The translations under genes and the position numbers were made by a program. This document shows, piece after piece, positions 1-64,000 of a DNA stretch of 64,000 bases. How positions within the stretch are numbered: the stretch's first letter is position 1; each line of letters begins with the position of its first letter. Origin of the DNA: Candidatus Bathyarchaeota archaeon (GTDB lineage: Archaea > Thermoproteota > Bathyarchaeia > 40CM-2-53-6); the NCBI GenBank assembly GCA_963706285.1, contig CAVPLU010000004.1:352001-416000 (forward strand). Reading direction: 5' to 3'. The notes under the pieces are model-generated. The model was not told the origin of the DNA. It made no database searches and saw only the letters and a program-made list of their open reading frames with translations.

Positions 1-532
1 CGTAGGGATCAACTGACTCCTGGCGAGGACTCGTTCGTCTCAGAGACATGAGCTCTTCGCTCAAACTCTGAACGGTTCGTTCGAGGGTGTCAACTTGGGT
101 GCGAAGTTCTCGGATCTCGTTCTGGAACTGATCTGCCGTCCCCTTTTCAGGCTGGGGTAAGGCTGTGGTCGTCATTTCGAAATATCGTGCGGGTAAGGCT
201 TCATCGACGTTTCTATGATCATAAGTGAACAGCCCGATCCCTCGCTCGTGAAAGAGTCGTGCATCAGTATGAGACGCAGCGGTCTTCGGAAGGGCAAGAT
301 AGGTTCGATTGGATTTCCCTGCAAGGGCCGTTGCTCTCATGATTGAATTCAGGAAGGCTTGTCGGTCCGTCCAGAGCGACTCGCCCAGAATGATCACACG
401 AATATTCATGCCCTCGCCTTGAAACAACATGTCAGAAATTTGGGAGTCCACTGTCGGGGACTCGTCAAGACCCGCGCTCGTGAAACGTTGACGGAGCCAT
501 TGCCTTACGTCTACTGGGTTAGGATGCGACAG
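1..532 (-). CDS. Crenactin-operon protein (arcadin-2-like position), N-terminal alpha/beta domain plus coiled coil; runs off the window
   Basis: Open frame read by hand and absent from the ORF track: ...VDVRQWLRQRF...NRTYLALPK...ERGIGLFTYD...QNEIRELRTQVDTLERTVQSLSEEL. It overlaps the crenactin stop; a CTG start at 532 after GGAGG is inferred. Confidence 0.65.
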   Translation of the reverse strand, partial: MSHPNPVDVRQWLRQRFTSAGLDESPTVDSQISDMLFQGEGMNIRVIILGESLWTDRQAFLNSIMRATALAGKSNRTYLALPKTAASHTDARLFHERGIGLFTYDHRNVDEALPARYFEMTTTALPQPEKGTADQFQNEIRELRTQVDTLERTVQSLSEELMSLRRTSPRQESVDPY

Positions 533-1787
533 GCAGCCATCCCTCCATTCGTTCCCAGTTCCATCTATAGTCCTCCGGAACTGCGTACCCATAGATGATG
601 CACCCGTGCCAGACTGAGTGTTGTGGATTCTTGGTCATCTTGACTGATACTCCCTTGATCCCCTTCTCTTTCAGTAGCGCCTTCATCTTTGTGGGAGCGT
701 CCGTCGCGAAATCTCGCAGTTTCTCAGGAGGTTGCCAGCTGAAGTTGCCGCCGGAGAGAAGAATTTCCTTGTAGAGTAGTGGTTGAAGCTCGACCGGGCA
801 ATGTTCGACAGATCTCACTATTGCCTCACCAAAATCCATCATGCCTTCGAAGAGTGTGTCGCCTACCTTGACATCCTTTGGTCTAGGCATTCCACGTGTC
901 GTGTAACTTTGGAACAACTCATTCTGAGGGTTGAAGACATATTCTCCGATAAGGAATCTCTGCCATGACTTCTCAGCGAAGTCCACTTCAACTCTAGTTC
1001 CGGGCACTCTGAGTTTTGCCTTGAACTTGGTGGGATTCTCTTTCGCCGCTTTGACTGCTTTCTCTAGATCCAGTGGGAGAAGGCCTAAGTCTTCCTTCAC
1101 CTGTCGAACGAATGCTTCTTCTTGGGCTAGGTCTCCGTACCCTAGATCCTTCAAGATCTCGGCGGTAATGGAATTCGCCTCTCCGCCTCCACGGTTCACG
1201 GTGACTAACGCGCTGCGTATGGGGTAGCTGCTGATTGGGCACACTTGGGTATTGCCGTGTCCTGATTCCACGACGACGCAGGTTGTGACGCCGTGACCTA
1301 TTGCAACTGCGAAAGGCTGAGAGATTACGGTTGCAGCTTTGACAAGTCCGTCCTTTGCGGCTTCCATCATAGTTTCGAAAAGGCTCTCGTACATGTACCT
1401 AGGGGAGACGCTGGAAAGTGATGCCACGACATAGAAACCTTCGAAACTCTTCTCTGACTGGGGGCGAAACATGTTGAGGCCGAAACGAGAGATCTCGTTG
1501 ACAACTCGCCAGGCTCTCTTATCTCCTCGATCTATGACGCCATTCCGCATCGGGTAGACCAGACGGGAAGTGAGATCTTCTGACGATTGCAAATATAGAG
1601 GGACTTCATCTCCCACGACGATTTCTGGTGCCTGATTCAGGGCTCGCATCATAATGGACTCCTGGTCGGGGAAGTAGCCTCTGTTTCTCAGCACCCTCGG
1701 AGCGTCTCCGCAAGTTATCGGCCCGAACTTCAGATCACTGGTTCCGAAATCCATTCCGAACGTATACTGCTCTCTGTATTCGCTCAA
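519..1787 (-). CDS. Crenactin (archaeal actin homologue)
   Basis: YTFGMDFGTS phosphate-1, VESGHGNTQV phosphate-2, NRGGGEAN, ILLSGGNFSW adenosine motif and PQHSVWHG; colinear with Pyrobaculum crenactin. Confidence 0.95.
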   Translation of the reverse strand: MSEYREQYTFGMDFGTSDLKFGPITCGDAPRVLRNRGYFPDQESIMMRALNQAPEIVVGDEVPLYLQSSEDLTSRLVYPMRNGVIDRGDKRAWRVVNEISRFGLNMFRPQSEKSFEGFYVVASLSSVSPRYMYESLFETMMEAAKDGLVKAATVISQPFAVAIGHGVTTCVVVESGHGNTQVCPISSYPIRSALVTVNRGGGEANSITAEILKDLGYGDLAQEEAFVRQVKEDLGLLPLDLEKAVKAAKENPTKFKAKLRVPGTRVEVDFAEKSWQRFLIGEYVFNPQNELFQSYTTRGMPRPKDVKVGDTLFEGMMDFGEAIVRSVEHCPVELQPLLYKEILLSGGNFSWQPPEKLRDFATDAPTKMKALLKEKGIKGVSVKMTKNPQHSVWHGCIIYGYAVPEDYRWNWERMEGWLPVAS

Positions 1788-1948
1788 CGCGATCTCCTCT
1801 CAACAACAAGCTTCTCGCCTTCAATACGGACAAGCACCTCTTCGTTAGCTGCGAAAGGAAACAGGGAGTCTTTCACGACATCAGCGGGAATATAGAGAAC
1901 ACCGGTGCGGCTTCTATCCGAACGAGATCCAAGTATTATTCGTGCCAT
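1784..1948 (-). CDS. AbrB/MazE-like swapped-hairpin small protein
   Basis: 54 aa, TGVLYIPADVVKDSLFPF..EEVLVRIEGEKLVVER; 4-nt overlap with the crenactin start. Confidence 0.75.
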   Translation of the reverse strand: MARIILGSRSDRSRTGVLYIPADVVKDSLFPFAANEEVLVRIEGEKLVVERRSR

Positions 1949-2232
1949 CCCTGTGAGGACCATACAATCTACCTGCCAAATTGACTGACAATGCGTACGA
2001 CAGACATTGCGATAAAAGCCGGGGAATGACTCTTCTGACCTGTGAGCCAAGTGAAACTACTAAGGCAACAGCTCAGCGGCACGAGAGAAACCATTTACGC
2101 AGAGTCGGTCAATTCCTCTAAATCAATTCCAAATACCTGCACCGAACCCGCCTCGAGCAATTTAACAGATTCATGAAACCAAATACCATTTATCAGCCTC
2201 GTCGGTGCGTACGAGGGAAGCGATAACAACAG

Positions 2233-2565
2233 ATGATCTCACTGACGCCCCGTGACTTTTCCGGAGCGACACTCATTGATCCACGCAGCATCCTGACCTT
2301 ATTCTACGCGGATTGGTGTCCATTCTGCAAAAGCTTTCTCACAGTCTTCGAAAGTGCTATGGTGAAAAGAACCGAACCATTAGGTGCCCTTGCCAACATC
2401 AGTGACGAGAGCAATCCATTATGGGAGATATTCAAAGTGGATATAGTCCCGACATTGGTCGGGTTTAGGGAAGGACTAGTAATCGCCAGAAAGGACGGCA
2501 CCCCAGGCATTGGTCTCGGAATGCCTGAACTTGAGGATGCGCTGCGAAAGATGGAGAAACGCTAA
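2233..2565 (+). CDS. Thioredoxin family protein
   Basis: FYADWCPFCK motif and cis-Pro VPTL. Confidence 0.9.
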   Translation: MISLTPRDFSGATLIDPRSILTLFYADWCPFCKSFLTVFESAMVKRTEPLGALANISDESNPLWEIFKVDIVPTLVGFREGLVIARKDGTPGIGLGMPELEDALRKMEKR

Positions 2566-2653
2566 GCAATATTTCACGAACGATTCACCTGACAAGGCAT
2601 ATATCTCGTCGCCTGAAAGATTGACTTTGACTCATGAGGCATGGAAGGTCTTC

Positions 2654-3499
2654 ATGGTGAAATTTATTGATCTGACGGTTCCAATCGGAATAGCAACTCC
2701 GCCGTGGCCGACATACGAGCCGCTTCAAGTAAAGTACTTCAAGAGACTAGCTCCAAACGGAGCGAACGGACAACTACTGACGCATTCCAATCACGTGGGC
2801 ACCCACCTTGATGGCGAGATTCACTTCTACACGCCCGGCAAAGACATTGCGAGTTTGACGATGGATTTCCTGGTAGGACCAGGAGCGGTAGTGGACCTCT
2901 CAGATGAGGCTGGCGACTATGATGTCTACACTTCGAAGATGATCGAGGATAGAGTTGAGATCAGAAGCGGAGACATTCTGATCATTCATACCGGCTACCA
3001 CAAGTACGGCTGGGATCAACCGACAGCCGATGAGGTCAGATACATGGTTAAGCACCCTGGCCCAGACAGAGAATTCGCAGAATGGGCCAAGAGAAAGAAG
3101 ATCAAGTGGATTGGCGTCGACTGCGGCAGCGCCGACCACCCAATGAACACAATCATCCGCGATTGGATGCCCAGACAAGCAAAAGAGGCTGACGCTCACT
3201 TTCAGAAGAAATTCGGCAAGACCCTGAAGGAATTCTTCTCTGACGACAAATATCAACTCATGCACGTTGAGATGTTCCCTCACGCGATAATTCATGCTGA
3301 ATGCATTGGAGGAGATATCGACCTCCTCCTCAACCAGCGTGCATCGATAGGATTCTTCCCATGGCGATTTGTTGACGGTGAATCAAGCATAGGCCGATGT
3401 GTCGCTGTCCTAGAAGACAGCGAATACGATCGCATCATGAAGAAGAAGGCATCATTACCCAAGACCCGGTTTGGCGACGCGATCGGATGCAGACACTAG
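2654..3499 (+). CDS. Cyclase family (kynurenine formamidase-like) metal hydrolase
   Basis: FIDLT, HVGTHLD, HTG, HPG and GVDCGSAD motifs; start moved to ATG 2654. Confidence 0.88.
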   Translation: MVKFIDLTVPIGIATPPWPTYEPLQVKYFKRLAPNGANGQLLTHSNHVGTHLDGEIHFYTPGKDIASLTMDFLVGPGAVVDLSDEAGDYDVYTSKMIEDRVEIRSGDILIIHTGYHKYGWDQPTADEVRYMVKHPGPDREFAEWAKRKKIKWIGVDCGSADHPMNTIIRDWMPRQAKEADAHFQKKFGKTLKEFFSDDKYQLMHVEMFPHAIIHAECIGGDIDLLLNQRASIGFFPWRFVDGESSIGRCVAVLEDSEYDRIMKKKASLPKTRFGDAIGCRH

Positions 3500-3567
3500 A
3501 AAACCAACATCATTGATCGTTCTACGCAACACGCCTGGCACAAGAAAGGATTCGAGAGGCCGGAGGT

Positions 3568-4230
3568 TCAAGTTGCCCCGCTTGTGACTTCACGCTCAAC
3601 TATTTCGTGCAAAATACGGCGCAACCCTTCTTCATAGATAGCCGACCCAATCTTTCTGTAACCTTCAGAGTTCAAATGCAGTCCATCACTCGAGTACTGA
3701 AAGGCAAGACGATTCGTTGCTTCGTCAAGCGTTGCACGGAAAACGTCGGCGCAGGGTATTCCGAGTTCCACGCAGTGGTCTTGCACCAGCTTGTTCAGCA
3801 GCATGCGTGGAGGTATTCCACCATCAAATCCGAGTATTGACGGAACGGTACATGCGATAGGTGTTATTTTGTTCTCGAGAGAAAGCCCATACATCTTGCT
3901 GAGATTCAAGAAAACCTCCTCCGGAGCGACTTCCCAACCCAGATCGTTTGAACCGCCAAGGATTATCACGATTCCAGGTGAGAGACAGATCACATCTGAG
4001 TCGAATCGAGCTAGCATCTGTTCGGTAAGTTCACCGACAATTCCCTTGTTGACGATCTCAACGGTGAATGGATTAAGTGGGAATTCTCTTTTGATGTGGT
4101 CGGCTAGGAAGTCAGTGTATGGAGTCGAACCCCCTCCAGAGAGTTCGTACGATTGAAATCCAACCGTTAGACTGTCACCAAGTGCTACAATCCTAATGTC
4201 TGTAGGCGCCTTTGACATAGGGTTCGCCAT
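3568..4230 (-). CDS. SGNH/GDSL hydrolase
   Basis: ALGDSLT, NKGIVG, GGSND and DGLHLN blocks. Confidence 0.9.
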   Translation of the reverse strand: MANPMSKAPTDIRIVALGDSLTVGFQSYELSGGGSTPYTDFLADHIKREFPLNPFTVEIVNKGIVGELTEQMLARFDSDVICLSPGIVIILGGSNDLGWEVAPEEVFLNLSKMYGLSLENKITPIACTVPSILGFDGGIPPRMLLNKLVQDHCVELGIPCADVFRATLDEATNRLAFQYSSDGLHLNSEGYRKIGSAIYEEGLRRILHEIVEREVTSGAT

Positions 4231-4302
4231 GGCTTCCGATATCGCCTCACAAGCGAATCTTGGATCATCTACCACTGTTTTATACTGTACTAGTTCTGTG
4301 CG

Positions 4303-5172
4303 TTGAAGGCGACAGATTTGGCCAGTCTGTGGACCGGTCTGCTCCTTCGCATTGCAAAGCATTGGATAGCAGGCGACAGCTCCGAGGACGCTTTTACACG
4401 TGCTCAGCAATCAAATGCCCGCGGAGTGAGAGGGATCATCAACCTACTTGGAGAGGAAATCACCTCTCAAGAGGAGACGGTTACTGCCACTGCAAAATAC
4501 CTCGAGATCCTGGAAACACTAAACGAACGCCAAATCCAGAGCTGCATTTCCGTGAAACCGACCCAGCTGGGGCTGTCAATAGACCCATCACTGTTCAGAA
4601 ACAACCTGAGCACGATCCTCAGCAAAGCCATGTCGCTTGGAACCTTCGTATGGGTGGATATGGAAGGTTCGGCGTTCACGGCGGAGATTGTCGATGCATA
4701 CCTTCAGTTCCTTGAGAAATCGGACAAAATCGGCGTTACGATCCAAGCTTACCTGAGAAGAAGCGAAGAAGACACAAGTCGCATTCTTGATAGCGGCGGA
4801 GTAATCAGGCTCTGCAAGGGCGCCTATAATGAAAGCCCGGAAATCGTCTTCAAGCATAAGAGTGAGATCAATGAAAACTTCTTGAAACTCATGCGAGTCA
4901 TGTTCGAACGTGGAAGAGGCTTCGCAATTGCAACTCATGACGAGAAACTGATCGAGGAAGCTACTCGTCTGAGCAATGTTCACCACGCAGATTTTGAGTT
5001 CGAAATGCTCATGGGAATCAGAGACAAGAAGAAACTCGAACTGGTAAAGAGAGGGTATCGGGTAAGCGAGTATATTCCATTTGGCAAGAGCTGGTGGGCA
5101 TACTCGGTGAGACGAATTCGAGAGCACAAGAGCAACATATTCTTGCTAGCTCGCTCGCTTGTGAGTGGATAG
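4303..5172 (+). CDS. Proline dehydrogenase (monofunctional)
   Basis: SVKPTQLG, VDME, QAYLRRS, RLCKGAY, IATHD, YIPFG. Confidence 0.92.
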   Translation: MKATDLASLWTGLLLRIAKHWIAGDSSEDAFTRAQQSNARGVRGIINLLGEEITSQEETVTATAKYLEILETLNERQIQSCISVKPTQLGLSIDPSLFRNNLSTILSKAMSLGTFVWVDMEGSAFTAEIVDAYLQFLEKSDKIGVTIQAYLRRSEEDTSRILDSGGVIRLCKGAYNESPEIVFKHKSEINENFLKLMRVMFERGRGFAIATHDEKLIEEATRLSNVHHADFEFEMLMGIRDKKKLELVKRGYRVSEYIPFGKSWWAYSVRRIREHKSNIFLLARSLVSG

Positions 5173-5220
5173 AGCCACTCGCTAGGATCAAAATCCCCGT
5201 GACGCGACCTTCCAACAGAA

Positions 5221-6427
5221 TCATATGTGTATGGATACTTGCTGATTCAGGATCTTCCGGAGCGCAGACTCTATCCTTTCCTTGTCGCCCAAAAGAGAAG
5301 CCCGTAGTCTCGCCTCTTGTGATTCCAATTCGGTGATGTGGTTCTTGCACTGGGTGATTTCCGTTCGAATATCATCTAACTGATTATGTACTGAAAGCCA
5401 CTGGTCGTAGAGCCCGGATCCTTTGAGTTGTCTCAGAACTTCTCGCTTGTTAGCCTCAAGTATGTCGTGATCCTCTTTGAATCTGTCGAGTCTCCCTGCT
5501 TGAAGGGCCTGAATTGCATCAGCGGCTTTCCTTTTTCTCCTCTGATCAAGAAGCAGCTCATCGCTCTCTAGCAACTGATGCACTGAAATGAGCAGGTCTC
5601 GCATCTCGCCAGTTGACGTCTCTAAGACGGTGCCCAGTGGGTTCTCGACGATCTTGCTGACAATGGCCCTACTCAGTCCCTCCTCCACCTTCTCATTAGC
5701 TCTGTCTATCTTTCGCAAAGGCTTCAAGAGAGGTTCAAGCAATGCGAGAATCTCTACCTCTCTTTGTCTAGCTTCTTCTTCTATGTGGTTCAGTTCTTTG
5801 ATGGACTGATCATGACTTAGCGAAGAGAGGTCGTTCTGTAGCCTCTCCTCCTGAACCTGTAGTCTCATTGCGGTTTCTTTCGTTTGCTGGATCTCATCTC
5901 GTCTTGAGATTGAGTTCACGAGCATTCTGCACAAGCCGATCTGCGTCATCTGCAATGAAGTGAAGCTCTTTGAGGTTCGAGCTCTCAAGTACTTGACCGA
6001 GTTCTGTGACGCTCTGGCTAAGGGTCGAAATGGAATCCTCTAGGGCTGAGGACTCGGATTTGACCGCTCGTATGATGCTCGGAACGTACTTGTTGTATGT
6101 TTTGACGATGGTTCGGGTAGTCTGTACCGAACTCTCTTGGAATTTCCGCAATTCGTCATATGATGCATGAGGCTTGCTTGCGGCCAGGGATCTGCAATCA
6201 TCAAGAACCTGTTCCGTAAGTCTAATACCATGTTGCTCTGCTGGTTTGGTCAAGGTTCCCCACGCTCGCCCGATCGCCTCGCGGAGATTTGTTGCTGCCC
6301 TTTCGACCGATCCGACTGATCTTAGGATGCGTTTCTCATTGGATGAGAATTGACCACGGTAGGACCGCTCCCTATCAGCAATGATCTCGCGCATTTTGTC
6401 TGAGAGGCTCTGTATGGGTACTTCCAT
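5221..6427 (-). CDS. Long coiled-coil protein, split by a +1 frameshift near 5900
   Basis: Overlapping helical ORFs 5894-6427 and 5221-5988; removing one base gives ...ELNLKTDEIQQ... Confidence 0.65.
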
Positions 6428-6561
6428 GGATTCTCATTCCTTGTATTTCTAGGATTGACCGTTCTGGCCAGACAGATGCGCCGTTCGAAATTGAATTTGG
6501 CATGGCGTGGAGCCGATATGCATATGAGGCTTTCTTCCTCATCAACAGAACGGGGTGCCAT

Positions 6562-6664
6562 CATGCCTTTCTGTGTGAAATGCGGAGCCGAACTTTCGAC
6601 TGGAGTTGCATTCTGTCAGAAATGTGGCAGCCTCATATTGAATTTGTGCGGTAAGATGCTGTAG
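6562..6664 (+). pseudogene. Zinc-ribbon N-terminal fragment
   Basis: MPFCVKCGAELSTGVAFCQKCG followed shortly by a stop. Confidence 0.5.
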
Positions 6665-6699
6665 GTCTGGGCGTTTAGCAAGAATTCAAGAAAACAGTT

Positions 6700-6843
6700 T
6701 GGTGCGGGGGGAGGGATTTGAACCCTTTCGTTCGGAATTCCGCTCAGGTTTTCCGAATCTCGAACCCCTACGGGACAGGAGCCTTTGGACGAGGTCTGTG
6801 ACCTCTCAGTCCTGCGCCTTTGACCTGGCTGGGCGACCCCCGC
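6700..6843 (-). tRNA. tRNA-Leu(GAG) with introns at 34/35 (6785-6806) and 51/52 (6725-6758)
   Basis: GCGGGGG/CCCCCGC acceptor stem, long variable arm, encoded CCA; BHB central helices GGAC/GTCC and TTCG/CGAA. Confidence 0.92.
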
Positions 6844-6967
6844 ATTACCGAGTCATGATGGCTTAGGCTGATTTAATGATTGCCGCGGGCCTTCGACGAG
6901 AGAATCGTGTGGATTTCAAAGAGATATAACTGGACGGAATCGCATTTGATCAAGCGGAGTGTGGTCC

Positions 6968-7090
6968 ATGCTGCTTGCGGGCAAAGTGGCTCTTGTTGCT
7001 GGTGCTTCGCGAGGAATAGTCAGGAAATAGCTCTGAGATGGCGAGAGAGGGTGCTGATGTTGTTGTCAACTATGCGAGTGGCGAATGGGC
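6968..7090 (+). pseudogene. SDR (FabG-like) N-terminal remnant
   Basis: MLLAGKVALVAGASRGI/QEIAL/MAREGADVVVNYAS across two frameshifts, then truncated. Confidence 0.75.
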
Positions 7091-7767
7091 ATGGGCGCCT
7101 ACGCTCGCTATATGCGATGAGAGAAGGATGGTGGTTGCGTGTTTGATGTTTTCATTCTTGGATTGATTGCTTTGTTTGGCTGTGCGTCGCATTCTCTCAG
7201 CTTAGTGTCATGCTGTGACCTGCCCCTATCTGGTGTCGGATATGTGTCACGCACTACGGTCTTCTGAGTTTAAGCCGAGCGAGGACTGCAAAGCGAAGTT
7301 TTGTGAGAACGAGGCACATGTGAAGCCTGTTCGAGATACGACGCTGCTTTTCGAGCCTTTGCATCTGGTTTTCCGGCAGCCGATCCTGACGACGCGTTGT
7401 TCACTTGAATTGCGTCAAAAGTAGTTCGCGTCGTCGTTCCGCCCCGCAATTCGTTTCGTCTAATTGTTATGAATCCACGCGGTGAAATCAAACAGCGGTT
7501 CTTGCATCATGGTAGCACCGTAGATATTTCGCGTGTATGACAACAACGACATACATCGAACGGTGCACGCTAGCCCCCACAGTAGAGGAGAATGAGGAAC
7601 CCCAACCTCCCGATTCAAACGCCCCATTCCTGGTCTCTTCGCAATCATGATAATGTCTGTATATCTCTCAAACAGCCATCCGACACTACCTAGCAAGCCA
7701 CAGAGCCCCACCCGCATCGAAAGAACCAATTATCAATAGCCTAAATGGAGAACCTTCAAAAGTCATC

Positions 7768-8040
7768 ATGTGGGAAACTAGGTACGAGTGTTCAGTCTTG
7801 GCTAGAGTTCAATATCTTGTGGCAGGAATCGGAGTCCTCCTTATGGTGGTAACCCTCGCTGCAACTATGGCAATGCTCAATTTCGAGTTAAACCTGGAGG
7901 GTGCCGAGTACCGCATGCTGACAAGAAACACATTCCTTCTAGTGTCAGGCACATTTCTGGGCGTGATGTTTTTCGTGATCGGCTGGAGTCTCATCATGGT
8001 GGCCATAGGTTTAAGCTTCGGACTCGCAAGACGAAAATAG
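7768..8040 (+). CDS. Small two-helix membrane protein
   Basis: Two hydrophobic segments and a basic C-terminus. Confidence 0.5.
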   Translation: MWETRYECSVLARVQYLVAGIGVLLMVVTLAATMAMLNFELNLEGAEYRMLTRNTFLLVSGTFLGVMFFVIGWSLIMVAIGLSFGLARRK

Positions 8041-8119
8041 GCATTTTGTGTGCAACGAACGCGCTCAACGGCGTTCCGCAACAGGCTTGCCATGAAACAA
8101 CGAAGCCAGAGGCATTCCT

Positions 8120-9004
8120 TCATGCGCGACGTCGATGTCTGAGGACGAAAAGGGCTAGGAAGATTCCTATCAGAACTGACTCCAACGGAAATCCAGGAAC
8201 AGTAGCGCCCTGATCCCAGAAGAAGACAGGTCCTGTTGTAGGAGTGAGGGATAGGTTTGTCTTTAGGAATTCTGCCTGATTGGAATGCGTCTCGGTCCAA
8301 ACACCAATACCATCAGGCTCGTTACCGGTGGCATTTGATGATGTCCTGTATCCTGTGCAGATTCCATAAGTAGGATCGAAGAGGTCCGTCTCAGTGCCCG
8401 ACCCTTTCGCGTAGACTCCGTCCTGATTCCTCACTAATCCAAGGATTTCAGCACCATAAGACAGGCTCCAAACCTTCAATTGAACCCCCTCTATGTTTGC
8501 CATCTCCGTCGAAACGCTGAATTCCACATCTGTGAATTTCTCGCCTCTTGCGTCAGCGTCAGGAACCCACCATGCTGAATGTGTATTTTCCACTTTCGCT
8601 CAACTGTTCAACGTTCACCAGCCACCACGTGGGATGACCGATCAGTTCCTCGCTGGTGTATTCTCGACAGCAGTCACCCTGAGCGTAGCTCGAGAAATGG
8701 TGTATTCATCCTCTCGGACGAAATCGGGTCGCGTATCAACAAGACCAGTCACAGTTGGCACACGAACGATTCATGAGGCATCATCACGGGAATAAAGCAA
8801 CCGTCGCTGACGAAATCTACTCGCACAGAAATATTGGAGACGAAGTTGTAGGTTACGGGGTGCACGATTTGAAGCCGCAATGAACCAGGATGGACACCTG
8901 AGACCGACATGAGCCTGCCGACATGACTGTTGATTTCCTGCCGCAGATACTTTCGATACACAAAACAGAGGGAAAACAGCCAGCAATAACATGAGGAAAC
9001 TCAT
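8120..9004 (-). pseudogene. Frameshifted secreted protein with PGF-CTERM-like sorting signal
   Basis: Signal peptide MSFLMLLLAVFPLFC..SAA, coding-like pieces in three frames, C-terminus VPGFPLESVLIGIFLALFVLRHRRRA. Confidence 0.6.
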
Positions 9005-9107
9005 CCTAGCACATCTTATCCTCAAGACAGCTCAGGCTCCTTTCAGGCTACTCAAAGCACTACTAATTTCGAACTGTATCGCGTATATTACTGTCGGCCA
9101 ATAGCAA

Positions 9108-9398
9108 TCAACCTCTTCGCCTAAGTTTCAAGCGGAAAAGAATATTGTGTTCTTTCGTTCTCGAGGGAAGCGTTCCCCAACGGGCCCCCTTCACGTCATA
9201 ATGCCAAGATTTGCTCTTCTTCTGCTTCTCAAGGAGAAGATGGTCGCCTTCAATATGAACGGTGAGCTCTTCTCCAAGCTGGAAAGGAAAGCGGTCGTCT
9301 CCAACGAGATCAGATGGTAAGTAGGCTGAATGTCGCCCATTTAACCGGTAGGTTTTGGTCTTTGCTGCGTTTCTGTTCACGTTACCGGCGAGAAACAA
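9108..9398 (-). CDS. AbrB/MazE-like small protein (paralogue of 1784-1948)
   Basis: SAYLPSDLVGDDRFPFQLGEELTVHIEGDHLLLEK aligns with the crenactin-linked protein; start uncertain. Confidence 0.6.
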   Translation of the reverse strand: MFLAGNVNRNAAKTKTYRLNGRHSAYLPSDLVGDDRFPFQLGEELTVHIEGDHLLLEKQKKSKSWHYDVKGARWGTLPSRTKEHNILFRLKLRRRG

Positions 9399-9440
9399 TA
9401 GATGAGTATATGCGAGTTCAAGGAAGCCAGGGGCGGTTCA

Positions 9441-9803
9441 TCAACCATCTCGGGCGAAAACCCAGAGGGCATACAGACAGAATACATAAAGTCCAAACAA
9501 CGAAATGAGAGAGAAAAGTAATCCGTAGAAACCAAGATGCCCCAGCAATGGGGCGCTCTCGACATAGCACTTGGTCTCTTGGTATGGTGCTTCATTGCAA
9601 TGTCCGCCTTCATTATCGCAGACTGTCTTAGAACTGTAGACTTCCTCGCACTGTTGGGGAAGCTGTCTCTTCATAAAATCGGCATAACCTAGCATACTCA
9701 ACGAGAGCAAGAGGAGTAGAAGAAAACCTATTCCAACTTTGTGAAACTTCTTCAGCTTCAGAACTGCCGCCTCTCGATTTGCCAGTCCCATTCTTACTAC
9801 CAT
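9441..9803 (-). CDS. Membrane protein with Cys-rich external loop
   Basis: Two TM helices flanking a loop with 4 Cys. Confidence 0.5.
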   Translation of the reverse strand: MVVRMGLANREAAVLKLKKFHKVGIGFLLLLLLSLSMLGYADFMKRQLPQQCEEVYSSKTVCDNEGGHCNEAPYQETKCYVESAPLLGHLGFYGLLFSLISLFGLYVFCLYALWVFARDG

Positions 9804-10304
9804 CAGTTAAATGGTTAGAGAAGTAGGCTAGAGTGGGCCACCGTGAGGAAGTCTAGCGCTTCTTTCGTCTCTGTCTGTTTCTTGTGTTGTGGAGTGAACG
9901 CAAACTGAGTGAGCGTGGCGAAGAATGGGATTAGTCAATGAGGTTGTCCGCTCGGATCAGCCGGCAAATGGGTGAGAAGGCAACAGCCCGAAAGACGGAG
10001 CATGACGTCTGCCAAAGTGACCCCGCACGTTTGAAAAATGTGTGAAAAGTCAGAAATGAAAGGGACAAAGACAAGCAAGTAGACCATATCAAGGAACTGG
10101 AAGTCGAAAGAACCCGAGAAGAACGCGGAAGAGCGAGCCAAAAGTTAGGAAGAGGTTTGGAAAAGACGCGGGGGAAGTCGTGGCCGCTTGCCGTAAAGCG
10201 GGGCAGCTGGGGTCCGTCCAGCAGAGAAGAACAGAAAGGTGCTCGCGCAGGTGAAACATCTTATATGGACAGATGGACAGATTCATTCACCGCGGGGAAA
10301 GGTT

Positions 10305-10793
10305 ATGCGAAGGATTCTATTGGAGTCCGTAGCTCTAGTAGTGATAGTAGCCATATCTGCCTCAACGTTTGTTGGAACAGCGGCAGCTACTGTACCCACC
10401 ATCGTCAGCGTTGAGAATACCTCTCGGGTCTCGGGAGGGATATGACTGACAGACGAAATTGCGGTCTATGTGAAGGTTACGATCAATCATCCCGGCCCAA
10501 GTGCTACTCATTACATCGATTGGATAGAGGTTCAGTTTATGGGGGAGACCAAGCAGTACTCCGCAGACTCCGCAAAGTAGCGACTCATTCAGCGTGGAGT
10601 TGTTTTGGACAATCGTATCTGACTTTCAATTGAAGCGAGTAAACCATTGGCCAAGGTTAGGGCACACTGCACCGTAGACGGATGGTCCGCTTGGACAAGC
10701 GGGACCCCTATTCCAGAGTTCCCAGTAGCAACGATCGTGGCTTTCACAGCACTAGCCGCGTCATTGTTCATACTGAGAAGAAAACCTACCTAA
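10305..10793 (+). pseudogene. Secreted desulfoferrodoxin/neelaredoxin-like domain with PEF-CTERM-like tail, frameshifted
   Basis: Signal peptide, then NHPGPSATHYIDWIEV and VRAHCTVDGWS, ending IPEFP-TM-RRKPT*; several frame changes. Confidence 0.6.
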
Positions 10794-11010
10794 ACGTTCC
10801 CGATTCAGGCTTCTATGTGGCTAGTACAGAGCACATAGGAGTTTGGGCAGTGGGACAGAGACTGTCAGAGGAGAGATGCGACTGACGGATCGCTGATCTG
10901 GACGAGAACCACGAACCTGAGCGTAGGAGCAGTGCCGCATCGGCGGTCGGCAGTTGATGTCGAGCCCTGCAATGCTGTGAAGGAATCCGAGTTGCCGCAC
11001 GTATATGGCT

Positions 11011-12510
11011 CTAACTTCGCTCCCTCTCGACCCATGAGAACTTGCGTTGCAGTGTTTTCGGATAGTATGATTTCCAGTCGAATTCGACTTTCTTGCCCCA
11101 TTGATAGTACAGGCGAGGGTCGATGTAGCTTTTCAGAGAAGTGCCTAGATTGTAATCACGCGTTGCCTTCATTGACTTTATTCTCATTTTCGCTGCTTTG
11201 ACTGCCTCTGCAGATTTCTTCGTCTTTCTAGTTTGAAGCACTTTGAGGTGTTCCGTTTTCTTCGCGAGTGAATTCTCCCAGTTCTTTGGAAGCTTTCGCT
11301 TGTGGTTGCAGATGATGGCGGCTTCAAGATTCGCCATTGTGGCAGTATTCTTCTTGACGTATTCTGGGTCGTCCTTGCTAACTTCAGCGTTCTTTAGGTA
11401 TTCGCCAACGACCTTGGAAGCGTGGTATGTTCTGAATACTTTGGCTGAAACGCCAGGAACGACTTCGCCTAGAAATTCGTTCACGCGGTCTGATCGCACT
11501 CCCTCGAACATGGACGACTGTGCGTTAGCCATGAACTCCTTGAGGTTTTCAACAACCTGCTGGGGTAATTCAACCTCTTTGTACCAGCGTACAGAGTCTT
11601 TGCCGAGGAAATCAAATACGACGTGTCCATTCTCACGTATTTTGATGTGTTCGGGTCTTAGTGTGGTCGCGCCGACAGTATCTGCCTCGTCTTTGTCCTT
11701 CTCGTCACCAACTCGGAGCTTAAGCGCGTCAATAAGATAAGATACTGTGGCGAGCTTTCGCCGTTTGAGATCTTCCGCAGCTAGATTGGCAGAAATGTGA
11801 GCTCGTAAATCGTTGATCTTGCGGTCTAGTGTATTCGCTTTGTCGTACTTCTCGATGTCGCGTTCCTGTTTCACTGAGGACGAGTCTGCTAGCCATACGT
11901 ACTTCTCTTCCCCACGCAGTTTGTCATCCCATTTCGCGACCCACATGGAGTCTGGTTGCCAGATCACCTCTTTCCAGTTGCCTGGAGGTTTGGGCGCGTC
12001 TGGTGAAAGGTTCAGGGTTACGTCAGGTTCGGAGGGGCCTTGTTTCCATTTTCCTCGAAGTGGGTGCTTGCCGCGGCCCATGAAGATGCACGACGGTTCC
12101 GCCATGTAGTTGCCAAGATCGACCTTTTCTCCGTCCACGATCGCCTGACCGTATCTTTCTCTATTTGCTTCTCTGATCGTTTTTCGCTCTGCGGCTAGAC
12201 GTTTCTTCTCCTCCTTTGCCATCGAAAGTTTCTTCGCTCGATCATCTTCAACATACTTGACTACCTCGGTGAAACCAAATTCATTGGGTTTCAACTCGTC
12301 GCTCAATCCAAGAGCCCTGCAGAAGTCTTTGAAGAAGTTCTTGGCAAACACTGGGTCGTCGACGTATTCTGTTCCGAGTTTCCTTACCCAGGCCACAGCC
12401 ATCTCTTCCTGCTGTGGCGTGAGAGAAACGGGTTTCCCATGAATGGTGATCTTGAAGCCTCTCGGCTCATACTTTGGGAACAGGATGCCATTGTGTATCA
12501 GTTGTCTCAT
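11011..12510 (-). CDS. DNA topoisomerase IB (eukaryote-like)
   Basis: HNGILFP, GRGKHPLRG, LRVGDEK, FLGKDS, AKVFRTY, CNH and catalytic SLKSYIDPR. Confidence 0.96.
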   Translation of the reverse strand: MRQLIHNGILFPKYEPRGFKITIHGKPVSLTPQQEEMAVAWVRKLGTEYVDDPVFAKNFFKDFCRALGLSDELKPNEFGFTEVVKYVEDDRAKKLSMAKEEKKRLAAERKTIREANRERYGQAIVDGEKVDLGNYMAEPSCIFMGRGKHPLRGKWKQGPSEPDVTLNLSPDAPKPPGNWKEVIWQPDSMWVAKWDDKLRGEEKYVWLADSSSVKQERDIEKYDKANTLDRKINDLRAHISANLAAEDLKRRKLATVSYLIDALKLRVGDEKDKDEADTVGATTLRPEHIKIRENGHVVFDFLGKDSVRWYKEVELPQQVVENLKEFMANAQSSMFEGVRSDRVNEFLGEVVPGVSAKVFRTYHASKVVGEYLKNAEVSKDDPEYVKKNTATMANLEAAIICNHKRKLPKNWENSLAKKTEHLKVLQTRKTKKSAEAVKAAKMRIKSMKATRDYNLGTSLKSYIDPRLYYQWGKKVEFDWKSYYPKTLQRKFSWVERERS

Positions 12511-12723
12511 CTACCTACCTCCTTGGTGTTGCTTGACCCATTGGAATTCAGAATCCAGCTTTTTTTCCGATCAGATTTTTCGGCCCTAGGAGCGCAAGAG
12601 GGTCATTAAAAGTCATCTCTATGATCCTCGGCATGGTCGGAGAAGACCTGCCAAGTGAGTTGTGGAAGATATGCCGGGTAATCGTCAGCTTGTGGTGCAA
12701 CGCCATAGCGTTCGTCTTTCGCT

Positions 12724-13953
12724 CTAGCTAGGGTTCAGCTTCGCGTGATCGACGACTGAATCCAGTACAGCGAGATGGCGGTTAGAGTCATACTTCCATC
12801 CGCCCTTTTCGAAGAGTTCAAAGGATATTGACTGGCGAGACTGTGCCTCGGGTCTGATTCTGACTGCGGAATAGTCGCTTACTTCGCCCGACCTCGCCAG
12901 TTTTGAAAACATCTCAAAGAGCCTTCCGGTCTCGCTACGTGGGGTGTAGGTCCTCACGCCTATCTTCCTCTCACCCAAAACCTTCACTGTGCGGAAGACT
13001 GGAAACATCTCCTCAGATGCTCCAAAGAAAGCGTTCATGCCTTCCTCATCCTCGAAACTGACGAGAACCTCGTACATGTCCGAAAGTTCCGGTGGGTGAG
13101 GCCACACGTTAATGACGAAGTCTTTGATGAGGCCTCGTGGGAGAATCCGCTTGTCGTACCGATACTTGACAGCTTGAAGCGTGATTCCCAAGTTCTTCGA
13201 AATCTCCGAGAACTTGGTTCGAGCGTCGTTCTCAAGTTCCGCCAAAATCAGCAGATCTGTCCTATCTGCGTCGATTGAGTAGTGTGAGGCATCATGAATC
13301 GGCTTAAGGTGGACTTTGTCTTCGATCGAGCTGATCCATCTGTCCCACTCGAACGTCCACGTACAATCTGCTGGGTCGTATAGCTGGAAGTTCGGAAATC
13401 CGTAGTGATAGTCCGATACCCACAATATCTCGTGCTTTCGAACCAGCCCTCTCTCTTGAGTCTCGTCAAGGTACTTTTCGAACTCACGATCGTGGCCTTC
13501 AGGAACGGCATGAAGTGCGTAATGAGTGAATCCGCCCTCGCATCTAGTGATAGTCTTCCAGTAGTTCGGAATTGCGAGAGCTTCGGTCACCGACTCCTCC
13601 AGACCTGGATTTGATTCGACAAGTGTGATGCACTTCCGCAGCCCCAGCCTCGAGTGATCGAGGTTAACTATTGAGAGCGTTCCAAACTGTTCCTCAAGCC
13701 TCCGAGCGCGATCGTACACGCTTGTTGGAGGCATCCCCGCGACCCTCGCAATTTCAAGAAGGTTTCGGGGACCAATCTTATGCATCAGTGTTAAGATGCG
13801 GATGTTCGTTTCATCAAGGGCATACATCAACTTGCCCATACGTCGGAGCCGCTGCTCAGCCGAAAGCCTCTCAATTGGCCCCGAGACCCGCATCCCGAAT
13901 ACACTCATTGTAGATTCCACGCCTTCCCTTATGAAACCTCCGAAACTCGTCAA
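12724..13953 (-). CDS. Lrp/AsnC-type regulator with two HTH modules
   Basis: Two wHTH repeats (LDETNIRIL...IARVAG and DRTDLLILAELENDAR...ISKNLG); start uncertain. Confidence 0.85.
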   Translation of the reverse strand: MTSFGGFIREGVESTMSVFGMRVSGPIERLSAEQRLRRMGKLMYALDETNIRILTLMHKIGPRNLLEIARVAGMPPTSVYDRARRLEEQFGTLSIVNLDHSRLGLRKCITLVESNPGLEESVTEALAIPNYWKTITRCEGGFTHYALHAVPEGHDREFEKYLDETQERGLVRKHEILWVSDYHYGFPNFQLYDPADCTWTFEWDRWISSIEDKVHLKPIHDASHYSIDADRTDLLILAELENDARTKFSEISKNLGITLQAVKYRYDKRILPRGLIKDFVINVWPHPPELSDMYEVLVSFEDEEGMNAFFGASEEMFPVFRTVKVLGERKIGVRTYTPRSETGRLFEMFSKLARSGEVSDYSAVRIRPEAQSRQSISFELFEKGGWKYDSNRHLAVLDSVVDHAKLNPS

Positions 13954-14207
13954 GCAGCCCCACTGGAGGTCCGCTGACGAGCGTCAGCTGAGTCTAATCC
14001 CAGCCGCCCGGTCCAGCACCGCGACCCATGACATTACACCTGCCATGTACATCCATGGTCGGTCTTATTTTATAATTTACGGAGGCTTGTGCATGTTGGT
14101 GTATATCTTTAAGAACGTCTATCCTCCGTGTGGACAAGGAGAGTGTCAGAACCTTCCTGGGCCCTTCCAAGCCTCACTCCTCTGCATCGAAAGGTGAAAT
14201 CTCAGTC

Positions 14208-14594
14208 ATGACTACTGCAACCCGAGGGGCGTATTCCAGCGCAGAATATGCATTCCAGGCGCTTCTGCACGACTCGGTGACAGAGGTATTCAGCGGGACT
14301 CTTGGCAAGATTGCAGGTGAGGCCCTCCTCGAAGCGATCAAGAAACATGCGCCTTCGGAGGGTGAGGATCCACTGGAAAAACCGGAACTTCTAGACCAGA
14401 TGTTGATCGCACACCTGGGCTTAGTCGCGCAGGTCTTGGAACGAAGGATCCTGAGAACGCTTGGGACCAAGACTGCGACTGCAGCATCATTGCGCGAGAA
14501 TGAGCGTATCGATTTCCCATTAGAAGTTGAGAAGATCAGAAAGCAGTTCCTGAAACGTAAACAGGCAGCAGACCGGCCGCAAGCGGTGGAATGA
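14208..14594 (+). CDS. Hypothetical helical protein (DUF3227-like)
   Basis: AGGTGA RBS before ATG 14208; pattern resembles small TACK DUF3227-type proteins. Confidence 0.6.
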   Translation: MTTATRGAYSSAEYAFQALLHDSVTEVFSGTLGKIAGEALLEAIKKHAPSEGEDPLEKPELLDQMLIAHLGLVAQVLERRILRTLGTKTATAASLRENERIDFPLEVEKIRKQFLKRKQAADRPQAVE

Positions 14595-14741
14595 CGAAAA
14601 CTATCAATTCTGCGCTGAGATTTCTTCACCAGAACTGGCCGAGACTCGTACTTGAGATTGGCCGAGATGACAACGATCCTCAACCTTGACTCCGGAACGC
14701 CTCCAGATAATACCTCCCACATCTCGAACACCACTCTTGTT

Positions 14742-16028
14742 ATGAACACGGAAGAATCTTCGAAAGAGGTGAAGGGTTTCTCGGCTGCCAGAGGGAGAAT
14801 TCAGATCCCCCTTGTTCTGTTGGGGATGGCTCTCTTGATCGTGAATCTTGGGTTTGGGATGTTCACACCGATCCTACCGCAATATGCGAGCCTGCTCGGA
14901 ATCGATGCTACAGTTCTCAGCTACGTGTACTCGCTCTACAACGTGGCATTGATCGTCTGTCTGATCCCAGCAGGGATCATGGCAGATCGTCTAGGCCGAG
15001 TGAAGACGATTGTGATTGGCATGATACTATTCGCTGTCTCTTCACTCATGCTTGCGTTTGTCAAGGACCTGATACAATTCGCAATCGCGCGGACAATCGA
15101 AGGCGTTGGGTCAGCTCTGGCGACCCCGGCTGTTTTCGCGTTGACCGCCGATCTAGCGCCAACTGATCGAAGAGGAAGTGGAATGGGTTTCACGGCGACA
15201 CTCGAAACCGTCGGAAACTTAGCGAGCCCCACCGTAGGTGGGCTAATTGCACAGACCTTCGGGCTAACGGTTCCCTTCTATGCGGCTTTCTTGTTGGCCC
15301 TATTGTCGGCAGTCTTTGTTCTTCCAATCAAAGATCGAGCGCGAGCCGTTGACTCTTCGCCGTCAGTATCGTCTCCTCTTGCAGCCTACAGATCACTACG
15401 CCGAAACCTCTTGGAGAACAGAAGCCTACCGACACTCTGCTTCAGAGGGTTCATCATAGGCATCACCCAAGGACTCTACGTGCTCATTTTCGTGCTATAC
15501 ATGTCGTTCAAACTGGGCATGGCACCGGTACAGATCGGATTCGCATTCAGCCTCATCAGCGGGTCAATTCTAGCATTCACTTTCTTTGCGGGACACTTCT
15601 CAGACAGATACGGAAGAAAGCCCTTCGTGATCTTGGGCGGAATCATCATTGCCTCAGGAGTTATTGCGTTCTCTTTCACGAATTCGTTGTTGGAAGTCTA
15701 CTTGGTCTGCCTCGTTCTCGGACTTGGAGTGGCTCTGAATAATGCACCCATAAACGCGCTTCTCGCCGACAGCATAATTCCGGATATTCGAGCGAAGGTA
15801 ATGGGAGGCTACGAAGTGATCGTTTCACTCGGGCGAACGCTCGGCCTCTTACTGCTCGGAGGCTTGTACGTGATGTCAGTCGCAGCGCCGTTCTACATAA
15901 TTGGAGCTTCCATGCTCCTGACAGTCGTGCTCGTTGCATTCTTTGTTAGAGAACCAATTATGAAACACGCGAAAGGATCTGCAGACCTGGGAGAAACGTT
16001 AGGGACGATCGAAGAGTTGCGAGCATAG
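14742..16028 (+). CDS. MFS transporter (DHA1-like)
   Basis: About 12 TM helices; motif A GIMADRLGR and GHFSDRYGRK. Confidence 0.93.
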   Translation: MNTEESSKEVKGFSAARGRIQIPLVLLGMALLIVNLGFGMFTPILPQYASLLGIDATVLSYVYSLYNVALIVCLIPAGIMADRLGRVKTIVIGMILFAVSSLMLAFVKDLIQFAIARTIEGVGSALATPAVFALTADLAPTDRRGSGMGFTATLETVGNLASPTVGGLIAQTFGLTVPFYAAFLLALLSAVFVLPIKDRARAVDSSPSVSSPLAAYRSLRRNLLENRSLPTLCFRGFIIGITQGLYVLIFVLYMSFKLGMAPVQIGFAFSLISGSILAFTFFAGHFSDRYGRKPFVILGGIIIASGVIAFSFTNSLLEVYLVCLVLGLGVALNNAPINALLADSIIPDIRAKVMGGYEVIVSLGRTLGLLLLGGLYVMSVAAPFYIIGASMLLTVVLVAFFVREPIMKHAKGSADLGETLGTIEELRA

Positions 16029-16096
16029 CAATAGATCGAGGAGCATCCCGTAAGCTTGATCTTAAAGAGAGACAAGTCTTGTTTACGATGTGATGT

Positions 16097-16189
16097 GCCT
16101 CGGTAGCTCAGCCGGTAGATGTCACAGCAGCCAAGAGCACCCGCCTCGTAAGCGGGAGGTCGCGGGATCGAAGCCCGCCCGAGGCTCCA
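16097..16189 (+). tRNA. tRNA-Thr(CGT) with D-arm intron at about 22/23 (16119-16135)
   Basis: GCCTCGG/CCGAGGC stem, CCCGC-CTCGTAA-GCGGG anticodon arm, encoded CCA; relaxed BHB. Confidence 0.92.
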
Positions 16190-16230
16190 TCTCTCATCTC
16201 ATCTTGAAAGTAAAGCGTTCTCAGCGGTAC

Positions 16231-16440
16231 CTATTCCTTGGCTTTGAGTTTTCGCCCGCACGAGCCGCAGAACTTTGCATAATGTGGATTGACTTGGCTG
16301 CAATAGGAACACGTTGCCGCCAGCAGCGAGTTACCACAGTCATAGCAGAACTTGTTGAGGTTTGGGTTGCCCACGCCACACTTGTTACAGAAAACCATGT
16401 TTGAGATAGCAGGTTTCTCTTCCATCACAAAATCCTCCAT
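16231..16440 (-). CDS. Double zinc-ribbon protein
   Basis: Four CxxC motifs. Confidence 0.75.
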   Translation of the reverse strand: MEDFVMEEKPAISNMVFCNKCGVGNPNLNKFCYDCGNSLLAATCSYCSQVNPHYAKFCGSCGRKLKAKE

Positions 16441-16768
16441 ATGGCTTTGTTCTCAGGCTCTATCCTGTCATTAGGTTGCTTTTTCCGTTTTCCCTCGTGG
16501 CCTCGAGTGTTGGTTCTCCCAGGCGTCCATCTGGTAATGATCTCTTTCCCCTCAAGACTTGAGGTGTAAACGCCTTGACTGGATCATGACTGAACAATGA
16601 ACATATGTCCCAAGAACGAATGAGTGTTGACCCATGTGAGTAACGAAATTCCGCGATCTAAGGGCGAAATTGGTGACGGATTTGTCGCATTCGTGACCGC
16701 AATGTAAATGAGTGAAGCCCCCATACCGTTTCGCGTGGATATCTCAGCGACTGAGTGTGACATTAGAC

Positions 16769-16969
16769 ATGGCACGTGAAGCAAAGGAAAGCGACTATTC
16801 TGACGATGAAATCGAGCAGATCTTCGGTATGGGAGGCGCCGAGACTAAAGTTGTTTTGAAGGAGATTCGCGAGACCATGAGAGAAAACCCTCTCCTTGTT
16901 GCGGCCCTCGTCTTTGCGCTCGGCATCTTGGTTGGAGCGAGCATCAGTCACGGTCACAAGAGATCCTGA
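16769..16969 (+). CDS. DUF883/YqjD-ElaB-like tail-anchored protein
   Basis: Charged N-terminus, then RENPLLVAALVFALGILVG C-terminal TM. Confidence 0.6.
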   Translation: MAREAKESDYSDDEIEQIFGMGGAETKVVLKEIRETMRENPLLVAALVFALGILVGASISHGHKRS

Positions 16970-17034
16970 CAGTCAAATACCCATGCGTTAGGTTCTTATC
17001 CGCCGTGAACACGTGAAGTCATCAGGGATCATTC

Positions 17035-17256
17035 TTGGCAAGAGACAAAGAAGCTGAAGAAATGAGAGCCATGGAAGATGACTACAAGGCTCTCAAGAAG
17101 GACCTGGATGCACGCTATGTAGAGCTCCGAGATCAGGTCAAGACTTTGCAGCAGAAGACCGCGAAGACGGTCACAGAGCGCCCACTCTTAGCGCTTGGGA
17201 TCGCTTTTGTGGTGGGAATGGCATTCGGGGTCGCATTGTCCGGGTCCAGAGACTAG
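17035..17256 (+). CDS. DUF883/YqjD-ElaB-like tail-anchored protein
   Basis: Coiled coil, then VTERPLLALGIAFVVGMAFG. Confidence 0.65.
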   Translation: MARDKEAEEMRAMEDDYKALKKDLDARYVELRDQVKTLQQKTAKTVTERPLLALGIAFVVGMAFGVALSGSRD

Positions 17257-17265
17257 GCGTAGCCG

Positions 17266-17565
17266 ATGTCAGAAGACACCAAGTCGTCGCTAATCGAGAC
17301 CGTAGTCAGGACACTGGCCCAGCGAACTATGGGCACTGTCACGAAATATGTCGAACGTGCGATCAAACGAACCCTTCGTTTAGCCGGGTTATACGCGGTA
17401 GGGATACTCGTTGCCATCATTGGTCTGGTTTTCTGGGCAATCGGAGTTGTGAAGTGGCTGGCTATGATAGTGCCGAGCTGGCTGGCTTGGCTAATAGTGG
17501 GAATAGTCATGCTTCTAGTTGGTATGGTTATCGTTTTGGCCGCATCTCTTGCTTCAAGAAGCTAG
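17266..17565 (+). CDS. YqjE/holin-like two-TM protein
   Basis: Amphipathic N-terminus and two TM helices with PSWLAWLIVG; follows the DUF883-like genes. Confidence 0.6.
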   Translation: MSEDTKSSLIETVVRTLAQRTMGTVTKYVERAIKRTLRLAGLYAVGILVAIIGLVFWAIGVVKWLAMIVPSWLAWLIVGIVMLLVGMVIVLAASLASRS

Positions 17566-17684
17566 GATCGTGAGCAGCGTCCCCGAATGAGTATGGCGAG
17601 AACCCGATCTGCAATATCAAGACAATGCTCATTGAGACCGATTCGGACTCTTTTTATTGAGATATTGCGTTCTGATCGCACAAT

Positions 17685-17814
17685 GGGGTCGTGGGCTAGA
17701 CGCCGTCTGCGTTCTAGGCGGCGGGCTTACCTGGTCTACGCTTCGCGGCTTGGGAGATTCCAGGAAATCCAGGAGCCCGCGAGGTCGTGGGTTCAAATCC
17801 CACCGACCCCACCA
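17685..17814 (+). tRNA. tRNA-Pro(TGG) with introns at 15/16 (17700-17729) and 37/38 (17755-17775)
   Basis: GGGGTCG/CGACCCC stem, encoded CCA; both BHBs fold. Confidence 0.93.
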
Positions 17815-17857
17815 ACAGGGGGCCCCGCCGCCACCAACTAAGAATCACTCCAGACTC

Positions 17858-18809
17858 TTAGCGCCCTGCCAACCGAGCGCCACATTCTTGGCAGTAGATG
17901 CTATTGCTTGGGGTCTTGGCTCCACAGTGCATGCAGAACTTCGTTGATATTGCAGGTGCGGTCGCTGACGAAACAGCCTTGATTGCGGGCTGAGTGGTCA
18001 CTCCAGTAGGAGCTGGCGGGGCGGCTTTCCCTCTTTTCATGAGCAGTAATGCAGCGACTACTGCTACAACCACGATTGCACCCAAAGCCAAAAGCAACCT
18101 GTAGTCCATCCACGATTGAACATTCGTCCAATCAGAAGAAGTAGTTCGAGTAGTGGTTGGACTGGATGTAGTGCTCACGCTGGTTAGGGTAGTCTCTTGT
18201 GTTGAATAGGCAGTGCTCTCAGTCGTCAGGGTAGTAAGTTGCGTCGAATAGACTGTGCGCACGCTCGTTCTTGTGGATTGTGTCTCCCGTACGCCTGCAT
18301 CAACGTTGAAAACGATCTTGGCAGCACGATATTTGTCAGCATTCATGAAGATAAAGGGGTATTTTCCGCTGGATGGTATCTGCGCTGTGAAGTCAGCTGA
18401 ACCAGACTTGAAAACAAACAACTTGTCCACGCCCCTGAAACCCCATTCTTCATCGCAGCCTTCAAGGGCCTTCCATCTCGCATAGTCATCTGGCGTGAGC
18501 AACCAGAAGGTCACAGAGTCCCCAGCCGTGGTGTACGAAATATGCACTTGCCCTGCTGTAAGGTTCATACTGCCAAAAAAGTAGGATGCACAGTTCACTT
18601 GACCTGCAGCAGGAAGATCTATCACCTGCCCCTTTACAAGCCAAACGGTGCTGCTTGTCCTTGTCACAGATAATTCAGTAGTAGTGTAGGGCAGGACTGT
18701 CGTTAGCGTCACAGTCTGCGAACTCTCATTGTAATCCGAGTACGAGAGACCAGTTCCAAGAACCGCAGAGCAAAATCGCCAACGCAACGAGCACACTGGC
18801 AGTCTTCAT
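17858..18809 (-). CDS. Exported Ser/Thr-rich membrane protein with C-terminal zinc ribbon; frameshift near 18770
   Basis: Signal MKTASVLVALAILL starts at 18809 in another frame; Thr-rich linker, TM, FCMHCG...YCQECG. Confidence 0.7.
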
Positions 18810-19261
18810 CTCAGAACCAGCTTACGATTCACATTGAGTCATTCAGAGTATAGCTCTTGTCATTCCGCAACTTACACAGGATGCTCCGCTAGAAACCCGG
18901 AATTCGAGGCCACCAACCCGTCCAAGACCCCTACTCCAATCTCGTCATCTGAGCGTAGAAGAAAGCGAACAAACCCCTCCCGATCCAGATGTTCCCGTAG
19001 AACACAGCTCCAAGAAAAACCATGTCACCAAAAATACGGCCCGTGACTATCCAGTTCGCCTCAATCACCATCTATCATGATGACTATGCGAACCCATATT
19101 CCCTATGGGTTTGAGCATACAATGTTTGGATGCCAAGGGAATTTTTGATGTCAGATGCAGATGAAAGACGAGAAGAGATTCGGGAAGGTGATTCGCCAGT
19201 AGCTTATGGTCTGGTGGTTCTTTGAAGGAGACCGATGTTTCGTGGAACGACGCAGAGACGA

Positions 19262-19288
19262 GTGGGTTCAGATCCCGCTGACCCCACC
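19262..19288 (+). repeat. Degenerate copy of tRNA-Pro 3' end (att-like)
   Basis: 24/27 identity to 17787-17813. Confidence 0.7.
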
Positions 19289-19613
19289 GAGCAATATTGC
19301 GTCGCACGAAAGCGCAGGGGCAAACACAGCATATCGTTCCGCATCGCGCCTTTACGGGGGCAAATGAGAGCGTTCTCGTTGGCAATAATGCGTGATCCGT
19401 ATGTCGGGTTGTATTAGTCGCCGAGGCTTCTTTGAAGACATTGCCTGCGAGACTGGTGAATCATAGTCAAGATCAAGATCATCGAACACTCTTGCACATT
19501 CTTGAGGCATGACCTTGACCAGGAATCATGGTATGGTTGCACTTCAGATATCGCTCAACGTTGTTGCCTGTGGATTCGACAGGAAGAACAAGGGAAGTTG
19601 TCATTGTCATTAG

Positions 19614-19726
19614 TGGTGGACCGGGCGGGATTCGGACCCGCGACCTTCCGGTTCCTCGGGCAAAGCCTTGCGAACCGGACGTTCTTCGGCCCCATCCAAG
19701 GGCATACCAGGCTGAACTACCGGCCC
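19614..19726 (-). tRNA. tRNA-Ala(CGC) with introns at 21/22 (19685-19703) and 37/38 (19653-19668)
   Basis: G3:U70 pair, encoded CCA; both BHBs fold. Confidence 0.93.
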
Positions 19727-19874
19727 AACGTATCGTCAGAAGTGAGGCTGCGCTCTCGCTAATAGCGATTTCTCGATACCTCTTAAGGCAATACGAAGCT
19801 GGCGATCGATTCAGATATCTCCCGGCTTCAGAGACAAGTCTTTAAGCAAACTTGGAAGCTAGCTCCCGCAAAGT

Positions 19875-20006
19875 GGGCCTGTAGCTCAGCTTGGTGGAGC
19901 ACACGGCTGATATGCGGCTGTACTCCGCTTTGCCACCGTGACGGGTAAGGAACAGGTTCCTTTCCCGCGGTATGGGTCGCCGGTTCGAATCCGGCCAGGC
20001 CCACCA
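19875..20006 (+). tRNA. tRNA-Ile(GAT) with introns at 37/38 (19913-19934) and 43/44 (19941-19973)
   Basis: GGGCCTG/CAGGCCC stem, encoded CCA; ACCG/CGGT BHB helix. Confidence 0.93.
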
Positions 20007-20027
20007 ATTCTCATATTCACGAGAGCC

Positions 20028-20320
20028 TTAATCTAGCATTGGCATCTTCAAGTGATTTTCACGTGCAGTCTTCTTCGCATACTCGTAGCCGGCGTCAGCG
20101 TGACGGACAACTCCAATGCCCGGATCTGTAGTCAGAACGTTTACGATTTTTCCTTCAGCCAGTTTTGTTCCATCCGCAACTAGACACATTCCGGCGTGGA
20201 TGCTGTAGCCGATTCCCACTCCTCCGCCGTGATGTACTGAGACCCATGTTGCGCCAGAGACCACGTTCAAGAGGGCATTCAGGATCGGCCAGTCTGCGAC
20301 TGCATCACTGCCATCCATCT
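20028..20320 (-). pseudogene. hutU: Urocanate hydratase C-terminal fragment
   Basis: [15 protein letters not shown]...[13 protein letters not shown]...[14 protein letters not shown]. Confidence 0.9.
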
Positions 20321-21198
20321 GCCATCTCTTCGAGTCCCGTATCTGAGGAACATAGAAGACGGTCTGCCGAGACTGCGCCAACCTCAGCCGCTAACGCAGC
20401 TCCACCGGTGTCGACAAATTCATCCGCATGAATTTTCGGTTTCAATCCTAGTCGCTGAGCAGCCTTGAGGATTCTTCGTGATTGTTCAATCGTGAAGACG
20501 CCTTTTTCACAGAACACGTCGCAGAACCGAGCTAACTTCTTCTCTGCGACTTTCGGAATCATATCTTCTATGACTAGGTCCACATACTCGTTCGATCTTC
20601 CCTCGTACTCTTCAGGAATCGCATGTGCGCCCAAGAAAGTTGGAACAACATCGAACGGTCCGGCCCTGTCTAGAGATCCTGCGACTTGCAGATATTTGAT
20701 TTCCTTAGACGTGGTGAGGCCGTACCCACTTTTTGTTTCTATTGTGGTGGTCCCATGCAGAAGCAATGATCGTGCTCTCTTGAGAGAGATATCGAAAAGC
20801 TGGTGCTTTCCTGTCTTTCTTGTTTCTTTGACTGTACTTAGGATTCCGCCGCCTGCGACGAGGATTTCCATATAGGATTTCCCGCTGAGTTTCATCTCGA
20901 ATTCCATATCTCTGAAGCCGGCAAAGATGAGGCGAGTGTGAGGATCAACTAGTCCAGGCAGTACCGTCTTGTCTGAAGCGTCGATTACGTGCTTGGATCG
21001 ATACGCTGAGAGTATTTCACGCGTTTTTCCGACCTTGACTATTCTTCCATTTCGAATAGCGATCGCGCCGTCATGAATTACTGTGATGTTGCATTGTTGA
21101 GGGCCGAACGCAGGATGAAGATTTCTTCCCGTAGGTGTAGCGATCTCAGCGGCGTGAGCTGCAATGAGGTCGACTTCTTGTCGCTGCAAGTCGATCAT
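20305..21198 (-). pseudogene. hutI: Imidazolonepropionase, truncated
   Basis: GGGILSTV, ETKSGYGL, TFLGAHA, FCDVFCE, IHADE; metal-site His replaced (DPHTRL, SADRL); C-terminal region missing. Confidence 0.88.
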
Positions 21199-21393
21199 CT
21201 AGTATGAGATGTTCGTAGGATTTGAGAACATGCTGTATTAGATGTTCACTCTGAATGAGGCAGAACGTTTTGATTGGCGATTCTTGATCGAAGCTCACAA
21301 GGGTTATGAGTGAGTGTGACGATCGAATTGTGTACACTTCAACGCTCGGCGAAGTTAGGCATGTACGTTGAAACGAGTTCACTGAAAATTGAC

Positions 21394-21409
21394 GCGGAAA
21401 TGTTTATAT
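21394..21409 (+). promoter_or_regulatory. Putative BRE/TATA promoter of the rRNA operon
   Basis: gcggaaatg TTTATAT about 265 nt before 16S, followed by a structured leader. Confidence 0.55.
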
Positions 21410-21671
21410 CCCGTGGGACGTGAGTCGTGAATCCAGCCAAGATCGCTTGGCTTCCCGCACTTTCCGTGGCGGCGTCAACTGGACTATGAGGGCGTTTCGC
21501 CCTCGGATGAAGTGTTGACCTCCAATTGCGGGAAAATTCGTGAAGGCCCGAACAAACAGCAGTCATCATTGACTTGCTGGAACGCTTGGGTCCAATGTAG
21601 GCTTGCAGTCACCTGCCAATTTCCAGTCCGTTTCACATTTTCATGTGTGACGGTATTTCCATATCGTCCTA

Positions 21672-23198
<1,527 letters not shown>

Positions 23199-23345
23199 TA
23201 GAAAAGATGAGGCGGACTGGAAGACAAATGAGATGACTGTGAGCTAATCGTATCGAATCAAATGCAACTTCCAACATCAATGTTGGAGGTGAAGGGCGCA
23301 GTGGGCATCCTATAGCGTACGGATGATCGCAATGAGCATCGTGCA

Positions 23346-26478
<3,133 letters not shown>

Positions 26479-26569
26479 AAACACGTGCTTACCTTTTTTC
26501 TATAATTTCAAGTCTGCAGCGTGAGCTATAGTCGCAACTCTTGAGTACTGCATTAGGCATACATTGGAA

Positions 26570-26867
26570 TGGTTGGCGAGCCGGTGGGCGACTTCCGAGC
26601 TTCGGCTTGAGGAAACTCCACCCACAAGACGGAGGCGCGACGTTGCGAGACGTCAGGCGAGAGCCTGGGCGAGGACACAGAAAGAAAACCGGCATCAGTC
26701 AATGGCAATGAGGCGAAGACGCCGAGGAGACTATTGTCAGGGTGAAACGTCTGCCCGCGTTGTGAAAGGGATAATAGGCACTGATGAACGCCGTCCGAGG
26801 TGCGGGTATCCCGATTAGACAAATGTCGCCGCGAACAGAAGGTGGGTTACGGCCGGCACGCCAACCA
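26570..26867 (+). ncRNA. rnpB: RNase P RNA
   Basis: GAGGAAACTCCACCC and AACAGAAGGTGGGTTA (P4), ACAGAAA and GGGTGAAACG conserved regions; terminal P1 TGGTTGGCG/CGCCAACCA. Confidence 0.95.
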
Positions 26868-26912
26868 ATTATCGCAAATTCCCAATCGCATAGAAATCGG
26901 AGGACCCCAACA

Positions 26913-27716
26913 TTGATTGATGTCTTGACGCTTGATGTGACAGGACTTCTAGCCAGTTTCACATTTCTAATCTACTCTTCATGGAGTGACATCAAGAGCA
27001 GAGAGGTCTCCGATCGAGTATGGTTGATCTTCTATCCAGTGGGTCTTGTGCTGACTGCAATTAGACTATTCGTCCAAACCGATGTATGGGTACTGATACT
27101 CGTCTCGCTTTTCAGCACGATTGTGATCTCTCTTCTGTTGCCGTATCTTGGATTCTGGGGTGGAGCGGATGGAAAAGGCTTCATCTGCCTTGCGCTCATG
27201 AATCCACTAATTCCTGCGCTCGACGGAAACCTATCCCACATCATCGACCCATTCTTTCCACTTGTTGTATTCTCCAACGCTTACGTTGCATCCCTCACAT
27301 CGATAGCCTATCCTATCCAAAGAAACCTGAGGGAGTGTCTCCGAGGCATGCTCTTTGAGGGATTCGAGCACGAGAGCTTTCTACACAAGCTGACAGCCTT
27401 TCTCACAGGGTACAAGGTTCAGATCGATGAGTTGGAGTCAAAGCCTCACCTTTTCCTTCTGGAATCGGTTCATTGGCAAGAATCAAAAGCTAGGCGAAGA
27501 TTCGAATTCGATCCCAGGATCAACTTTGATCGCAGCAGAGAACTGGCAGAGATCAGAGCAGCAGGTTCAGGATTACTTGGTCGCGGGGTCTGGGTAAGTC
27601 CTGGTCTTCCGTTCCTGATCTTTGTCACGTTGGGCTTGGGGATCTCTCTGCTATTCGGTGACGTCGTGTGGTCGTTTGTCTCAGCTGTAATGCACGCTAT
27701 CTCGGCTCTAGTCTAG
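26913..27716 (+). CDS. A24 prepilin/preflagellin peptidase (FlaK/PibD-like)
   Basis: SDIKSREV, GGADGK, VWVSPGLPF; GGAGG before TTG 26913. Confidence 0.92.
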   Translation: MIDVLTLDVTGLLASFTFLIYSSWSDIKSREVSDRVWLIFYPVGLVLTAIRLFVQTDVWVLILVSLFSTIVISLLLPYLGFWGGADGKGFICLALMNPLIPALDGNLSHIIDPFFPLVVFSNAYVASLTSIAYPIQRNLRECLRGMLFEGFEHESFLHKLTAFLTGYKVQIDELESKPHLFLLESVHWQESKARRRFEFDPRINFDRSRELAEIRAAGSGLLGRGVWVSPGLPFLIFVTLGLGISLLFGDVVWSFVSAVMHAISALV

Positions 27717-28264
27717 GAATCCACGTCGCGAGTCTCAAGGCCGTAGTCCAACTGAACTTTGACAATACCCACTTCGCTGTTCACGCGAGCGTAGCTGGTG
27801 AGCAGTTCCTTGTTCAAACCCAAGAAGGTTTCACCCCATCCAAACGGGGAGAGAAGTTCCCTCGCTTGCGATCTGAATCCCATGATATGCAGGGCAGCGC
27901 CCAGAGCCTCAGCGGTAGATAGTCTTCCTATCCTTGCATAGTTCACTGGATTCGCTGCCATCAGAGGAGGAAGCTTGCGGCTTGCCCCAGGAAACTGAGT
28001 CATGAAGACTCCCTCGGCTTTCTCCCAAGAGCAATCAATCGCTATGACCCCTGATCTAACAGCGTTAGTAGCGTCCGACCGCAATAGAAACCTGGGCGAA
28101 GCAGGATTCAAAACGATCGGATCCCCTCGTATCCTCGACATTCTTCGCAGGGGGATCGCGAGCCCCCTTCTCGTGAGAAGCGAGGCAGTGCACTTGCGTG
28201 GGTCATCCTGTTCCATCATGTACACGAAGATCCTTGGTCGACCTGTGTGCAGCTTGCTTCGCAT
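27713..28264 (-). CDS. tsr3: SSU rRNA aminocarboxypropyltransferase Tsr3
   Basis: DDPRKCTA, IDCSW, LMAANPVNY, LSTAEA, FGWGETF. Confidence 0.93.
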   Translation of the reverse strand: MRSKLHTGRPRIFVYMMEQDDPRKCTASLLTRRGLAIPLRRMSRIRGDPIVLNPASPRFLLRSDATNAVRSGVIAIDCSWEKAEGVFMTQFPGASRKLPPLMAANPVNYARIGRLSTAEALGAALHIMGFRSQARELLSPFGWGETFLGLNKELLTSYARVNSEVGIVKVQLDYGLETRDVDS

Positions 28265-28514
28265 CCGACTTCGCTTCTGAATGATGAGTCGAGTCGTCGA
28301 CTGATAGGTCTTCGGAATGTGAGCTCTGTTACATTCTCGTCTGGTGCAAGGTCATCTTTGTTCAGTTAGCAGACGGTTCTTGACACCAAGGGCAAACAGG
28401 TACAACAGACGAGGACTTGACAATACCATTTCACGGCAACCTAGAACAAGAATTCGTATGTTCATTCGATTCCAGTTGGATTAAACAATTTATACCAAAC
28501 GGCCCAATGAAGCT

Positions 28515-28787
28515 GTGATTGTGATGACGACAGGTTTTGATGAATTCGACAACAGAATCCATGACTTGGTTGAACGGGAAAACGAGTGTGATGACCTGTT
28601 CAAAGATATCAAGAATGGCAACGGCGAAAACTCACTGCGCTATTTTGCACTAAGAGATACTTGCAAAGAGTTGAGAAAAGGAATTTTCAAAAGTGCCATG
28701 TCGGCAGGATTAACGCGGGAAAGCATCAAGATGGAGATCAATGAAGTAAGAAGCGAGACGATCGCTACTAACGCGAAGCAGACGTAG
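28515..28787 (+). CDS. Hypothetical helical protein
   Basis: 90-aa ORF with TTTATA upstream in an AT-richer block. Confidence 0.5.
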   Translation: MIVMTTGFDEFDNRIHDLVERENECDDLFKDIKNGNGENSLRYFALRDTCKELRKGIFKSAMSAGLTRESIKMEINEVRSETIATNAKQT

Positions 28788-28990
28788 CAAGAAACATCTG
28801 AATCAACCGATTTCTTACAACAGGAACCAGTATGTCATCAGCCGACTCTTTACAGGCTTCTCCATCAACCGTACACTAGACAGTGTTGGAATGTGAGAGC
28901 TGTCAAGTCCTCGGTTTATTGTGCGTCCTGAATGGGTTGTCAAAAGTCGGATGATTAGTTACTTTGACACAGGCTATTACCGATCAAGAT

Positions 28991-29395
28991 TCAAGCCAGA
29001 CTCCATCTGAACACATTTGGCTTGTTTAGGACCCCGAGTTCCTGCAAGACTGCCGCGAGTTGTTGCTCACAAGTCTCCGGAACGATCACATGGAAAGGCA
29101 CAACTTTGCCTTCAGATTTTCCTGCGGTCATCTGCCTGCTTGAGAAGTCTTCGAATTGCTCTTTGCTTTTGTTTGAGGTCAAGTCATCACATGTTTTCGC
29201 TTCACCTATGATGTTGATTCCTTCCTTGTCGTCGTAAGCTCGGATGTCTGGTTCGTGTCTTCCTGCTTTTTCTGGTTCGTCGAAACCGGGGTATGATGCT
29301 TTGCGAATCTTGAATCCGTCCTTGAGGAATTTCTCAATCAACGTCTTCACAAGCCTCTGATGCTCGTTGCTTGCAGCCTCTAGAACTCTTGCCAC
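28991..29395 (-). CDS. Small PD-(D/E)XK nuclease-fold protein
   Basis: H..L helix, EPDIRA and IIGEAKT; GGTGA RBS. Confidence 0.65.
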   Translation of the reverse strand: MARVLEAASNEHQRLVKTLIEKFLKDGFKIRKASYPGFDEPEKAGRHEPDIRAYDDKEGINIIGEAKTCDDLTSNKSKEQFEDFSSRQMTAGKSEGKVVPFHVIVPETCEQQLAAVLQELGVLNKPNVFRWSLA

Positions 29396-29460
29396 CTATG
29401 GTCACCATCTCTGATTCGCTCAAAATGCCTTATAAAAGGTCGGATATGCTGGCCCGTGCC

Positions 29461-29965
29461 GATTTCTCAAGATCAAGGGCAATCCGAAGTATCTCTACGC
29501 TCTCCTAGACGATGAGACAAGGTTCTGGATAGCGAAAGAGGTTGCGGGCGACAAGATGAGCCGTGAAGCAACCGAGTACGCAAGCGATCTATTCCGACAA
29601 GGCAAAGAAGTCACGGGCAAGAAGCCACGTACACTCATCACTGACGGCTTGAAAGCCTATCACCTAGCGTACAAGCGTGAGTTCTTCTCGTCTGAAAGAC
29701 CACGAACGGAACATCTCACTTGGCAAGATGACGGAGTGGATAATCGAAAGATGGAGTCATTCAACGGAAACACGGTGAGGGTTCGAGAGAAGGTTATGCG
29801 CTCACTCAAGACAGAGGACAGCCCAATACTGGACGGGTATGCAAATCTTCCACAACTACCTCAGACCGAACCAAGGAATAGGCAACCACACACCCTCAGA
29901 ACTTGCAGGAATCCAAGTCGAACGGAGAGAACAAGTGGATCACACTAATCCAAAACGCCAGCCAA
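29461..29965 (+). mobile_element. IS6-like DDE transposase remnant
   Basis: YLYALLDDETRFWIA, LITDGLKAY, NRKMESFNG, then frameshifted FHNYLRP..TPSELAGI; N-terminus missing. Confidence 0.8.
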
Positions 29966-30122
29966 GCGGAGCGGAGATCACGATGACCGAAGCTCGAAGA
30001 ATCAATTTACACGACGATCTAAACTGAGTCGTTATGTATCATCTAGAAGCGCATCCGTTTATAGGCACGAGATCGAATTGGGCAACATGATTCGAGTCAG
30101 GTAGCAAGTGTAATTCGGGCAA

Positions 30123-30644
30123 ATGTGTACCGAAAACACCAAGCCGACAAGAACGGGCTCTTGCACGATGCACTCTATGGAGAACAAGATAGGAATACGC
30201 GTTGTGAAGGAATCGGGGTATCAAAGACCGCTTTGCATGTTCACGCAACGCCCGGAGTATCCAGCGCTACGTAACACGACAACGTCGACCGATTGGCTCA
30301 ATACTAGAGACCCGCAACTGAAGAATGCAGATAACGTAGACATAGCGCTGCCGAAGAAAATCACGACTGAGAAGGACACTTGGTCATTCACTATAGAACA
30401 AGCAGGAGAACGCAAGACGAGAAAGTCAACCGACTATCCAGCGATACTAAAGATAGTAGATGCATCAGACCAAACGTTTTTACAGCGTCATCAGACCAAA
30501 CACAGACTTAACAGCGCTGGAATGTGGAATATTTTTAAGTTGGATTGGTTGGAACCGGAAGATGCCAATCTTCCTCCATATCGGCCTTATCCGCTCTCGC
30601 GGATAGCCAGTGGAGGAGGGTTGGCGCTTCTCGATTCGACTTGA
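30123..30644 (+). CDS. Hypothetical protein, possibly degenerate
   Basis: 173-aa ORF with no recognisable motif. Confidence 0.4.
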   Translation: MCTENTKPTRTGSCTMHSMENKIGIRVVKESGYQRPLCMFTQRPEYPALRNTTTSTDWLNTRDPQLKNADNVDIALPKKITTEKDTWSFTIEQAGERKTRKSTDYPAILKIVDASDQTFLQRHQTKHRLNSAGMWNIFKLDWLEPEDANLPPYRPYPLSRIASGGGLALLDST

Positions 30645-32181
30645 TCACTGCGTTGCGCGTAGTTCCTTGTGCAGCATCGGTTCATTCATGATCTTGGGAA
30701 TCAAGTGGATCAGATCGGTTGGTGCGAGATGATTGCCCAACTCTACCACTGCAAGATCCCCTGCCGCTCCGTTGATGAATGCGCCGGCAACTGAGGCCTT
30801 GAATTCGGTTACGCCTTGTGCCATCAAACCCGCAACTATTCCTGACAGGACGTCACCTGTGCCCCCGACCGTCATCGCCGGGTTACCTGTTCGGTTGAGC
30901 TTCACGCGCTTACCGTCGGAGACGATGTCCACGTGGCCCTTCAGAAGAACCGTTCCGCCTAAGGCGATCGCCAGCGAGCGAGTCTCTTCGACCCTTTTCT
31001 TTGGATCGTCCGAGGGTGCTCGACCTGATAGGACCTGGAATTCTCCTGCATGAGGCGTTGCAACAACGGGAAACCCCACGCGTTTTGTTATCTTTCCCAT
31101 CGCCTTGATCGCGTCGGCATCAATCAGTGTAGGCTTCTTACATTCCTTCACTGTGCTCAGAATCTTAGCCACAGCCTTGACGGTCTCGTTATGCGTTCCG
31201 AGCCCAGGCCCGATCGCCACGCAAGTCGATCTCTCGATGTGAGGTCTAAGTATTCCAACGTTGTTTTCGTTCAGATGATCGCCGGGAAGTCTGATTGTTA
31301 TCAGATTCGGCGAGAACGATGCTATAGAACGCGGCAGTCTTCTCTGGAGCTGCAACAAAGACCAGGTCAACCCCAGTCCGGAGTCCTGCAAGCGCGACAA
31401 GGGACGGAGCACCTGAATAGGTTTCGTTTCCTCCGATTACTAGAAGCCGACCGAAATCTCCTTTGTGCGATTCAGGAAACCTAGGTGTCGTTACGTCCTC
31501 CACATCGCCGGGGCCGGCATAGTTCTCCGCTTCAGGGGGAATTCCTATTCCTGCGACTTTGACCTCTCCGCAATACTTCTTGGCTAATCGCAGGCCTGGT
31601 TTCCTCGCGTGGAACGTGATGGTCAGGTTTGCGTTCAGGGCTTCTCCGAGAACGCCTCCTGTATCAGAATCTATTCCGGTCGGCACATCGACGGCGACCT
31701 TGAAGCATTTCATCTCGTTGATGGTCTCAACCGCTCTCGTGATAGGTTGTCGTAAGGCGCCTCTTGCACCGGTCCCGAGCAGTGCATCGACGACGACATC
31801 GCACTTACGTGACGAAATCTGCGACGAATCTCTGGCAACTTCAATCGTCACGGTCTCTGACATCGCGTTGATTGCGTGCCAGTTGATGGATGTCGCTTCA
31901 TCACGTATTTCGCTTGGAGCACCAACTAGAACTAAGGTGACATGGAATCCACGGCTTGCCAGATGCCTCGTCGCCACCATCCCATCTCCGCCGTTCCTGC
32001 CAGTTCCGGCGAACACGACAATCTTTGAGTTCGGCTTGAATCGGCTGGATACTTCGTCTGAGACCGCCTTTCCTGCATTCTCCATAAGTTGAAGCGTAGA
32101 GACGCCAAGGTACTCTGCATTCCTGTCAAGTATGCGAGACTCGCGTGAACTAACTTCCCTGACGACTCCTTGAGAGATCAT
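30645..32181 (-). CDS. nnr: Bifunctional NAD(P)HX epimerase/dehydratase, frameshift at about 31328
   Basis: LMENAG, GRNGGDG, DALLGTG, SHKGDFG, GPGLG, TPHAGEF, GGTGDVL; one extra base splits the ORF. Confidence 0.9.
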
Positions 32182-32357
32182 GAGTAGACCACAGAACCCC
32201 TGCGTGTAGACATCTTCTGTCGATTGATATATGGTGGTATGCCCAGTAGTCGCTTCGCACACCACACCTAGCGCACTGAAGAAATGTGTTTGGCGAAGGC
32301 ATATTGCAAACTCTTTTAGGTATGTTGTCTTGATCTGAAATCCAAGAGGTTGCACAA

Positions 32358-32594
32358 TTGCCGTCCGCTTTTGTCCTCATCAATGCGGAGATAGGATCCG
32401 AAGACGACGTCCTGAAGCAACTGAAAGCGCTGCCAAACGTCAAAGAATCATACGTAGTGTATGGCGTCTACGACATTGTCGCCAAAGTCTCGGCCGATAC
32501 AATGGATAAACTGAAGGAGATCGTGACGTGGAAGATACGCAGACTCGACAAGGTGCGTTCCACCCTAACGATGATCGTCGTCGAGGGAACTTAG
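32358..32594 (+). CDS. Stand-alone Lrp/AsnC ligand-binding (RAM) domain
   Basis: AFVLIN...VYGVYDIVAKV...STLTMIV. Confidence 0.9.
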   Translation: MPSAFVLINAEIGSEDDVLKQLKALPNVKESYVVYGVYDIVAKVSADTMDKLKEIVTWKIRRLDKVRSTLTMIVVEGT

Positions 32595-32648
32595 CAGAGT
32601 ATATCGACGCATCACGAATCTCTTACAATCCTGCCGGGATAGTTCCGA

Positions 32649-33965
32649 GTGAGAATCCACTTAGGAATTGACGACACAGACTCGCTGGCAGGCGGATGCA
32701 CCACTAGAATTGCAGCAAATCTAGTTTCGATACTAGATTCGAAAGGAGTAGCCTTCCTAGACTATCCAAATCTCATCAGGCTCAACCCAAATGTCCCTTG
32801 GAAGACAAGGGGAAACGGAGCAGTCTGCCTCAGGATAGAATCGAACCTAAACACTGAGGAGGTCCTTGAGCTTGCTGCGGAAGAGATTGAGCGGAACGCA
32901 AGACTCGGCGACCCAGGCACAGATCCAGGCATCGTTGTGCTTGCGGGCGCAATCCCATCAGATCTTGAAGAATTCAGTAAAGAAGCGCTCACACGCGTTG
33001 TCACACCTCGCGAGGCGGTGTCTGCGATTTCGAGAGTCGGGGCCGAGGCACTGAGCTACGGCTCGATCCAAGGAATTGTCGGTGCACTCGCGTCGATCGG
33101 GATGCCATTAGAAGATGACTATACTTTCGAGTTAATTGCGTACAGGTCAGATGATTTCATTGGAAAACCGAGGCTCGTTGACAATGAGTCAGTGGTGCGG
33201 ATGAATAAGGAAATGGAGCAAGTCACATTCAACAATGTTGATCCGGAAACTGGAAGAATCCTAATCACTCCGAGAGGGTCCGATCCGATTCTATGCGGTG
33301 TAAGAGGAGAAAGCCCGGAGGCTGTACGCAAGGCATTTCATATGCTCAGAATCAGTGAACCAGTCAAGGCTTGGATGATCTTCAGAACTAACCAAGGGAC
33401 CGACGCCCATCTGACTAGGCGCTGCAGGATTGCAGAGCTGCAAGATCACTCGTCGATCGTCGTTGAAGGCACCGTGAAGGAGAAGCCTAGAACGATTCGT
33501 GGAGGTCACGTGATTTTCGTTCTTGAGGATGAAACGGGCTCGGTCAATTGTGCGGCGTATGAGCCTACAGGGAGATTCAGAGAGACTATTAGGCAACTGG
33601 AAGTTGGAGATCGAGTGCGGGGATTTGGAGGCATGAGATCCGCCGGCAAGTCGATCCCGAGGACTCTCAATCTGGAGAAGCTTGAGACTCTCAAGCTTGT
33701 TGCATGCACGCAAAGCCGCAACCCTGTGTGCCCAAACTGTGGAAAGCGAATGAAGTCAGCAGGCAGGAGACAAGGTTATCGTTGTGAACGTTGTGGAAGC
33801 CACGCAACATCGAAGGTCCAGCAAGAATCTAGTAGAGATCTTGTGAAACGAATTTATCTGCCGCCACCGAGAGCACATCGTCATCTAACGAAGCCGGAAG
33901 TCCGTTATTTGAGAACGCGCACGGAGATCAGCGGGCCGCCATCGCCGAAGTGGCATTTTCCGTGA
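32649..33965 (+). CDS. tiaS: tRNA(Ile2) agmatinylcytidine synthase
   Basis: GIDDTDS..GGCTT, RLNPNVPWKTRGNG, TNQGTD, OB fold, Zn ribbon, HLTKP. Confidence 0.95.
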   Translation: MRIHLGIDDTDSLAGGCTTRIAANLVSILDSKGVAFLDYPNLIRLNPNVPWKTRGNGAVCLRIESNLNTEEVLELAAEEIERNARLGDPGTDPGIVVLAGAIPSDLEEFSKEALTRVVTPREAVSAISRVGAEALSYGSIQGIVGALASIGMPLEDDYTFELIAYRSDDFIGKPRLVDNESVVRMNKEMEQVTFNNVDPETGRILITPRGSDPILCGVRGESPEAVRKAFHMLRISEPVKAWMIFRTNQGTDAHLTRRCRIAELQDHSSIVVEGTVKEKPRTIRGGHVIFVLEDETGSVNCAAYEPTGRFRETIRQLEVGDRVRGFGGMRSAGKSIPRTLNLEKLETLKLVACTQSRNPVCPNCGKRMKSAGRRQGYRCERCGSHATSKVQQESSRDLVKRIYLPPPRAHRHLTKPEVRYLRTRTEISGPPSPKWHFP

Positions 33966-34120
33966 TTACAATTTATCGGAGCATCCGAATGCCTGCGTGA
34001 TGGTCGCGTTTGCGATCTTCTCTTGCAGACGAGTATCGCTCGCTTAGTGCTTGGCTATTGTGGACTCTAGAAGATGCTGCGGCTTTCGCAAGATGGTTTG
34101 GTGGAGACGTTACGGACCAA

Positions 34121-34265
34121 TGGTATTCCCCCAGAACCGCTTTGCGCGGTTCTGTGCGGGGGGTGGATCTTCGGTCTTTCGTCAGACTTTCGAACCACCG
34201 ATCTCAGGGTTTCCCAGGAGGCTCATATGAGCCCTGCGGGTTAAACCTGGCTACCCCACCCCGCT
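34121..34265 (-). tRNA. Initiator tRNA-Met(CAT) with introns at 37/38 (34211-34225), 59/60 (34168-34188) and 71/72 (34126-34155)
   Basis: After splicing: A1:U72, AGCGGGG/CCCCGCT, three G:C pairs in the anticodon stem, TTCGAAT loop, ACCA end. Confidence 0.92.
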
Positions 34266-34313
34266 GTTCTGAGATCTCCGCACGTCTCCGAGCCAAGACT
34301 CTCATGTCCAGAA

Positions 34314-34326
34314 GTTAAAGGTTTTC
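34314..34326 (-). promoter_or_regulatory. Putative BRE/TATA promoter of tRNA-iMet
   Basis: GAAAACC TTTAAC, placing the start near 34289. Confidence 0.55.
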
Positions 34327-34706
34327 AGGATAGGTTAGGAAAGCTGTCGGCGAAAATCCACGGATTCAATCCGGTCGTTCGCCGACGATGCACACTGCCT
34401 CATCATTACTCATCCGGCGAGTCACTGAGTCTCTCATCATCGTCTTTGTGGTTATCTGGCCGCCGTCGGCCTAGTTAGGGCACAATTTGTTCCCGAGGCC
34501 TGAATCGTTTGCTCAAAAATGACCGTTTCAGGCTGCTGCCTGTGCTGCTGCGCTTGTTATAAGCTGTCAGGGACGTGTGATGCGCTGAGCTGTGCCGACT
34601 CTGATCAGCAGAGTGCCTGCAAATTAGGCGTTCCTCTATCAATTCCCGCATGATTCCTTAACGCTTTTTCATCCAGGGGTGTACTCATAGCCTCTGACTT
34701 GGTGCT

Positions 34707-35651
34707 TTGGTGCCCTTTCTGCAATCGTCCCTGCCGTACCGAGGGTCGCACAATCATTATCTGATGATTGACCACACGTGGGTTGATTGTCGATACACTT
34801 TGGAGGCTCAGTTCCAGAATCCCGTAGTGATTAAGCCGCCTGAGGTTGTTGCTGCTCACGACTTTCTTCTGATAGGATGGATTCTATTACTTTTGATGTC
34901 TCTTCCTTGGCTCGGCTTAGGCACACTCTCACTTGCTGTCGGATCATTGTTGTTCGTGGGTTACCCAGCTGCAACGGTCGTTGCCATGCTAGCAACTGGA
35001 AGCACCATTATTGATGCATGGACGGCGTTTTTCGCTTTCACATTCGCAACCCAAGCTCTCTCACCGCTCTTGATTGGAGCCGGGGCTATCGCTGTCTTTC
35101 TCATATTCATCGGAGTGATTTACTTCACAACGGTTAGAAGGACTAGTACTGGCAACTACGAGGGGGCCAGAGCTGCCTCACTATTCTTCGGTGTGATCTT
35201 GATTCTAGTCTCACTAGCGTCTTTCGCCGCTTTCCTTGGATACCCCTTTGCCGCAAGTGCATCGCTCCTCATTCTCCCAGCCCTGTTCTTCTTAATGGGA
35301 TATGGAAAGATGGGCGAGGTCATAGCGAGATACGGACCTAGGGCGGTTCTTTCAGACTCGTCTCCAATAGAGACAGCACCGCAAATTCCAAGTGGAGCAG
35401 CAATTCCACCTATGCCAATGATGGCCGCACCAGCGATGGGAATGGGTACAATCGCGATCCCAGCAAATCCCGGTGGAGTTGTTCAAATGCCAGCACCGCC
35501 TCAACCACAGCCAGCACCGCCTCAACCACAATACCAACATCTCGGAGGAGCAGTCCCACGCGTTCCACTTTGCCCCACATGCGGACGAGAACTCTTCTAC
35601 GCTACGAACTACAAGCGATGGTACTGTCTAGTCTGTGAAAGCCGCAGGTAG
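34707..35651 (+). CDS. Membrane protein with Pro-rich linker and C-terminal Zn ribbon
   Basis: Several TM helices, PAPPQPQ x2 (21-nt repeat), CPTCG...RWYCLVC; start probably downstream of 34707. Confidence 0.75.
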   Translation: MVPFLQSSLPYRGSHNHYLMIDHTWVDCRYTLEAQFQNPVVIKPPEVVAAHDFLLIGWILLLLMSLPWLGLGTLSLAVGSLLFVGYPAATVVAMLATGSTIIDAWTAFFAFTFATQALSPLLIGAGAIAVFLIFIGVIYFTTVRRTSTGNYEGARAASLFFGVILILVSLASFAAFLGYPFAASASLLILPALFFLMGYGKMGEVIARYGPRAVLSDSSPIETAPQIPSGAAIPPMPMMAAPAMGMGTIAIPANPGGVVQMPAPPQPQPAPPQPQYQHLGGAVPRVPLCPTCGRELFYATNYKRWYCLVCESRR

Positions 35652-36008
35652 AGTCACGCGCCCTCCTAACTCTGCCTGACACCACCTTTGTGCACTACGT
35701 TCCGATCTGGCTCGCGTAACGGCATCGGCATGAAGACTATGGACTCCCTAGGTCTCATGCACAATTGCCCACGTTGACGTTTGCTCTTGGTACGTGTGCA
35801 TGCACGAAGCCCCCGACGATAACCAAATTGAGCTGTTCTTAGAGCCTTAATGTGTCTGCCAGGCGTTCCTGTACTTTCTTATGATTCTGGTAGCCAAAGC
35901 ACCTGCTTCGATTAGTCGCGTTTGCCACCGACTGGCACTGATAAGGTCTCAATTCCAGTACTTCATAACCTAAAATATTGGAGTCGAAAACGATGGGTGG
36001 ATGGAACC

Positions 36009-36728
36009 TTGACGTCTAAGAATCAACCTGGCGGCGAAGGTTCAAAGCAAACTGTTGCATCGCCCGAAAAGAGACTTGGGAGAAGGAGTCTCATAAAATA
36101 CGCCCTGGCGGCAGGAGGCGTAGTTCTTCTTGGAGGAGCGAGCTACGAGTATTATCAGAGTTATGTCGCGGTGCCAAAGCACTGTGAGGCATGCGGCATG
36201 GCGATAATGCCGGAAATGGAGCAACATCTCTTGATACGCGATGAATTGACCGGTCAACAAGTGTACGCGTGCTGTCAAGGATGTGCTTTGAAACTCGCAG
36301 ATCCGGTCAGAGGACGCAAGGAGTACACTATTCAAACGTTCTGCGACTATTTTGGGCCGGAACGAAAGATCACGATTAACGTGAAGGACCACGGTAACAG
36401 TGTTACGGTCGATCCAGTGACGGCAAGACTGCTACTCGGCGCAAAGGTCGTCAAGAGCTGTGCGAACAATCGATTCGCGTACAATCAAGAAGCAGTTGAC
36501 GGGTTGTTGAAGAAAGGTTTCACGCAATACACGATGACTTGGCAACAGCATCCGCTTCCAGAAGGGACTCCGGTGATGGAAATTCCAAAGGCAACGCCTG
36601 TCTTAGCAAATGGAGGAATAACCTATGTTGCACCATCTCCAATAATGCCCATGATCATTGCCGTAGCTGGCGCGTTGACTCTCGGCGGCTCCTTGCTAGC
36701 ATATAGGAAGCTGACAAAGAATCAGTGA
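36009..36728 (+). CDS. Tat-signal, TRASH/NosL-like metal-binding membrane protein
   Basis: GRRSLIK plus hydrophobic helix; CEACGM...YACCQGC; C-terminal TM. Confidence 0.7.
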   Translation: MTSKNQPGGEGSKQTVASPEKRLGRRSLIKYALAAGGVVLLGGASYEYYQSYVAVPKHCEACGMAIMPEMEQHLLIRDELTGQQVYACCQGCALKLADPVRGRKEYTIQTFCDYFGPERKITINVKDHGNSVTVDPVTARLLLGAKVVKSCANNRFAYNQEAVDGLLKKGFTQYTMTWQQHPLPEGTPVMEIPKATPVLANGGITYVAPSPIMPMIIAVAGALTLGGSLLAYRKLTKNQ

Positions 36729-36826
36729 TATATGATGCCTGAGATCCGATTCATTTTCCTAGTGCAAACCCTAATGCCGCCGCCTCAGGCGTACAAGTCT
36801 GTGGGATCCTCGAAAGTGGCATCCGC

Positions 36827-37390
36827 ATGAAGTTAAGCAGATTTCTATACTTTGAAGTGTCGTTCATAATTGTCGTGTTGGTGCTCGCGGTAGCGTTTGT
36901 TAGCGGGGATTCCCGACTATCCGCGAACCAGGGAATACGCTTTCTAGGTGGTGGTGCGGGCAGTCCAAGTCAAGTCATATTGAACAAAACTTACTCAATT
37001 TCAGCCGGCCATGTCCTGAGGGAGAAATTGGGGTATGACGGTCGCGATGCAAGTGTGATTTCCATTTACTTAGTTGTCAAATCCGTTGGCACCGAAGGAG
37101 TCATGATGATTGTATTAAACGGCTTCAACGTGGCCAAGCTTGGCATTACCCAAACATCACTCATCTCTTGTGTTGACTTGTACCCCAAGTATAGAGATCT
37201 TCTGTCATGCGTGGGCAATGTCGATAATGCAACTCGCGGAAACGGCACAATCGGGGGACTTCCAAGTCAAGCTCTACATATCGTTGTGACTTCCTCGTGC
37301 GGTTTCGATATCGTTAACCCCAACCTCACCAATGAGATTTCCTTCATCTCCTCATACGAAGGAGTCTTTTCCTTTTCCGTTCAATGGTGA
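36827..37390 (+). CDS. Exported hypothetical protein
   Basis: N-terminal TM, beta-rich body, 3 Cys. Confidence 0.55.
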   Translation: MKLSRFLYFEVSFIIVVLVLAVAFVSGDSRLSANQGIRFLGGGAGSPSQVILNKTYSISAGHVLREKLGYDGRDASVISIYLVVKSVGTEGVMMIVLNGFNVAKLGITQTSLISCVDLYPKYRDLLSCVGNVDNATRGNGTIGGLPSQALHIVVTSSCGFDIVNPNLTNEISFISSYEGVFSFSVQW

Positions 37391-37396
37391 GCAAAA

Positions 37397-37702
37397 ATGC
37401 GAGACATATCATGGGGAAAAGTCCTGACGCTGATCGCAGTAATTCTCACCACGGTCGTACTCAGCTGTTCCATGTACAGTGAATTGCAGTGGAAAGAAAA
37501 GGTGGAATCGGATAGAACTAACAACATTCGAAGAATTGTAGGCATCCCAAGCATCGCCATCGGAACGTTAAGCACAGCCCAAAGGAACCCTATGGTTGAA
37601 ATATATTGCACATCATTCTACGATGCTCCAGGGAGTTATTGCGCATACTACACTACTGGAGTAGCATGGTATAACATGACATGGTGGAGAATTGATGCTT
37701 AG
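37397..37702 (+). CDS. Small membrane-anchored protein
   Basis: N-terminal TM; operonic spacing. Confidence 0.6.
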   Translation: MRDISWGKVLTLIAVILTTVVLSCSMYSELQWKEKVESDRTNNIRRIVGIPSIAIGTLSTAQRNPMVEIYCTSFYDAPGSYCAYYTTGVAWYNMTWWRIDA

Positions 37703-38878
37703 GAGGCAGAGAAATCTTGCGGCTATGCGCTCAGATGCCTACACAGATACAAGATGAGAACTCTCGTGGTCATTATTGCTGTGACCATAACAGTTGCTGC
37801 TTTCTCATCGGTTGCCTTCATAAAAGATGGGCTCTCAAGAGACGCGGAATTGAGTCTTAGTTTTGCTCCAGACATAACCGTGCAGTACATGCGATCCGGA
37901 AGGCAATCACTGGTTCCTATGACATATCTTCGAGACATTTATTCGGTACAAGGGATCGATCGAGTCGTTCCCAGAGTATGGGGTTATGTTGGCGTAGGCA
38001 AGAATATCCTCATCTTCATGGGCCTCGATCTGCAAAACGTTACCGCGTCCTATTCTGATATTTTTCCGATGGAACAAGGCACATTCCTGACTTCTACAGC
38101 AAGGAAGTCGATAGTTCTTGGAAATGTGGCAGCACTAGCATTTGGTGTGAAGGTCGGGGATACCATAACCGTATTGAACGAGAACATGCGTACCGTCCAA
38201 TTTCAGGTAATGGGAATTTTCGACAGTGCAGCCAACGTGTATGCAGCAGATCTGGTTCTCATGAACATAGATGATGCACGTGATTATTTCGGCGTCCCAG
38301 AGGGATATGCATCGGATCTATGCGTCTACGTGAAAGACCCGAAACTCACAAACACCATAGCAAACCAGTTATCATATGTACCAAGTTTGCGAGTGTTGTC
38401 AAAGGACATAATCAGCCGCTCTTATCAGTCAATCTACGGATCAAGATCAGGGTTCTTCACCGTCACTTGGCAAATAGTGCTCCTAGCCATGGCGTTGATA
38501 GCACTTAATCAGTTCACAGTTGTCGGAAGCGAATCCATGTTTGAGGTTGGAGTATTGAAGGCATTGGGCTTTTCGACATCCAATATCATAAGCATCAGAC
38601 TAATCGAGAGTGCCGTAATCGGCGTCTTTTCCGCATCATTGGGAATGACTATTGGAATAGCATACGATTTGATCCTTGATGCACCTCTGCTCAAGGAATA
38701 CATGCTAGGATGGGCACAGCTGTATCCTTCATTTCGAATCCCAGTTTACATCAGTCCATCTTCAGTGTTCCTTATTTTCGCTGTAGCACTGATTCCATTG
38801 CTCTTCTCTACAGTGGTTCCGTCATGGAAGAATGCAATCGTTGACCCTGATATTGCCATGCGAGGCGCCAAGGCATGA
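37695..38878 (+). CDS. FtsX/LolE-like ABC permease (probable frameshift near 37720)
   Basis: VVPRVWGY, EVGVLKALGFS; MLRRQRNL N-terminus lies in the adjacent frame; ORF track start is 37754. Confidence 0.85.
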
Positions 38879-39549
38879 TCGAGGCCACCGCCCTAACCAA
38901 GATATACAACAGCGGAAAAACAAACGAAGTCAAAGCGCTCCTAGATGCAAATGTGAGTATCGAGGACGGCAAGATCACAACGTGTGTGGGGCCTAGTGGC
39001 TGCGGAAAGACGACGCTGATGAGCCTCTTGGGCCTTCTTCTCACTCCTACGAAAGGAAGGATAACCCTCGATGGAAGAGATGTCACTCAATTCTCGGACT
39101 ATTGGAAGACCATGACCAGGAGGGAGAGCATGGGATTCGTTTTTCAACACATCAATCTCCTCCCTCACTACACTGCAATGGAGAATGTGCTCATGCCATT
39201 GCTATGTCGTGATGTCGAACTCGCTCAGTATGCGGATCGAGCGCTGGAATTGCTTGAACTCATGGGGCTGTCGGACAAGGCAGCATTCCAGGTGGAGCAA
39301 CTCTCCGGAGGACAGCAACAGCGAATTGCAGTCTCCCGAGCGCTGATAACTGACCCGAAGATGATAATTGCGGATGAGCCAATCACTTTCGTGGATGCGG
39401 CATCCGCTGAAGTAATCGTGGACGCTTTCAGAAAGCTTCGAGACGAAGGGAAAGCTGTACTCATTTCGACGCATTCGAAAGAATTGGCAGCGATCGCTGA
39501 TGTTGCATACCAGATGAAAGAGGGACGAGTTGTCGAGAAGGCCAACTGA
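38875..39549 (+). CDS. LolD-like ABC ATPase
   Basis: GPSGCGKT, LSGGQQQR, IIADEP, STH. Confidence 0.95.
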   Translation: MIEATALTKIYNSGKTNEVKALLDANVSIEDGKITTCVGPSGCGKTTLMSLLGLLLTPTKGRITLDGRDVTQFSDYWKTMTRRESMGFVFQHINLLPHYTAMENVLMPLLCRDVELAQYADRALELLELMGLSDKAAFQVEQLSGGQQQRIAVSRALITDPKMIIADEPITFVDAASAEVIVDAFRKLRDEGKAVLISTHSKELAAIADVAYQMKEGRVVEKAN

Positions 39550-40359
39550 ATGATTCTGAATATGGGAGTCACTGCCATAATGGCAATAGCGGTCTTCTCA
39601 TTGGCCACGGCGTCATACACGGCTTACAAAGCATACAGGATTGGAGAGAAAGCAGATTCCTCTTCAATCGAAGACAGATACGGAATGGAGAAGGACTACT
39701 ATCTCGTTTCCAACGTCGGCTGGATAACTCTCGGTTCACGTGTTGCAGCCATCCCCCTTTTCTTCTTGACAGTAATCTCGCTGATCCCTTCAATCCCGGG
39801 AGCCATGTGTGAGTTTGGCGTTCTCCAAGCTGGATATCCATATTCGTGGATTGACTTTTTCATGAAGCTTGGCACCTTGTACGTGTTCGGTGGATGGCTT
39901 CTCGTTGACTATCTCAACAAGAAGTGTTTGCACTCACCTCTCATGGGAACGCTGGCAAGGTCTTTCACCCTGATCACGCCCATACTATTTGTAGACGCAT
40001 TTCTCGATCTCATGTTCTTCGGAACTCTTCAACCTCTGGTTGTTTCATGCTGTAGAGTAGTATACCCGCCCGAATCAGGATTCTCCTGTCCATTCTGCTT
40101 TGTGACCTACGTAGAACCTCTTTTTCTTGTGGTGATTCCTGCATATGGCGTAGCCGCCTTTCTCGTCATCTCCAGCATTATCGCTCAAAAACTTGGAACG
40201 CGCTCTGATGAGTTCAAGGCAGCATCGGCTGGTTCCGTGAAGACATTCCTCAAAGTTGCCATCCTTCTAGCCGCAGTCGGCACCATCCTAATGATAGTTC
40301 AATTGATGCTTGGCCCTATCGGAGTCAATCCACACGAGTTGATGGTAAGCCCCATCTAG
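39550..40359 (+). CDS. Cys-rich polytopic membrane protein
   Basis: About 6 TM helices; PGAMC, SCC and CPFC motifs. Confidence 0.75.
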   Translation: MILNMGVTAIMAIAVFSLATASYTAYKAYRIGEKADSSSIEDRYGMEKDYYLVSNVGWITLGSRVAAIPLFFLTVISLIPSIPGAMCEFGVLQAGYPYSWIDFFMKLGTLYVFGGWLLVDYLNKKCLHSPLMGTLARSFTLITPILFVDAFLDLMFFGTLQPLVVSCCRVVYPPESGFSCPFCFVTYVEPLFLVVIPAYGVAAFLVISSIIAQKLGTRSDEFKAASAGSVKTFLKVAILLAAVGTILMIVQLMLGPIGVNPHELMVSPI

Positions 40360-40624
40360 TTACGTCAAGAATAGTGAGTTCAACACCCACGTTCTTGTCT
40401 ACTGACGTGCGGAGACCGACGCCTCATCTTGTTTGTTGTGGCCGAATTCGGCTCAAGCCCATGGTCAGCGTCAACGATGACTGTCAACAAGTTTCGTCCA
40501 ATCCACATATTCACTCATAATGCATGCGAATGCGCCGAGTACGCCCAAGCCAAGCCTCCCAGCGACTGCCGGGAGAAGCCACTAGGACCTAAAGAGAAAA
40601 ATGAGGGAGTGAAGGAGAACGAGT

Positions 40625-41044
40625 CTACTCTTTCTCAAGAAGACTTGAGAAGAAGTCGTGGTGTTGTTCTTCTTCCTCTTCTATCTCTTCGAAGATCTCT
40701 CGGGTGGCGACGTCGCCTTCTTTCTGTGCTATTTCCATGATCTCCTTGTACATGCTGATTGCTTCCAGCTCAGCTTTGACATCGAAGTTGAGCATCTCGC
40801 CGAGCTTATCGCCAACATTGATCATGCTCGGTTTGGTTGTTGGTTTTCCTCCCAGGTACCATAGTCGCTCGGCAATCTTCTCTGCATGTTTCATTTCGGC
40901 AATGGCGGTCTTCTTCAACTCCTCGGTGACCGCGTAGTGTTCGACGCCTTTCCATTGAACATGCTGCCACATGTATTGGACTGAAACCTGAAGCTCTCTA
41001 GCGATCGCTTGGTTCAACATATCCAAAAGCTTTGCACTAGCCAT
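40625..41044 (-). CDS. Bacterioferritin/ferritin-like protein
   Basis: E..QY, EMKHAE, EEEQHH di-iron ligands. Confidence 0.9.
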   Translation of the reverse strand: MASAKLLDMLNQAIARELQVSVQYMWQHVQWKGVEHYAVTEELKKTAIAEMKHAEKIAERLWYLGGKPTTKPSMINVGDKLGEMLNFDVKAELEAISMYKEIMEIAQKEGDVATREIFEEIEEEEEQHHDFFSSLLEKE

Positions 41045-41195
41045 AACATACCGGACCTCAGACGATCACACTCGCCCGCCAATATAACTTCTGCGTATTC
41101 TCTGTTGAAGAAGGCCAGGAAGATTGCAAGAAAAATTGGGAATCGCCTCGGTGGCAAACCGAGGAACTTTCGTGATTGTTTTGTCGGTTGTTGCG

Positions 41196-41768
41196 CTAAT
41201 AGTTCTCAACGAAGAGTTCGAAGTAAGCCTTGTCGTGCTGACACACTGGGCACTTCTCCGGGGCTTCGTTGCCTTCGTAGATGTGACCGCAGTTGCGGCA
41301 CTTCCACTTCATAGTGGTCGGTCGCTTGAATACTTGACCTGCCTCTAGATTGCTTAGAAGCTTGAGGTATCTGCGCTCGTGATGTGCTTCAACAGAGGCC
41401 ACGCGACGGAATACGCTCGCTATCTCCTTGAAGCCTTCCTTCTCAGCAACATCGCCAAAGCCGGGATACAGGGTGCCCCATTCCAGCTTCTCACCTGCGG
41501 CGGCTGCTTTCAAATTCTGGGCAGTTGTTCCCATGATGCCTGCCGGATATGTTGCGGTGATTTGGGCGTCTCCGCCTTGGAGACGGTTAAAGAAGAGTTG
41601 GGCATGCTCCTTCTCATTGTCAGCTGTCTCGGTGAAAATCGCCGAAATCTGTTCAAGCCCCTCCTTCTTTGCCGCGCTGGCGAAGTACGTGTAGCGGTTT
41701 CTCGCTTGTGATTCTCCAGCGAAGGCCGCGAGGAGGTTCTTCTCAGTCTGACTGCCCTTCAGTTCCAT
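41196..41768 (-). CDS. rbr: Rubrerythrin
   Basis: [26 protein letters not shown]. Confidence 0.95.
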
Positions 41769-41798
41769 CTAAGACACTTCTCCTGTAGGATGCAAGGA

Positions 41799-42407
41799 TT
41801 AGGCTCGTGCATTGAGAGCAGCGTCGAATCTCTTGTTCACAACATTCCAGTCTAGGTTTTCGAAGAAGGCGTCGATGTATGGAGGTCTCTTTGGCCCTTG
41901 ATCAGAATAATAGGCGTGCTCGTAAACGTCGAGAACCACGAGAGGAATGGTATTGAGTAACCCGTACACGTTGTGAGCGTCGAGTCCATTGTTGATGAGC
42001 TTCCCACTCGTCAGGTCATAAACGAGTACTGCCCATCCTCGAAGGGCGATGCCGCAAGCTTTGAAGTCTTCTTTCCATTTGTCAAACGAGCCGAAGTTCT
42101 TGTTGATGTGCTCGGCCAGCTTCGCGCTTGGTGTGCTACCTTTTGTCCCTTTGATGTTTTCGAAATAGAGTTCATGCAGCACGACGCCCATGTAATTGAA
42201 ACTCTCCTCAACCTTCAAGGCTCTGTAGTCGCTGAAGTTCTGGTTCGCCTTGCTTCGGTCCACGGTCTGCATCTTGTCCCAGACTTCGTTGATCTTCGTA
42301 ACGTATCCTTTGTAGTGCGTCTCAAAATGATACTCGATTTGTTGGTCGGAGATCCCTTTCAATCCCTTGGGTTTGAGTTCATTCCTAGGATTGACTTTTG
42401 CAGACAA
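41799..42407 (-). CDS. sod: Fe/Mn superoxide dismutase
   Basis: HFETHYKGY, LHELYF, DVYEHAYY. Confidence 0.93.
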   Translation of the reverse strand: MSAKVNPRNELKPKGLKGISDQQIEYHFETHYKGYVTKINEVWDKMQTVDRSKANQNFSDYRALKVEESFNYMGVVLHELYFENIKGTKGSTPSAKLAEHINKNFGSFDKWKEDFKACGIALRGWAVLVYDLTSGKLINNGLDAHNVYGLLNTIPLVVLDVYEHAYYSDQGPKRPPYIDAFFENLDWNVVNKRFDAALNARA

Positions 42408-42534
42408 ACCACATTCATCTCAGAGGCTACTCAGTTGTCGAGACGTAAAAAGGATTGTTTGTCACAGTAGTGTTCGACCAAGGCTAATATTGGACCTCTT
42501 GCGTAGTTGAGGACGTAGTTCTGGGTGATCCGTC

Positions 42535-42660
42535 ATGAGTTCCACAAAATGCGTGAATTGCGGATACCTGATCGAAGAATGCAAATGCACTTGCCCCTAC
42601 TGTGGCGAAACCCACCAATGCAGTTGTTGCATAGGCTATGGGGCAGCTACTGGCGGCTAG
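42535..42660 (+). CDS. 41-aa Cys-rich microprotein ending in GG
   Basis: MSSTKCVNCGYLIEECKCTCPYCGETHQCSCCIGYGAATGG*; GGTGA RBS; below the ORF-track cutoff. Confidence 0.75.
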   Translation: MSSTKCVNCGYLIEECKCTCPYCGETHQCSCCIGYGAATGG

Positions 42661-42696
42661 ACTCTCCCTGCCAGCTCTCCTGTATACGATCATTAG

Positions 42697-45622
<2,926 letters not shown>

Positions 45623-45664
45623 CTCTTATAGGACGAGCAATCATGCGCGGAGTCTGATTCTCAC

Positions 45665-46042
45665 TTGGCTGCAACCGGAGAATATGTAATCGATGGCAAT
45701 GCAGTGAACAGACTACTTGACAGCTACCAACTTGACCTGCGAATGCTCCCAGGACAGGTTTTCGATATCGTAGAGAAGAAACTCATCAAAGGACTCGCGG
45801 ATGAGATAGAAAAAACCAAGTCTCAAACTGTCACGTTTGTCGACCTCGAAGCAATACTCTCCGGGCCATACAAGGACTTCGCATATGCAATCTGCGGCGG
45901 GCTAGCTCAACTCATAGATTCGTTGGTCATGAAGAAGACTACAGTGAATGGCACGATCCAAGCCCCCGAGGATCTTCCTTGGAACTTGACATCCAGACTC
46001 GACAAGAACTTCAAGAGTCATGCGCCGGCTCGCGCTGGGTAG
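45665..46042 (+). CDS. Hypothetical protein
   Basis: 125-aa ORF co-oriented with the oxidoreductase genes. Confidence 0.55.
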   Translation: MAATGEYVIDGNAVNRLLDSYQLDLRMLPGQVFDIVEKKLIKGLADEIEKTKSQTVTFVDLEAILSGPYKDFAYAICGGLAQLIDSLVMKKTTVNGTIQAPEDLPWNLTSRLDKNFKSHAPARAG

Positions 46043-46075
46043 TCTGAGAACACGAGGCGAGCGCAGAGTATAGGT

Positions 46076-46190
46076 TGGTGGACCGGGCGGGATTCGGACC
46101 CGCGACCTTCCGGTTTCTTGGTTGCTGCGTCATGCAAACCGGACGTTCTTCGGCCCCATCAGCGGGCATACCAGGCTGAACTACCGGCCC
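46076..46190 (-). tRNA. tRNA-Ala(TGC) with introns at 21/22 (46149-46167) and 37/38 (46115-46132)
   Basis: Exons match tRNA-Ala(CGC) except the anticodon; encoded CCA. Confidence 0.93.
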
Positions 46191-46346
46191 TAGTTGCGGA
46201 TACGAGGAAAAAGCACTTTTAACCTTTCGGAGACCAACTCATAGAATGCATTTCCTGTTCCGTCGATTCACACGCCAGGGTCAATGAAAACGCATAACAA
46301 TGCGAGAATGCCTCTCCTTACGAGGTCCTGGTCGGGAGGAATTCGC

Positions 46347-46913
46347 GTGCCTTTAGTGGACAGCAGAGATGGTGAAAAGCACGGAGTTCTGCGTGCTGCA
46401 GAACTGATGATGGTTTCATGCCGCACCGCCCCAAAGTCGGGTGGAGTCGACGATATCCAGACATTGCTGGTCACCGGAGACGAGAAAGAAAAGATTGCAG
46501 AAGAGATGGAGAAGATCGGCGACGAGCGAAAGATCGACGGCTTCAAACGTGATGCTGCCAATCTGAAAAGATCTGAGGTTCTTCTGCTCGTAGGTGTGAA
46601 TGGCAAGAGGAGTTTCGGTTTGTCCTGTGGGGCATGTGGACACTCGACATGTCAAGAGTTTGATACATCAGCAAGAATCACAGGTCTTGACTTTGAGGGA
46701 CCGACCTGTGTCTTCAAGTCGATTGACTTGGGAATCGCTCTCAGTTCCGCTGTGAAGATGGCGAGTGATCTCAATGTTGACAATCGGATCATGTATCGTG
46801 TAGGAACCGCTGCAAAACGGCTAGGCCATCTCGCAGAATCAAGCGTTGTGATGGGTATTCCTATCTCCGTCTCGGGGAAGAGCATCTACTTCGACAGAAA
46901 GTGGCCAAAGTGA
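46347..46913 (+). CDS. DUF2148 ferredoxin-domain protein
   Basis: RTAPKSGG.D, CGACG..TC, DLGIA, VDNRIMY, KSIYFDR. Confidence 0.85.
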   Translation: MPLVDSRDGEKHGVLRAAELMMVSCRTAPKSGGVDDIQTLLVTGDEKEKIAEEMEKIGDERKIDGFKRDAANLKRSEVLLLVGVNGKRSFGLSCGACGHSTCQEFDTSARITGLDFEGPTCVFKSIDLGIALSSAVKMASDLNVDNRIMYRVGTAAKRLGHLAESSVVMGIPISVSGKSIYFDRKWPK

Positions 46914-47030
46914 AACCTAGAAGAAATCATGCTCCATTCAGGATGCCATCGCCAAGATACACAGCCTTTAAGCTCAGGGAAGTTGTTATTGTCCTCTGCC
47001 CAGCCTATTAGTTAGTCGAGGTGAATCGTT

Positions 47031-47486
47031 GTGGCTCGATCGTCTTCCGGGTTGACCTTGGAAGGTCGATTGGTGATGGGGATGGCGATGCTATTTATGG
47101 GGGCTGCTGTGGCCATGGTGACTCCAATACAGCCTCGCACCATCACAGTAGCAGGGGGAGGCTCGTACAGTTACGAGGCGAAGACATACGAGGTCCTCGA
47201 ATCCCCAATCCGAGTGCAGATACTATGGACTGTCTTCGTTACGATCGCTTGCATCGGACTAGCTACCACGACACTATCATTGTACGGGCTAATTGAGCCT
47301 CAAATGCGAGCAGCCATTACCATGAAGTCTGTTCAGTCGCCAGCGAATGCCTGCCCTACTTGTGGGCAAGACCTGACCCTTGTGAAGCACTACCGACGGT
47401 GGTATTGCTGGAAATGCAGGAAGTATCAACAACCTCTAGTGGTGTGTGACGAGGTTCCAAACCAAATCGCGGAAAGTGATCGGTAG
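47031..47486 (+). CDS. Two-TM protein with C-terminal Zn ribbon
   Basis: CPTCGQDL...RWYCWKC. Confidence 0.7.
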   Translation: MARSSSGLTLEGRLVMGMAMLFMGAAVAMVTPIQPRTITVAGGGSYSYEAKTYEVLESPIRVQILWTVFVTIACIGLATTTLSLYGLIEPQMRAAITMKSVQSPANACPTCGQDLTLVKHYRRWYCWKCRKYQQPLVVCDEVPNQIAESDR

Positions 47487-47699
47487 AACTTCCTCCCAAC
47501 TAATACTGTGCGTTTGTACACACACCGTACCGCTATCACTTCGTCAGACACATCCCCAGTCTGGGGTCATCCCAATCTTCTATTCTATGATCAACCAGCT
47601 GATGATTCAGCACTTTCAAAATCCGCGGCTCGACTGATGTGGGAGCAGCCGTAAGGCTTGAAGTCTAGGTTGTGAAATGACTTGGGTGTGAATGTTGAG

Positions 47700-47816
47700 G
47701 GCCGCCGCCGGGACTTTCCCATCGCAAGTGCGATGCTTTGAACCCGGCCTCTAGGGTCCACAGCCCTATACGCTACCAAGGTCCGCGGAATAGCATTCCT
47801 CTACGTTACGGCGGCC
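47700..47816 (-). tRNA. tRNA-His(GTG) with introns at 15/16 (47781-47800) and 59/60 (47714-47736)
   Basis: Encoded G-1:C73, TAGGG-CTGTGGA-CCCTA anticodon arm; CCA not fully encoded. Confidence 0.9.
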
Positions 47817-48068
47817 ATCAGCCCAAGGGGCGGTTGCACCCTGCTAATTGGCTTTTCGCAGCGGTTCGCTTTCGATACTCTCTTTGCCAGCAGCGCAGAA
47901 GATTCATGCAAGGAATGCATGATAATCACAGAAATAGGTTCGTAACGACTGAGGTTGCAGATGGTTCGAGAATACGCAGTAACGAGAACTGACGTAACTC
48001 TTTTAAGTGGTCGAGCTGCCGTGTCGGGTTCGCGTTCAGCATTCCAGTGCTTAGGAGGTGAACAGTGC

Positions 48069-48395
48069 TTGGCAGAAAAACAAGACATTGCAAGTCCCTC
48101 GCCGGGTCGTATGAGTGGTGTCCCTGCAAACACCGTCCTAATCGGCAAGAAGCCACTCATGGCCTACGCAACCGCGATTGTAATGCAGGCAAACACAGGG
48201 AGTGGAGACATTTCAGTAAAGGCTCGGGGAAGAGCCATCTCTAAGGCAGTTGATGTCGTTGAGGTCTGCAGGAGACGCTTCTTCGAAGGCAAGCTAGAAA
48301 TCAACGATATCCTGATCGGTACAGAGACGATCGCAAGTGAGGGACAGTCCAGAAACGTTTCGACAATCGAGATTAAGTTGAAGAAGCGAGACTAA
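48069..48395 (+). CDS. albA: Alba chromatin protein
   Basis: IGKKPLMAY, KARGRAISKAVDV, RNVSTIEI; GGAGGTG RBS. Confidence 0.95.
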   Translation: MAEKQDIASPSPGRMSGVPANTVLIGKKPLMAYATAIVMQANTGSGDISVKARGRAISKAVDVVEVCRRRFFEGKLEINDILIGTETIASEGQSRNVSTIEIKLKKRD

Positions 48396-48503
48396 GACCG
48401 CTGAGACGATCGATTGTTGAACAAATATACCAACCCCTTTTTTCTGAATATCTTTCCTCTTCTTTATGCTCTTACTCCGCCCTGCAGTTAGTGGTGCGAC
48501 GAG

Positions 48504-49361
48504 ATGTCTTCAGGCAGTTCGATCAGCTGCGGAGTCCACGTGTCAATAGCAGGATCAATCGATCTGGCAGTAGACCGTGCAAGAGAAAGAAGCTGCGACA
48601 CGTTTCAGATCTTCACCCGAAACCCGCGCGGCTGGAAATTCAAGAAGCTTTCTTCCACGGAAGCAGGCCAGTTTCAACAGAAGCTCAAAGAATCCGCTAT
48701 GACTCCCGCTGTCGCGCACATGCCCTATCTCCCAAACCTCTCATGTCCAAAGAAGGGGCTCTACAAGAGGTCCCTGAGAGCGTTGACAGTTGAGCTTGAG
48801 AGATGTAACCTGCTCGGGATACCTTACCTCGTGACACATCTTGGAAGCCACCTCGGCAAAGGCAGGCCGATCGGGCTCGAACGTCTTGTCGAGGCGATAG
48901 ACACAGCGTTCAGCTTCTCGAACGGAAAGACGATGCTGCTGCTCGAGAACACAGCAGGGACCAAGAACAGTATGGGATCCTCATTCGAGGAAATTCAGGA
49001 AATTCTAGATCGTGTGGCGGCAAAATCTCGTGCGGCCGTTTGCTTCGACACGTGTCATGCATTTGCAGCGGGATATGACATGAGAAACACGGAATCGGTT
49101 GAGAGAACCGTAGCCGAACTGAAACGGACTGTCGGCTTGGAATCGCTGAAGGTTGTTCATGCGAATGACTCTGTGGGCGATCTAGCTTCACACCTCGATA
49201 GACATGAGCACATTGGCTTCGGGCGCATAGGCAAGCAGGGCTTTTCCGCCATACTCCACAATGATACTTTTCGCAAGTTACCCTTGATACTTGAAACCCC
49301 GATTGACAGACGCGGGTCTGATGTTACTGACCTTAGAAGGATTCGCGAACTGGCAGACTAA
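48504..49361 (+). CDS. nfo: Endonuclease IV
   Basis: GVHVSIAG, QIFTRNPR, ENTAG, DTCH, DRHEHIG, LETP. Confidence 0.95.
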   Translation: MSSGSSISCGVHVSIAGSIDLAVDRARERSCDTFQIFTRNPRGWKFKKLSSTEAGQFQQKLKESAMTPAVAHMPYLPNLSCPKKGLYKRSLRALTVELERCNLLGIPYLVTHLGSHLGKGRPIGLERLVEAIDTAFSFSNGKTMLLLENTAGTKNSMGSSFEEIQEILDRVAAKSRAAVCFDTCHAFAAGYDMRNTESVERTVAELKRTVGLESLKVVHANDSVGDLASHLDRHEHIGFGRIGKQGFSAILHNDTFRKLPLILETPIDRRGSDVTDLRRIRELAD

Positions 49362-49426
49362 TCCCATTAGGCGAAACCCATTTTTGAGAGGTAGAGTTTC
49401 CTCTTGCGCATTCAAGGTGACGCATT

Positions 49427-50041
49427 CTGATATTCGAGCAGATTTCCGTTGGACCAATGGAGAACTTCGCATACCTGATCGGAGATGAGAACACAGGGCA
49501 TGCGGCGGTCGTGGATCCTGCTTGGGACATCGAGAAGATCCTAACGGTCGCCCAAGAAAACAATCTACGGATTATCTACGTAATCAACACGCATAACCAT
49601 CCAGACCACACATCCGGAAACGATGAACTTGTAAAAGCAACAGGCGCCAAGATAGTTGCACATGAAGCTTCGAGGAATCGAAAGGATATCAGCGCAAAAG
49701 ACGGCGAGATACTTCGCCTAGGTTCACTGGAGCTCAAGCTCATCCACACGCCGGGTCACTCTCCCGATCATATGTGCGTACTCGTGAATGGAAAACTAAT
49801 GACCGGGGACGCATTGTTTGTCGGCGAGTGCGGAAGAACTGACTTGCCTGGGGGTAACTCCGAGCAAATGTATGACAGTCTGTTCAACAAGTTGATGAAA
49901 CTGGCCGACGATGTTGAAGTATATCCTGGACACAATTATGGGCCGAAAACACATTCGACAATTGGATACGAGAAGGCTCATAATTATGTCCTCAAGCCTC
50001 GCACCGCGAAAGAATTTGTGCAATTCATGAGGGAACCATGA
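49427..50041 (+). CDS. MBL-fold hydrolase (glyoxalase II/ETHE1-like)
   Basis: THNHPDH, TPGH, TGD, PGHNY; CTG start inferred after AGGTGA. Confidence 0.9.
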   Translation: MIFEQISVGPMENFAYLIGDENTGHAAVVDPAWDIEKILTVAQENNLRIIYVINTHNHPDHTSGNDELVKATGAKIVAHEASRNRKDISAKDGEILRLGSLELKLIHTPGHSPDHMCVLVNGKLMTGDALFVGECGRTDLPGGNSEQMYDSLFNKLMKLADDVEVYPGHNYGPKTHSTIGYEKAHNYVLKPRTAKEFVQFMREP

Positions 50042-50670
50042 CGGCCAGCAAGTCTGATCCCGAAGGCTTGCGGATCGAAGATTTCGTTGAGGAGTTTCTG
50101 GCAGTCAACAAAGCAAGTCTGACTACGTACGAGCCTCGAGAGGACTCATTCCTCATGCTGGAGGCGCTCGAAGAGCTGCATCTACGTGGGCTTCGCGTTC
50201 TCGATATGGGAACAGGTTCCGGTATCTTGGCAACATATTGTGCCAAAAGAGGTGCAAATGTAACAGCATCAGACATTGACGTTGATGCGATCAAAGCTCT
50301 GGAACTCACTGCCCAAAGGCTTGGAGTATCTATCAGACTGGTCGCCAGCGACCTCTTTTCGAACATTCATGACTCGTTCGATGTCATCGCCTTCAATCCG
50401 CCGTACCTGCACTCATCTGCAACGAAAGATCGAACCATAGATGGAGGAGAACGAGGAACAGACGTTATAGGTGGATTCCTCGACAGACTGATTGATCACT
50501 TGGTCGATGATGGTCTTGGACTGCTTGTGGTCAGCTCACTGAACGATCCTGAACTCCTTATGGCACGTTATCCGGATCTGAGCTTCAGGATAGTGCGTGA
50601 ACGATCTCTGTTCTTCGAGAGGCTCTCTATCTTGGAAATAAGGGCAAGAAGAACTGCTCTCGTGCACTGA
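50038..50670 (+). CDS. HemK2/PrmC-like methyltransferase
   Basis: YEPREDS, DMGTGSG, NPPY. Confidence 0.9.
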   Translation: MTASKSDPEGLRIEDFVEEFLAVNKASLTTYEPREDSFLMLEALEELHLRGLRVLDMGTGSGILATYCAKRGANVTASDIDVDAIKALELTAQRLGVSIRLVASDLFSNIHDSFDVIAFNPPYLHSSATKDRTIDGGERGTDVIGGFLDRLIDHLVDDGLGLLVVSSLNDPELLMARYPDLSFRIVRERSLFFERLSILEIRARRTALVH

Positions 50671-50796
50671 TAATCTTCAGCTTATGCCTCTCACAGCATA
50701 ACGTCCAAGACTGTGCTCCTTTTCGTCCTATCTATGGCACGGTTTATAACCGCCGTCATAATCGAGAAGGGCAAATCCACAGGTTGTTCGCTTCTC

Positions 50797-51774
50797 ATGA
50801 TTGTTGACAATGTTCTACAGTTGATAGGGAACACGCCGATGCTAAGGCTCACGCGTCTCAATCCAAATCCGAATGTCGAAATGTACCTGAAGCTCGAGAA
50901 GCTTAACCCCGGCGGTTCTGTAAAGGATCGCATTGCCAAGTACATGATCGAGCATGCAGAGGAAGATGGAGTTCTAACAAAAGACAAGATCGTAATAGAG
51001 CCAACGAGCGGGAACACGGGCATAGGATTGGCAATCGTTTGCGCAGTGAAAGGCTACAAGTTGGTGCTCGTGATGCCTGAGACAATGACAATGGAACGAA
51101 GAAAGATGCTGATGATATACGGAGCTCGCATTGTGCTATCTCCTGGAGCCCAAGGAATGAATGGCGCCGAAGATCTGGCCAAGAAGATCGTTGACGAGAA
51201 CCCTGACAAGTACTTCATGCCTAATCAGTTCACAAACCGTTACAACGTTCTCGCGCACTATGACACAACGGCTCAGGAGATCTGGAAAGACACTGACGGG
51301 CGAGTTACACACTTCGTCGTAGGAATCGGTACCTCAGGAACACTCATGGGAGTAGCTAAGAAACTCCGCGAGTACAACCCCGACATCAAAATCATAGCGG
51401 TAGAGCCCGAAGCTACCACCCCAATACAGGGGCTGAAAAATCTAAAGACCCAGTATGTTCCGTCAATATTCGAAAACAAGGTGGTCGACGAACGGCACTA
51501 TGTGAACCTACAAACAGCCGAAGACACTGTGCGTCTTCTTGCACTCGAAGAAGCAATTCTCTGCGGGCCAAGCACCGGCGCCATATTGCATGTGGCACGC
51601 GAGAAAGCAAAGAGCCTCACCAAAGCTGTGATTGTCGTGATGGCTCCAGATGGCGGAGAGAAGTACCTCACTACGCAGCTCTGCGACGAGGATAGGTGCC
51701 GTGATTGCGTCTTGAAGTATAAGATCAAATGTGCTTACTCCCCTGACGTAGTGCTCCCAGGAATCGACCGCTAG
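50797..51774 (+). CDS. PLP-dependent cysteine synthase
   Basis: NPGGSVKDR, EPTSGNTG, GTSGT. Confidence 0.93.
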   Translation: MIVDNVLQLIGNTPMLRLTRLNPNPNVEMYLKLEKLNPGGSVKDRIAKYMIEHAEEDGVLTKDKIVIEPTSGNTGIGLAIVCAVKGYKLVLVMPETMTMERRKMLMIYGARIVLSPGAQGMNGAEDLAKKIVDENPDKYFMPNQFTNRYNVLAHYDTTAQEIWKDTDGRVTHFVVGIGTSGTLMGVAKKLREYNPDIKIIAVEPEATTPIQGLKNLKTQYVPSIFENKVVDERHYVNLQTAEDTVRLLALEEAILCGPSTGAILHVAREKAKSLTKAVIVVMAPDGGEKYLTTQLCDEDRCRDCVLKYKIKCAYSPDVVLPGIDR

Positions 51775-51795
51775 TTTTTGCACAGAAATCGCCAG

Positions 51796-51900
51796 GTGAA
51801 TCGTAGGTCATCCGAGCAGAGCGTCTTCACCACTAAACTCGATAGAGTGAATGACTACCAGTTCAAAGTAAGGTTCGATACTCTTCCAGTTCAAACTCAG
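51796..51900 (+). pseudogene. Probable OsmC-family N-terminal remnant
   Basis: FTTKLDRVNDYQFKVRFD, then runs into the converging hydrolase gene. Confidence 0.4.
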
Positions 51901-52653
51901 CTATTTTTGGAGGAAGTTGAGAGCTTCTTGGTTGAACCTTTCGGGTTTTTCCTCATTCGGGAGATGGCCACAGTCTGGAATGATTCTCAGGTCGGCTTCG
52001 CCCAGACACCTGTGCATCGTCAAGGCTTGTTCAAGCTCGAAGATATTGTCCCTCTCGCCATGAATGACTAGAACAGGACTTCTCACCTGAGGAAGCGTTG
52101 GCCTTAGGTCGTATCCTTTGAACGGGTAACCATTCTCCTCAAGTATCGCTTGATAGAAGATCTCGTACAGTTTCTTCCCGTAACTCTCTCCATGATGGCT
52201 TGTAAGTTCGTGCAGCCAGTCAGGTGAAAGGTGGGTCGGATGTGGGTAGAGCTTCAAGGCTCTGTTTGAGATCTCTTCGTCGCCGAAACAACAAGTTCCT
52301 GCCGCTACCACACGATCCACTCTTGAAGGATTTCGAGCTGCAAAGAGAAGCGCAATAGCTCCACCGACGCAGATTCCGCAAAGGTTCGCTCGGTCGAGAT
52401 GCATCCGATCTAGGAAATGTGACAACTCATCGACGCTTTGTTCAAGCCAGCCTATCTTGAGGCTGGTCATGTGCGTTGAGCGTCCGTATCCTTGTCGGTC
52501 GTAAGCTATGACTTTGAAGTACTTGGAGAGTTCGGGCAGCTGCTTGGTGAAGCTCTTTGTGCATCCGAGGCCGTTATGCAGAAGTATGAGCGGCTCACCA
52601 CGCCCCTGGGTCTCGTAATAGAGGTTGCTTCCTCGTATGTCCATGTGAGGCAT
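51901..52653 (-). CDS. Alpha/beta hydrolase
   Basis: LLHNG, YDRQGYGRS, GICVGG nucleophile elbow, HGERD, CGH. Confidence 0.9.
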   Translation of the reverse strand: MPHMDIRGSNLYYETQGRGEPLILLHNGLGCTKSFTKQLPELSKYFKVIAYDRQGYGRSTHMTSLKIGWLEQSVDELSHFLDRMHLDRANLCGICVGGAIALLFAARNPSRVDRVVAAGTCCFGDEEISNRALKLYPHPTHLSPDWLHELTSHHGESYGKKLYEIFYQAILEENGYPFKGYDLRPTLPQVRSPVLVIHGERDNIFELEQALTMHRCLGEADLRIIPDCGHLPNEEKPERFNQEALNFLQK

Positions 52654-52969
52654 GATGCTTCATCCGAGGGAGTAGTGATTCTCGAAATGGCGTGGATATC
52701 AGTCTATCTCGCGTGGGTAAACCGTAGGCTGAGTTGGCAAAAGGTTGAGGTCAGTCCATGGGGTTGTTTCGCTCGTGCTTGACCAAGCAAAGGCATCGCC
52801 CCTTTGAGGACGTCGTTTCGAGCATGGTAGACACGTGAATGTACCATCTACGGAACATTCATATACTTTCGCCAATGGTACCGTGAATGGACGGTGGCAT
52901 GGGCACCCTCCAATCAGCCCCACGGGCTGGAGGCAGACCATGTCGCCGATCTACAATCAGGTGAATAAC

Positions 52970-53131
52970 GTGACCAAATGTGCAAGATGTGGAATCGACA
53001 TCCAGCAGCCAATGAAAGAATGGAACATGCAACCCAGAGACGGCAGAGGCCCTGCTCTACGCGTAAAGCACTATGCATGTCCACAGTGCGGAAAAACGTT
53101 CAGAGTCGCGGACAAGCTCATCGTAGCCTAA
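52970..53131 (+). CDS. Cren7-like Zn-ribbon chromatin protein
   Basis: CARCG..PMKEWNMQP..G..V..YACPQCGKTFR matches the Cren7 pattern. Confidence 0.7.
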   Translation: MTKCARCGIDIQQPMKEWNMQPRDGRGPALRVKHYACPQCGKTFRVADKLIVA

Positions 53132-53146
53132 CGTAACTCTGAAACG

Positions 53147-54145
53147 CTACCCCTTTTTTCCATCTCTTCGCTCGATCGGAGGCCTGACGAGGCGCTGTTT
53201 CTCCTTGTTCATCTTCGTCCACTTTATGAACTGTCGAGAGGGCGGTTTCTCCTGATAGAGGCTTCCACGATTCGCCTCAAGTAGCCTAGGCCTTTCGCCA
53301 ATGCATTCAGCCGCAGTCATGATTGAACCACCAAGAGGCTTGATTTCCTCGGAAATCGTGGATAGTTCTCGGAGAGAGTCCTGGGCTCTCAACAGATGAT
53401 GATCGACAATGACCACCGGCACTTTCTTGGCGACTGTTGCAAGGTTGCTCATGCCTCTCCTTATGGAATCTTCTGAGACCTTCACCCCAGAGAGGTAGGT
53501 GGGTGGACCTCCTATGATGATTGCTGAGGGTTCTTCGGCGAGAATGAATTGAAGTGTCTTCTCCGAGATCGGTCCTTGAATATCCGATGCATGAATGAGT
53601 TTTTCATCGCGCGACTCTATCACGGTAGCAAGCAAGGAGCCAAGCTCCGTTGAATCCTCGCCATGAGGAAGCGCGACCGAGAATCTCACTTTCGTATCGC
53701 CATATTCGAAGCTTCTTCCATCTGCAGCGATTGTTTCAGCATTGATCTTCCGGCAGAAGCTTTGGAAAATCCATCCTCGTCTCCTCTGGCTGACGTTTGT
53801 TGAGGCCCTCGCATCTTTAACGAGTAGTGTCTTGTTTCGATAGATGTGCTGGGCCTCACGCAAGCTGCTAGCCAGCCATGTGGTGTCAGTGAAGTTGGGT
53901 GTGAAGTGGTCGTGATGGTAATGAGATACAACTAGGAGGTCTGCAATCCCTGCGTATTTGCGGATTCTCTGACGCGAATCCCTCAGAGCGTCGTACTCTT
54001 CAGGATGGGGGAGCAGGCGAAAACGAGGCCCCAAGGCCGCTCCTGGGTCAATGAGGATCTTGACATCTTTAGTTTCGACAAAAGTGCACATCGACCGAAC
54101 TCCGAGACTCTCGAACGCCAGCGGAACGAAGGTTATGTGATCCAC
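53147..54145 (-). CDS. UPF0282 MBL-fold hydrolase
   Basis: ESLGVRSM, SHYHHDH, SDIQGP, DHHLLR. Confidence 0.88.
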   Translation of the reverse strand: MDHITFVPLAFESLGVRSMCTFVETKDVKILIDPGAALGPRFRLLPHPEEYDALRDSRQRIRKYAGIADLLVVSHYHHDHFTPNFTDTTWLASSLREAQHIYRNKTLLVKDARASTNVSQRRRGWIFQSFCRKINAETIAADGRSFEYGDTKVRFSVALPHGEDSTELGSLLATVIESRDEKLIHASDIQGPISEKTLQFILAEEPSAIIIGGPPTYLSGVKVSEDSIRRGMSNLATVAKKVPVVIVDHHLLRAQDSLRELSTISEEIKPLGGSIMTAAECIGERPRLLEANRGSLYQEKPPSRQFIKWTKMNKEKQRLVRPPIERRDGKKG

Positions 54146-54318
54146 GTTTTCTCATCCCTGGTCATGGTGAAATGGAGTAGAAATCTAGGCGGTTACTACT
54201 TGCTCATTTGCAGCTTAGTGATGCAATGTTTCCATTTCACAGGTGTATGAGGCTCGTGCCTGGAATCTTGGGCACCCCACCCTTCTGAAGGTATCTGCGA
54301 AGTGTATGTGAAATAGTG

Positions 54319-55500
54319 CTACCTGTTCCGCTTGAGCCACTCCGATCTGCCATTATCCAGGTTTCTGCGAATGTAGTAGGCATTGTTCTGGAGTTTCTTC
54401 TTGGTGGCGAGTCTGATTAGTGGTGCAAAGTCTGGTCTGCTTCTGTCCACTGGGTTTGTTTCGATAACATTTGCCTTTTTGGCACTTTCAAACAGTCGTT
54501 CGCCTACTGCTGTTCGGACTATCACGGTGTTCCATCCATCTTTGGATCCAATCGCACCGATGGAAATGTCGGCAAGCTCAGCAGTGTAGTCAATGCAGTA
54601 CTTGCATGGGCCACTCATGTAACTCTCCAACTCTTTCAGGGAGACTTCAATGACGACCTCGGTGCCAACGTAGACCTTGAACTTCCCGCGCTTTATCACG
54701 GTCTTCGTTACCTTTGCGGGGTCAATGGCATGTTTTTGTTGAATGAACTCATTTACGAGCTTGTCGTGGTAGTAGACCTTCGAGCAGAATAGTCCGATGG
54801 TAAGGGCTGGTCGGCCTCCAGCTATGCCTGAACCGCCGAACTTGTAAGTTGACTGAAGTGATGTATGCATTCTCCAGAGCCCCTGCAATTCGCAAGGGAG
54901 GGCAACCAAGCCGATTCTCCCGTTCGGGAACGATGCTGCTGCATCCGACAGTCCTCCTAGAACGCCGCCATGAGTGTATTTCGAGCCTGCCGTGCCAACA
55001 ACGTCTTTCACGGTCGAACTGATCCTGGGCACGGTCTTCATCGGTATTCCGTTGCCAAGCGCAAAAGCAGAATTTGACTTGGCGAAGTCCATTGTCACGA
55101 AGCAATCGATGAGTCCTATGTCCAGCGCGTGCGCGAGAAGTGCGATGGATGTGCCTCCGTCTTGACCTGATTGCCGGAACCTATCCTCAACGGCGTGGGC
55201 CGAATGGATTGCTCTGTGGATTCCTAGCGTATCTTCTTCAAGGGACCTGGTCCTGCCGTGAATTAGATGTTCAATATCATCTATCGGCAGCTCAAGTCTT
55301 GGGCAACTGTAGTAACAGACTTGACATGCGGCACATGGCCCCACAATCACTGGCTCCTCATGCAGGCCCACGTAAAGTACATTCACCGGGCACGAAGCCA
55401 CGCAGGCACCGCACATCATGCAGTGGCCTGCACGGACAACTTCAGTGGAAAGGTGGCCCCAGATTTTGCCGCCCTTGATTGGTGACCAGCCCGTCTCCAT
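54319..55500 (-). CDS. FrhB/FdhB-family F420-binding subunit with N-terminal ferredoxin
   Basis: CMMCGACVASCP, QDGG, AGSKY, LPCE, IGLFC, CKYCIDYTAELADIS. Confidence 0.9.
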   Translation of the reverse strand: METGWSPIKGGKIWGHLSTEVVRAGHCMMCGACVASCPVNVLYVGLHEEPVIVGPCAACQVCYYSCPRLELPIDDIEHLIHGRTRSLEEDTLGIHRAIHSAHAVEDRFRQSGQDGGTSIALLAHALDIGLIDCFVTMDFAKSNSAFALGNGIPMKTVPRISSTVKDVVGTAGSKYTHGGVLGGLSDAAASFPNGRIGLVALPCELQGLWRMHTSLQSTYKFGGSGIAGGRPALTIGLFCSKVYYHDKLVNEFIQQKHAIDPAKVTKTVIKRGKFKVYVGTEVVIEVSLKELESYMSGPCKYCIDYTAELADISIGAIGSKDGWNTVIVRTAVGERLFESAKKANVIETNPVDRSRPDFAPLIRLATKKKLQNNAYYIRRNLDNGRSEWLKRNR

Positions 55501-55800
55501 TTCACCTGTTAGGAACGTCAGTTCATCGGAATCGGCATATCAAGTTGACCCTAGTTAGTCCTCTTCCTAATTCCTGCCAGCATAATCGCCTGTTATGAAA
55601 CGCAAGACGGAAATCCTGCTTCTTCAATCCTCATACTTGCGGGCGATGACGACTCTGGCCCATTTGATTCGATGAAATCGATCTTGAGTGCGCGAGCCCG
55701 CACCTAGCTTTGCTCAAGGAGCTTGGTTGCTGACAGGAACTGTGATATTGGCTGTAGTCTTCACGTCAGATAGGTTGTGCGGCGACAGCGGAGAAAGACC

Positions 55801-56835
55801 ATGGTCCACGAAGCTTTCTTGACTGGAAAAGTTCCTCCGAATTTCCTCTCTCAGATCGTGTTTAGGCGCACTGGAGCGCATAATCGTGGGTTGTTGCTCG
55901 GCCCGGCCTTGGGGGAGGACGCGGCAATAGTCCGTACACGAGGAAAATTGCTGGTACTGACCACTGACCCCATAACGGGTGCGCAGGAAAATGTCGGTTG
56001 GCTATCAGTTCATGTCAACGCCAATGACGTCGCAACACGTGGAGGAAAGCCGGTCTGGTTCCTATGTTGTCTTTTGCTTCCTGAAGGGTCAGGCACAGAC
56101 GTTCTTGAGCAAATCATGACTCAGGTGGACGAGGCCGCACGCGAAATATCAGTCACTGTTGCAGGTGGTCACTCGGAGATAACACCTGGCCTGCATCGAC
56201 CAATAATAGTGGGGTCGATGGTCGGCGAGGTCACATCTGGCAGGTACATTTCAACCGCCGGTGCAAGGCCGGGCGATAAAGTTATACTGACTAAGACGAT
56301 CGGCCTCGAAGGCACAGCAATTCTAGCATACGACGTTCACGAAAGACTAACGCGCTCGCTTGGGGACAATGTCCTTCAGTCCGCGAAGGCGTTCTCAAGG
56401 CGAATTAGTGTGGTTAGAGACGCGATGATCGCCATGAAAGTAGGTGGTGTTCACGCCATGCACGATCCAACGGAGGGAGGTATCATCTGTGGCCTGTGGG
56501 AAATCGGGGAAGCCTCACGGACCGGCATGATGGTGGAGGAGTCAAGGATCGCTGTGGCTCCCGAAACCGAGTCCGTGTGTAATGTGCTAGGGCTTGACCC
56601 GCTACGGATGCTGAGTTCAGGATCGCTTCTGATTGCAGCAAGGTCAGGTAACGCCGATCAGATCATAAAGTCGCTGCGGAGAAGCGGAATCGCTGCATCT
56701 GTGATCGGGGAGATTACGAAGCCGGAGAAAGGCAGAATCTTCGTCAAGCGCGATGGAACCCGAGAGAAGCTTGAGCCGCCAGCTCGTGATGAACTCTACA
56801 GAATTCTCAACGAATCGCGAGCACCGTTCAGGTAG
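55801..56835 (+). CDS. AIR synthase-related (HypE-like) protein
   Basis: GEDAA, DPIT, NANDVA, GGHSE, MHDPTEGG. Confidence 0.88.
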   Translation: MVHEAFLTGKVPPNFLSQIVFRRTGAHNRGLLLGPALGEDAAIVRTRGKLLVLTTDPITGAQENVGWLSVHVNANDVATRGGKPVWFLCCLLLPEGSGTDVLEQIMTQVDEAAREISVTVAGGHSEITPGLHRPIIVGSMVGEVTSGRYISTAGARPGDKVILTKTIGLEGTAILAYDVHERLTRSLGDNVLQSAKAFSRRISVVRDAMIAMKVGGVHAMHDPTEGGIICGLWEIGEASRTGMMVEESRIAVAPETESVCNVLGLDPLRMLSSGSLLIAARSGNADQIIKSLRRSGIAASVIGEITKPEKGRIFVKRDGTREKLEPPARDELYRILNESRAPFR

Positions 56836-56924
56836 TCTCCATCGATCCTCAGTTTCACTTGGCTCTCACGTTTTTATCGAATCCGCATGCACAACAGATA
56901 AGATCGAGCAGGTCACGTTAAGCC

Positions 56925-58175
56925 ATGAAGAGCGTAGGGGTCCTTGAAGAGTTGCCTTCAGACATTGTGAAGGAAGTACTATCGAGGCCAACGGTTTTCC
57001 GCGACGAAGGGCCCCTCTCACTTGAGTATGTGCCAGCTCAGCTACCTCATCGAGAAGACAAACTAAGCTTCCTCGTACAACTCTTCAGGTTTGCCCTCGA
57101 AAGACCTGCTTCAATGAGTCAACGCGTACTGATAACGGGCGACGTAGGAACCGGCAAGACCGTCCTATGCCAACGTTTCGGCCTCGACATCACAAAAGCC
57201 GCAAAGAATCGCAAAGTGAACCTACACTACGTTCACGTGAATTGCAGAGAAAACAAAGGCAGCCTTTTCCTGATAATGAAACGTACCATTGAGAAACTGT
57301 CGCCTGACTTTCCGAAACGTGGCTTCGCACCAGAAGAACTCCTCCAAGTTCTAATGGACATGCTCGACGATCAAAACGCCCACCTGATCCTGGCCCTTGA
57401 CGAACTTGAAAGTCTAATTCAAACAGAAGGATCCACACCAATCTACACTCTGACGAGAATACAAGAAGAACGACCAGGTGCGCCCATGCGCCTCTCACTC
57501 ATCTGCATCCTCAGAGACCCTGAATACCTTAACAAACTGGACGCGAGCACCACCGGAACACTGCAACGCAACTTCGTAAGGCTTGAGAAATACGCCCCGA
57601 ACCAGCTCGAAGCAATCATCTCTAACCGTGTCGGACTTGCTTTCAAAGAAGGCGTCATGCCTGAAGCAACTATCTCTTTCTTGGCAGATGTGGCAGGTTC
57701 GTCTGGCAACGCCCGCTATGCCATTGAACTACTCTGGAGATCAGGAAAGTACGCAGACTCGGAGATTTCCCGCATAGTCTCCGCCGAACATGTCAGAAAA
57801 GCGATTGCAAGCGTCTATCCAGCCATGAGAACCGATTACATAGCCGCCCTCTCAATCCATGAGAAGCTCTTTCTGCTTGCTCTCTCCAGACTACTCATAG
57901 AAAGAGACACCGCCTACATCAGCATGGGAGACGTTGAACGTCAATACCAAGCCTCCTGCGACGAGTTCAACGAGGAACCCCGCCAGCACACACAACTATG
58001 GAAGTACGTCCGCGCACTCAGTTCGATTGGAGTTATCTCTGCCCAAAAGTCCGGAGAAGGCATGCGTGGCAGGACAACCCTTCTTGGATTCGCCCAAGTT
58101 CCTGCATCCGCAATGCAGCAAAGTCTAGAAGCAGTCCTCGAATCCACCCGCAAAACATCGAGAAAGTATCCCTGA
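56925..58175 (+). CDS. cdc6: Orc1/Cdc6 initiator
   Basis: LPHRE, GDVGTGKT, LDELE, GNARYAI, C-terminal wHTH with GMRGRT. Confidence 0.95.
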   Translation: MKSVGVLEELPSDIVKEVLSRPTVFRDEGPLSLEYVPAQLPHREDKLSFLVQLFRFALERPASMSQRVLITGDVGTGKTVLCQRFGLDITKAAKNRKVNLHYVHVNCRENKGSLFLIMKRTIEKLSPDFPKRGFAPEELLQVLMDMLDDQNAHLILALDELESLIQTEGSTPIYTLTRIQEERPGAPMRLSLICILRDPEYLNKLDASTTGTLQRNFVRLEKYAPNQLEAIISNRVGLAFKEGVMPEATISFLADVAGSSGNARYAIELLWRSGKYADSEISRIVSAEHVRKAIASVYPAMRTDYIAALSIHEKLFLLALSRLLIERDTAYISMGDVERQYQASCDEFNEEPRQHTQLWKYVRALSSIGVISAQKSGEGMRGRTTLLGFAQVPASAMQQSLEAVLESTRKTSRKYP

Positions 58176-59538
58176 CCATACCCTTGAGCAACAAGCGCCT
58201 GCGATGGCTCGACAGCAGAAGTCTTAGGTAGTCTTTCTCTTTCGTCTGGGGTTTCCTGCCGTTCGAGGTTTCGCCTGTCTCTCTTTCTTCAGAAGAACTC
58301 GGCAGCTCTATAGGAATCCGTTTGATGCCCAGATAATCCATTGCGTCTTCACTTAGGCCGAGCCATTCGGCGAGTTTGGGTCCTTCGGTCGGGTTCTTCT
58401 CAATGATGTACTTGATGTAGGGTAGGTAGTGAGGGATTGCCCGTTTCGATGAGATGTGGCAACGTGCGCCTATGCTCTTGCCGAGCTCTGCTTTGATGGA
58501 TCTCATCTTCCTCGTTCTGGAAAGGAGCTGTATCCGCTCGGGGAACTTCATTGGGATCCAAGCCGGCTTCGTGAACTCCTTTGACATGGCAACTCCCGCT
58601 GTCTCCATCTCAAGAGCATATGGTAGCAACTCCCATGCTCGGGTCCGATTGATTCTCGCTCGATAGAGATCGGCCTGCGCAATTGCGTTCATGGCGTGAG
58701 ATAGGTCGCGTGGATCATTGAGTTGTCTGGGCGCGTTTTCGTAGATCCATTCAAAGAACATGTCCAGATCCATGTCCGCCATGTCCGTCGCCCTTCGCGC
58801 TTGAAGGCAAGTGGGTGACGTGAAGACAGTCTTAAGAGCGTCAAAGATCGTGGCTCTTCGATCTCGGAAACCGAGCCAAGTTGTCTCATCATACGTCAGC
58901 CTCTTCCGCCCCGACGTGAGCATTTGGAGATCGTTCATGATCGAGCGCATGTCACCTTGGGTCCTGTCTATGATGAGTCTGAGTGCTTGTTCGTCGACTT
59001 CGATGCTTTCCTTCTGGCAGATCTTCTTCAGATAGGGCACGGCATCTCTGAGGCCTAGCCTCTTGTATTCGATCATGGTGGTCGCGTTTCTGATCGGACC
59101 GATCTTTGGATCCCAAGGATCGTTTGCAGTGAGTATCACTGGAACCTGAGTATCCTCAACTAGTCTAACGATGGTGTCGACGGCGCCCCGGTCCTCACTT
59201 AGATTTATCCCATCAACCTCATCGATCAGTATCAGGCGAGGCCTTCCAAAAAGATCCGACTGCCTCGTAGCGAGTCCAACAGTTTTCTCGAGAGCATCCC
59301 GGTTTCTCTTGTCACTCGCATTAATTTCCACGAGGTCTAGACCGCGTTCGTTGGCTACTGCCTCAACAGACACGGTCTTACCTGTTCCGGGCGGGCCATG
59401 AAGCAACAGGGCTCTCTTCTTGGGAGGGCCTTTCCTCCACATGTCCATCCAATCCAGGATTTGTTGGATGGCCGGCTTGTTTCCCGCTATGTCAGCGAGA
59501 ATCTTGGGCCGATGCTTAACGGTCCAAGGTGCATTCAT
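58033..59538 (-). CDS. rfcL: Replication factor C large subunit (true stop probably 58224)
   Basis: PWTVKHRP, GPPGTGKT, EINASDKR, DEVDG, GDMRS. Confidence 0.93.
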   Translation of the reverse strand: MNAPWTVKHRPKILADIAGNKPAIQQILDWMDMWRKGPPKKRALLLHGPPGTGKTVSVEAVANERGLDLVEINASDKRNRDALEKTVGLATRQSDLFGRPRLILIDEVDGINLSEDRGAVDTIVRLVEDTQVPVILTANDPWDPKIGPIRNATTMIEYKRLGLRDAVPYLKKICQKESIEVDEQALRLIIDRTQGDMRSIMNDLQMLTSGRKRLTYDETTWLGFRDRRATIFDALKTVFTSPTCLQARRATDMADMDLDMFFEWIYENAPRQLNDPRDLSHAMNAIAQADLYRARINRTRAWELLPYALEMETAGVAMSKEFTKPAWIPMKFPERIQLLSRTRKMRSIKAELGKSIGARCHISSKRAIPHYLPYIKYIIEKNPTEGPKLAEWLGLSEDAMDYLGIKRIPIELPSSSEERETGETSNGRKPQTKEKDYLRLLLSSHRRRLLLKGMVRDTFSMFCGWIRGLLLDFAALRMQELGRIQEGLSCHACLLRTFGQR

Positions 59539-59547
59539 TCGAGCAGC

Positions 59548-60546
59548 TCAGCTCGAACGCTTCTGTGAAGGGACCAAGGCTAAGTGAGCGATCAGGGAGG
59601 ACAGCTGAACTTCTTCGTCTGCGCCCTGGATCAGTCTGTAGTCTATCTCGCCTACGATATCGATCAGCTCGATCTTACTTTTCTCGGGGATCGGCATTCG
59701 AAGTATCTCCGAATGGATTTGCTTCAAGATGTCTTTGCCCGACAATCCTTGCTGGATCAGCAGCGTTCTGAGTCTTTCTCTTGCTTTGATGAAATCTCCT
59801 TTCGTTGCGATTTCAAGAAGTTCTTGAACGTCTCCTGGCTTGGCTTTGCCGACAACCTCGTAGATCACTTTCTCGTCGATGGGTTTTCCTAGTGAGGAGG
59901 CTCCTTGGAGGGTATTGATGGCCTTCCTCAAGTCACCTTCAGAAGCGCTAGTCAGAGCCCGCAGTCCATGTTCGGTCAAGTGAACATGTTCTTTTTCGGC
60001 CACTGTCTTCACGTAGGCGGCAACATCTTCCTCGTTCAGAGGAATGAATCTGAAGATGGCGCATCTGGACTGGATAGGTTCGATTATCTTACCAGAATAG
60101 TTGCAGCTCAGGACGAAGCGACATGTGTCCGTGTAGCGTTCCATCGTACGTCTAAGTGCATGCTGAGCGTCCCCGGTCATGTTGTCTGCTTCGTCAAGCA
60201 CTAGAATCTTGAAGGGGACCTCGCTAATTGTGGCGATCCTTGCAAACTCTTTGACTGTGGTTCTGATCACGTCTATGCCTCGTGCGTCACTTGCATTCAG
60301 TTCCATAAACGCGTCCATGAACCTCTCCCCAAACAGATCGTGGGCCAAACACAGCGCCGCGGTCGTCTTTCCACTCCCAGGAGGGCCGGCAAAAAGACAG
60401 TGAGGCATAGCCTTCGTTTCAGCAAACCGTTTCAGGCGGTTGATCACGTCAGTTTGATTCCGCATCTCAGAGAGTGTTGCCGGCCGATACTTCTCCGACC
60501 ACATCGCGCTTTCCATACGGAACACCAAACACTCACCATGTTTCAA
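59548..60546 (-). CDS. rfcS: Replication factor C small subunit
   Basis: WSEKYRP, GPPGSGKT, ELNASD, DEAD, QSRC. Confidence 0.96.
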   Translation of the reverse strand: MKHGECLVFRMESAMWSEKYRPATLSEMRNQTDVINRLKRFAETKAMPHCLFAGPPGSGKTTAALCLAHDLFGERFMDAFMELNASDARGIDVIRTTVKEFARIATISEVPFKILVLDEADNMTGDAQHALRRTMERYTDTCRFVLSCNYSGKIIEPIQSRCAIFRFIPLNEEDVAAYVKTVAEKEHVHLTEHGLRALTSASEGDLRKAINTLQGASSLGKPIDEKVIYEVVGKAKPGDVQELLEIATKGDFIKARERLRTLLIQQGLSGKDILKQIHSEILRMPIPEKSKIELIDIVGEIDYRLIQGADEEVQLSSLIAHLALVPSQKRSS

Positions 60547-60696
60547 CGGAACGAAGGCAGATGCTTATGCAGGCCACGACGCCTAAAAAAGGATGGGATG
60601 CCCCATACTGTCTCAGCGTAAGCCATTTTCACTTGCCTCTCATGAGGAAGAACTTATGTGCAAATTCCCCATCTTCGCAGTGACGGAGAGGAATTC

Positions 60697-61254
60697 TTGG
60701 ACTTAGCGTCCTCAGTGGCGGATGTCGACTTCGACTTCCAGAACCTACCGGTAAGAATAGTCCTAACGCGTGAAATCCCATTCTCTCATCCTGCGACTGA
60801 GCGACTACAGTCTGTGAAGATTGGTCAAGACGCTGAGGTTCCATACTGGGTAGCTGATGAACTGGTCAGCGGAGGCTTTGCCAAGTATCTCGAGGAGGAC
60901 ATTTTGGATCTTTCCAAACTCTCAAAGACTCATTGGAAGGAAACGATTCCTACCTCGACACAGTTGCCATCACTGCAAGCGGACTTCTATTGCATGCTTA
61001 GACGCTTCCTTGCAAGACTGATGGCTGAAGGGAAGCAGGATCCATCCAAGCTGAGAGATTATGAGAAGGCCGAGAATCTCTCTCGTGACGTGGTCAACTG
61101 CAGGCTTCGAAAGATTGCGTCTTTTGCCGCTGCGCTCGGTCCTTCCAGCGACCTTCTCAAGAACATGACCTCTGAGGAACAGGCTCTGTACAAGCAGCTC
61201 AGAGTCACCATAGGTGAATGGAAATCCTCCTTACTAGAAGGTGAGCCTCCGTGA
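60697..61254 (+). CDS. GINS subunit (Gins23-type)
   Basis: EVPYWVA B-domain before the helical domain (RLRKI, MTSEE); overlaps the mcm start. Confidence 0.85.
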   Translation: MDLASSVADVDFDFQNLPVRIVLTREIPFSHPATERLQSVKIGQDAEVPYWVADELVSGGFAKYLEEDILDLSKLSKTHWKETIPTSTQLPSLQADFYCMLRRFLARLMAEGKQDPSKLRDYEKAENLSRDVVNCRLRKIASFAAALGPSSDLLKNMTSEEQALYKQLRVTIGEWKSSLLEGEPP

Positions 61255-63296
61255 CTGTTCTTACAGGGCCCGAAGAGAGATTCCAAGAATTCCTCCGAAC
61301 ATTTCAGCCTGAGAAAGGCGAATACAAGTACAGGAAGAGGCTCGGCCAGCTTCGGAATCTCAGTCAACACTATATCGTGGTAGATTTCGAAGATCTCTTG
61401 GCATATGACCAAGAGCTCGCAAAACTGCTAGTGGACAAACCCGACGAGTACCTGCCATACATTGAGCGGTCAGGCTGGGCACAACTCAAGATCGAAGATC
61501 CAGAATACGCAGAGATGATCAAGAAGATTAGAGTGCGCTTCAGAAAACTTCCTGAACGCTACTCTCTTCGAAAAGTAGGACAAGCACAGCTAAGTAAGCT
61601 TCTCCTTGTCGATGGGATCATAGTACGTGCGACTCCAGTTAGGCCGCTTGTGACACGAGCCGCGTTCCAGTGTAGGAAATGCAATTCGTTCACTTTCGTG
61701 GAACAGTCTGGTCTCGTGATGCGTGAGCCCGAACTGTGCGGGCGATGTCGTTCGAAGCTTCTCGATTTTGCTGAGAAGCAGTCCACCTTCATCAACTCGC
61801 AAGAGCTTCGAATGCAGGAACGCCCAGAAGACCTCCCGCCAGGGCAACTGCCTAGAGCAATCGACGTGAAACTCTTCGAGGACCTTGTTGATGTGGCGAG
61901 GCCAGGTGACAGAATCTCACTAACAGGAATCGTCAGGGCACAACAAGAAGTGCTAAGCCGCGGAACACGCCTTCGTACGTTTGACCTTTTTCTGGACGCG
62001 AACTTTCTTGACATATCCGGAAAGGAAACGGAAATCGTTGAAATAACAGTCGAAGAAGAGGCTCAGATCCTTGAGATGGCGAAGGATCCCTGGATCCACA
62101 GAAAGCTCCTGTCATCACTTGCCCCATCAATCTACGGGTACGATGCCATCAAAGAAGCAATTCTGTACCTGCTGTTCGGCGCGGTCCACAAGACGCTCCC
62201 AGATGGAGTCACGATCAGAGGAGACGTGAACGTGCTCCTCATCGGAGATCCTGGCACAGCAAAGAGTCAATTGCTCCAGTACGTGGCACGTGTCGCCCCA
62301 AGAGGCCTATACACGAGCGGAAGAGGCTCCACCGCAGCAGGGTTGACAGCAGCCGTCGTACGAGAGAAATCAGGGGGCTTAGTTCTGGAGGCAGGTGCGC
62401 TCGTCCTCGCAGACAAGGGTGTCTGCTCGATAGATGAGATCGACAAGATGAGGCCTGACGATCGAGTCGCGATTCACGAAGCGATGGAACAGCAGACCGT
62501 CAGCATCGCAAAGGGAGGCATCGTGGCGACGCTGAACGCCAGAGCATCCGTCCTCGCCGCAGCGAACCCGGCGCTTGGAAGATATGAACCCTACAAGAAC
62601 ATCACTGAAAACATCAACCTTCCCGTTACGATACTTTCCAGGTTCGATTTGATCTTCATAATGAGAGACGCTCCGGACACTGAAGTTGACACTAAGATGT
62701 CGGAGCACATTCTCATTCTGCATAGAGTGGGGGCACCACCTCAAGAGGTACCGCTGACCCCGCAAATGTTCAGAAAATACGTCAGCTACGCTCGAGGAAT
62801 ATTTCCCGCCCTTACCGAGGAGGCCTCGAATGCTCTCAGAGATTTCTACCTTAGAATGCGTTCGACATCAACCACCGCGGACTCGCCGATCGCCATCACT
62901 CCACGTCAGTTGGAAGCATTGGTCAGGTTGTCGGAATGTCGAGCTCGCTCATTTCTGAGAGACAAGGTCACAGTGGAGGACACGGATGCAATTATCAGAC
63001 TCATGACGATCTCGCTACAACATGTCGGAATCGACACGAGCACAGGTAAGGTCGACATTGATGTGATAATGACTGGGAAACCCAAGAGCCTGCGCGACAG
63101 AATGCAGACAATTCTCAGCACAGTAGCTGTCATGGAACGCGAAACTGGAACCGTTCAAGAGTCTAAGCTCTACGAGGAACTGTCGAAGACAGCAGGACTC
63201 TCCGAAGGCGAGGCCCAGACCTTAGTCAACCAACTCATCAGAGACGGAATTCTATACTCGCCTAAGCCCGGTCAGCTGAAGCGCACGGCCGCCTGA
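61251..63296 (+). CDS. mcm: MCM replicative helicase
   Basis: C4 Zn motif, GDPGTAKSQ, IDEIDKM, SRFD; no intein. Confidence 0.97.
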   Translation: MTVLTGPEERFQEFLRTFQPEKGEYKYRKRLGQLRNLSQHYIVVDFEDLLAYDQELAKLLVDKPDEYLPYIERSGWAQLKIEDPEYAEMIKKIRVRFRKLPERYSLRKVGQAQLSKLLLVDGIIVRATPVRPLVTRAAFQCRKCNSFTFVEQSGLVMREPELCGRCRSKLLDFAEKQSTFINSQELRMQERPEDLPPGQLPRAIDVKLFEDLVDVARPGDRISLTGIVRAQQEVLSRGTRLRTFDLFLDANFLDISGKETEIVEITVEEEAQILEMAKDPWIHRKLLSSLAPSIYGYDAIKEAILYLLFGAVHKTLPDGVTIRGDVNVLLIGDPGTAKSQLLQYVARVAPRGLYTSGRGSTAAGLTAAVVREKSGGLVLEAGALVLADKGVCSIDEIDKMRPDDRVAIHEAMEQQTVSIAKGGIVATLNARASVLAAANPALGRYEPYKNITENINLPVTILSRFDLIFIMRDAPDTEVDTKMSEHILILHRVGAPPQEVPLTPQMFRKYVSYARGIFPALTEEASNALRDFYLRMRSTSTTADSPIAITPRQLEALVRLSECRARSFLRDKVTVEDTDAIIRLMTISLQHVGIDTSTGKVDIDVIMTGKPKSLRDRMQTILSTVAVMERETGTVQESKLYEELSKTAGLSEGEAQTLVNQLIRDGILYSPKPGQLKRTAA

Positions 63297-63315
63297 AATA
63301 GGAAGCCCGTATCAA

Positions 63316-64000
63316 TTGAGGATCGAAGAGCTACCAATCGCGGATCAGATCAAACGCGTCCTCACAGAGAAGGGCTATGATGAACTCTACCCGCCACAAG
63401 TTGACGCGATAGCCGCAGGCGTTCTGACTGGCAAGAACGTAGTCCTCGCTAGTCCAACAGCTTCGGGAAAAACGCTCGTAGCCGAGTTGGCTATTTTGAA
63501 GAAGATCACGGAAGGCAAAGGGAAAGCGCTATACTTGACTCCGCTTCGAGCACTTGCTAGCGAGAAATACGATGAATTCAAGAAGTACTCAGATCTCAAG
63601 AAACCTGACGGCCACAAAGTCAGGATAGCGATATCAAGCGGCGACTACGACGAGTCCGACGAACGCCTAGGAAACTACGACATAATAATCGCAACAAATG
63701 AGAAAGCAGACTCCCTTCTGCGTCACAAAGCGAAATGGATCTTAGATGTTGCGCTCATCGTTGCCGACGAAGTCCACCTACTCAACGAGGCTAAGAGGGG
63801 TCCAACCCTTGAAGTGGTCATAACACGGCTGAGGAAGCTAAACCCCAACATGCAACTGCTTGCACTCAGCGCCACAGTAAGAAACGCGGCGGAAGTGGCA
63901 GACTGGGTCGGAGCCTCAGCAATAACTACCGAGTGGAGGCCGGTCCCACTAAAAGAGGGCGTACACTGTCAAAACGAGATACATTTCAAGGATGGATCTT
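63316..64000 (+). CDS. hel308: Hel308/Hjm SF2 helicase (partial)
   Basis: Read by hand from TTG 63316: ELYPPQ, PTASGKT, PLRALASEK, DEVH, LSAT, WRPVPL. Confidence 0.93.
   Translation, partial: MRIEELPIADQIKRVLTEKGYDELYPPQVDAIAAGVLTGKNVVLASPTASGKTLVAELAILKKITEGKGKALYLTPLRALASEKYDEFKKYSDLKKPDGHKVRIAISSGDYDESDERLGNYDIIIATNEKADSLLRHKAKWILDVALIVADEVHLLNEAKRGPTLEVVITRLRKLNPNMQLLALSATVRNAAEVADWVGASAITTEWRPVPLKEGVHCQNEIHFKDGS

Follow-up and report, generated by a model that had tools for sequence, protein, structure and literature searches.

A leader-trailer helix accompanies a 71/72 intron in the triple-intron initiator tRNA-Met gene of a Candidatus Bathyarchaeota archaeon

The initiator tRNA-Met (iMet) gene of a Candidatus Bathyarchaeota archaeon, located in a window of 64,000 nucleotides (the whole stretch of DNA that was analysed), is interrupted by three BHB introns, the last of which lies between tRNA positions 71 and 72, and it is flanked by a leader and a trailer that are complementary to each other outside the tRNA. 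The gene model is sound and the leader-trailer observation is real. The best available reading, in which we have moderate confidence, is that the flank helix would tether a terminal exon of five nucleotides after EndA cleavage and would also close the precursor. This tether may be combined with a role as an outer acceptor or in end protection. The transcript ends, the order of the processing steps, and the tether function are what we infer from the sequence.

The initiator tRNA-Met(CAU) gene occupies positions 34265-34121 of the minus strand and carries introns at 37/38, 59/60, and 71/72. From promoter to trailer, the locus consists of the following features:

34314-34327, minus strand: conserved promoter, BRE-like GAAAAC (34326-34321), then TATA-like CTTTAA(C)
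34277-34289, minus strand: 5' arm of the flank helix, GGAGACGTGCGGA; 90.3% mean pairwise identity
34266-34276, minus strand: leader spacer, GATCTCAGAAC; 93.9% identity, 2 of 11 columns variable
34226-34265, minus strand: exon 1, tRNA positions 1-37; A1 at 34265, anticodon CAT
34211-34225, minus strand: intron 1, 15 nt, at 37/38; type hBH
34189-34210, minus strand: exon 2, positions 38-59, from in-silico splicing
34168-34188, minus strand: intron 2, 21 nt, at 59/60; full hBHBh'
34156-34167, minus strand: exon 3, positions 60-71; 3' end ...CCCCGC
34126-34155, minus strand: intron 3, 30 nt, at 71/72; type HBh'
34121-34125, minus strand: exon 4, U72-A73-C-C-A; invariant in 10 of 10 sequences
34117-34120, minus strand: trailer spacer TTGG, variable; 66.1% identity
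34103-34116, minus strand: 3' arm of the flank helix, TCCGT-A-ACGTCTCC, with a bulged A at 34111; 88.7% identity
34095-34102, minus strand: ACCA after the helix, then AAC, a discriminator-plus-CCA look-alike; columns 219-225, 94.9% identity

Excision in silico of the stretches 34225-34211 (15 nt), 34188-34168 (21 nt), and 34155-34126 (30 nt) left a 79-nt tRNA-Met(CAT) that ARAGORN folded into a perfect cloverleaf, confirming the pre-tRNA-iMet with a 71/72 intron that the initial annotation had proposed. Archaeal initiators are distinguished by the anticodon CAU, an A1-U72 pair, and an anticodon stem whose lowest three pairs are G-C. All three hallmarks are present in the ARAGORN cloverleaf of the spliced sequence, which has A1-U72, CAU, and an anticodon stem closed at its base by GGG/CCC. 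The exons are 99-100% identical across the genus and match the orthologues of other genera. Since the predicted cuts give ...CCCCGC and UACCA, the last exon is five nucleotides long, and it restores the 3' end CCCCGCTACC, which is unbroken in the other-genus orthologues.

All three introns agree with the BHB definition given in a 2026 Asgard preprint, namely a central helix of 4 bp and 3-nt bulges containing the cuts, with at least one flanking helix, and the cuts restore the cloverleaf exactly. Each intron forms four of four central pairs and has its bulges exactly at the exon ends, and the central helices are 100% paired in the 10 sequences that were aligned. In intron 1, the central helix is CUCA/UGGG and the anticodon stem serves as the outer helix. 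Intron 2 combines the T stem, the central helix UUCG/CGAA, the bulges AA·A and GA·U (cut at the dot), and an inner helix GUC/GAC, in which the pair 134-146 covaries (UA n=5, GC n=4, GU n=1). Intron 3 pairs C66-C69 with GGGG, has the bulges GC·A and AA·U, and ends in a 9-bp inner hairpin; its central helix is invariant, and two pairs of the inner helix are altered on both sides.

ARAGORN detected no tRNA at all in the window, and the tRNA at the iMet locus was missed by ARAGORN, by Rfam, and by a permissive Rfam scan of 33900-34500. Rfam identified an archaeal rRNA operon, an RNase P RNA, and three intron-bearing tRNAs in the window. Further interrupted tRNA genes or fragments lie at 6703-6843, 16121-16186, 17684-17811, 19617-19726, 19875-20003, and 46079-46156. 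The whole genome yielded 17 Rfam tRNA hits at E<=0.01, and 14 full-model hits span 66-129 nt; for nearly all hits, the matched stretch is longer than an uninterrupted tRNA. As these hits are few and over-long, most tRNA genes of this organism are invisible to standard tools. Sub-threshold Rfam hits to several archaeal C/D-box sRNA families (E 0.7-7.5, 10-14 bits) were also found on the minus strand at 34345-34445, where two ATGATGA boxes stand just upstream of the iMet promoter; clear D boxes were not seen.

The initial annotation had also described a 13-bp helix between the two flanks, and this complementarity was confirmed, with one bulged A. The leader arm GGAGACGTGCGGA (34289-34277) pairs with the trailer arm TCCGTAACGTCTCC (34116-34103) through 8 bp, the bulged A at 34111, and 5 bp that include one G-U pair. 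The minimum free energy (MFE) fold of 34310-34085 contains the helix (-98.4 kcal/mol, z -5.3), and none of 200 shuffles was as stable. RNAduplex gave -28.0 kcal/mol for the 40-nt flanks versus -18.4 ± 3.7 kcal/mol for shuffles, 16 of 1000 of which reached the real value; on this sequence alone, the flank duplex exceeds chance only modestly. The flanks of 14 other tRNA hits in the same genome gave -7.9 to -19.8 kcal/mol (z -1.9 to +1.5), and none of them has a comparable helix below z -2. A genome-wide scan for inverted repeats, using 8-nt seeds 90-280 nt apart, a limit of <= -22 kcal/mol, and crude promoter and T-loop filters, reduced 7393 seeds to 947 scored, 590 merged, and 16 kept candidates. 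With these coarse filters, no second independent clamp was found, and by eye only iMet had a flank-flank helix outside an acceptor stem. Inspection excluded a BHB inside the helix or the TTGG/CCAA region.

All 10 distinct sequences carry both the helix and the 71/72 intron; they belong to one genus of Candidatus Bathyarchaeia and comprise 8 genus genomes and 2 metagenome sequences. Among 41 related genomes, a full-length match was present in 7 of the 9 other genomes of the genus, the two without a match being 77% and 69% complete, and the whole family sample of 59 genomes contained no further carriers. Flank duplexes of the genus range from -24.5 to -33.5 kcal/mol, with z-scores of -1.8 to -4.8, in 8 of 8 genomes. 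Each of the 23 other-genus orthologues lacks both the helix (z -1.5 to +0.8) and the 71/72 intron, and these genes have introns elsewhere. Scans of genome and metagenome contigs with 15-nt patterns, which were too short and gave chance matches, covered 237 loci among the matches listed, of which 5 were tRNA-like upstream and 3 were real orthologues, 1 of them a duplicate; the two further distinct metagenome sequences came from these scans, again among the matches listed. A gapped pattern scan of the species collection returned 45 stretches (6 genes with the 71/72 intron, 4 normal iMet genes, and 35 other tRNAs), and it revealed no second lineage with this intron, all 6 genes being from the same genus set. 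Since the carriers all belong to one lineage, the co-occurrence represents a single evolutionary event.

Covariation in the helix was assessed in an alignment of the 10 distinct sequences from the one genus. Ten of the 13 pairs are invariant, one is altered on both sides (GC n=8, AU n=1, GU n=1), one is altered on one side only, and the remaining pair has three unpaired cells. Overall, 95.3% of the cells are paired, and three central positions hold 6 unpaired cells. Covariation being thin, differential conservation is the stronger argument: the arms have mean pairwise identities of 90% and 89%, versus 77.3% for the promoter spacer, 72% for intron 2, and 66.1% for the trailer spacer, and the sequence beyond the unit, upstream of the promoter block and past R-CCA-AAC, is unalignable. 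The initial annotation had called for leader-trailer covariation across orthologues with and without the intron; the co-occurrence in 10 of 10 sequences and the absence in 23 of 23 agree with it, while the covariation itself comes down to one compensatory pair in one lineage. Orthologues having the 71/72 intron and lacking flank complementarity, which it had named as evidence to the contrary, do not occur among the 10 sequences.

The arms could in principle be a leftover of the rearrangement that created the 71/72 intron, or their similarity could reflect a young genus, with no role in maturation. The single lineage and the minimal covariation are what such a neutral origin predicts. It is nevertheless improbable, as the arms stay near 90% identity and 95.3% of the cells stay paired, while adjoining unconstrained stretches have fallen to 66-77% and the outer flanks cannot be aligned. 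In addition, the arms are single-copy in the genome and so are not a repeat element. An origin from a repeat or mobile element was examined separately and rejected, the arms and introns matching the genome elsewhere over <=17 nt only (E >= 0.15).

The position of the promoter indicates where the transcript would begin. The promoter block GAAAACMTTTAAC is kept in 8 of 8 genus orthologues, and TTTAAC at 34319-34314 is invariant in 10 of 10 sequences. TTTAA ends 49 nt short of A1, and the first G of the helix (34289) is reached after 25 nt. A TATA-like pentamer is recognisable in 7 of 12 other tRNA genes and ends 24-30 nt before +1, and the iMet leader is about 20 nt longer than the leaders of these other genes. 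These distances, 25 nt to the helix against 49 nt to A1, point to a leader of about 24 nt that probably begins with the helix, so that the transcript probably starts at its first G, at about 34289. This supports the proposal of the initial annotation that the TATA-like box sets the start at the helix, and the start within the leader arm that it had named as contrary evidence disagrees with the spacing.

The same annotation had suggested an extension of the helix by TTGG/CCAA. The complementarity of 34296-34293 with 34101-34098 is present in this sequence, but the extension is unsupported: it has no compensation, its 4 pairs depart solely through unpaired cells, and, because promoter spacing puts the start at the first G of the helix, it probably lies upstream of the start.

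How the helix might act in maturation follows from the position of intron 3. The precursor would begin at about 34289 with its three BHB introns, from a single-copy iMet locus. Intron 3 divides the 3' acceptor strand after C71 and would leave UACCA as the last exon. As long as intron 3 is folded into its BHB, C66-C69 would be bound to the intron and the acceptor stem would be impossible. Once EndA has cut, the piece consisting of UACCA and the trailer would have only U72-A1 available for pairing with the tRNA body. The helix of 13 bp, contributed by the 24-nt leader and the trailer, would close the precursor and keep this piece attached until RtcB joins C71 to U72, and RNase P and the 3'-end machinery would then strip leader and trailer. 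Initiator tRNA is essential. The gene has a single match in this assembly (2.13 Mb, 89% complete), and with one copy of an essential tRNA the cell must therefore join a 5-nt exon that pairs by a single base pair.

In predicted folds, the three BHBs and the helix are nested and compatible, with -69.1 kcal/mol versus -47.1 kcal/mol without the helix, which thus contributes about -22 kcal/mol. A fold constrained to keep the BHBs and the helix gave -75.9 kcal/mol and the unconstrained MFE was -92.5 kcal/mol; the MFE fold differs from the all-BHB fold (-69 to -76 kcal/mol), which counts against the tether. In a two-piece fold of the RNA cut at 71/72, the acceptor stem G2-G7/C66-C71 and the helix both form, and the helix provides the sole intermolecular pairs. 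The two pieces associate with -18.7 kcal/mol when the real trailer is present, with -1.9 kcal/mol when UACCA is alone, and with -7.3 ± 3.2 kcal/mol when the trailer is shuffled, 1 of 100 shuffles matching the real one. With introns 1 and 2 removed, the association was -18.6 kcal/mol, a value reached by 0 of 100 shuffles. The suggestion that the helix holds UACCA for ligation, made in the initial annotation, is thus favoured by co-occurrence, promoter spacing, and the two-piece fold, and weakened by the single lineage and the one compensatory pair.

The genome encodes two EndA-domain frames (200 and 181 aa) and RtcB, and the RNase P RNA lies in the window. The RtcB match, on the minus strand of contig C4 (105729-107043), is distributed over two adjacent, slightly overlapping frames: one of 281 aa covers profile positions 1-243, the other, of 226 aa, covers 236-426, and the arrangement may represent a frameshift, a misassembly, or a split gene.

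Of 6 RNA-library runs that matched with small shares, 4 were compared with the locus, and 1 of these gave contigs (n=3). An 85-nt contig, identical to the window over 34273-34189, still contains intron 1, and its end coincides with the final base of exon 2. A relative contributed a contig of 225 nt that has introns 2 and 3 unspliced and extends beyond the trailer by another 101 nt, which makes DNA or read-through a possible source. The third contig covers part of a distant iMet gene. No spliced joint was seen at the locus in the contigs of the 4 runs, although contigs cannot show absence, their ends are not RNA ends, and they may include DNA carry-over.

The tether leaves the invariant leader spacer and the R-CCA-AAC element unexplained, and this points to functions beyond it. 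Directly 3' of G34289-C34103, the terminal pair of the helix, stands ACCA (34102-34099), and the aligned sequences share R-CCA-AAC in 10 of 10 cases (A or G, invariant CCA, and AAC), with conservation stopping there. This outer R-CCA after the 3' arm is a new observation of this analysis. Taken with the start position, it gives the helix the appearance of an outer acceptor stem that carries a discriminator and CCA; as judged from the sequence, the minihelix-3'-NCCA geometry is present (G34289-C34103, ACCA), and the promoter spacing agrees. With the helix at the transcript start and R-CCA after it, the precursor ends would be tRNA-like, with a stem of 7-8 bp, a discriminator, and CCA. Enzymes of tRNA end processing and CCA repair might then define or protect the precursor ends, tethering being a by-product or a second role. 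We regard this account as rather unlikely. R-CCA stands directly 3' of the last pair in every sequence, the first G of the helix is 25 nt past TTTAA, where the +1 of other tRNA genes sits (24-30 nt), and CCA is encoded in all 18 tRNA genes listed for the organism, so that 3' ends must be matured after an encoded CCA. Against this, the CCA consists of three bases, invariant within a single lineage, AAC is just as conserved and is left unexplained, and the RNA-library contig of the relative extends 101 nt past this point.

Leaders that copy the 5' acceptor strand, which accompany 5'-proximal introns, also favour an acceptor-like role of the flanks. Within the order, 10 of 105 genomes, from three genera and three families, have an iMet gene with a first exon of 4 nt (AGCG) and a 4/5 intron (loci L318-L327, genomes G028, G030, G033, G036, G038, and G075-G079). 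In 10 of 10 of these genes, the 5' acceptor strand recurs in the leader as RGCGGGG, which by eye lies 24-25 nt past TTTTAA in L318, L323, and L324. The 4/5-intron iMet genes of the other families show no leader-trailer complementarity (z -0.06 to -0.82). Their central BHB helix with the downstream AGCG covaries (CTGC, CTGT, CTAC, and CTAT). In the genome studied here, a leader copy was seen by eye in 3 of 4 tRNA genes with a 5'-proximal interruption, and none of the 12 genes whose 5' end is uninterrupted has one. The tRNA genes with leader copies have an intron in the first 8-13 positions and lie at C12:81738-81794 on the minus strand (copy GCCGGGG), at C12:74265-74322 on the plus strand (copy GGGCGGG), and at C4:264357-264530 on the plus strand (copy GCCCGGGG). 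In addition, other-genus iMet leaders of the family (L015-L017, L023-L028) end in ...CGCTT..TTGT or CCCCGCTTGT directly before A1, and these leader ends could fold back onto the 5' acceptor strand.

These patterns suggest that providing surrogate partners for the acceptor strand is a routine role of flanking sequences in these archaea, although the leader copies could instead reflect how 5'-proximal introns arise. A more general, tentative proposal is that in this Bathyarchaeia lineage the flanks provide a surrogate acceptor end whenever a BHB intron occupies or splits an acceptor strand, by a leader copy in the case of 5'-proximal introns and by an outer stem with R-CCA in the case of 71/72. 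If this were true, the precursor would be a tRNA-like shell with ends matured or protected by ordinary tRNA enzymes and with short terminal exons held in place. RNase P and 3' processing would remove the shell only once splicing is complete, and it would constitute an undescribed layer of pre-tRNA architecture.

The leader spacer suggests yet another function. Its segment GATCTCAG is fully complementary, over 8 nt, to tRNA positions 41-48 (CUGAGAUC, 34200-34207), and the pairing of GATCTCAG with CUGAGAUC in MFE folds costs the anticodon stem. The helix and the conserved leader might accordingly steer a fold that presents the BHB of intron 3, without selection for exon retention. By this route, the 5' acceptor strand would be kept off C66-C71 early, or intron removal would be ordered. 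We assign this little probability in either form. MFE folds do stack the helix on the leader-exon 2 helix (GAUCUCAG with 41-48) and form BHB2 and BHB3, not the acceptor stem; the leader spacer is 94% conserved; and the 85-nt contig retains intron 1 and stops at the end of exon 2, contig ends being weak evidence. The exon partner of the leader spacer, however, is invariant, 8 nt of complementarity to the gene is not unusual by chance for a leader of 24 nt (estimated at a few percent), and the outer helix of BHB1 is lost when the leader pairs with exon 2. A pairing of the leader CAGAAC with GTTCTG of intron 3 was also considered and was rejected, as compensating changes are absent.

If the flank helix enables joining of the last exon, the locus would show the extent to which a tRNA gene can be fragmented in cis, and it would provide a mechanistic link from cis introns to split and permuted tRNAs. 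It would also offer gene finders a signature for terminal-exon introns, which ARAGORN and Rfam missed here. The locus offers a clean in-vitro system for asking whether base pairing must hold the exons for RtcB to ligate them.

In the main-text passages and search listings covered, we found neither an intron at 71/72 that leaves a last exon of 5 nt nor a flank helix serving a cis intron or a terminal exon; the 2026 Asgard preprint places its acceptor-stem cases in Supplementary Note 3. Several known systems share parts of the arrangement. Split tRNAs, as described for Nanoarchaeum, Caldivirga, Aeropyrum, and Staphylothermus, are joined from halves through complementary leaders that form a BHB (PMC4033280, PMC4090602, PMC3218864). 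The iMet locus shares with them complementary non-tRNA extensions that, as proposed here, hold pieces for EndA and the ligase. Unlike split genes, which have separate loci and promoters, it is a contiguous gene with one conserved promoter, and a single transcript provides both pairing partners, its leader and its trailer; the helix is separated from the tRNA ends by 8-11 nt and has no BHB, and the splice site is a separate cis intron.

In permuted tRNAs (Cyanidioschyzon; iMet and Tyr of Thermofilum pendens), leader and trailer pair with a BHB, as described in sources that include PMC3218864 and PMC3978253. T. pendens iMet is described in PMC3218864 as having an over-long distance from promoter to gene, a break at 59/60, and a canonical intron. 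The pairing of leader and trailer of one transcript is common to both, but the exon order of the present gene is the normal 1-2-3-4, unlike that of permuted genes, and its leader-trailer helix has only a single 1-nt bulge, so it contains no BHB and a circular intermediate is not expected. Archaeal pre-rRNA stems, in which BHB motifs are cut by EndA (PMC7714728), likewise place a long helix between the flanks of a mature RNA within a transcript; the iMet helix differs from them in having no BHB.

The multi-intron tRNAs of Thermoproteales, Thaumarchaeota, and Asgard archaea have up to three BHB introns, for example at 59/60, and a 3/4 intron is cited as an extreme case (PMC4090602). For gene finding, tRNAscan-SE 2.0 extends candidates by 60 nt to catch near-end introns (PMC8450103). 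The iMet gene resembles the multi-intron tRNAs in having three BHB introns, one of them at 59/60, within one gene, and the locus as a whole is a variant of known disrupted-tRNA architectures.

Follow-up and report, generated by a model that had tools for sequence, protein, structure and literature searches.

The window analyzed here, a 64,000-nt stretch of contig CAVPLU010000004.1 from a Candidatus Bathyarchaeota archaeon, carries the 16S rRNA, 23S rRNA and RNase P RNA genes and, on its minus strand, an initiator tRNA-Met gene that is predicted to consist of four exons and three introns (Table 1). The initiator gene lies between a TiaS gene on one side and an unassigned ORF on the other. TiaS, recognized by its FLD, TCKD and zinc-ribbon domains, is the agmatidine synthetase that acts on tRNA-Ile2(CAU), and its gene converges on the initiator gene; the proximity of TiaS to a CAU tRNA on which it does not act is probably a coincidence.

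Table 1. Positions in the window of the initiator tRNA-Met gene, its predicted exons and introns, and neighboring elements
Feature	Position	Strand	Description
TATA-like TTTAA box	34314..34318	-	54 nt upstream of tRNA position 1; putative promoter, giving a long leader
Leader strand of leader-trailer helix	34277..34289	-	GGAGACGUGCGGA
Leader element GAUCUCAG	34269..34276	-	Complementary to tRNA nucleotides 41-48 (CUGAGAUC, 34207-34200)
Initiator tRNA-Met gene	34265-34121	-	145 nt; minus-strand letters match those quoted in the initial annotation
Exon 1	34226..34265	-	tRNA positions 1-37; 40 nt, including three extra D-loop nucleotides
Intron 1	34211..34225	-	15 nt at 37/38; relaxed BHB
Exon 2	34189..34210	-	tRNA positions 38-59; 22 nt
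Intron 2	34168..34188	-	21 nt at 59/60; strict hBHBh', outer helix formed by the T stem
Exon 3	34156..34167	-	tRNA positions 60-71; 12 nt
Intron 3	34126..34155	-	30 nt at 71/72, between C71 and U72
Exon 4	34121..34125	-	TACCA = U72, A73, C74 C75 A76; 5 nt
Trailer strand of leader-trailer helix	34103..34116	-	UCCGUAACGUCUCC
TiaS gene	32649-33965	+	

Structure of the gene and of the in silico spliced tRNA

The 3' part of the gene reads, on the minus strand, ...CCACC CCCC GC^A CAGAACCGC GCAAA GCGGTTCTG GGGG AA^T ACCA, in which the proposed cuts are marked by ^. Intron 3 is thus made up, in order, of a single A, a 9-bp hairpin (CAGAACCGC/GCGGUUCUG, loop GCAAA), the tetranucleotide GGGG, which can pair with C66-C69, and AA. 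Removal of the three introns in silico (15, 21 and 30 nt) leaves 79 nt, in which ARAGORN identifies a flawless tRNA-Met(cat) cloverleaf with all stems perfect. The spliced 79-mer has a 7-bp acceptor stem that includes A1:U72, followed by A73 and an encoded CCA. Its CAU anticodon is combined with three consecutive G:C pairs at the base of the anticodon stem, which is the rule for initiator tRNAs, and the tRNA is assigned to the initiator class on these features. The pair A1:U72 is itself described as a hallmark of archaeal initiator tRNAs (PMC8450103).

The initial annotation had proposed an initiator tRNA with three introns, one of them at 71/72 and leaving a last exon of 5 nt, and this proposal is supported both by the ARAGORN cloverleaf and by the conservation of the insertion within a single genus, described below. 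Its statement that removal of the third intron restores A1:U72 is likewise borne out by the spliced cloverleaf, which has A1:T72. A split or permuted tRNA gene was ruled out, as the four exons are collinear inside the gene. Standard tRNA finders had been expected to call the gene truncated; instead, neither ARAGORN nor the Rfam tRNA model returned any match at all to the unspliced locus, so genomes of this group will seem to be without an initiator tRNA.

Distribution and conservation of the 71/72 intron

A BLAST search of 60 related genomes yielded full-length matches, at 89-95% identity, in 7 of 9 further genomes that belong to the same genus; the two that gave no match are 77% and 69% complete. 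All seven of these genes carry an insertion of 29-30 nt at 71/72. In each of them GGGG-N-N-UACCA directly follows the hairpin, and UACCA, which corresponds to exon 4, is conserved, while the next 3-4 nt are variable. The sister genera and families of the order share the exons and read CCCCGCUA uninterrupted at 71/72 in 21 of 21 genes (locus L022 was left out, its start motif not having been located), which marks the 71/72 intron as a gain specific to the genus. On these comparisons, the predicted intron is a conserved, genus-specific gain.

The initial annotation had called for a BHB-aware search of related genomes. Pattern scans placed the 71/72 intron in many more genes. An exact-pattern scan of species-representative genomes returned 25 matches (7 Bathyarchaeia initiator genes and 18 chance matches), and the same scan of metagenome contigs returned 82 (47 full initiator genes, one truncated copy, L132, and 34 chance matches). 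The combined total is 62 loci with 42 distinct gene sequences, in which the exons are essentially invariant and the introns vary; exon 1, for example, shows one substitution in one variant and is otherwise invariant across 41 variants. Both scans require GGGG and UACCA, and the invariance of these two motifs is therefore informative only in the seven relatives found by BLAST. A looser pattern (CCCCCGC, 12-40 nt, GGGGNNTACC) was applied to 401 Bathyarchaeia genomes and found genuine only in 8, all of the same genus and the source genome included. Eighteen further matches to the looser pattern, in 16 genomes, were rejected, as they are not tRNA ends.

Within the source genome, signs of intron transposition were sought, and introns 1-3, the leader and the trailer were each found to be without a second copy. 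A screen of the same genome for other introns in the 3' strand of the acceptor stem covered 38 T-arm-like sites, 25 with a CCA at the expected offset and 13 without; no such intron was present among the 13, in a screen that misses tRNAs with an interrupted T loop.

Copy number and other tRNA genes of the genome

The initial annotation had also asked for a check on any other iMet gene. Neither BLAST with the spliced sequence nor motif scans turned up a second initiator-like gene in the source genome, which is 89.2% complete with 7.47% contamination, figures that make a second initiator gene in the unassembled part possible. Exactly one match is present in each of the seven same-genus genomes that have one. 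The other CAU tRNA gene of the source genome, at C4:222230-222340 with a duplicate on C20, carries two introns and has G1:C72, which makes it of elongator type.

The completeness and contamination of the genome, together with the failure of standard finders to detect the gene, might be taken to indicate that the locus is a decaying or non-functional copy and that the working initiator gene lies in the unassembled part. We regard this as very unlikely, as the exons are essentially invariant over the 42 variants while the introns and flanks drift, a pattern that indicates purifying selection, and as neither the single match in each of the seven same-genus genomes nor the searches of the source genome point to another initiator-like sequence.

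Several further observations concern tRNA genes elsewhere in this genome and in its order. Two tRNA genes on C20 (C20:1503-1613 and C20:9022-9127) are near-exact duplicates of those at C4:222230-222340 and C4:230573-230678; the duplication is probably strain redundancy in the bin, which fits the contamination of 7.5%. Three matches to the tRNA model (C12:81738-81794, C12:74265-74322 and C4:5388-5457) are without an acceptor stem and have a 5' acceptor strand approximately 25-35 nt upstream, which suggests introns near the acceptor/D junction, at about 7/8 to 9/10. Only 16 tRNA matches in 2.1 Mb passed the Rfam cut-off, so introns probably conceal most tRNA genes of this genome. Three tRNA-like genes with long variable arms (C6:70371, C9:95431 and C13:93393) end in ...CCCCCGCA followed by CUUUU, without an encoded CCA; set against the 25 of 38 T-arm sites that have a CCA, they indicate that the genome mixes CCA-encoding and CCA-less tRNA genes.

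In a sister genus of the same family (g4; L024, L025 and L027-L030, at approximately locus position 1500), the initiator gene has four introns, at 29/30, 37/38, 47/48 and 59/60. These are 13-17, 12, 20-21 and 18-21 nt long, with central helices of 4, 3, 4 and 4 bp, respectively, and the mature initiator tRNA is the identical 79 nt. Across the order, the initiator gene has at least five intron sites.

Splice motifs and the predicted splicing endonuclease

At 71/72, the proposed motif has a central 4-bp helix (H), formed by C66-C69 with the GGGG of the intron, and bulges GC^A and AA^U. Both cuts are placed after the second nucleotide of a 3-nt bulge, which is the core feature of an EndA-type BHB. 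The initial description of a 4-bp CCCC/GGGG helix, cuts after the second bulge nucleotide and a 9-bp stem agrees with the strand, which reads as quoted. The motif departs from the strict hBHBh' form in that only its 5' bulge is closed, namely by the 9-bp hairpin of the intron: 3' of AA^U72 lies a single-stranded ACCA tail, and CCACC has no complement there. As the 3' outer helix is absent, the motif belongs to the relaxed HBh'/BHL class, which is described as part of the EndA motif family for (alpha-beta)2 enzymes (PMC5829648).

The initial annotation had the introns at 37/38 and 59/60 folding as BHBs as well. For 59/60 this holds in the strict hBHBh' form, with an H helix of U54-G57 and CGAA that is 97.6% paired and an inner helix in which two of four pairs are changed on both sides. 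For 37/38 it holds only in a relaxed form, in which the H helix (C32-A35 with UGGG; 4 bp, including one G:U; 98.8% paired) is flanked by 3-nt bulges UA^U and AA^A and an 8-nt loop replaces the inner helix. H at 71/72 is paired in 41 of 41 variants (100%), which is partly a matter of ascertainment, and in 7 of 7 unbiased relatives.

These values come from an alignment of 41 of the 43 distinct flanked sequences, L095 and L100 having been dropped earlier for their short flanks; L074 and L099 stand outside the alignment because their leader differs. The intron-3 hairpin is 93.2% paired in this alignment, and four of its nine pairs show compensatory two-sided changes, with columns 168/183 of the stem unpaired in 19 of the 41 variants. 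For the whole proposed pre-tRNA structure, 96.8% of positions are paired, and the covariation score of 0.080, versus 0.054 in shuffled alignments, was reached by 0 of 500 shuffles. A separate pairing is available to exon nucleotides G30-C34 with nucleotides 2-6 of intron 1 (GGCUC/GAGCC; window 34236-34220, minus strand; columns 83-87/92-96 of alignment A1). It excludes the anticodon stem and is kept in 41 of 41 variants, with all four substitutions preserving wobble pairs, and it may delay formation of the 37/38 motif.

The source genome encodes two EndA paralogues, of 186 and 174 aa, each with PF01974/PF02778. The 186-aa protein is most similar to chains 2cv8, 3p1z_B, 3ajv_B and 2zyz_B, which we take to be crenarchaeal catalytic EndA subunits; it aligns gap-free through the loop region and has a lysine opposite K44 of 3p1z_B. 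Relaxed motifs are described as being cut only by (alpha-beta)2 and epsilon2 EndAs, with the use of a specific loop whose conserved lysine is K44 in the Aeropyrum enzyme (PMC5829648). By homology, then, the source genome has a predicted two-paralog EndA of broad-specificity architecture, with a Crenarchaea-type specific loop in the catalytic subunit.

The lack of a closing helix at the 3' site raises the question of whether the insert could be removed other than by EndA at a BHB, for example by end-processing nucleases acting on an alternative fold, or by means of a trans-acting guide. In red-algal permuted pre-tRNAs, end-processing enzymes are assumed to take out an acceptor-arm 'intron' (PMC3400036). 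Such a route is highly improbable here. End-processing enzymes cannot rejoin U72-A73-CCA to C71, and a ligation step is therefore required; moreover, in its H helix, hairpin and bulge sizes the motif agrees with the relaxed motifs that specific-loop (alpha-beta)2 EndAs cleave (PMC5829648), and the source genome encodes an EndA with this loop.

Leader, trailer and predicted folding of the precursor

Both leader and trailer are long and highly conserved in the genus. The leader sequence GGAGACG..CGGA pairs with UCCG..CGUCUCC of the trailer, and 98% of cells are paired across the 41 variants; the covariation score of this helix is 0.132, versus 0.106 in shuffles, and 12 of 500 shuffles reach 0.132. 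In all 8 genus loci the leader-trailer duplex is strong, and in most of 21 others it does not rise above shuffles. A BHB or kink-turn within the helix was considered and rejected, as the internal loop is 1x2 or 2x3 rather than two 3-nt bulges 4 bp apart. The adjoining helix between GAUCUCAG and tRNA nucleotides 41-48 is 99.1% paired and appears in the minimum free energy (MFE) structure as well as in the RNAalifold consensus; it cannot covary, because its exon side never varies. At least 6 nt of GAUCUCAG occur in all 8 leaders of the genus and in none of the 21 leaders of sister genera. In the sister genera, TTTAAA-like boxes lie approximately 33 nt upstream, about 20 nt nearer the gene than here. 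Duplex energies between leader and tRNA body did not separate the genera, by a method that permits long loops.

Folding was predicted using an energy model at 37 °C, without tertiary or protein terms. For the bare 145-nt precursor, a fold with a 6-bp acceptor stem (G2-G7/C66-C71) is predicted at -68.6 kcal/mol, versus -63.3 kcal/mol for the intron-3 motif. The initial annotation had held that the acceptor stem cannot form before splicing; this is contradicted, as six of the seven pairs can form and are predicted to beat the splice motif in the bare precursor. The GGGG of the intron and G4-G7 of the tRNA compete for C66-C69, and the precursor would thus need help to show the motif. The predicted difficulty is the reverse of that first claimed, and the conserved flanks appear to solve it.

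When the native flanks are included, the MFE structure of the precursor shows the motifs of introns 3 and 2 and lacks the acceptor stem; the central 4-bp helix H is then formed with a probability, P(H), of 0.77, and P(G2:C71) falls to 0.004. H is present in the MFE structure of 36 of the 41 variants when these carry their native flanks, and absent in 5. The median P(H) across the 41 variants is 0.705 with native flanks and 0.001 for the bare gene. It is 0.23 when the leader is shuffled and 0.36 when the trailer is shuffled, both well above the bare value. RNAalifold independently recovers the leader-trailer helix, the leader-body helix and both BHBs, again with no acceptor stem. In silico excision of intron 3 turns the MFE structure into one with the 7-bp acceptor stem.

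Two of the 62 loci, L074 and L099, keep the leader-trailer clamp and have in addition a leader insert of approximately 40 nt. The insert contains GGCUGUCUACCCCG, which is antisense to tRNA nucleotides 3-17 and would mask the 5' acceptor strand directly. For these loci P(H) is predicted to be 0.75 and 0.73 with native flanks, and 0 for the bare gene. The leader is predicted to pair with nucleotides 41-48 in 60 of the 62 loci and with nucleotides 3-17 in the remaining 2. That two leader designs lead to one predicted effect speaks most strongly for a role of the flanks in serving the intron. From these models we infer that the leader/trailer clamp exposes the splice motif.

RNA contigs and the possibility of an unspliced 3' end

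Metatranscriptome contigs over 33950-34450 were available from four runs of four studies. They cover the unspliced gene, including intron 3, and contain no exon joints, although an absence cannot be concluded from contigs of this kind, and RNA libraries capture mature tRNA poorly. One of them runs past the putative promoter, and DNA carry-over is thus possible. Two contigs with loose ends at exon 1 were set aside, as they belong to initiator genes of other organisms.

These contigs, which show the unspliced form only, would also be compatible with a lack of splicing at 71/72. The tRNA would then end in ...CCCCGC-A with an A1/A72 mismatch, its 3' end would be made by a tRNase Z cut and CCA addition, and the sequence from the hairpin onward would be a structured 3' trailer. 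The preference of the bare precursor for the 6-bp acceptor stem would fit such a fate, and bacterial initiator tRNAs tolerate a mismatch at 1:72. We nevertheless consider it unlikely. The retention of GGGG-N-N-UACCA in 7 of 7 unbiased relatives, next to 3-4 nt that vary, is difficult to reconcile with a trailer, and the insert sits precisely where the sister genera have C71-U72-A73-CCA. Both proposed cuts fall after the second nucleotide of a 3-nt bulge, and a 1:72 mismatch would forfeit the A1:U72 hallmark that all sister genes keep.

Discussion

The locus is very probably a functional, apparently single-copy initiator tRNA-Met gene with three EndA/RtcB-type introns, at 37/38, 59/60 and 71/72, whose flanks are predicted to form a clamp. 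The GGGG of intron 3 would pair with C66-C69 and stand in for G4-G7 of the tRNA itself. The 5' cut would be made in the bulge G70 C71^A, which the 9-bp hairpin of the intron closes, and the 3' cut in AA^U72, which is followed by the free ACCA tail. Ligation of C71 to U72 would then create the A1:U72 pair and attach the discriminator and CCA.

The GGGG of the intron can be viewed as a decoy of the 5' strand. Before splicing, the 5' strand of the tRNA would compete for C66-C71, leader and trailer would form the clamp, and the leader would act via masking or topological exclusion. Both leader designs would keep the acceptor stem unformed until intron 3 is out, upon which the RNA would switch to the 7-bp acceptor stem. 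It is a reasonable inference that splicing gates end maturation and charging. A more far-reaching possibility, which we offer tentatively and hold to be somewhat doubtful, is that the precursor is a programmed RNA switch: clamp and leader would hold it in a non-tRNA fold, the only one in which the splice motif forms, and excision would license processing and charging. The licensed steps would be RNase P cleavage, 3' trimming, removal of the 37/38 intron and charging, and the two leader designs with one predicted effect would mean that flank and intron have co-evolved. Such a switch, if real, would represent cis-acting RNA chaperoning of tRNA splicing and would make the supply of initiator strictly EndA-dependent.

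The synthesis of every protein requires the initiator tRNA, and this is the only gene for it that the searches detected. If the proposed splicing is correct, the 3' end of this tRNA (U72, A73 and CCA) is joined to the body by splicing only, and an aminoacyl-accepting end is created by splicing and not by end trimming alone. EndA-type introns would then extend as far as the final acceptor-stem base pair on the 3' side, and the gene would offer a concrete example of flanks that steer a pre-tRNA into the fold needed by the splicing enzyme.

Non-canonical intron positions in archaeal tRNAs are given as 20/21 to 59/60, with 3/4 as an extreme case (PMC4090602), and three introns are given as the maximum for an archaeal tRNA gene in the sources consulted (PMC4033280, PMC4390854, PMC8450103). 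tRNAscan-SE 2.0 is described as extending candidates by 60 nt in order to catch introns near the ends, and for Asgard archaea a small number of acceptor-stem intervening sequences is noted in a 2026 preprint. An intron at 71/72 was not found described in the literature searched, in which position strings are not text-searchable and which did not extend to the primary intron catalogues; a text search of the literature for acceptor-stem intron phrases returned nothing relevant for archaea.

Of the known systems, the pre-tRNAs of Cyanidioschyzon merolae resemble this gene in having several BHBs per precursor (PMC3728597). The order of BHB removal in C. merolae follows motif stability and position, with 37/38 last (PMC3728597), and the folds predicted here likewise show the 59/60 and 71/72 motifs first. 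C. merolae is a eukaryote, however, and its introns are reported from the D stem, D loop, variable arm, T stem and T loop only, with none in the acceptor stem and no leader clamp described (PMC3728597).

A likeness is also seen in the non-canonical BHB introns of the Thermoproteales (Sugahara et al. 2008, as described in PMC4090602 and PMC4033280), which are also short, occupy non-canonical sites, number up to three per gene, have relaxed HBh'/hBH motifs and occur in hosts whose (alpha-beta)2 EndA carries the specific loop. The acceptor-stem cases documented in those accounts are in the 5' strand, whereas the intron described here would lie in the 3' strand, one nucleotide before the discriminator. 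The present gene differs further in that it belongs to Bathyarchaeia and in that a genus-specific leader/trailer architecture accompanies the intron.

The permuted initiator tRNA-Met gene of Thermofilum pendens (Chan, Cozen and Lowe 2011, PMC3218864) is likewise single-copy and essential, its tRNA depends for maturation on BHB processing at 59/60 and 37/38, and it too is described as having an unusually distant promoter and a long leader. The T. pendens gene is circularly permuted (PMC3218864), whereas the gene described here is collinear with an added intron at 71/72. What is new in the bathyarchaeal gene is the genus-specific leader/trailer architecture and, with it, a specific prediction of how a splice motif comes to be exposed.
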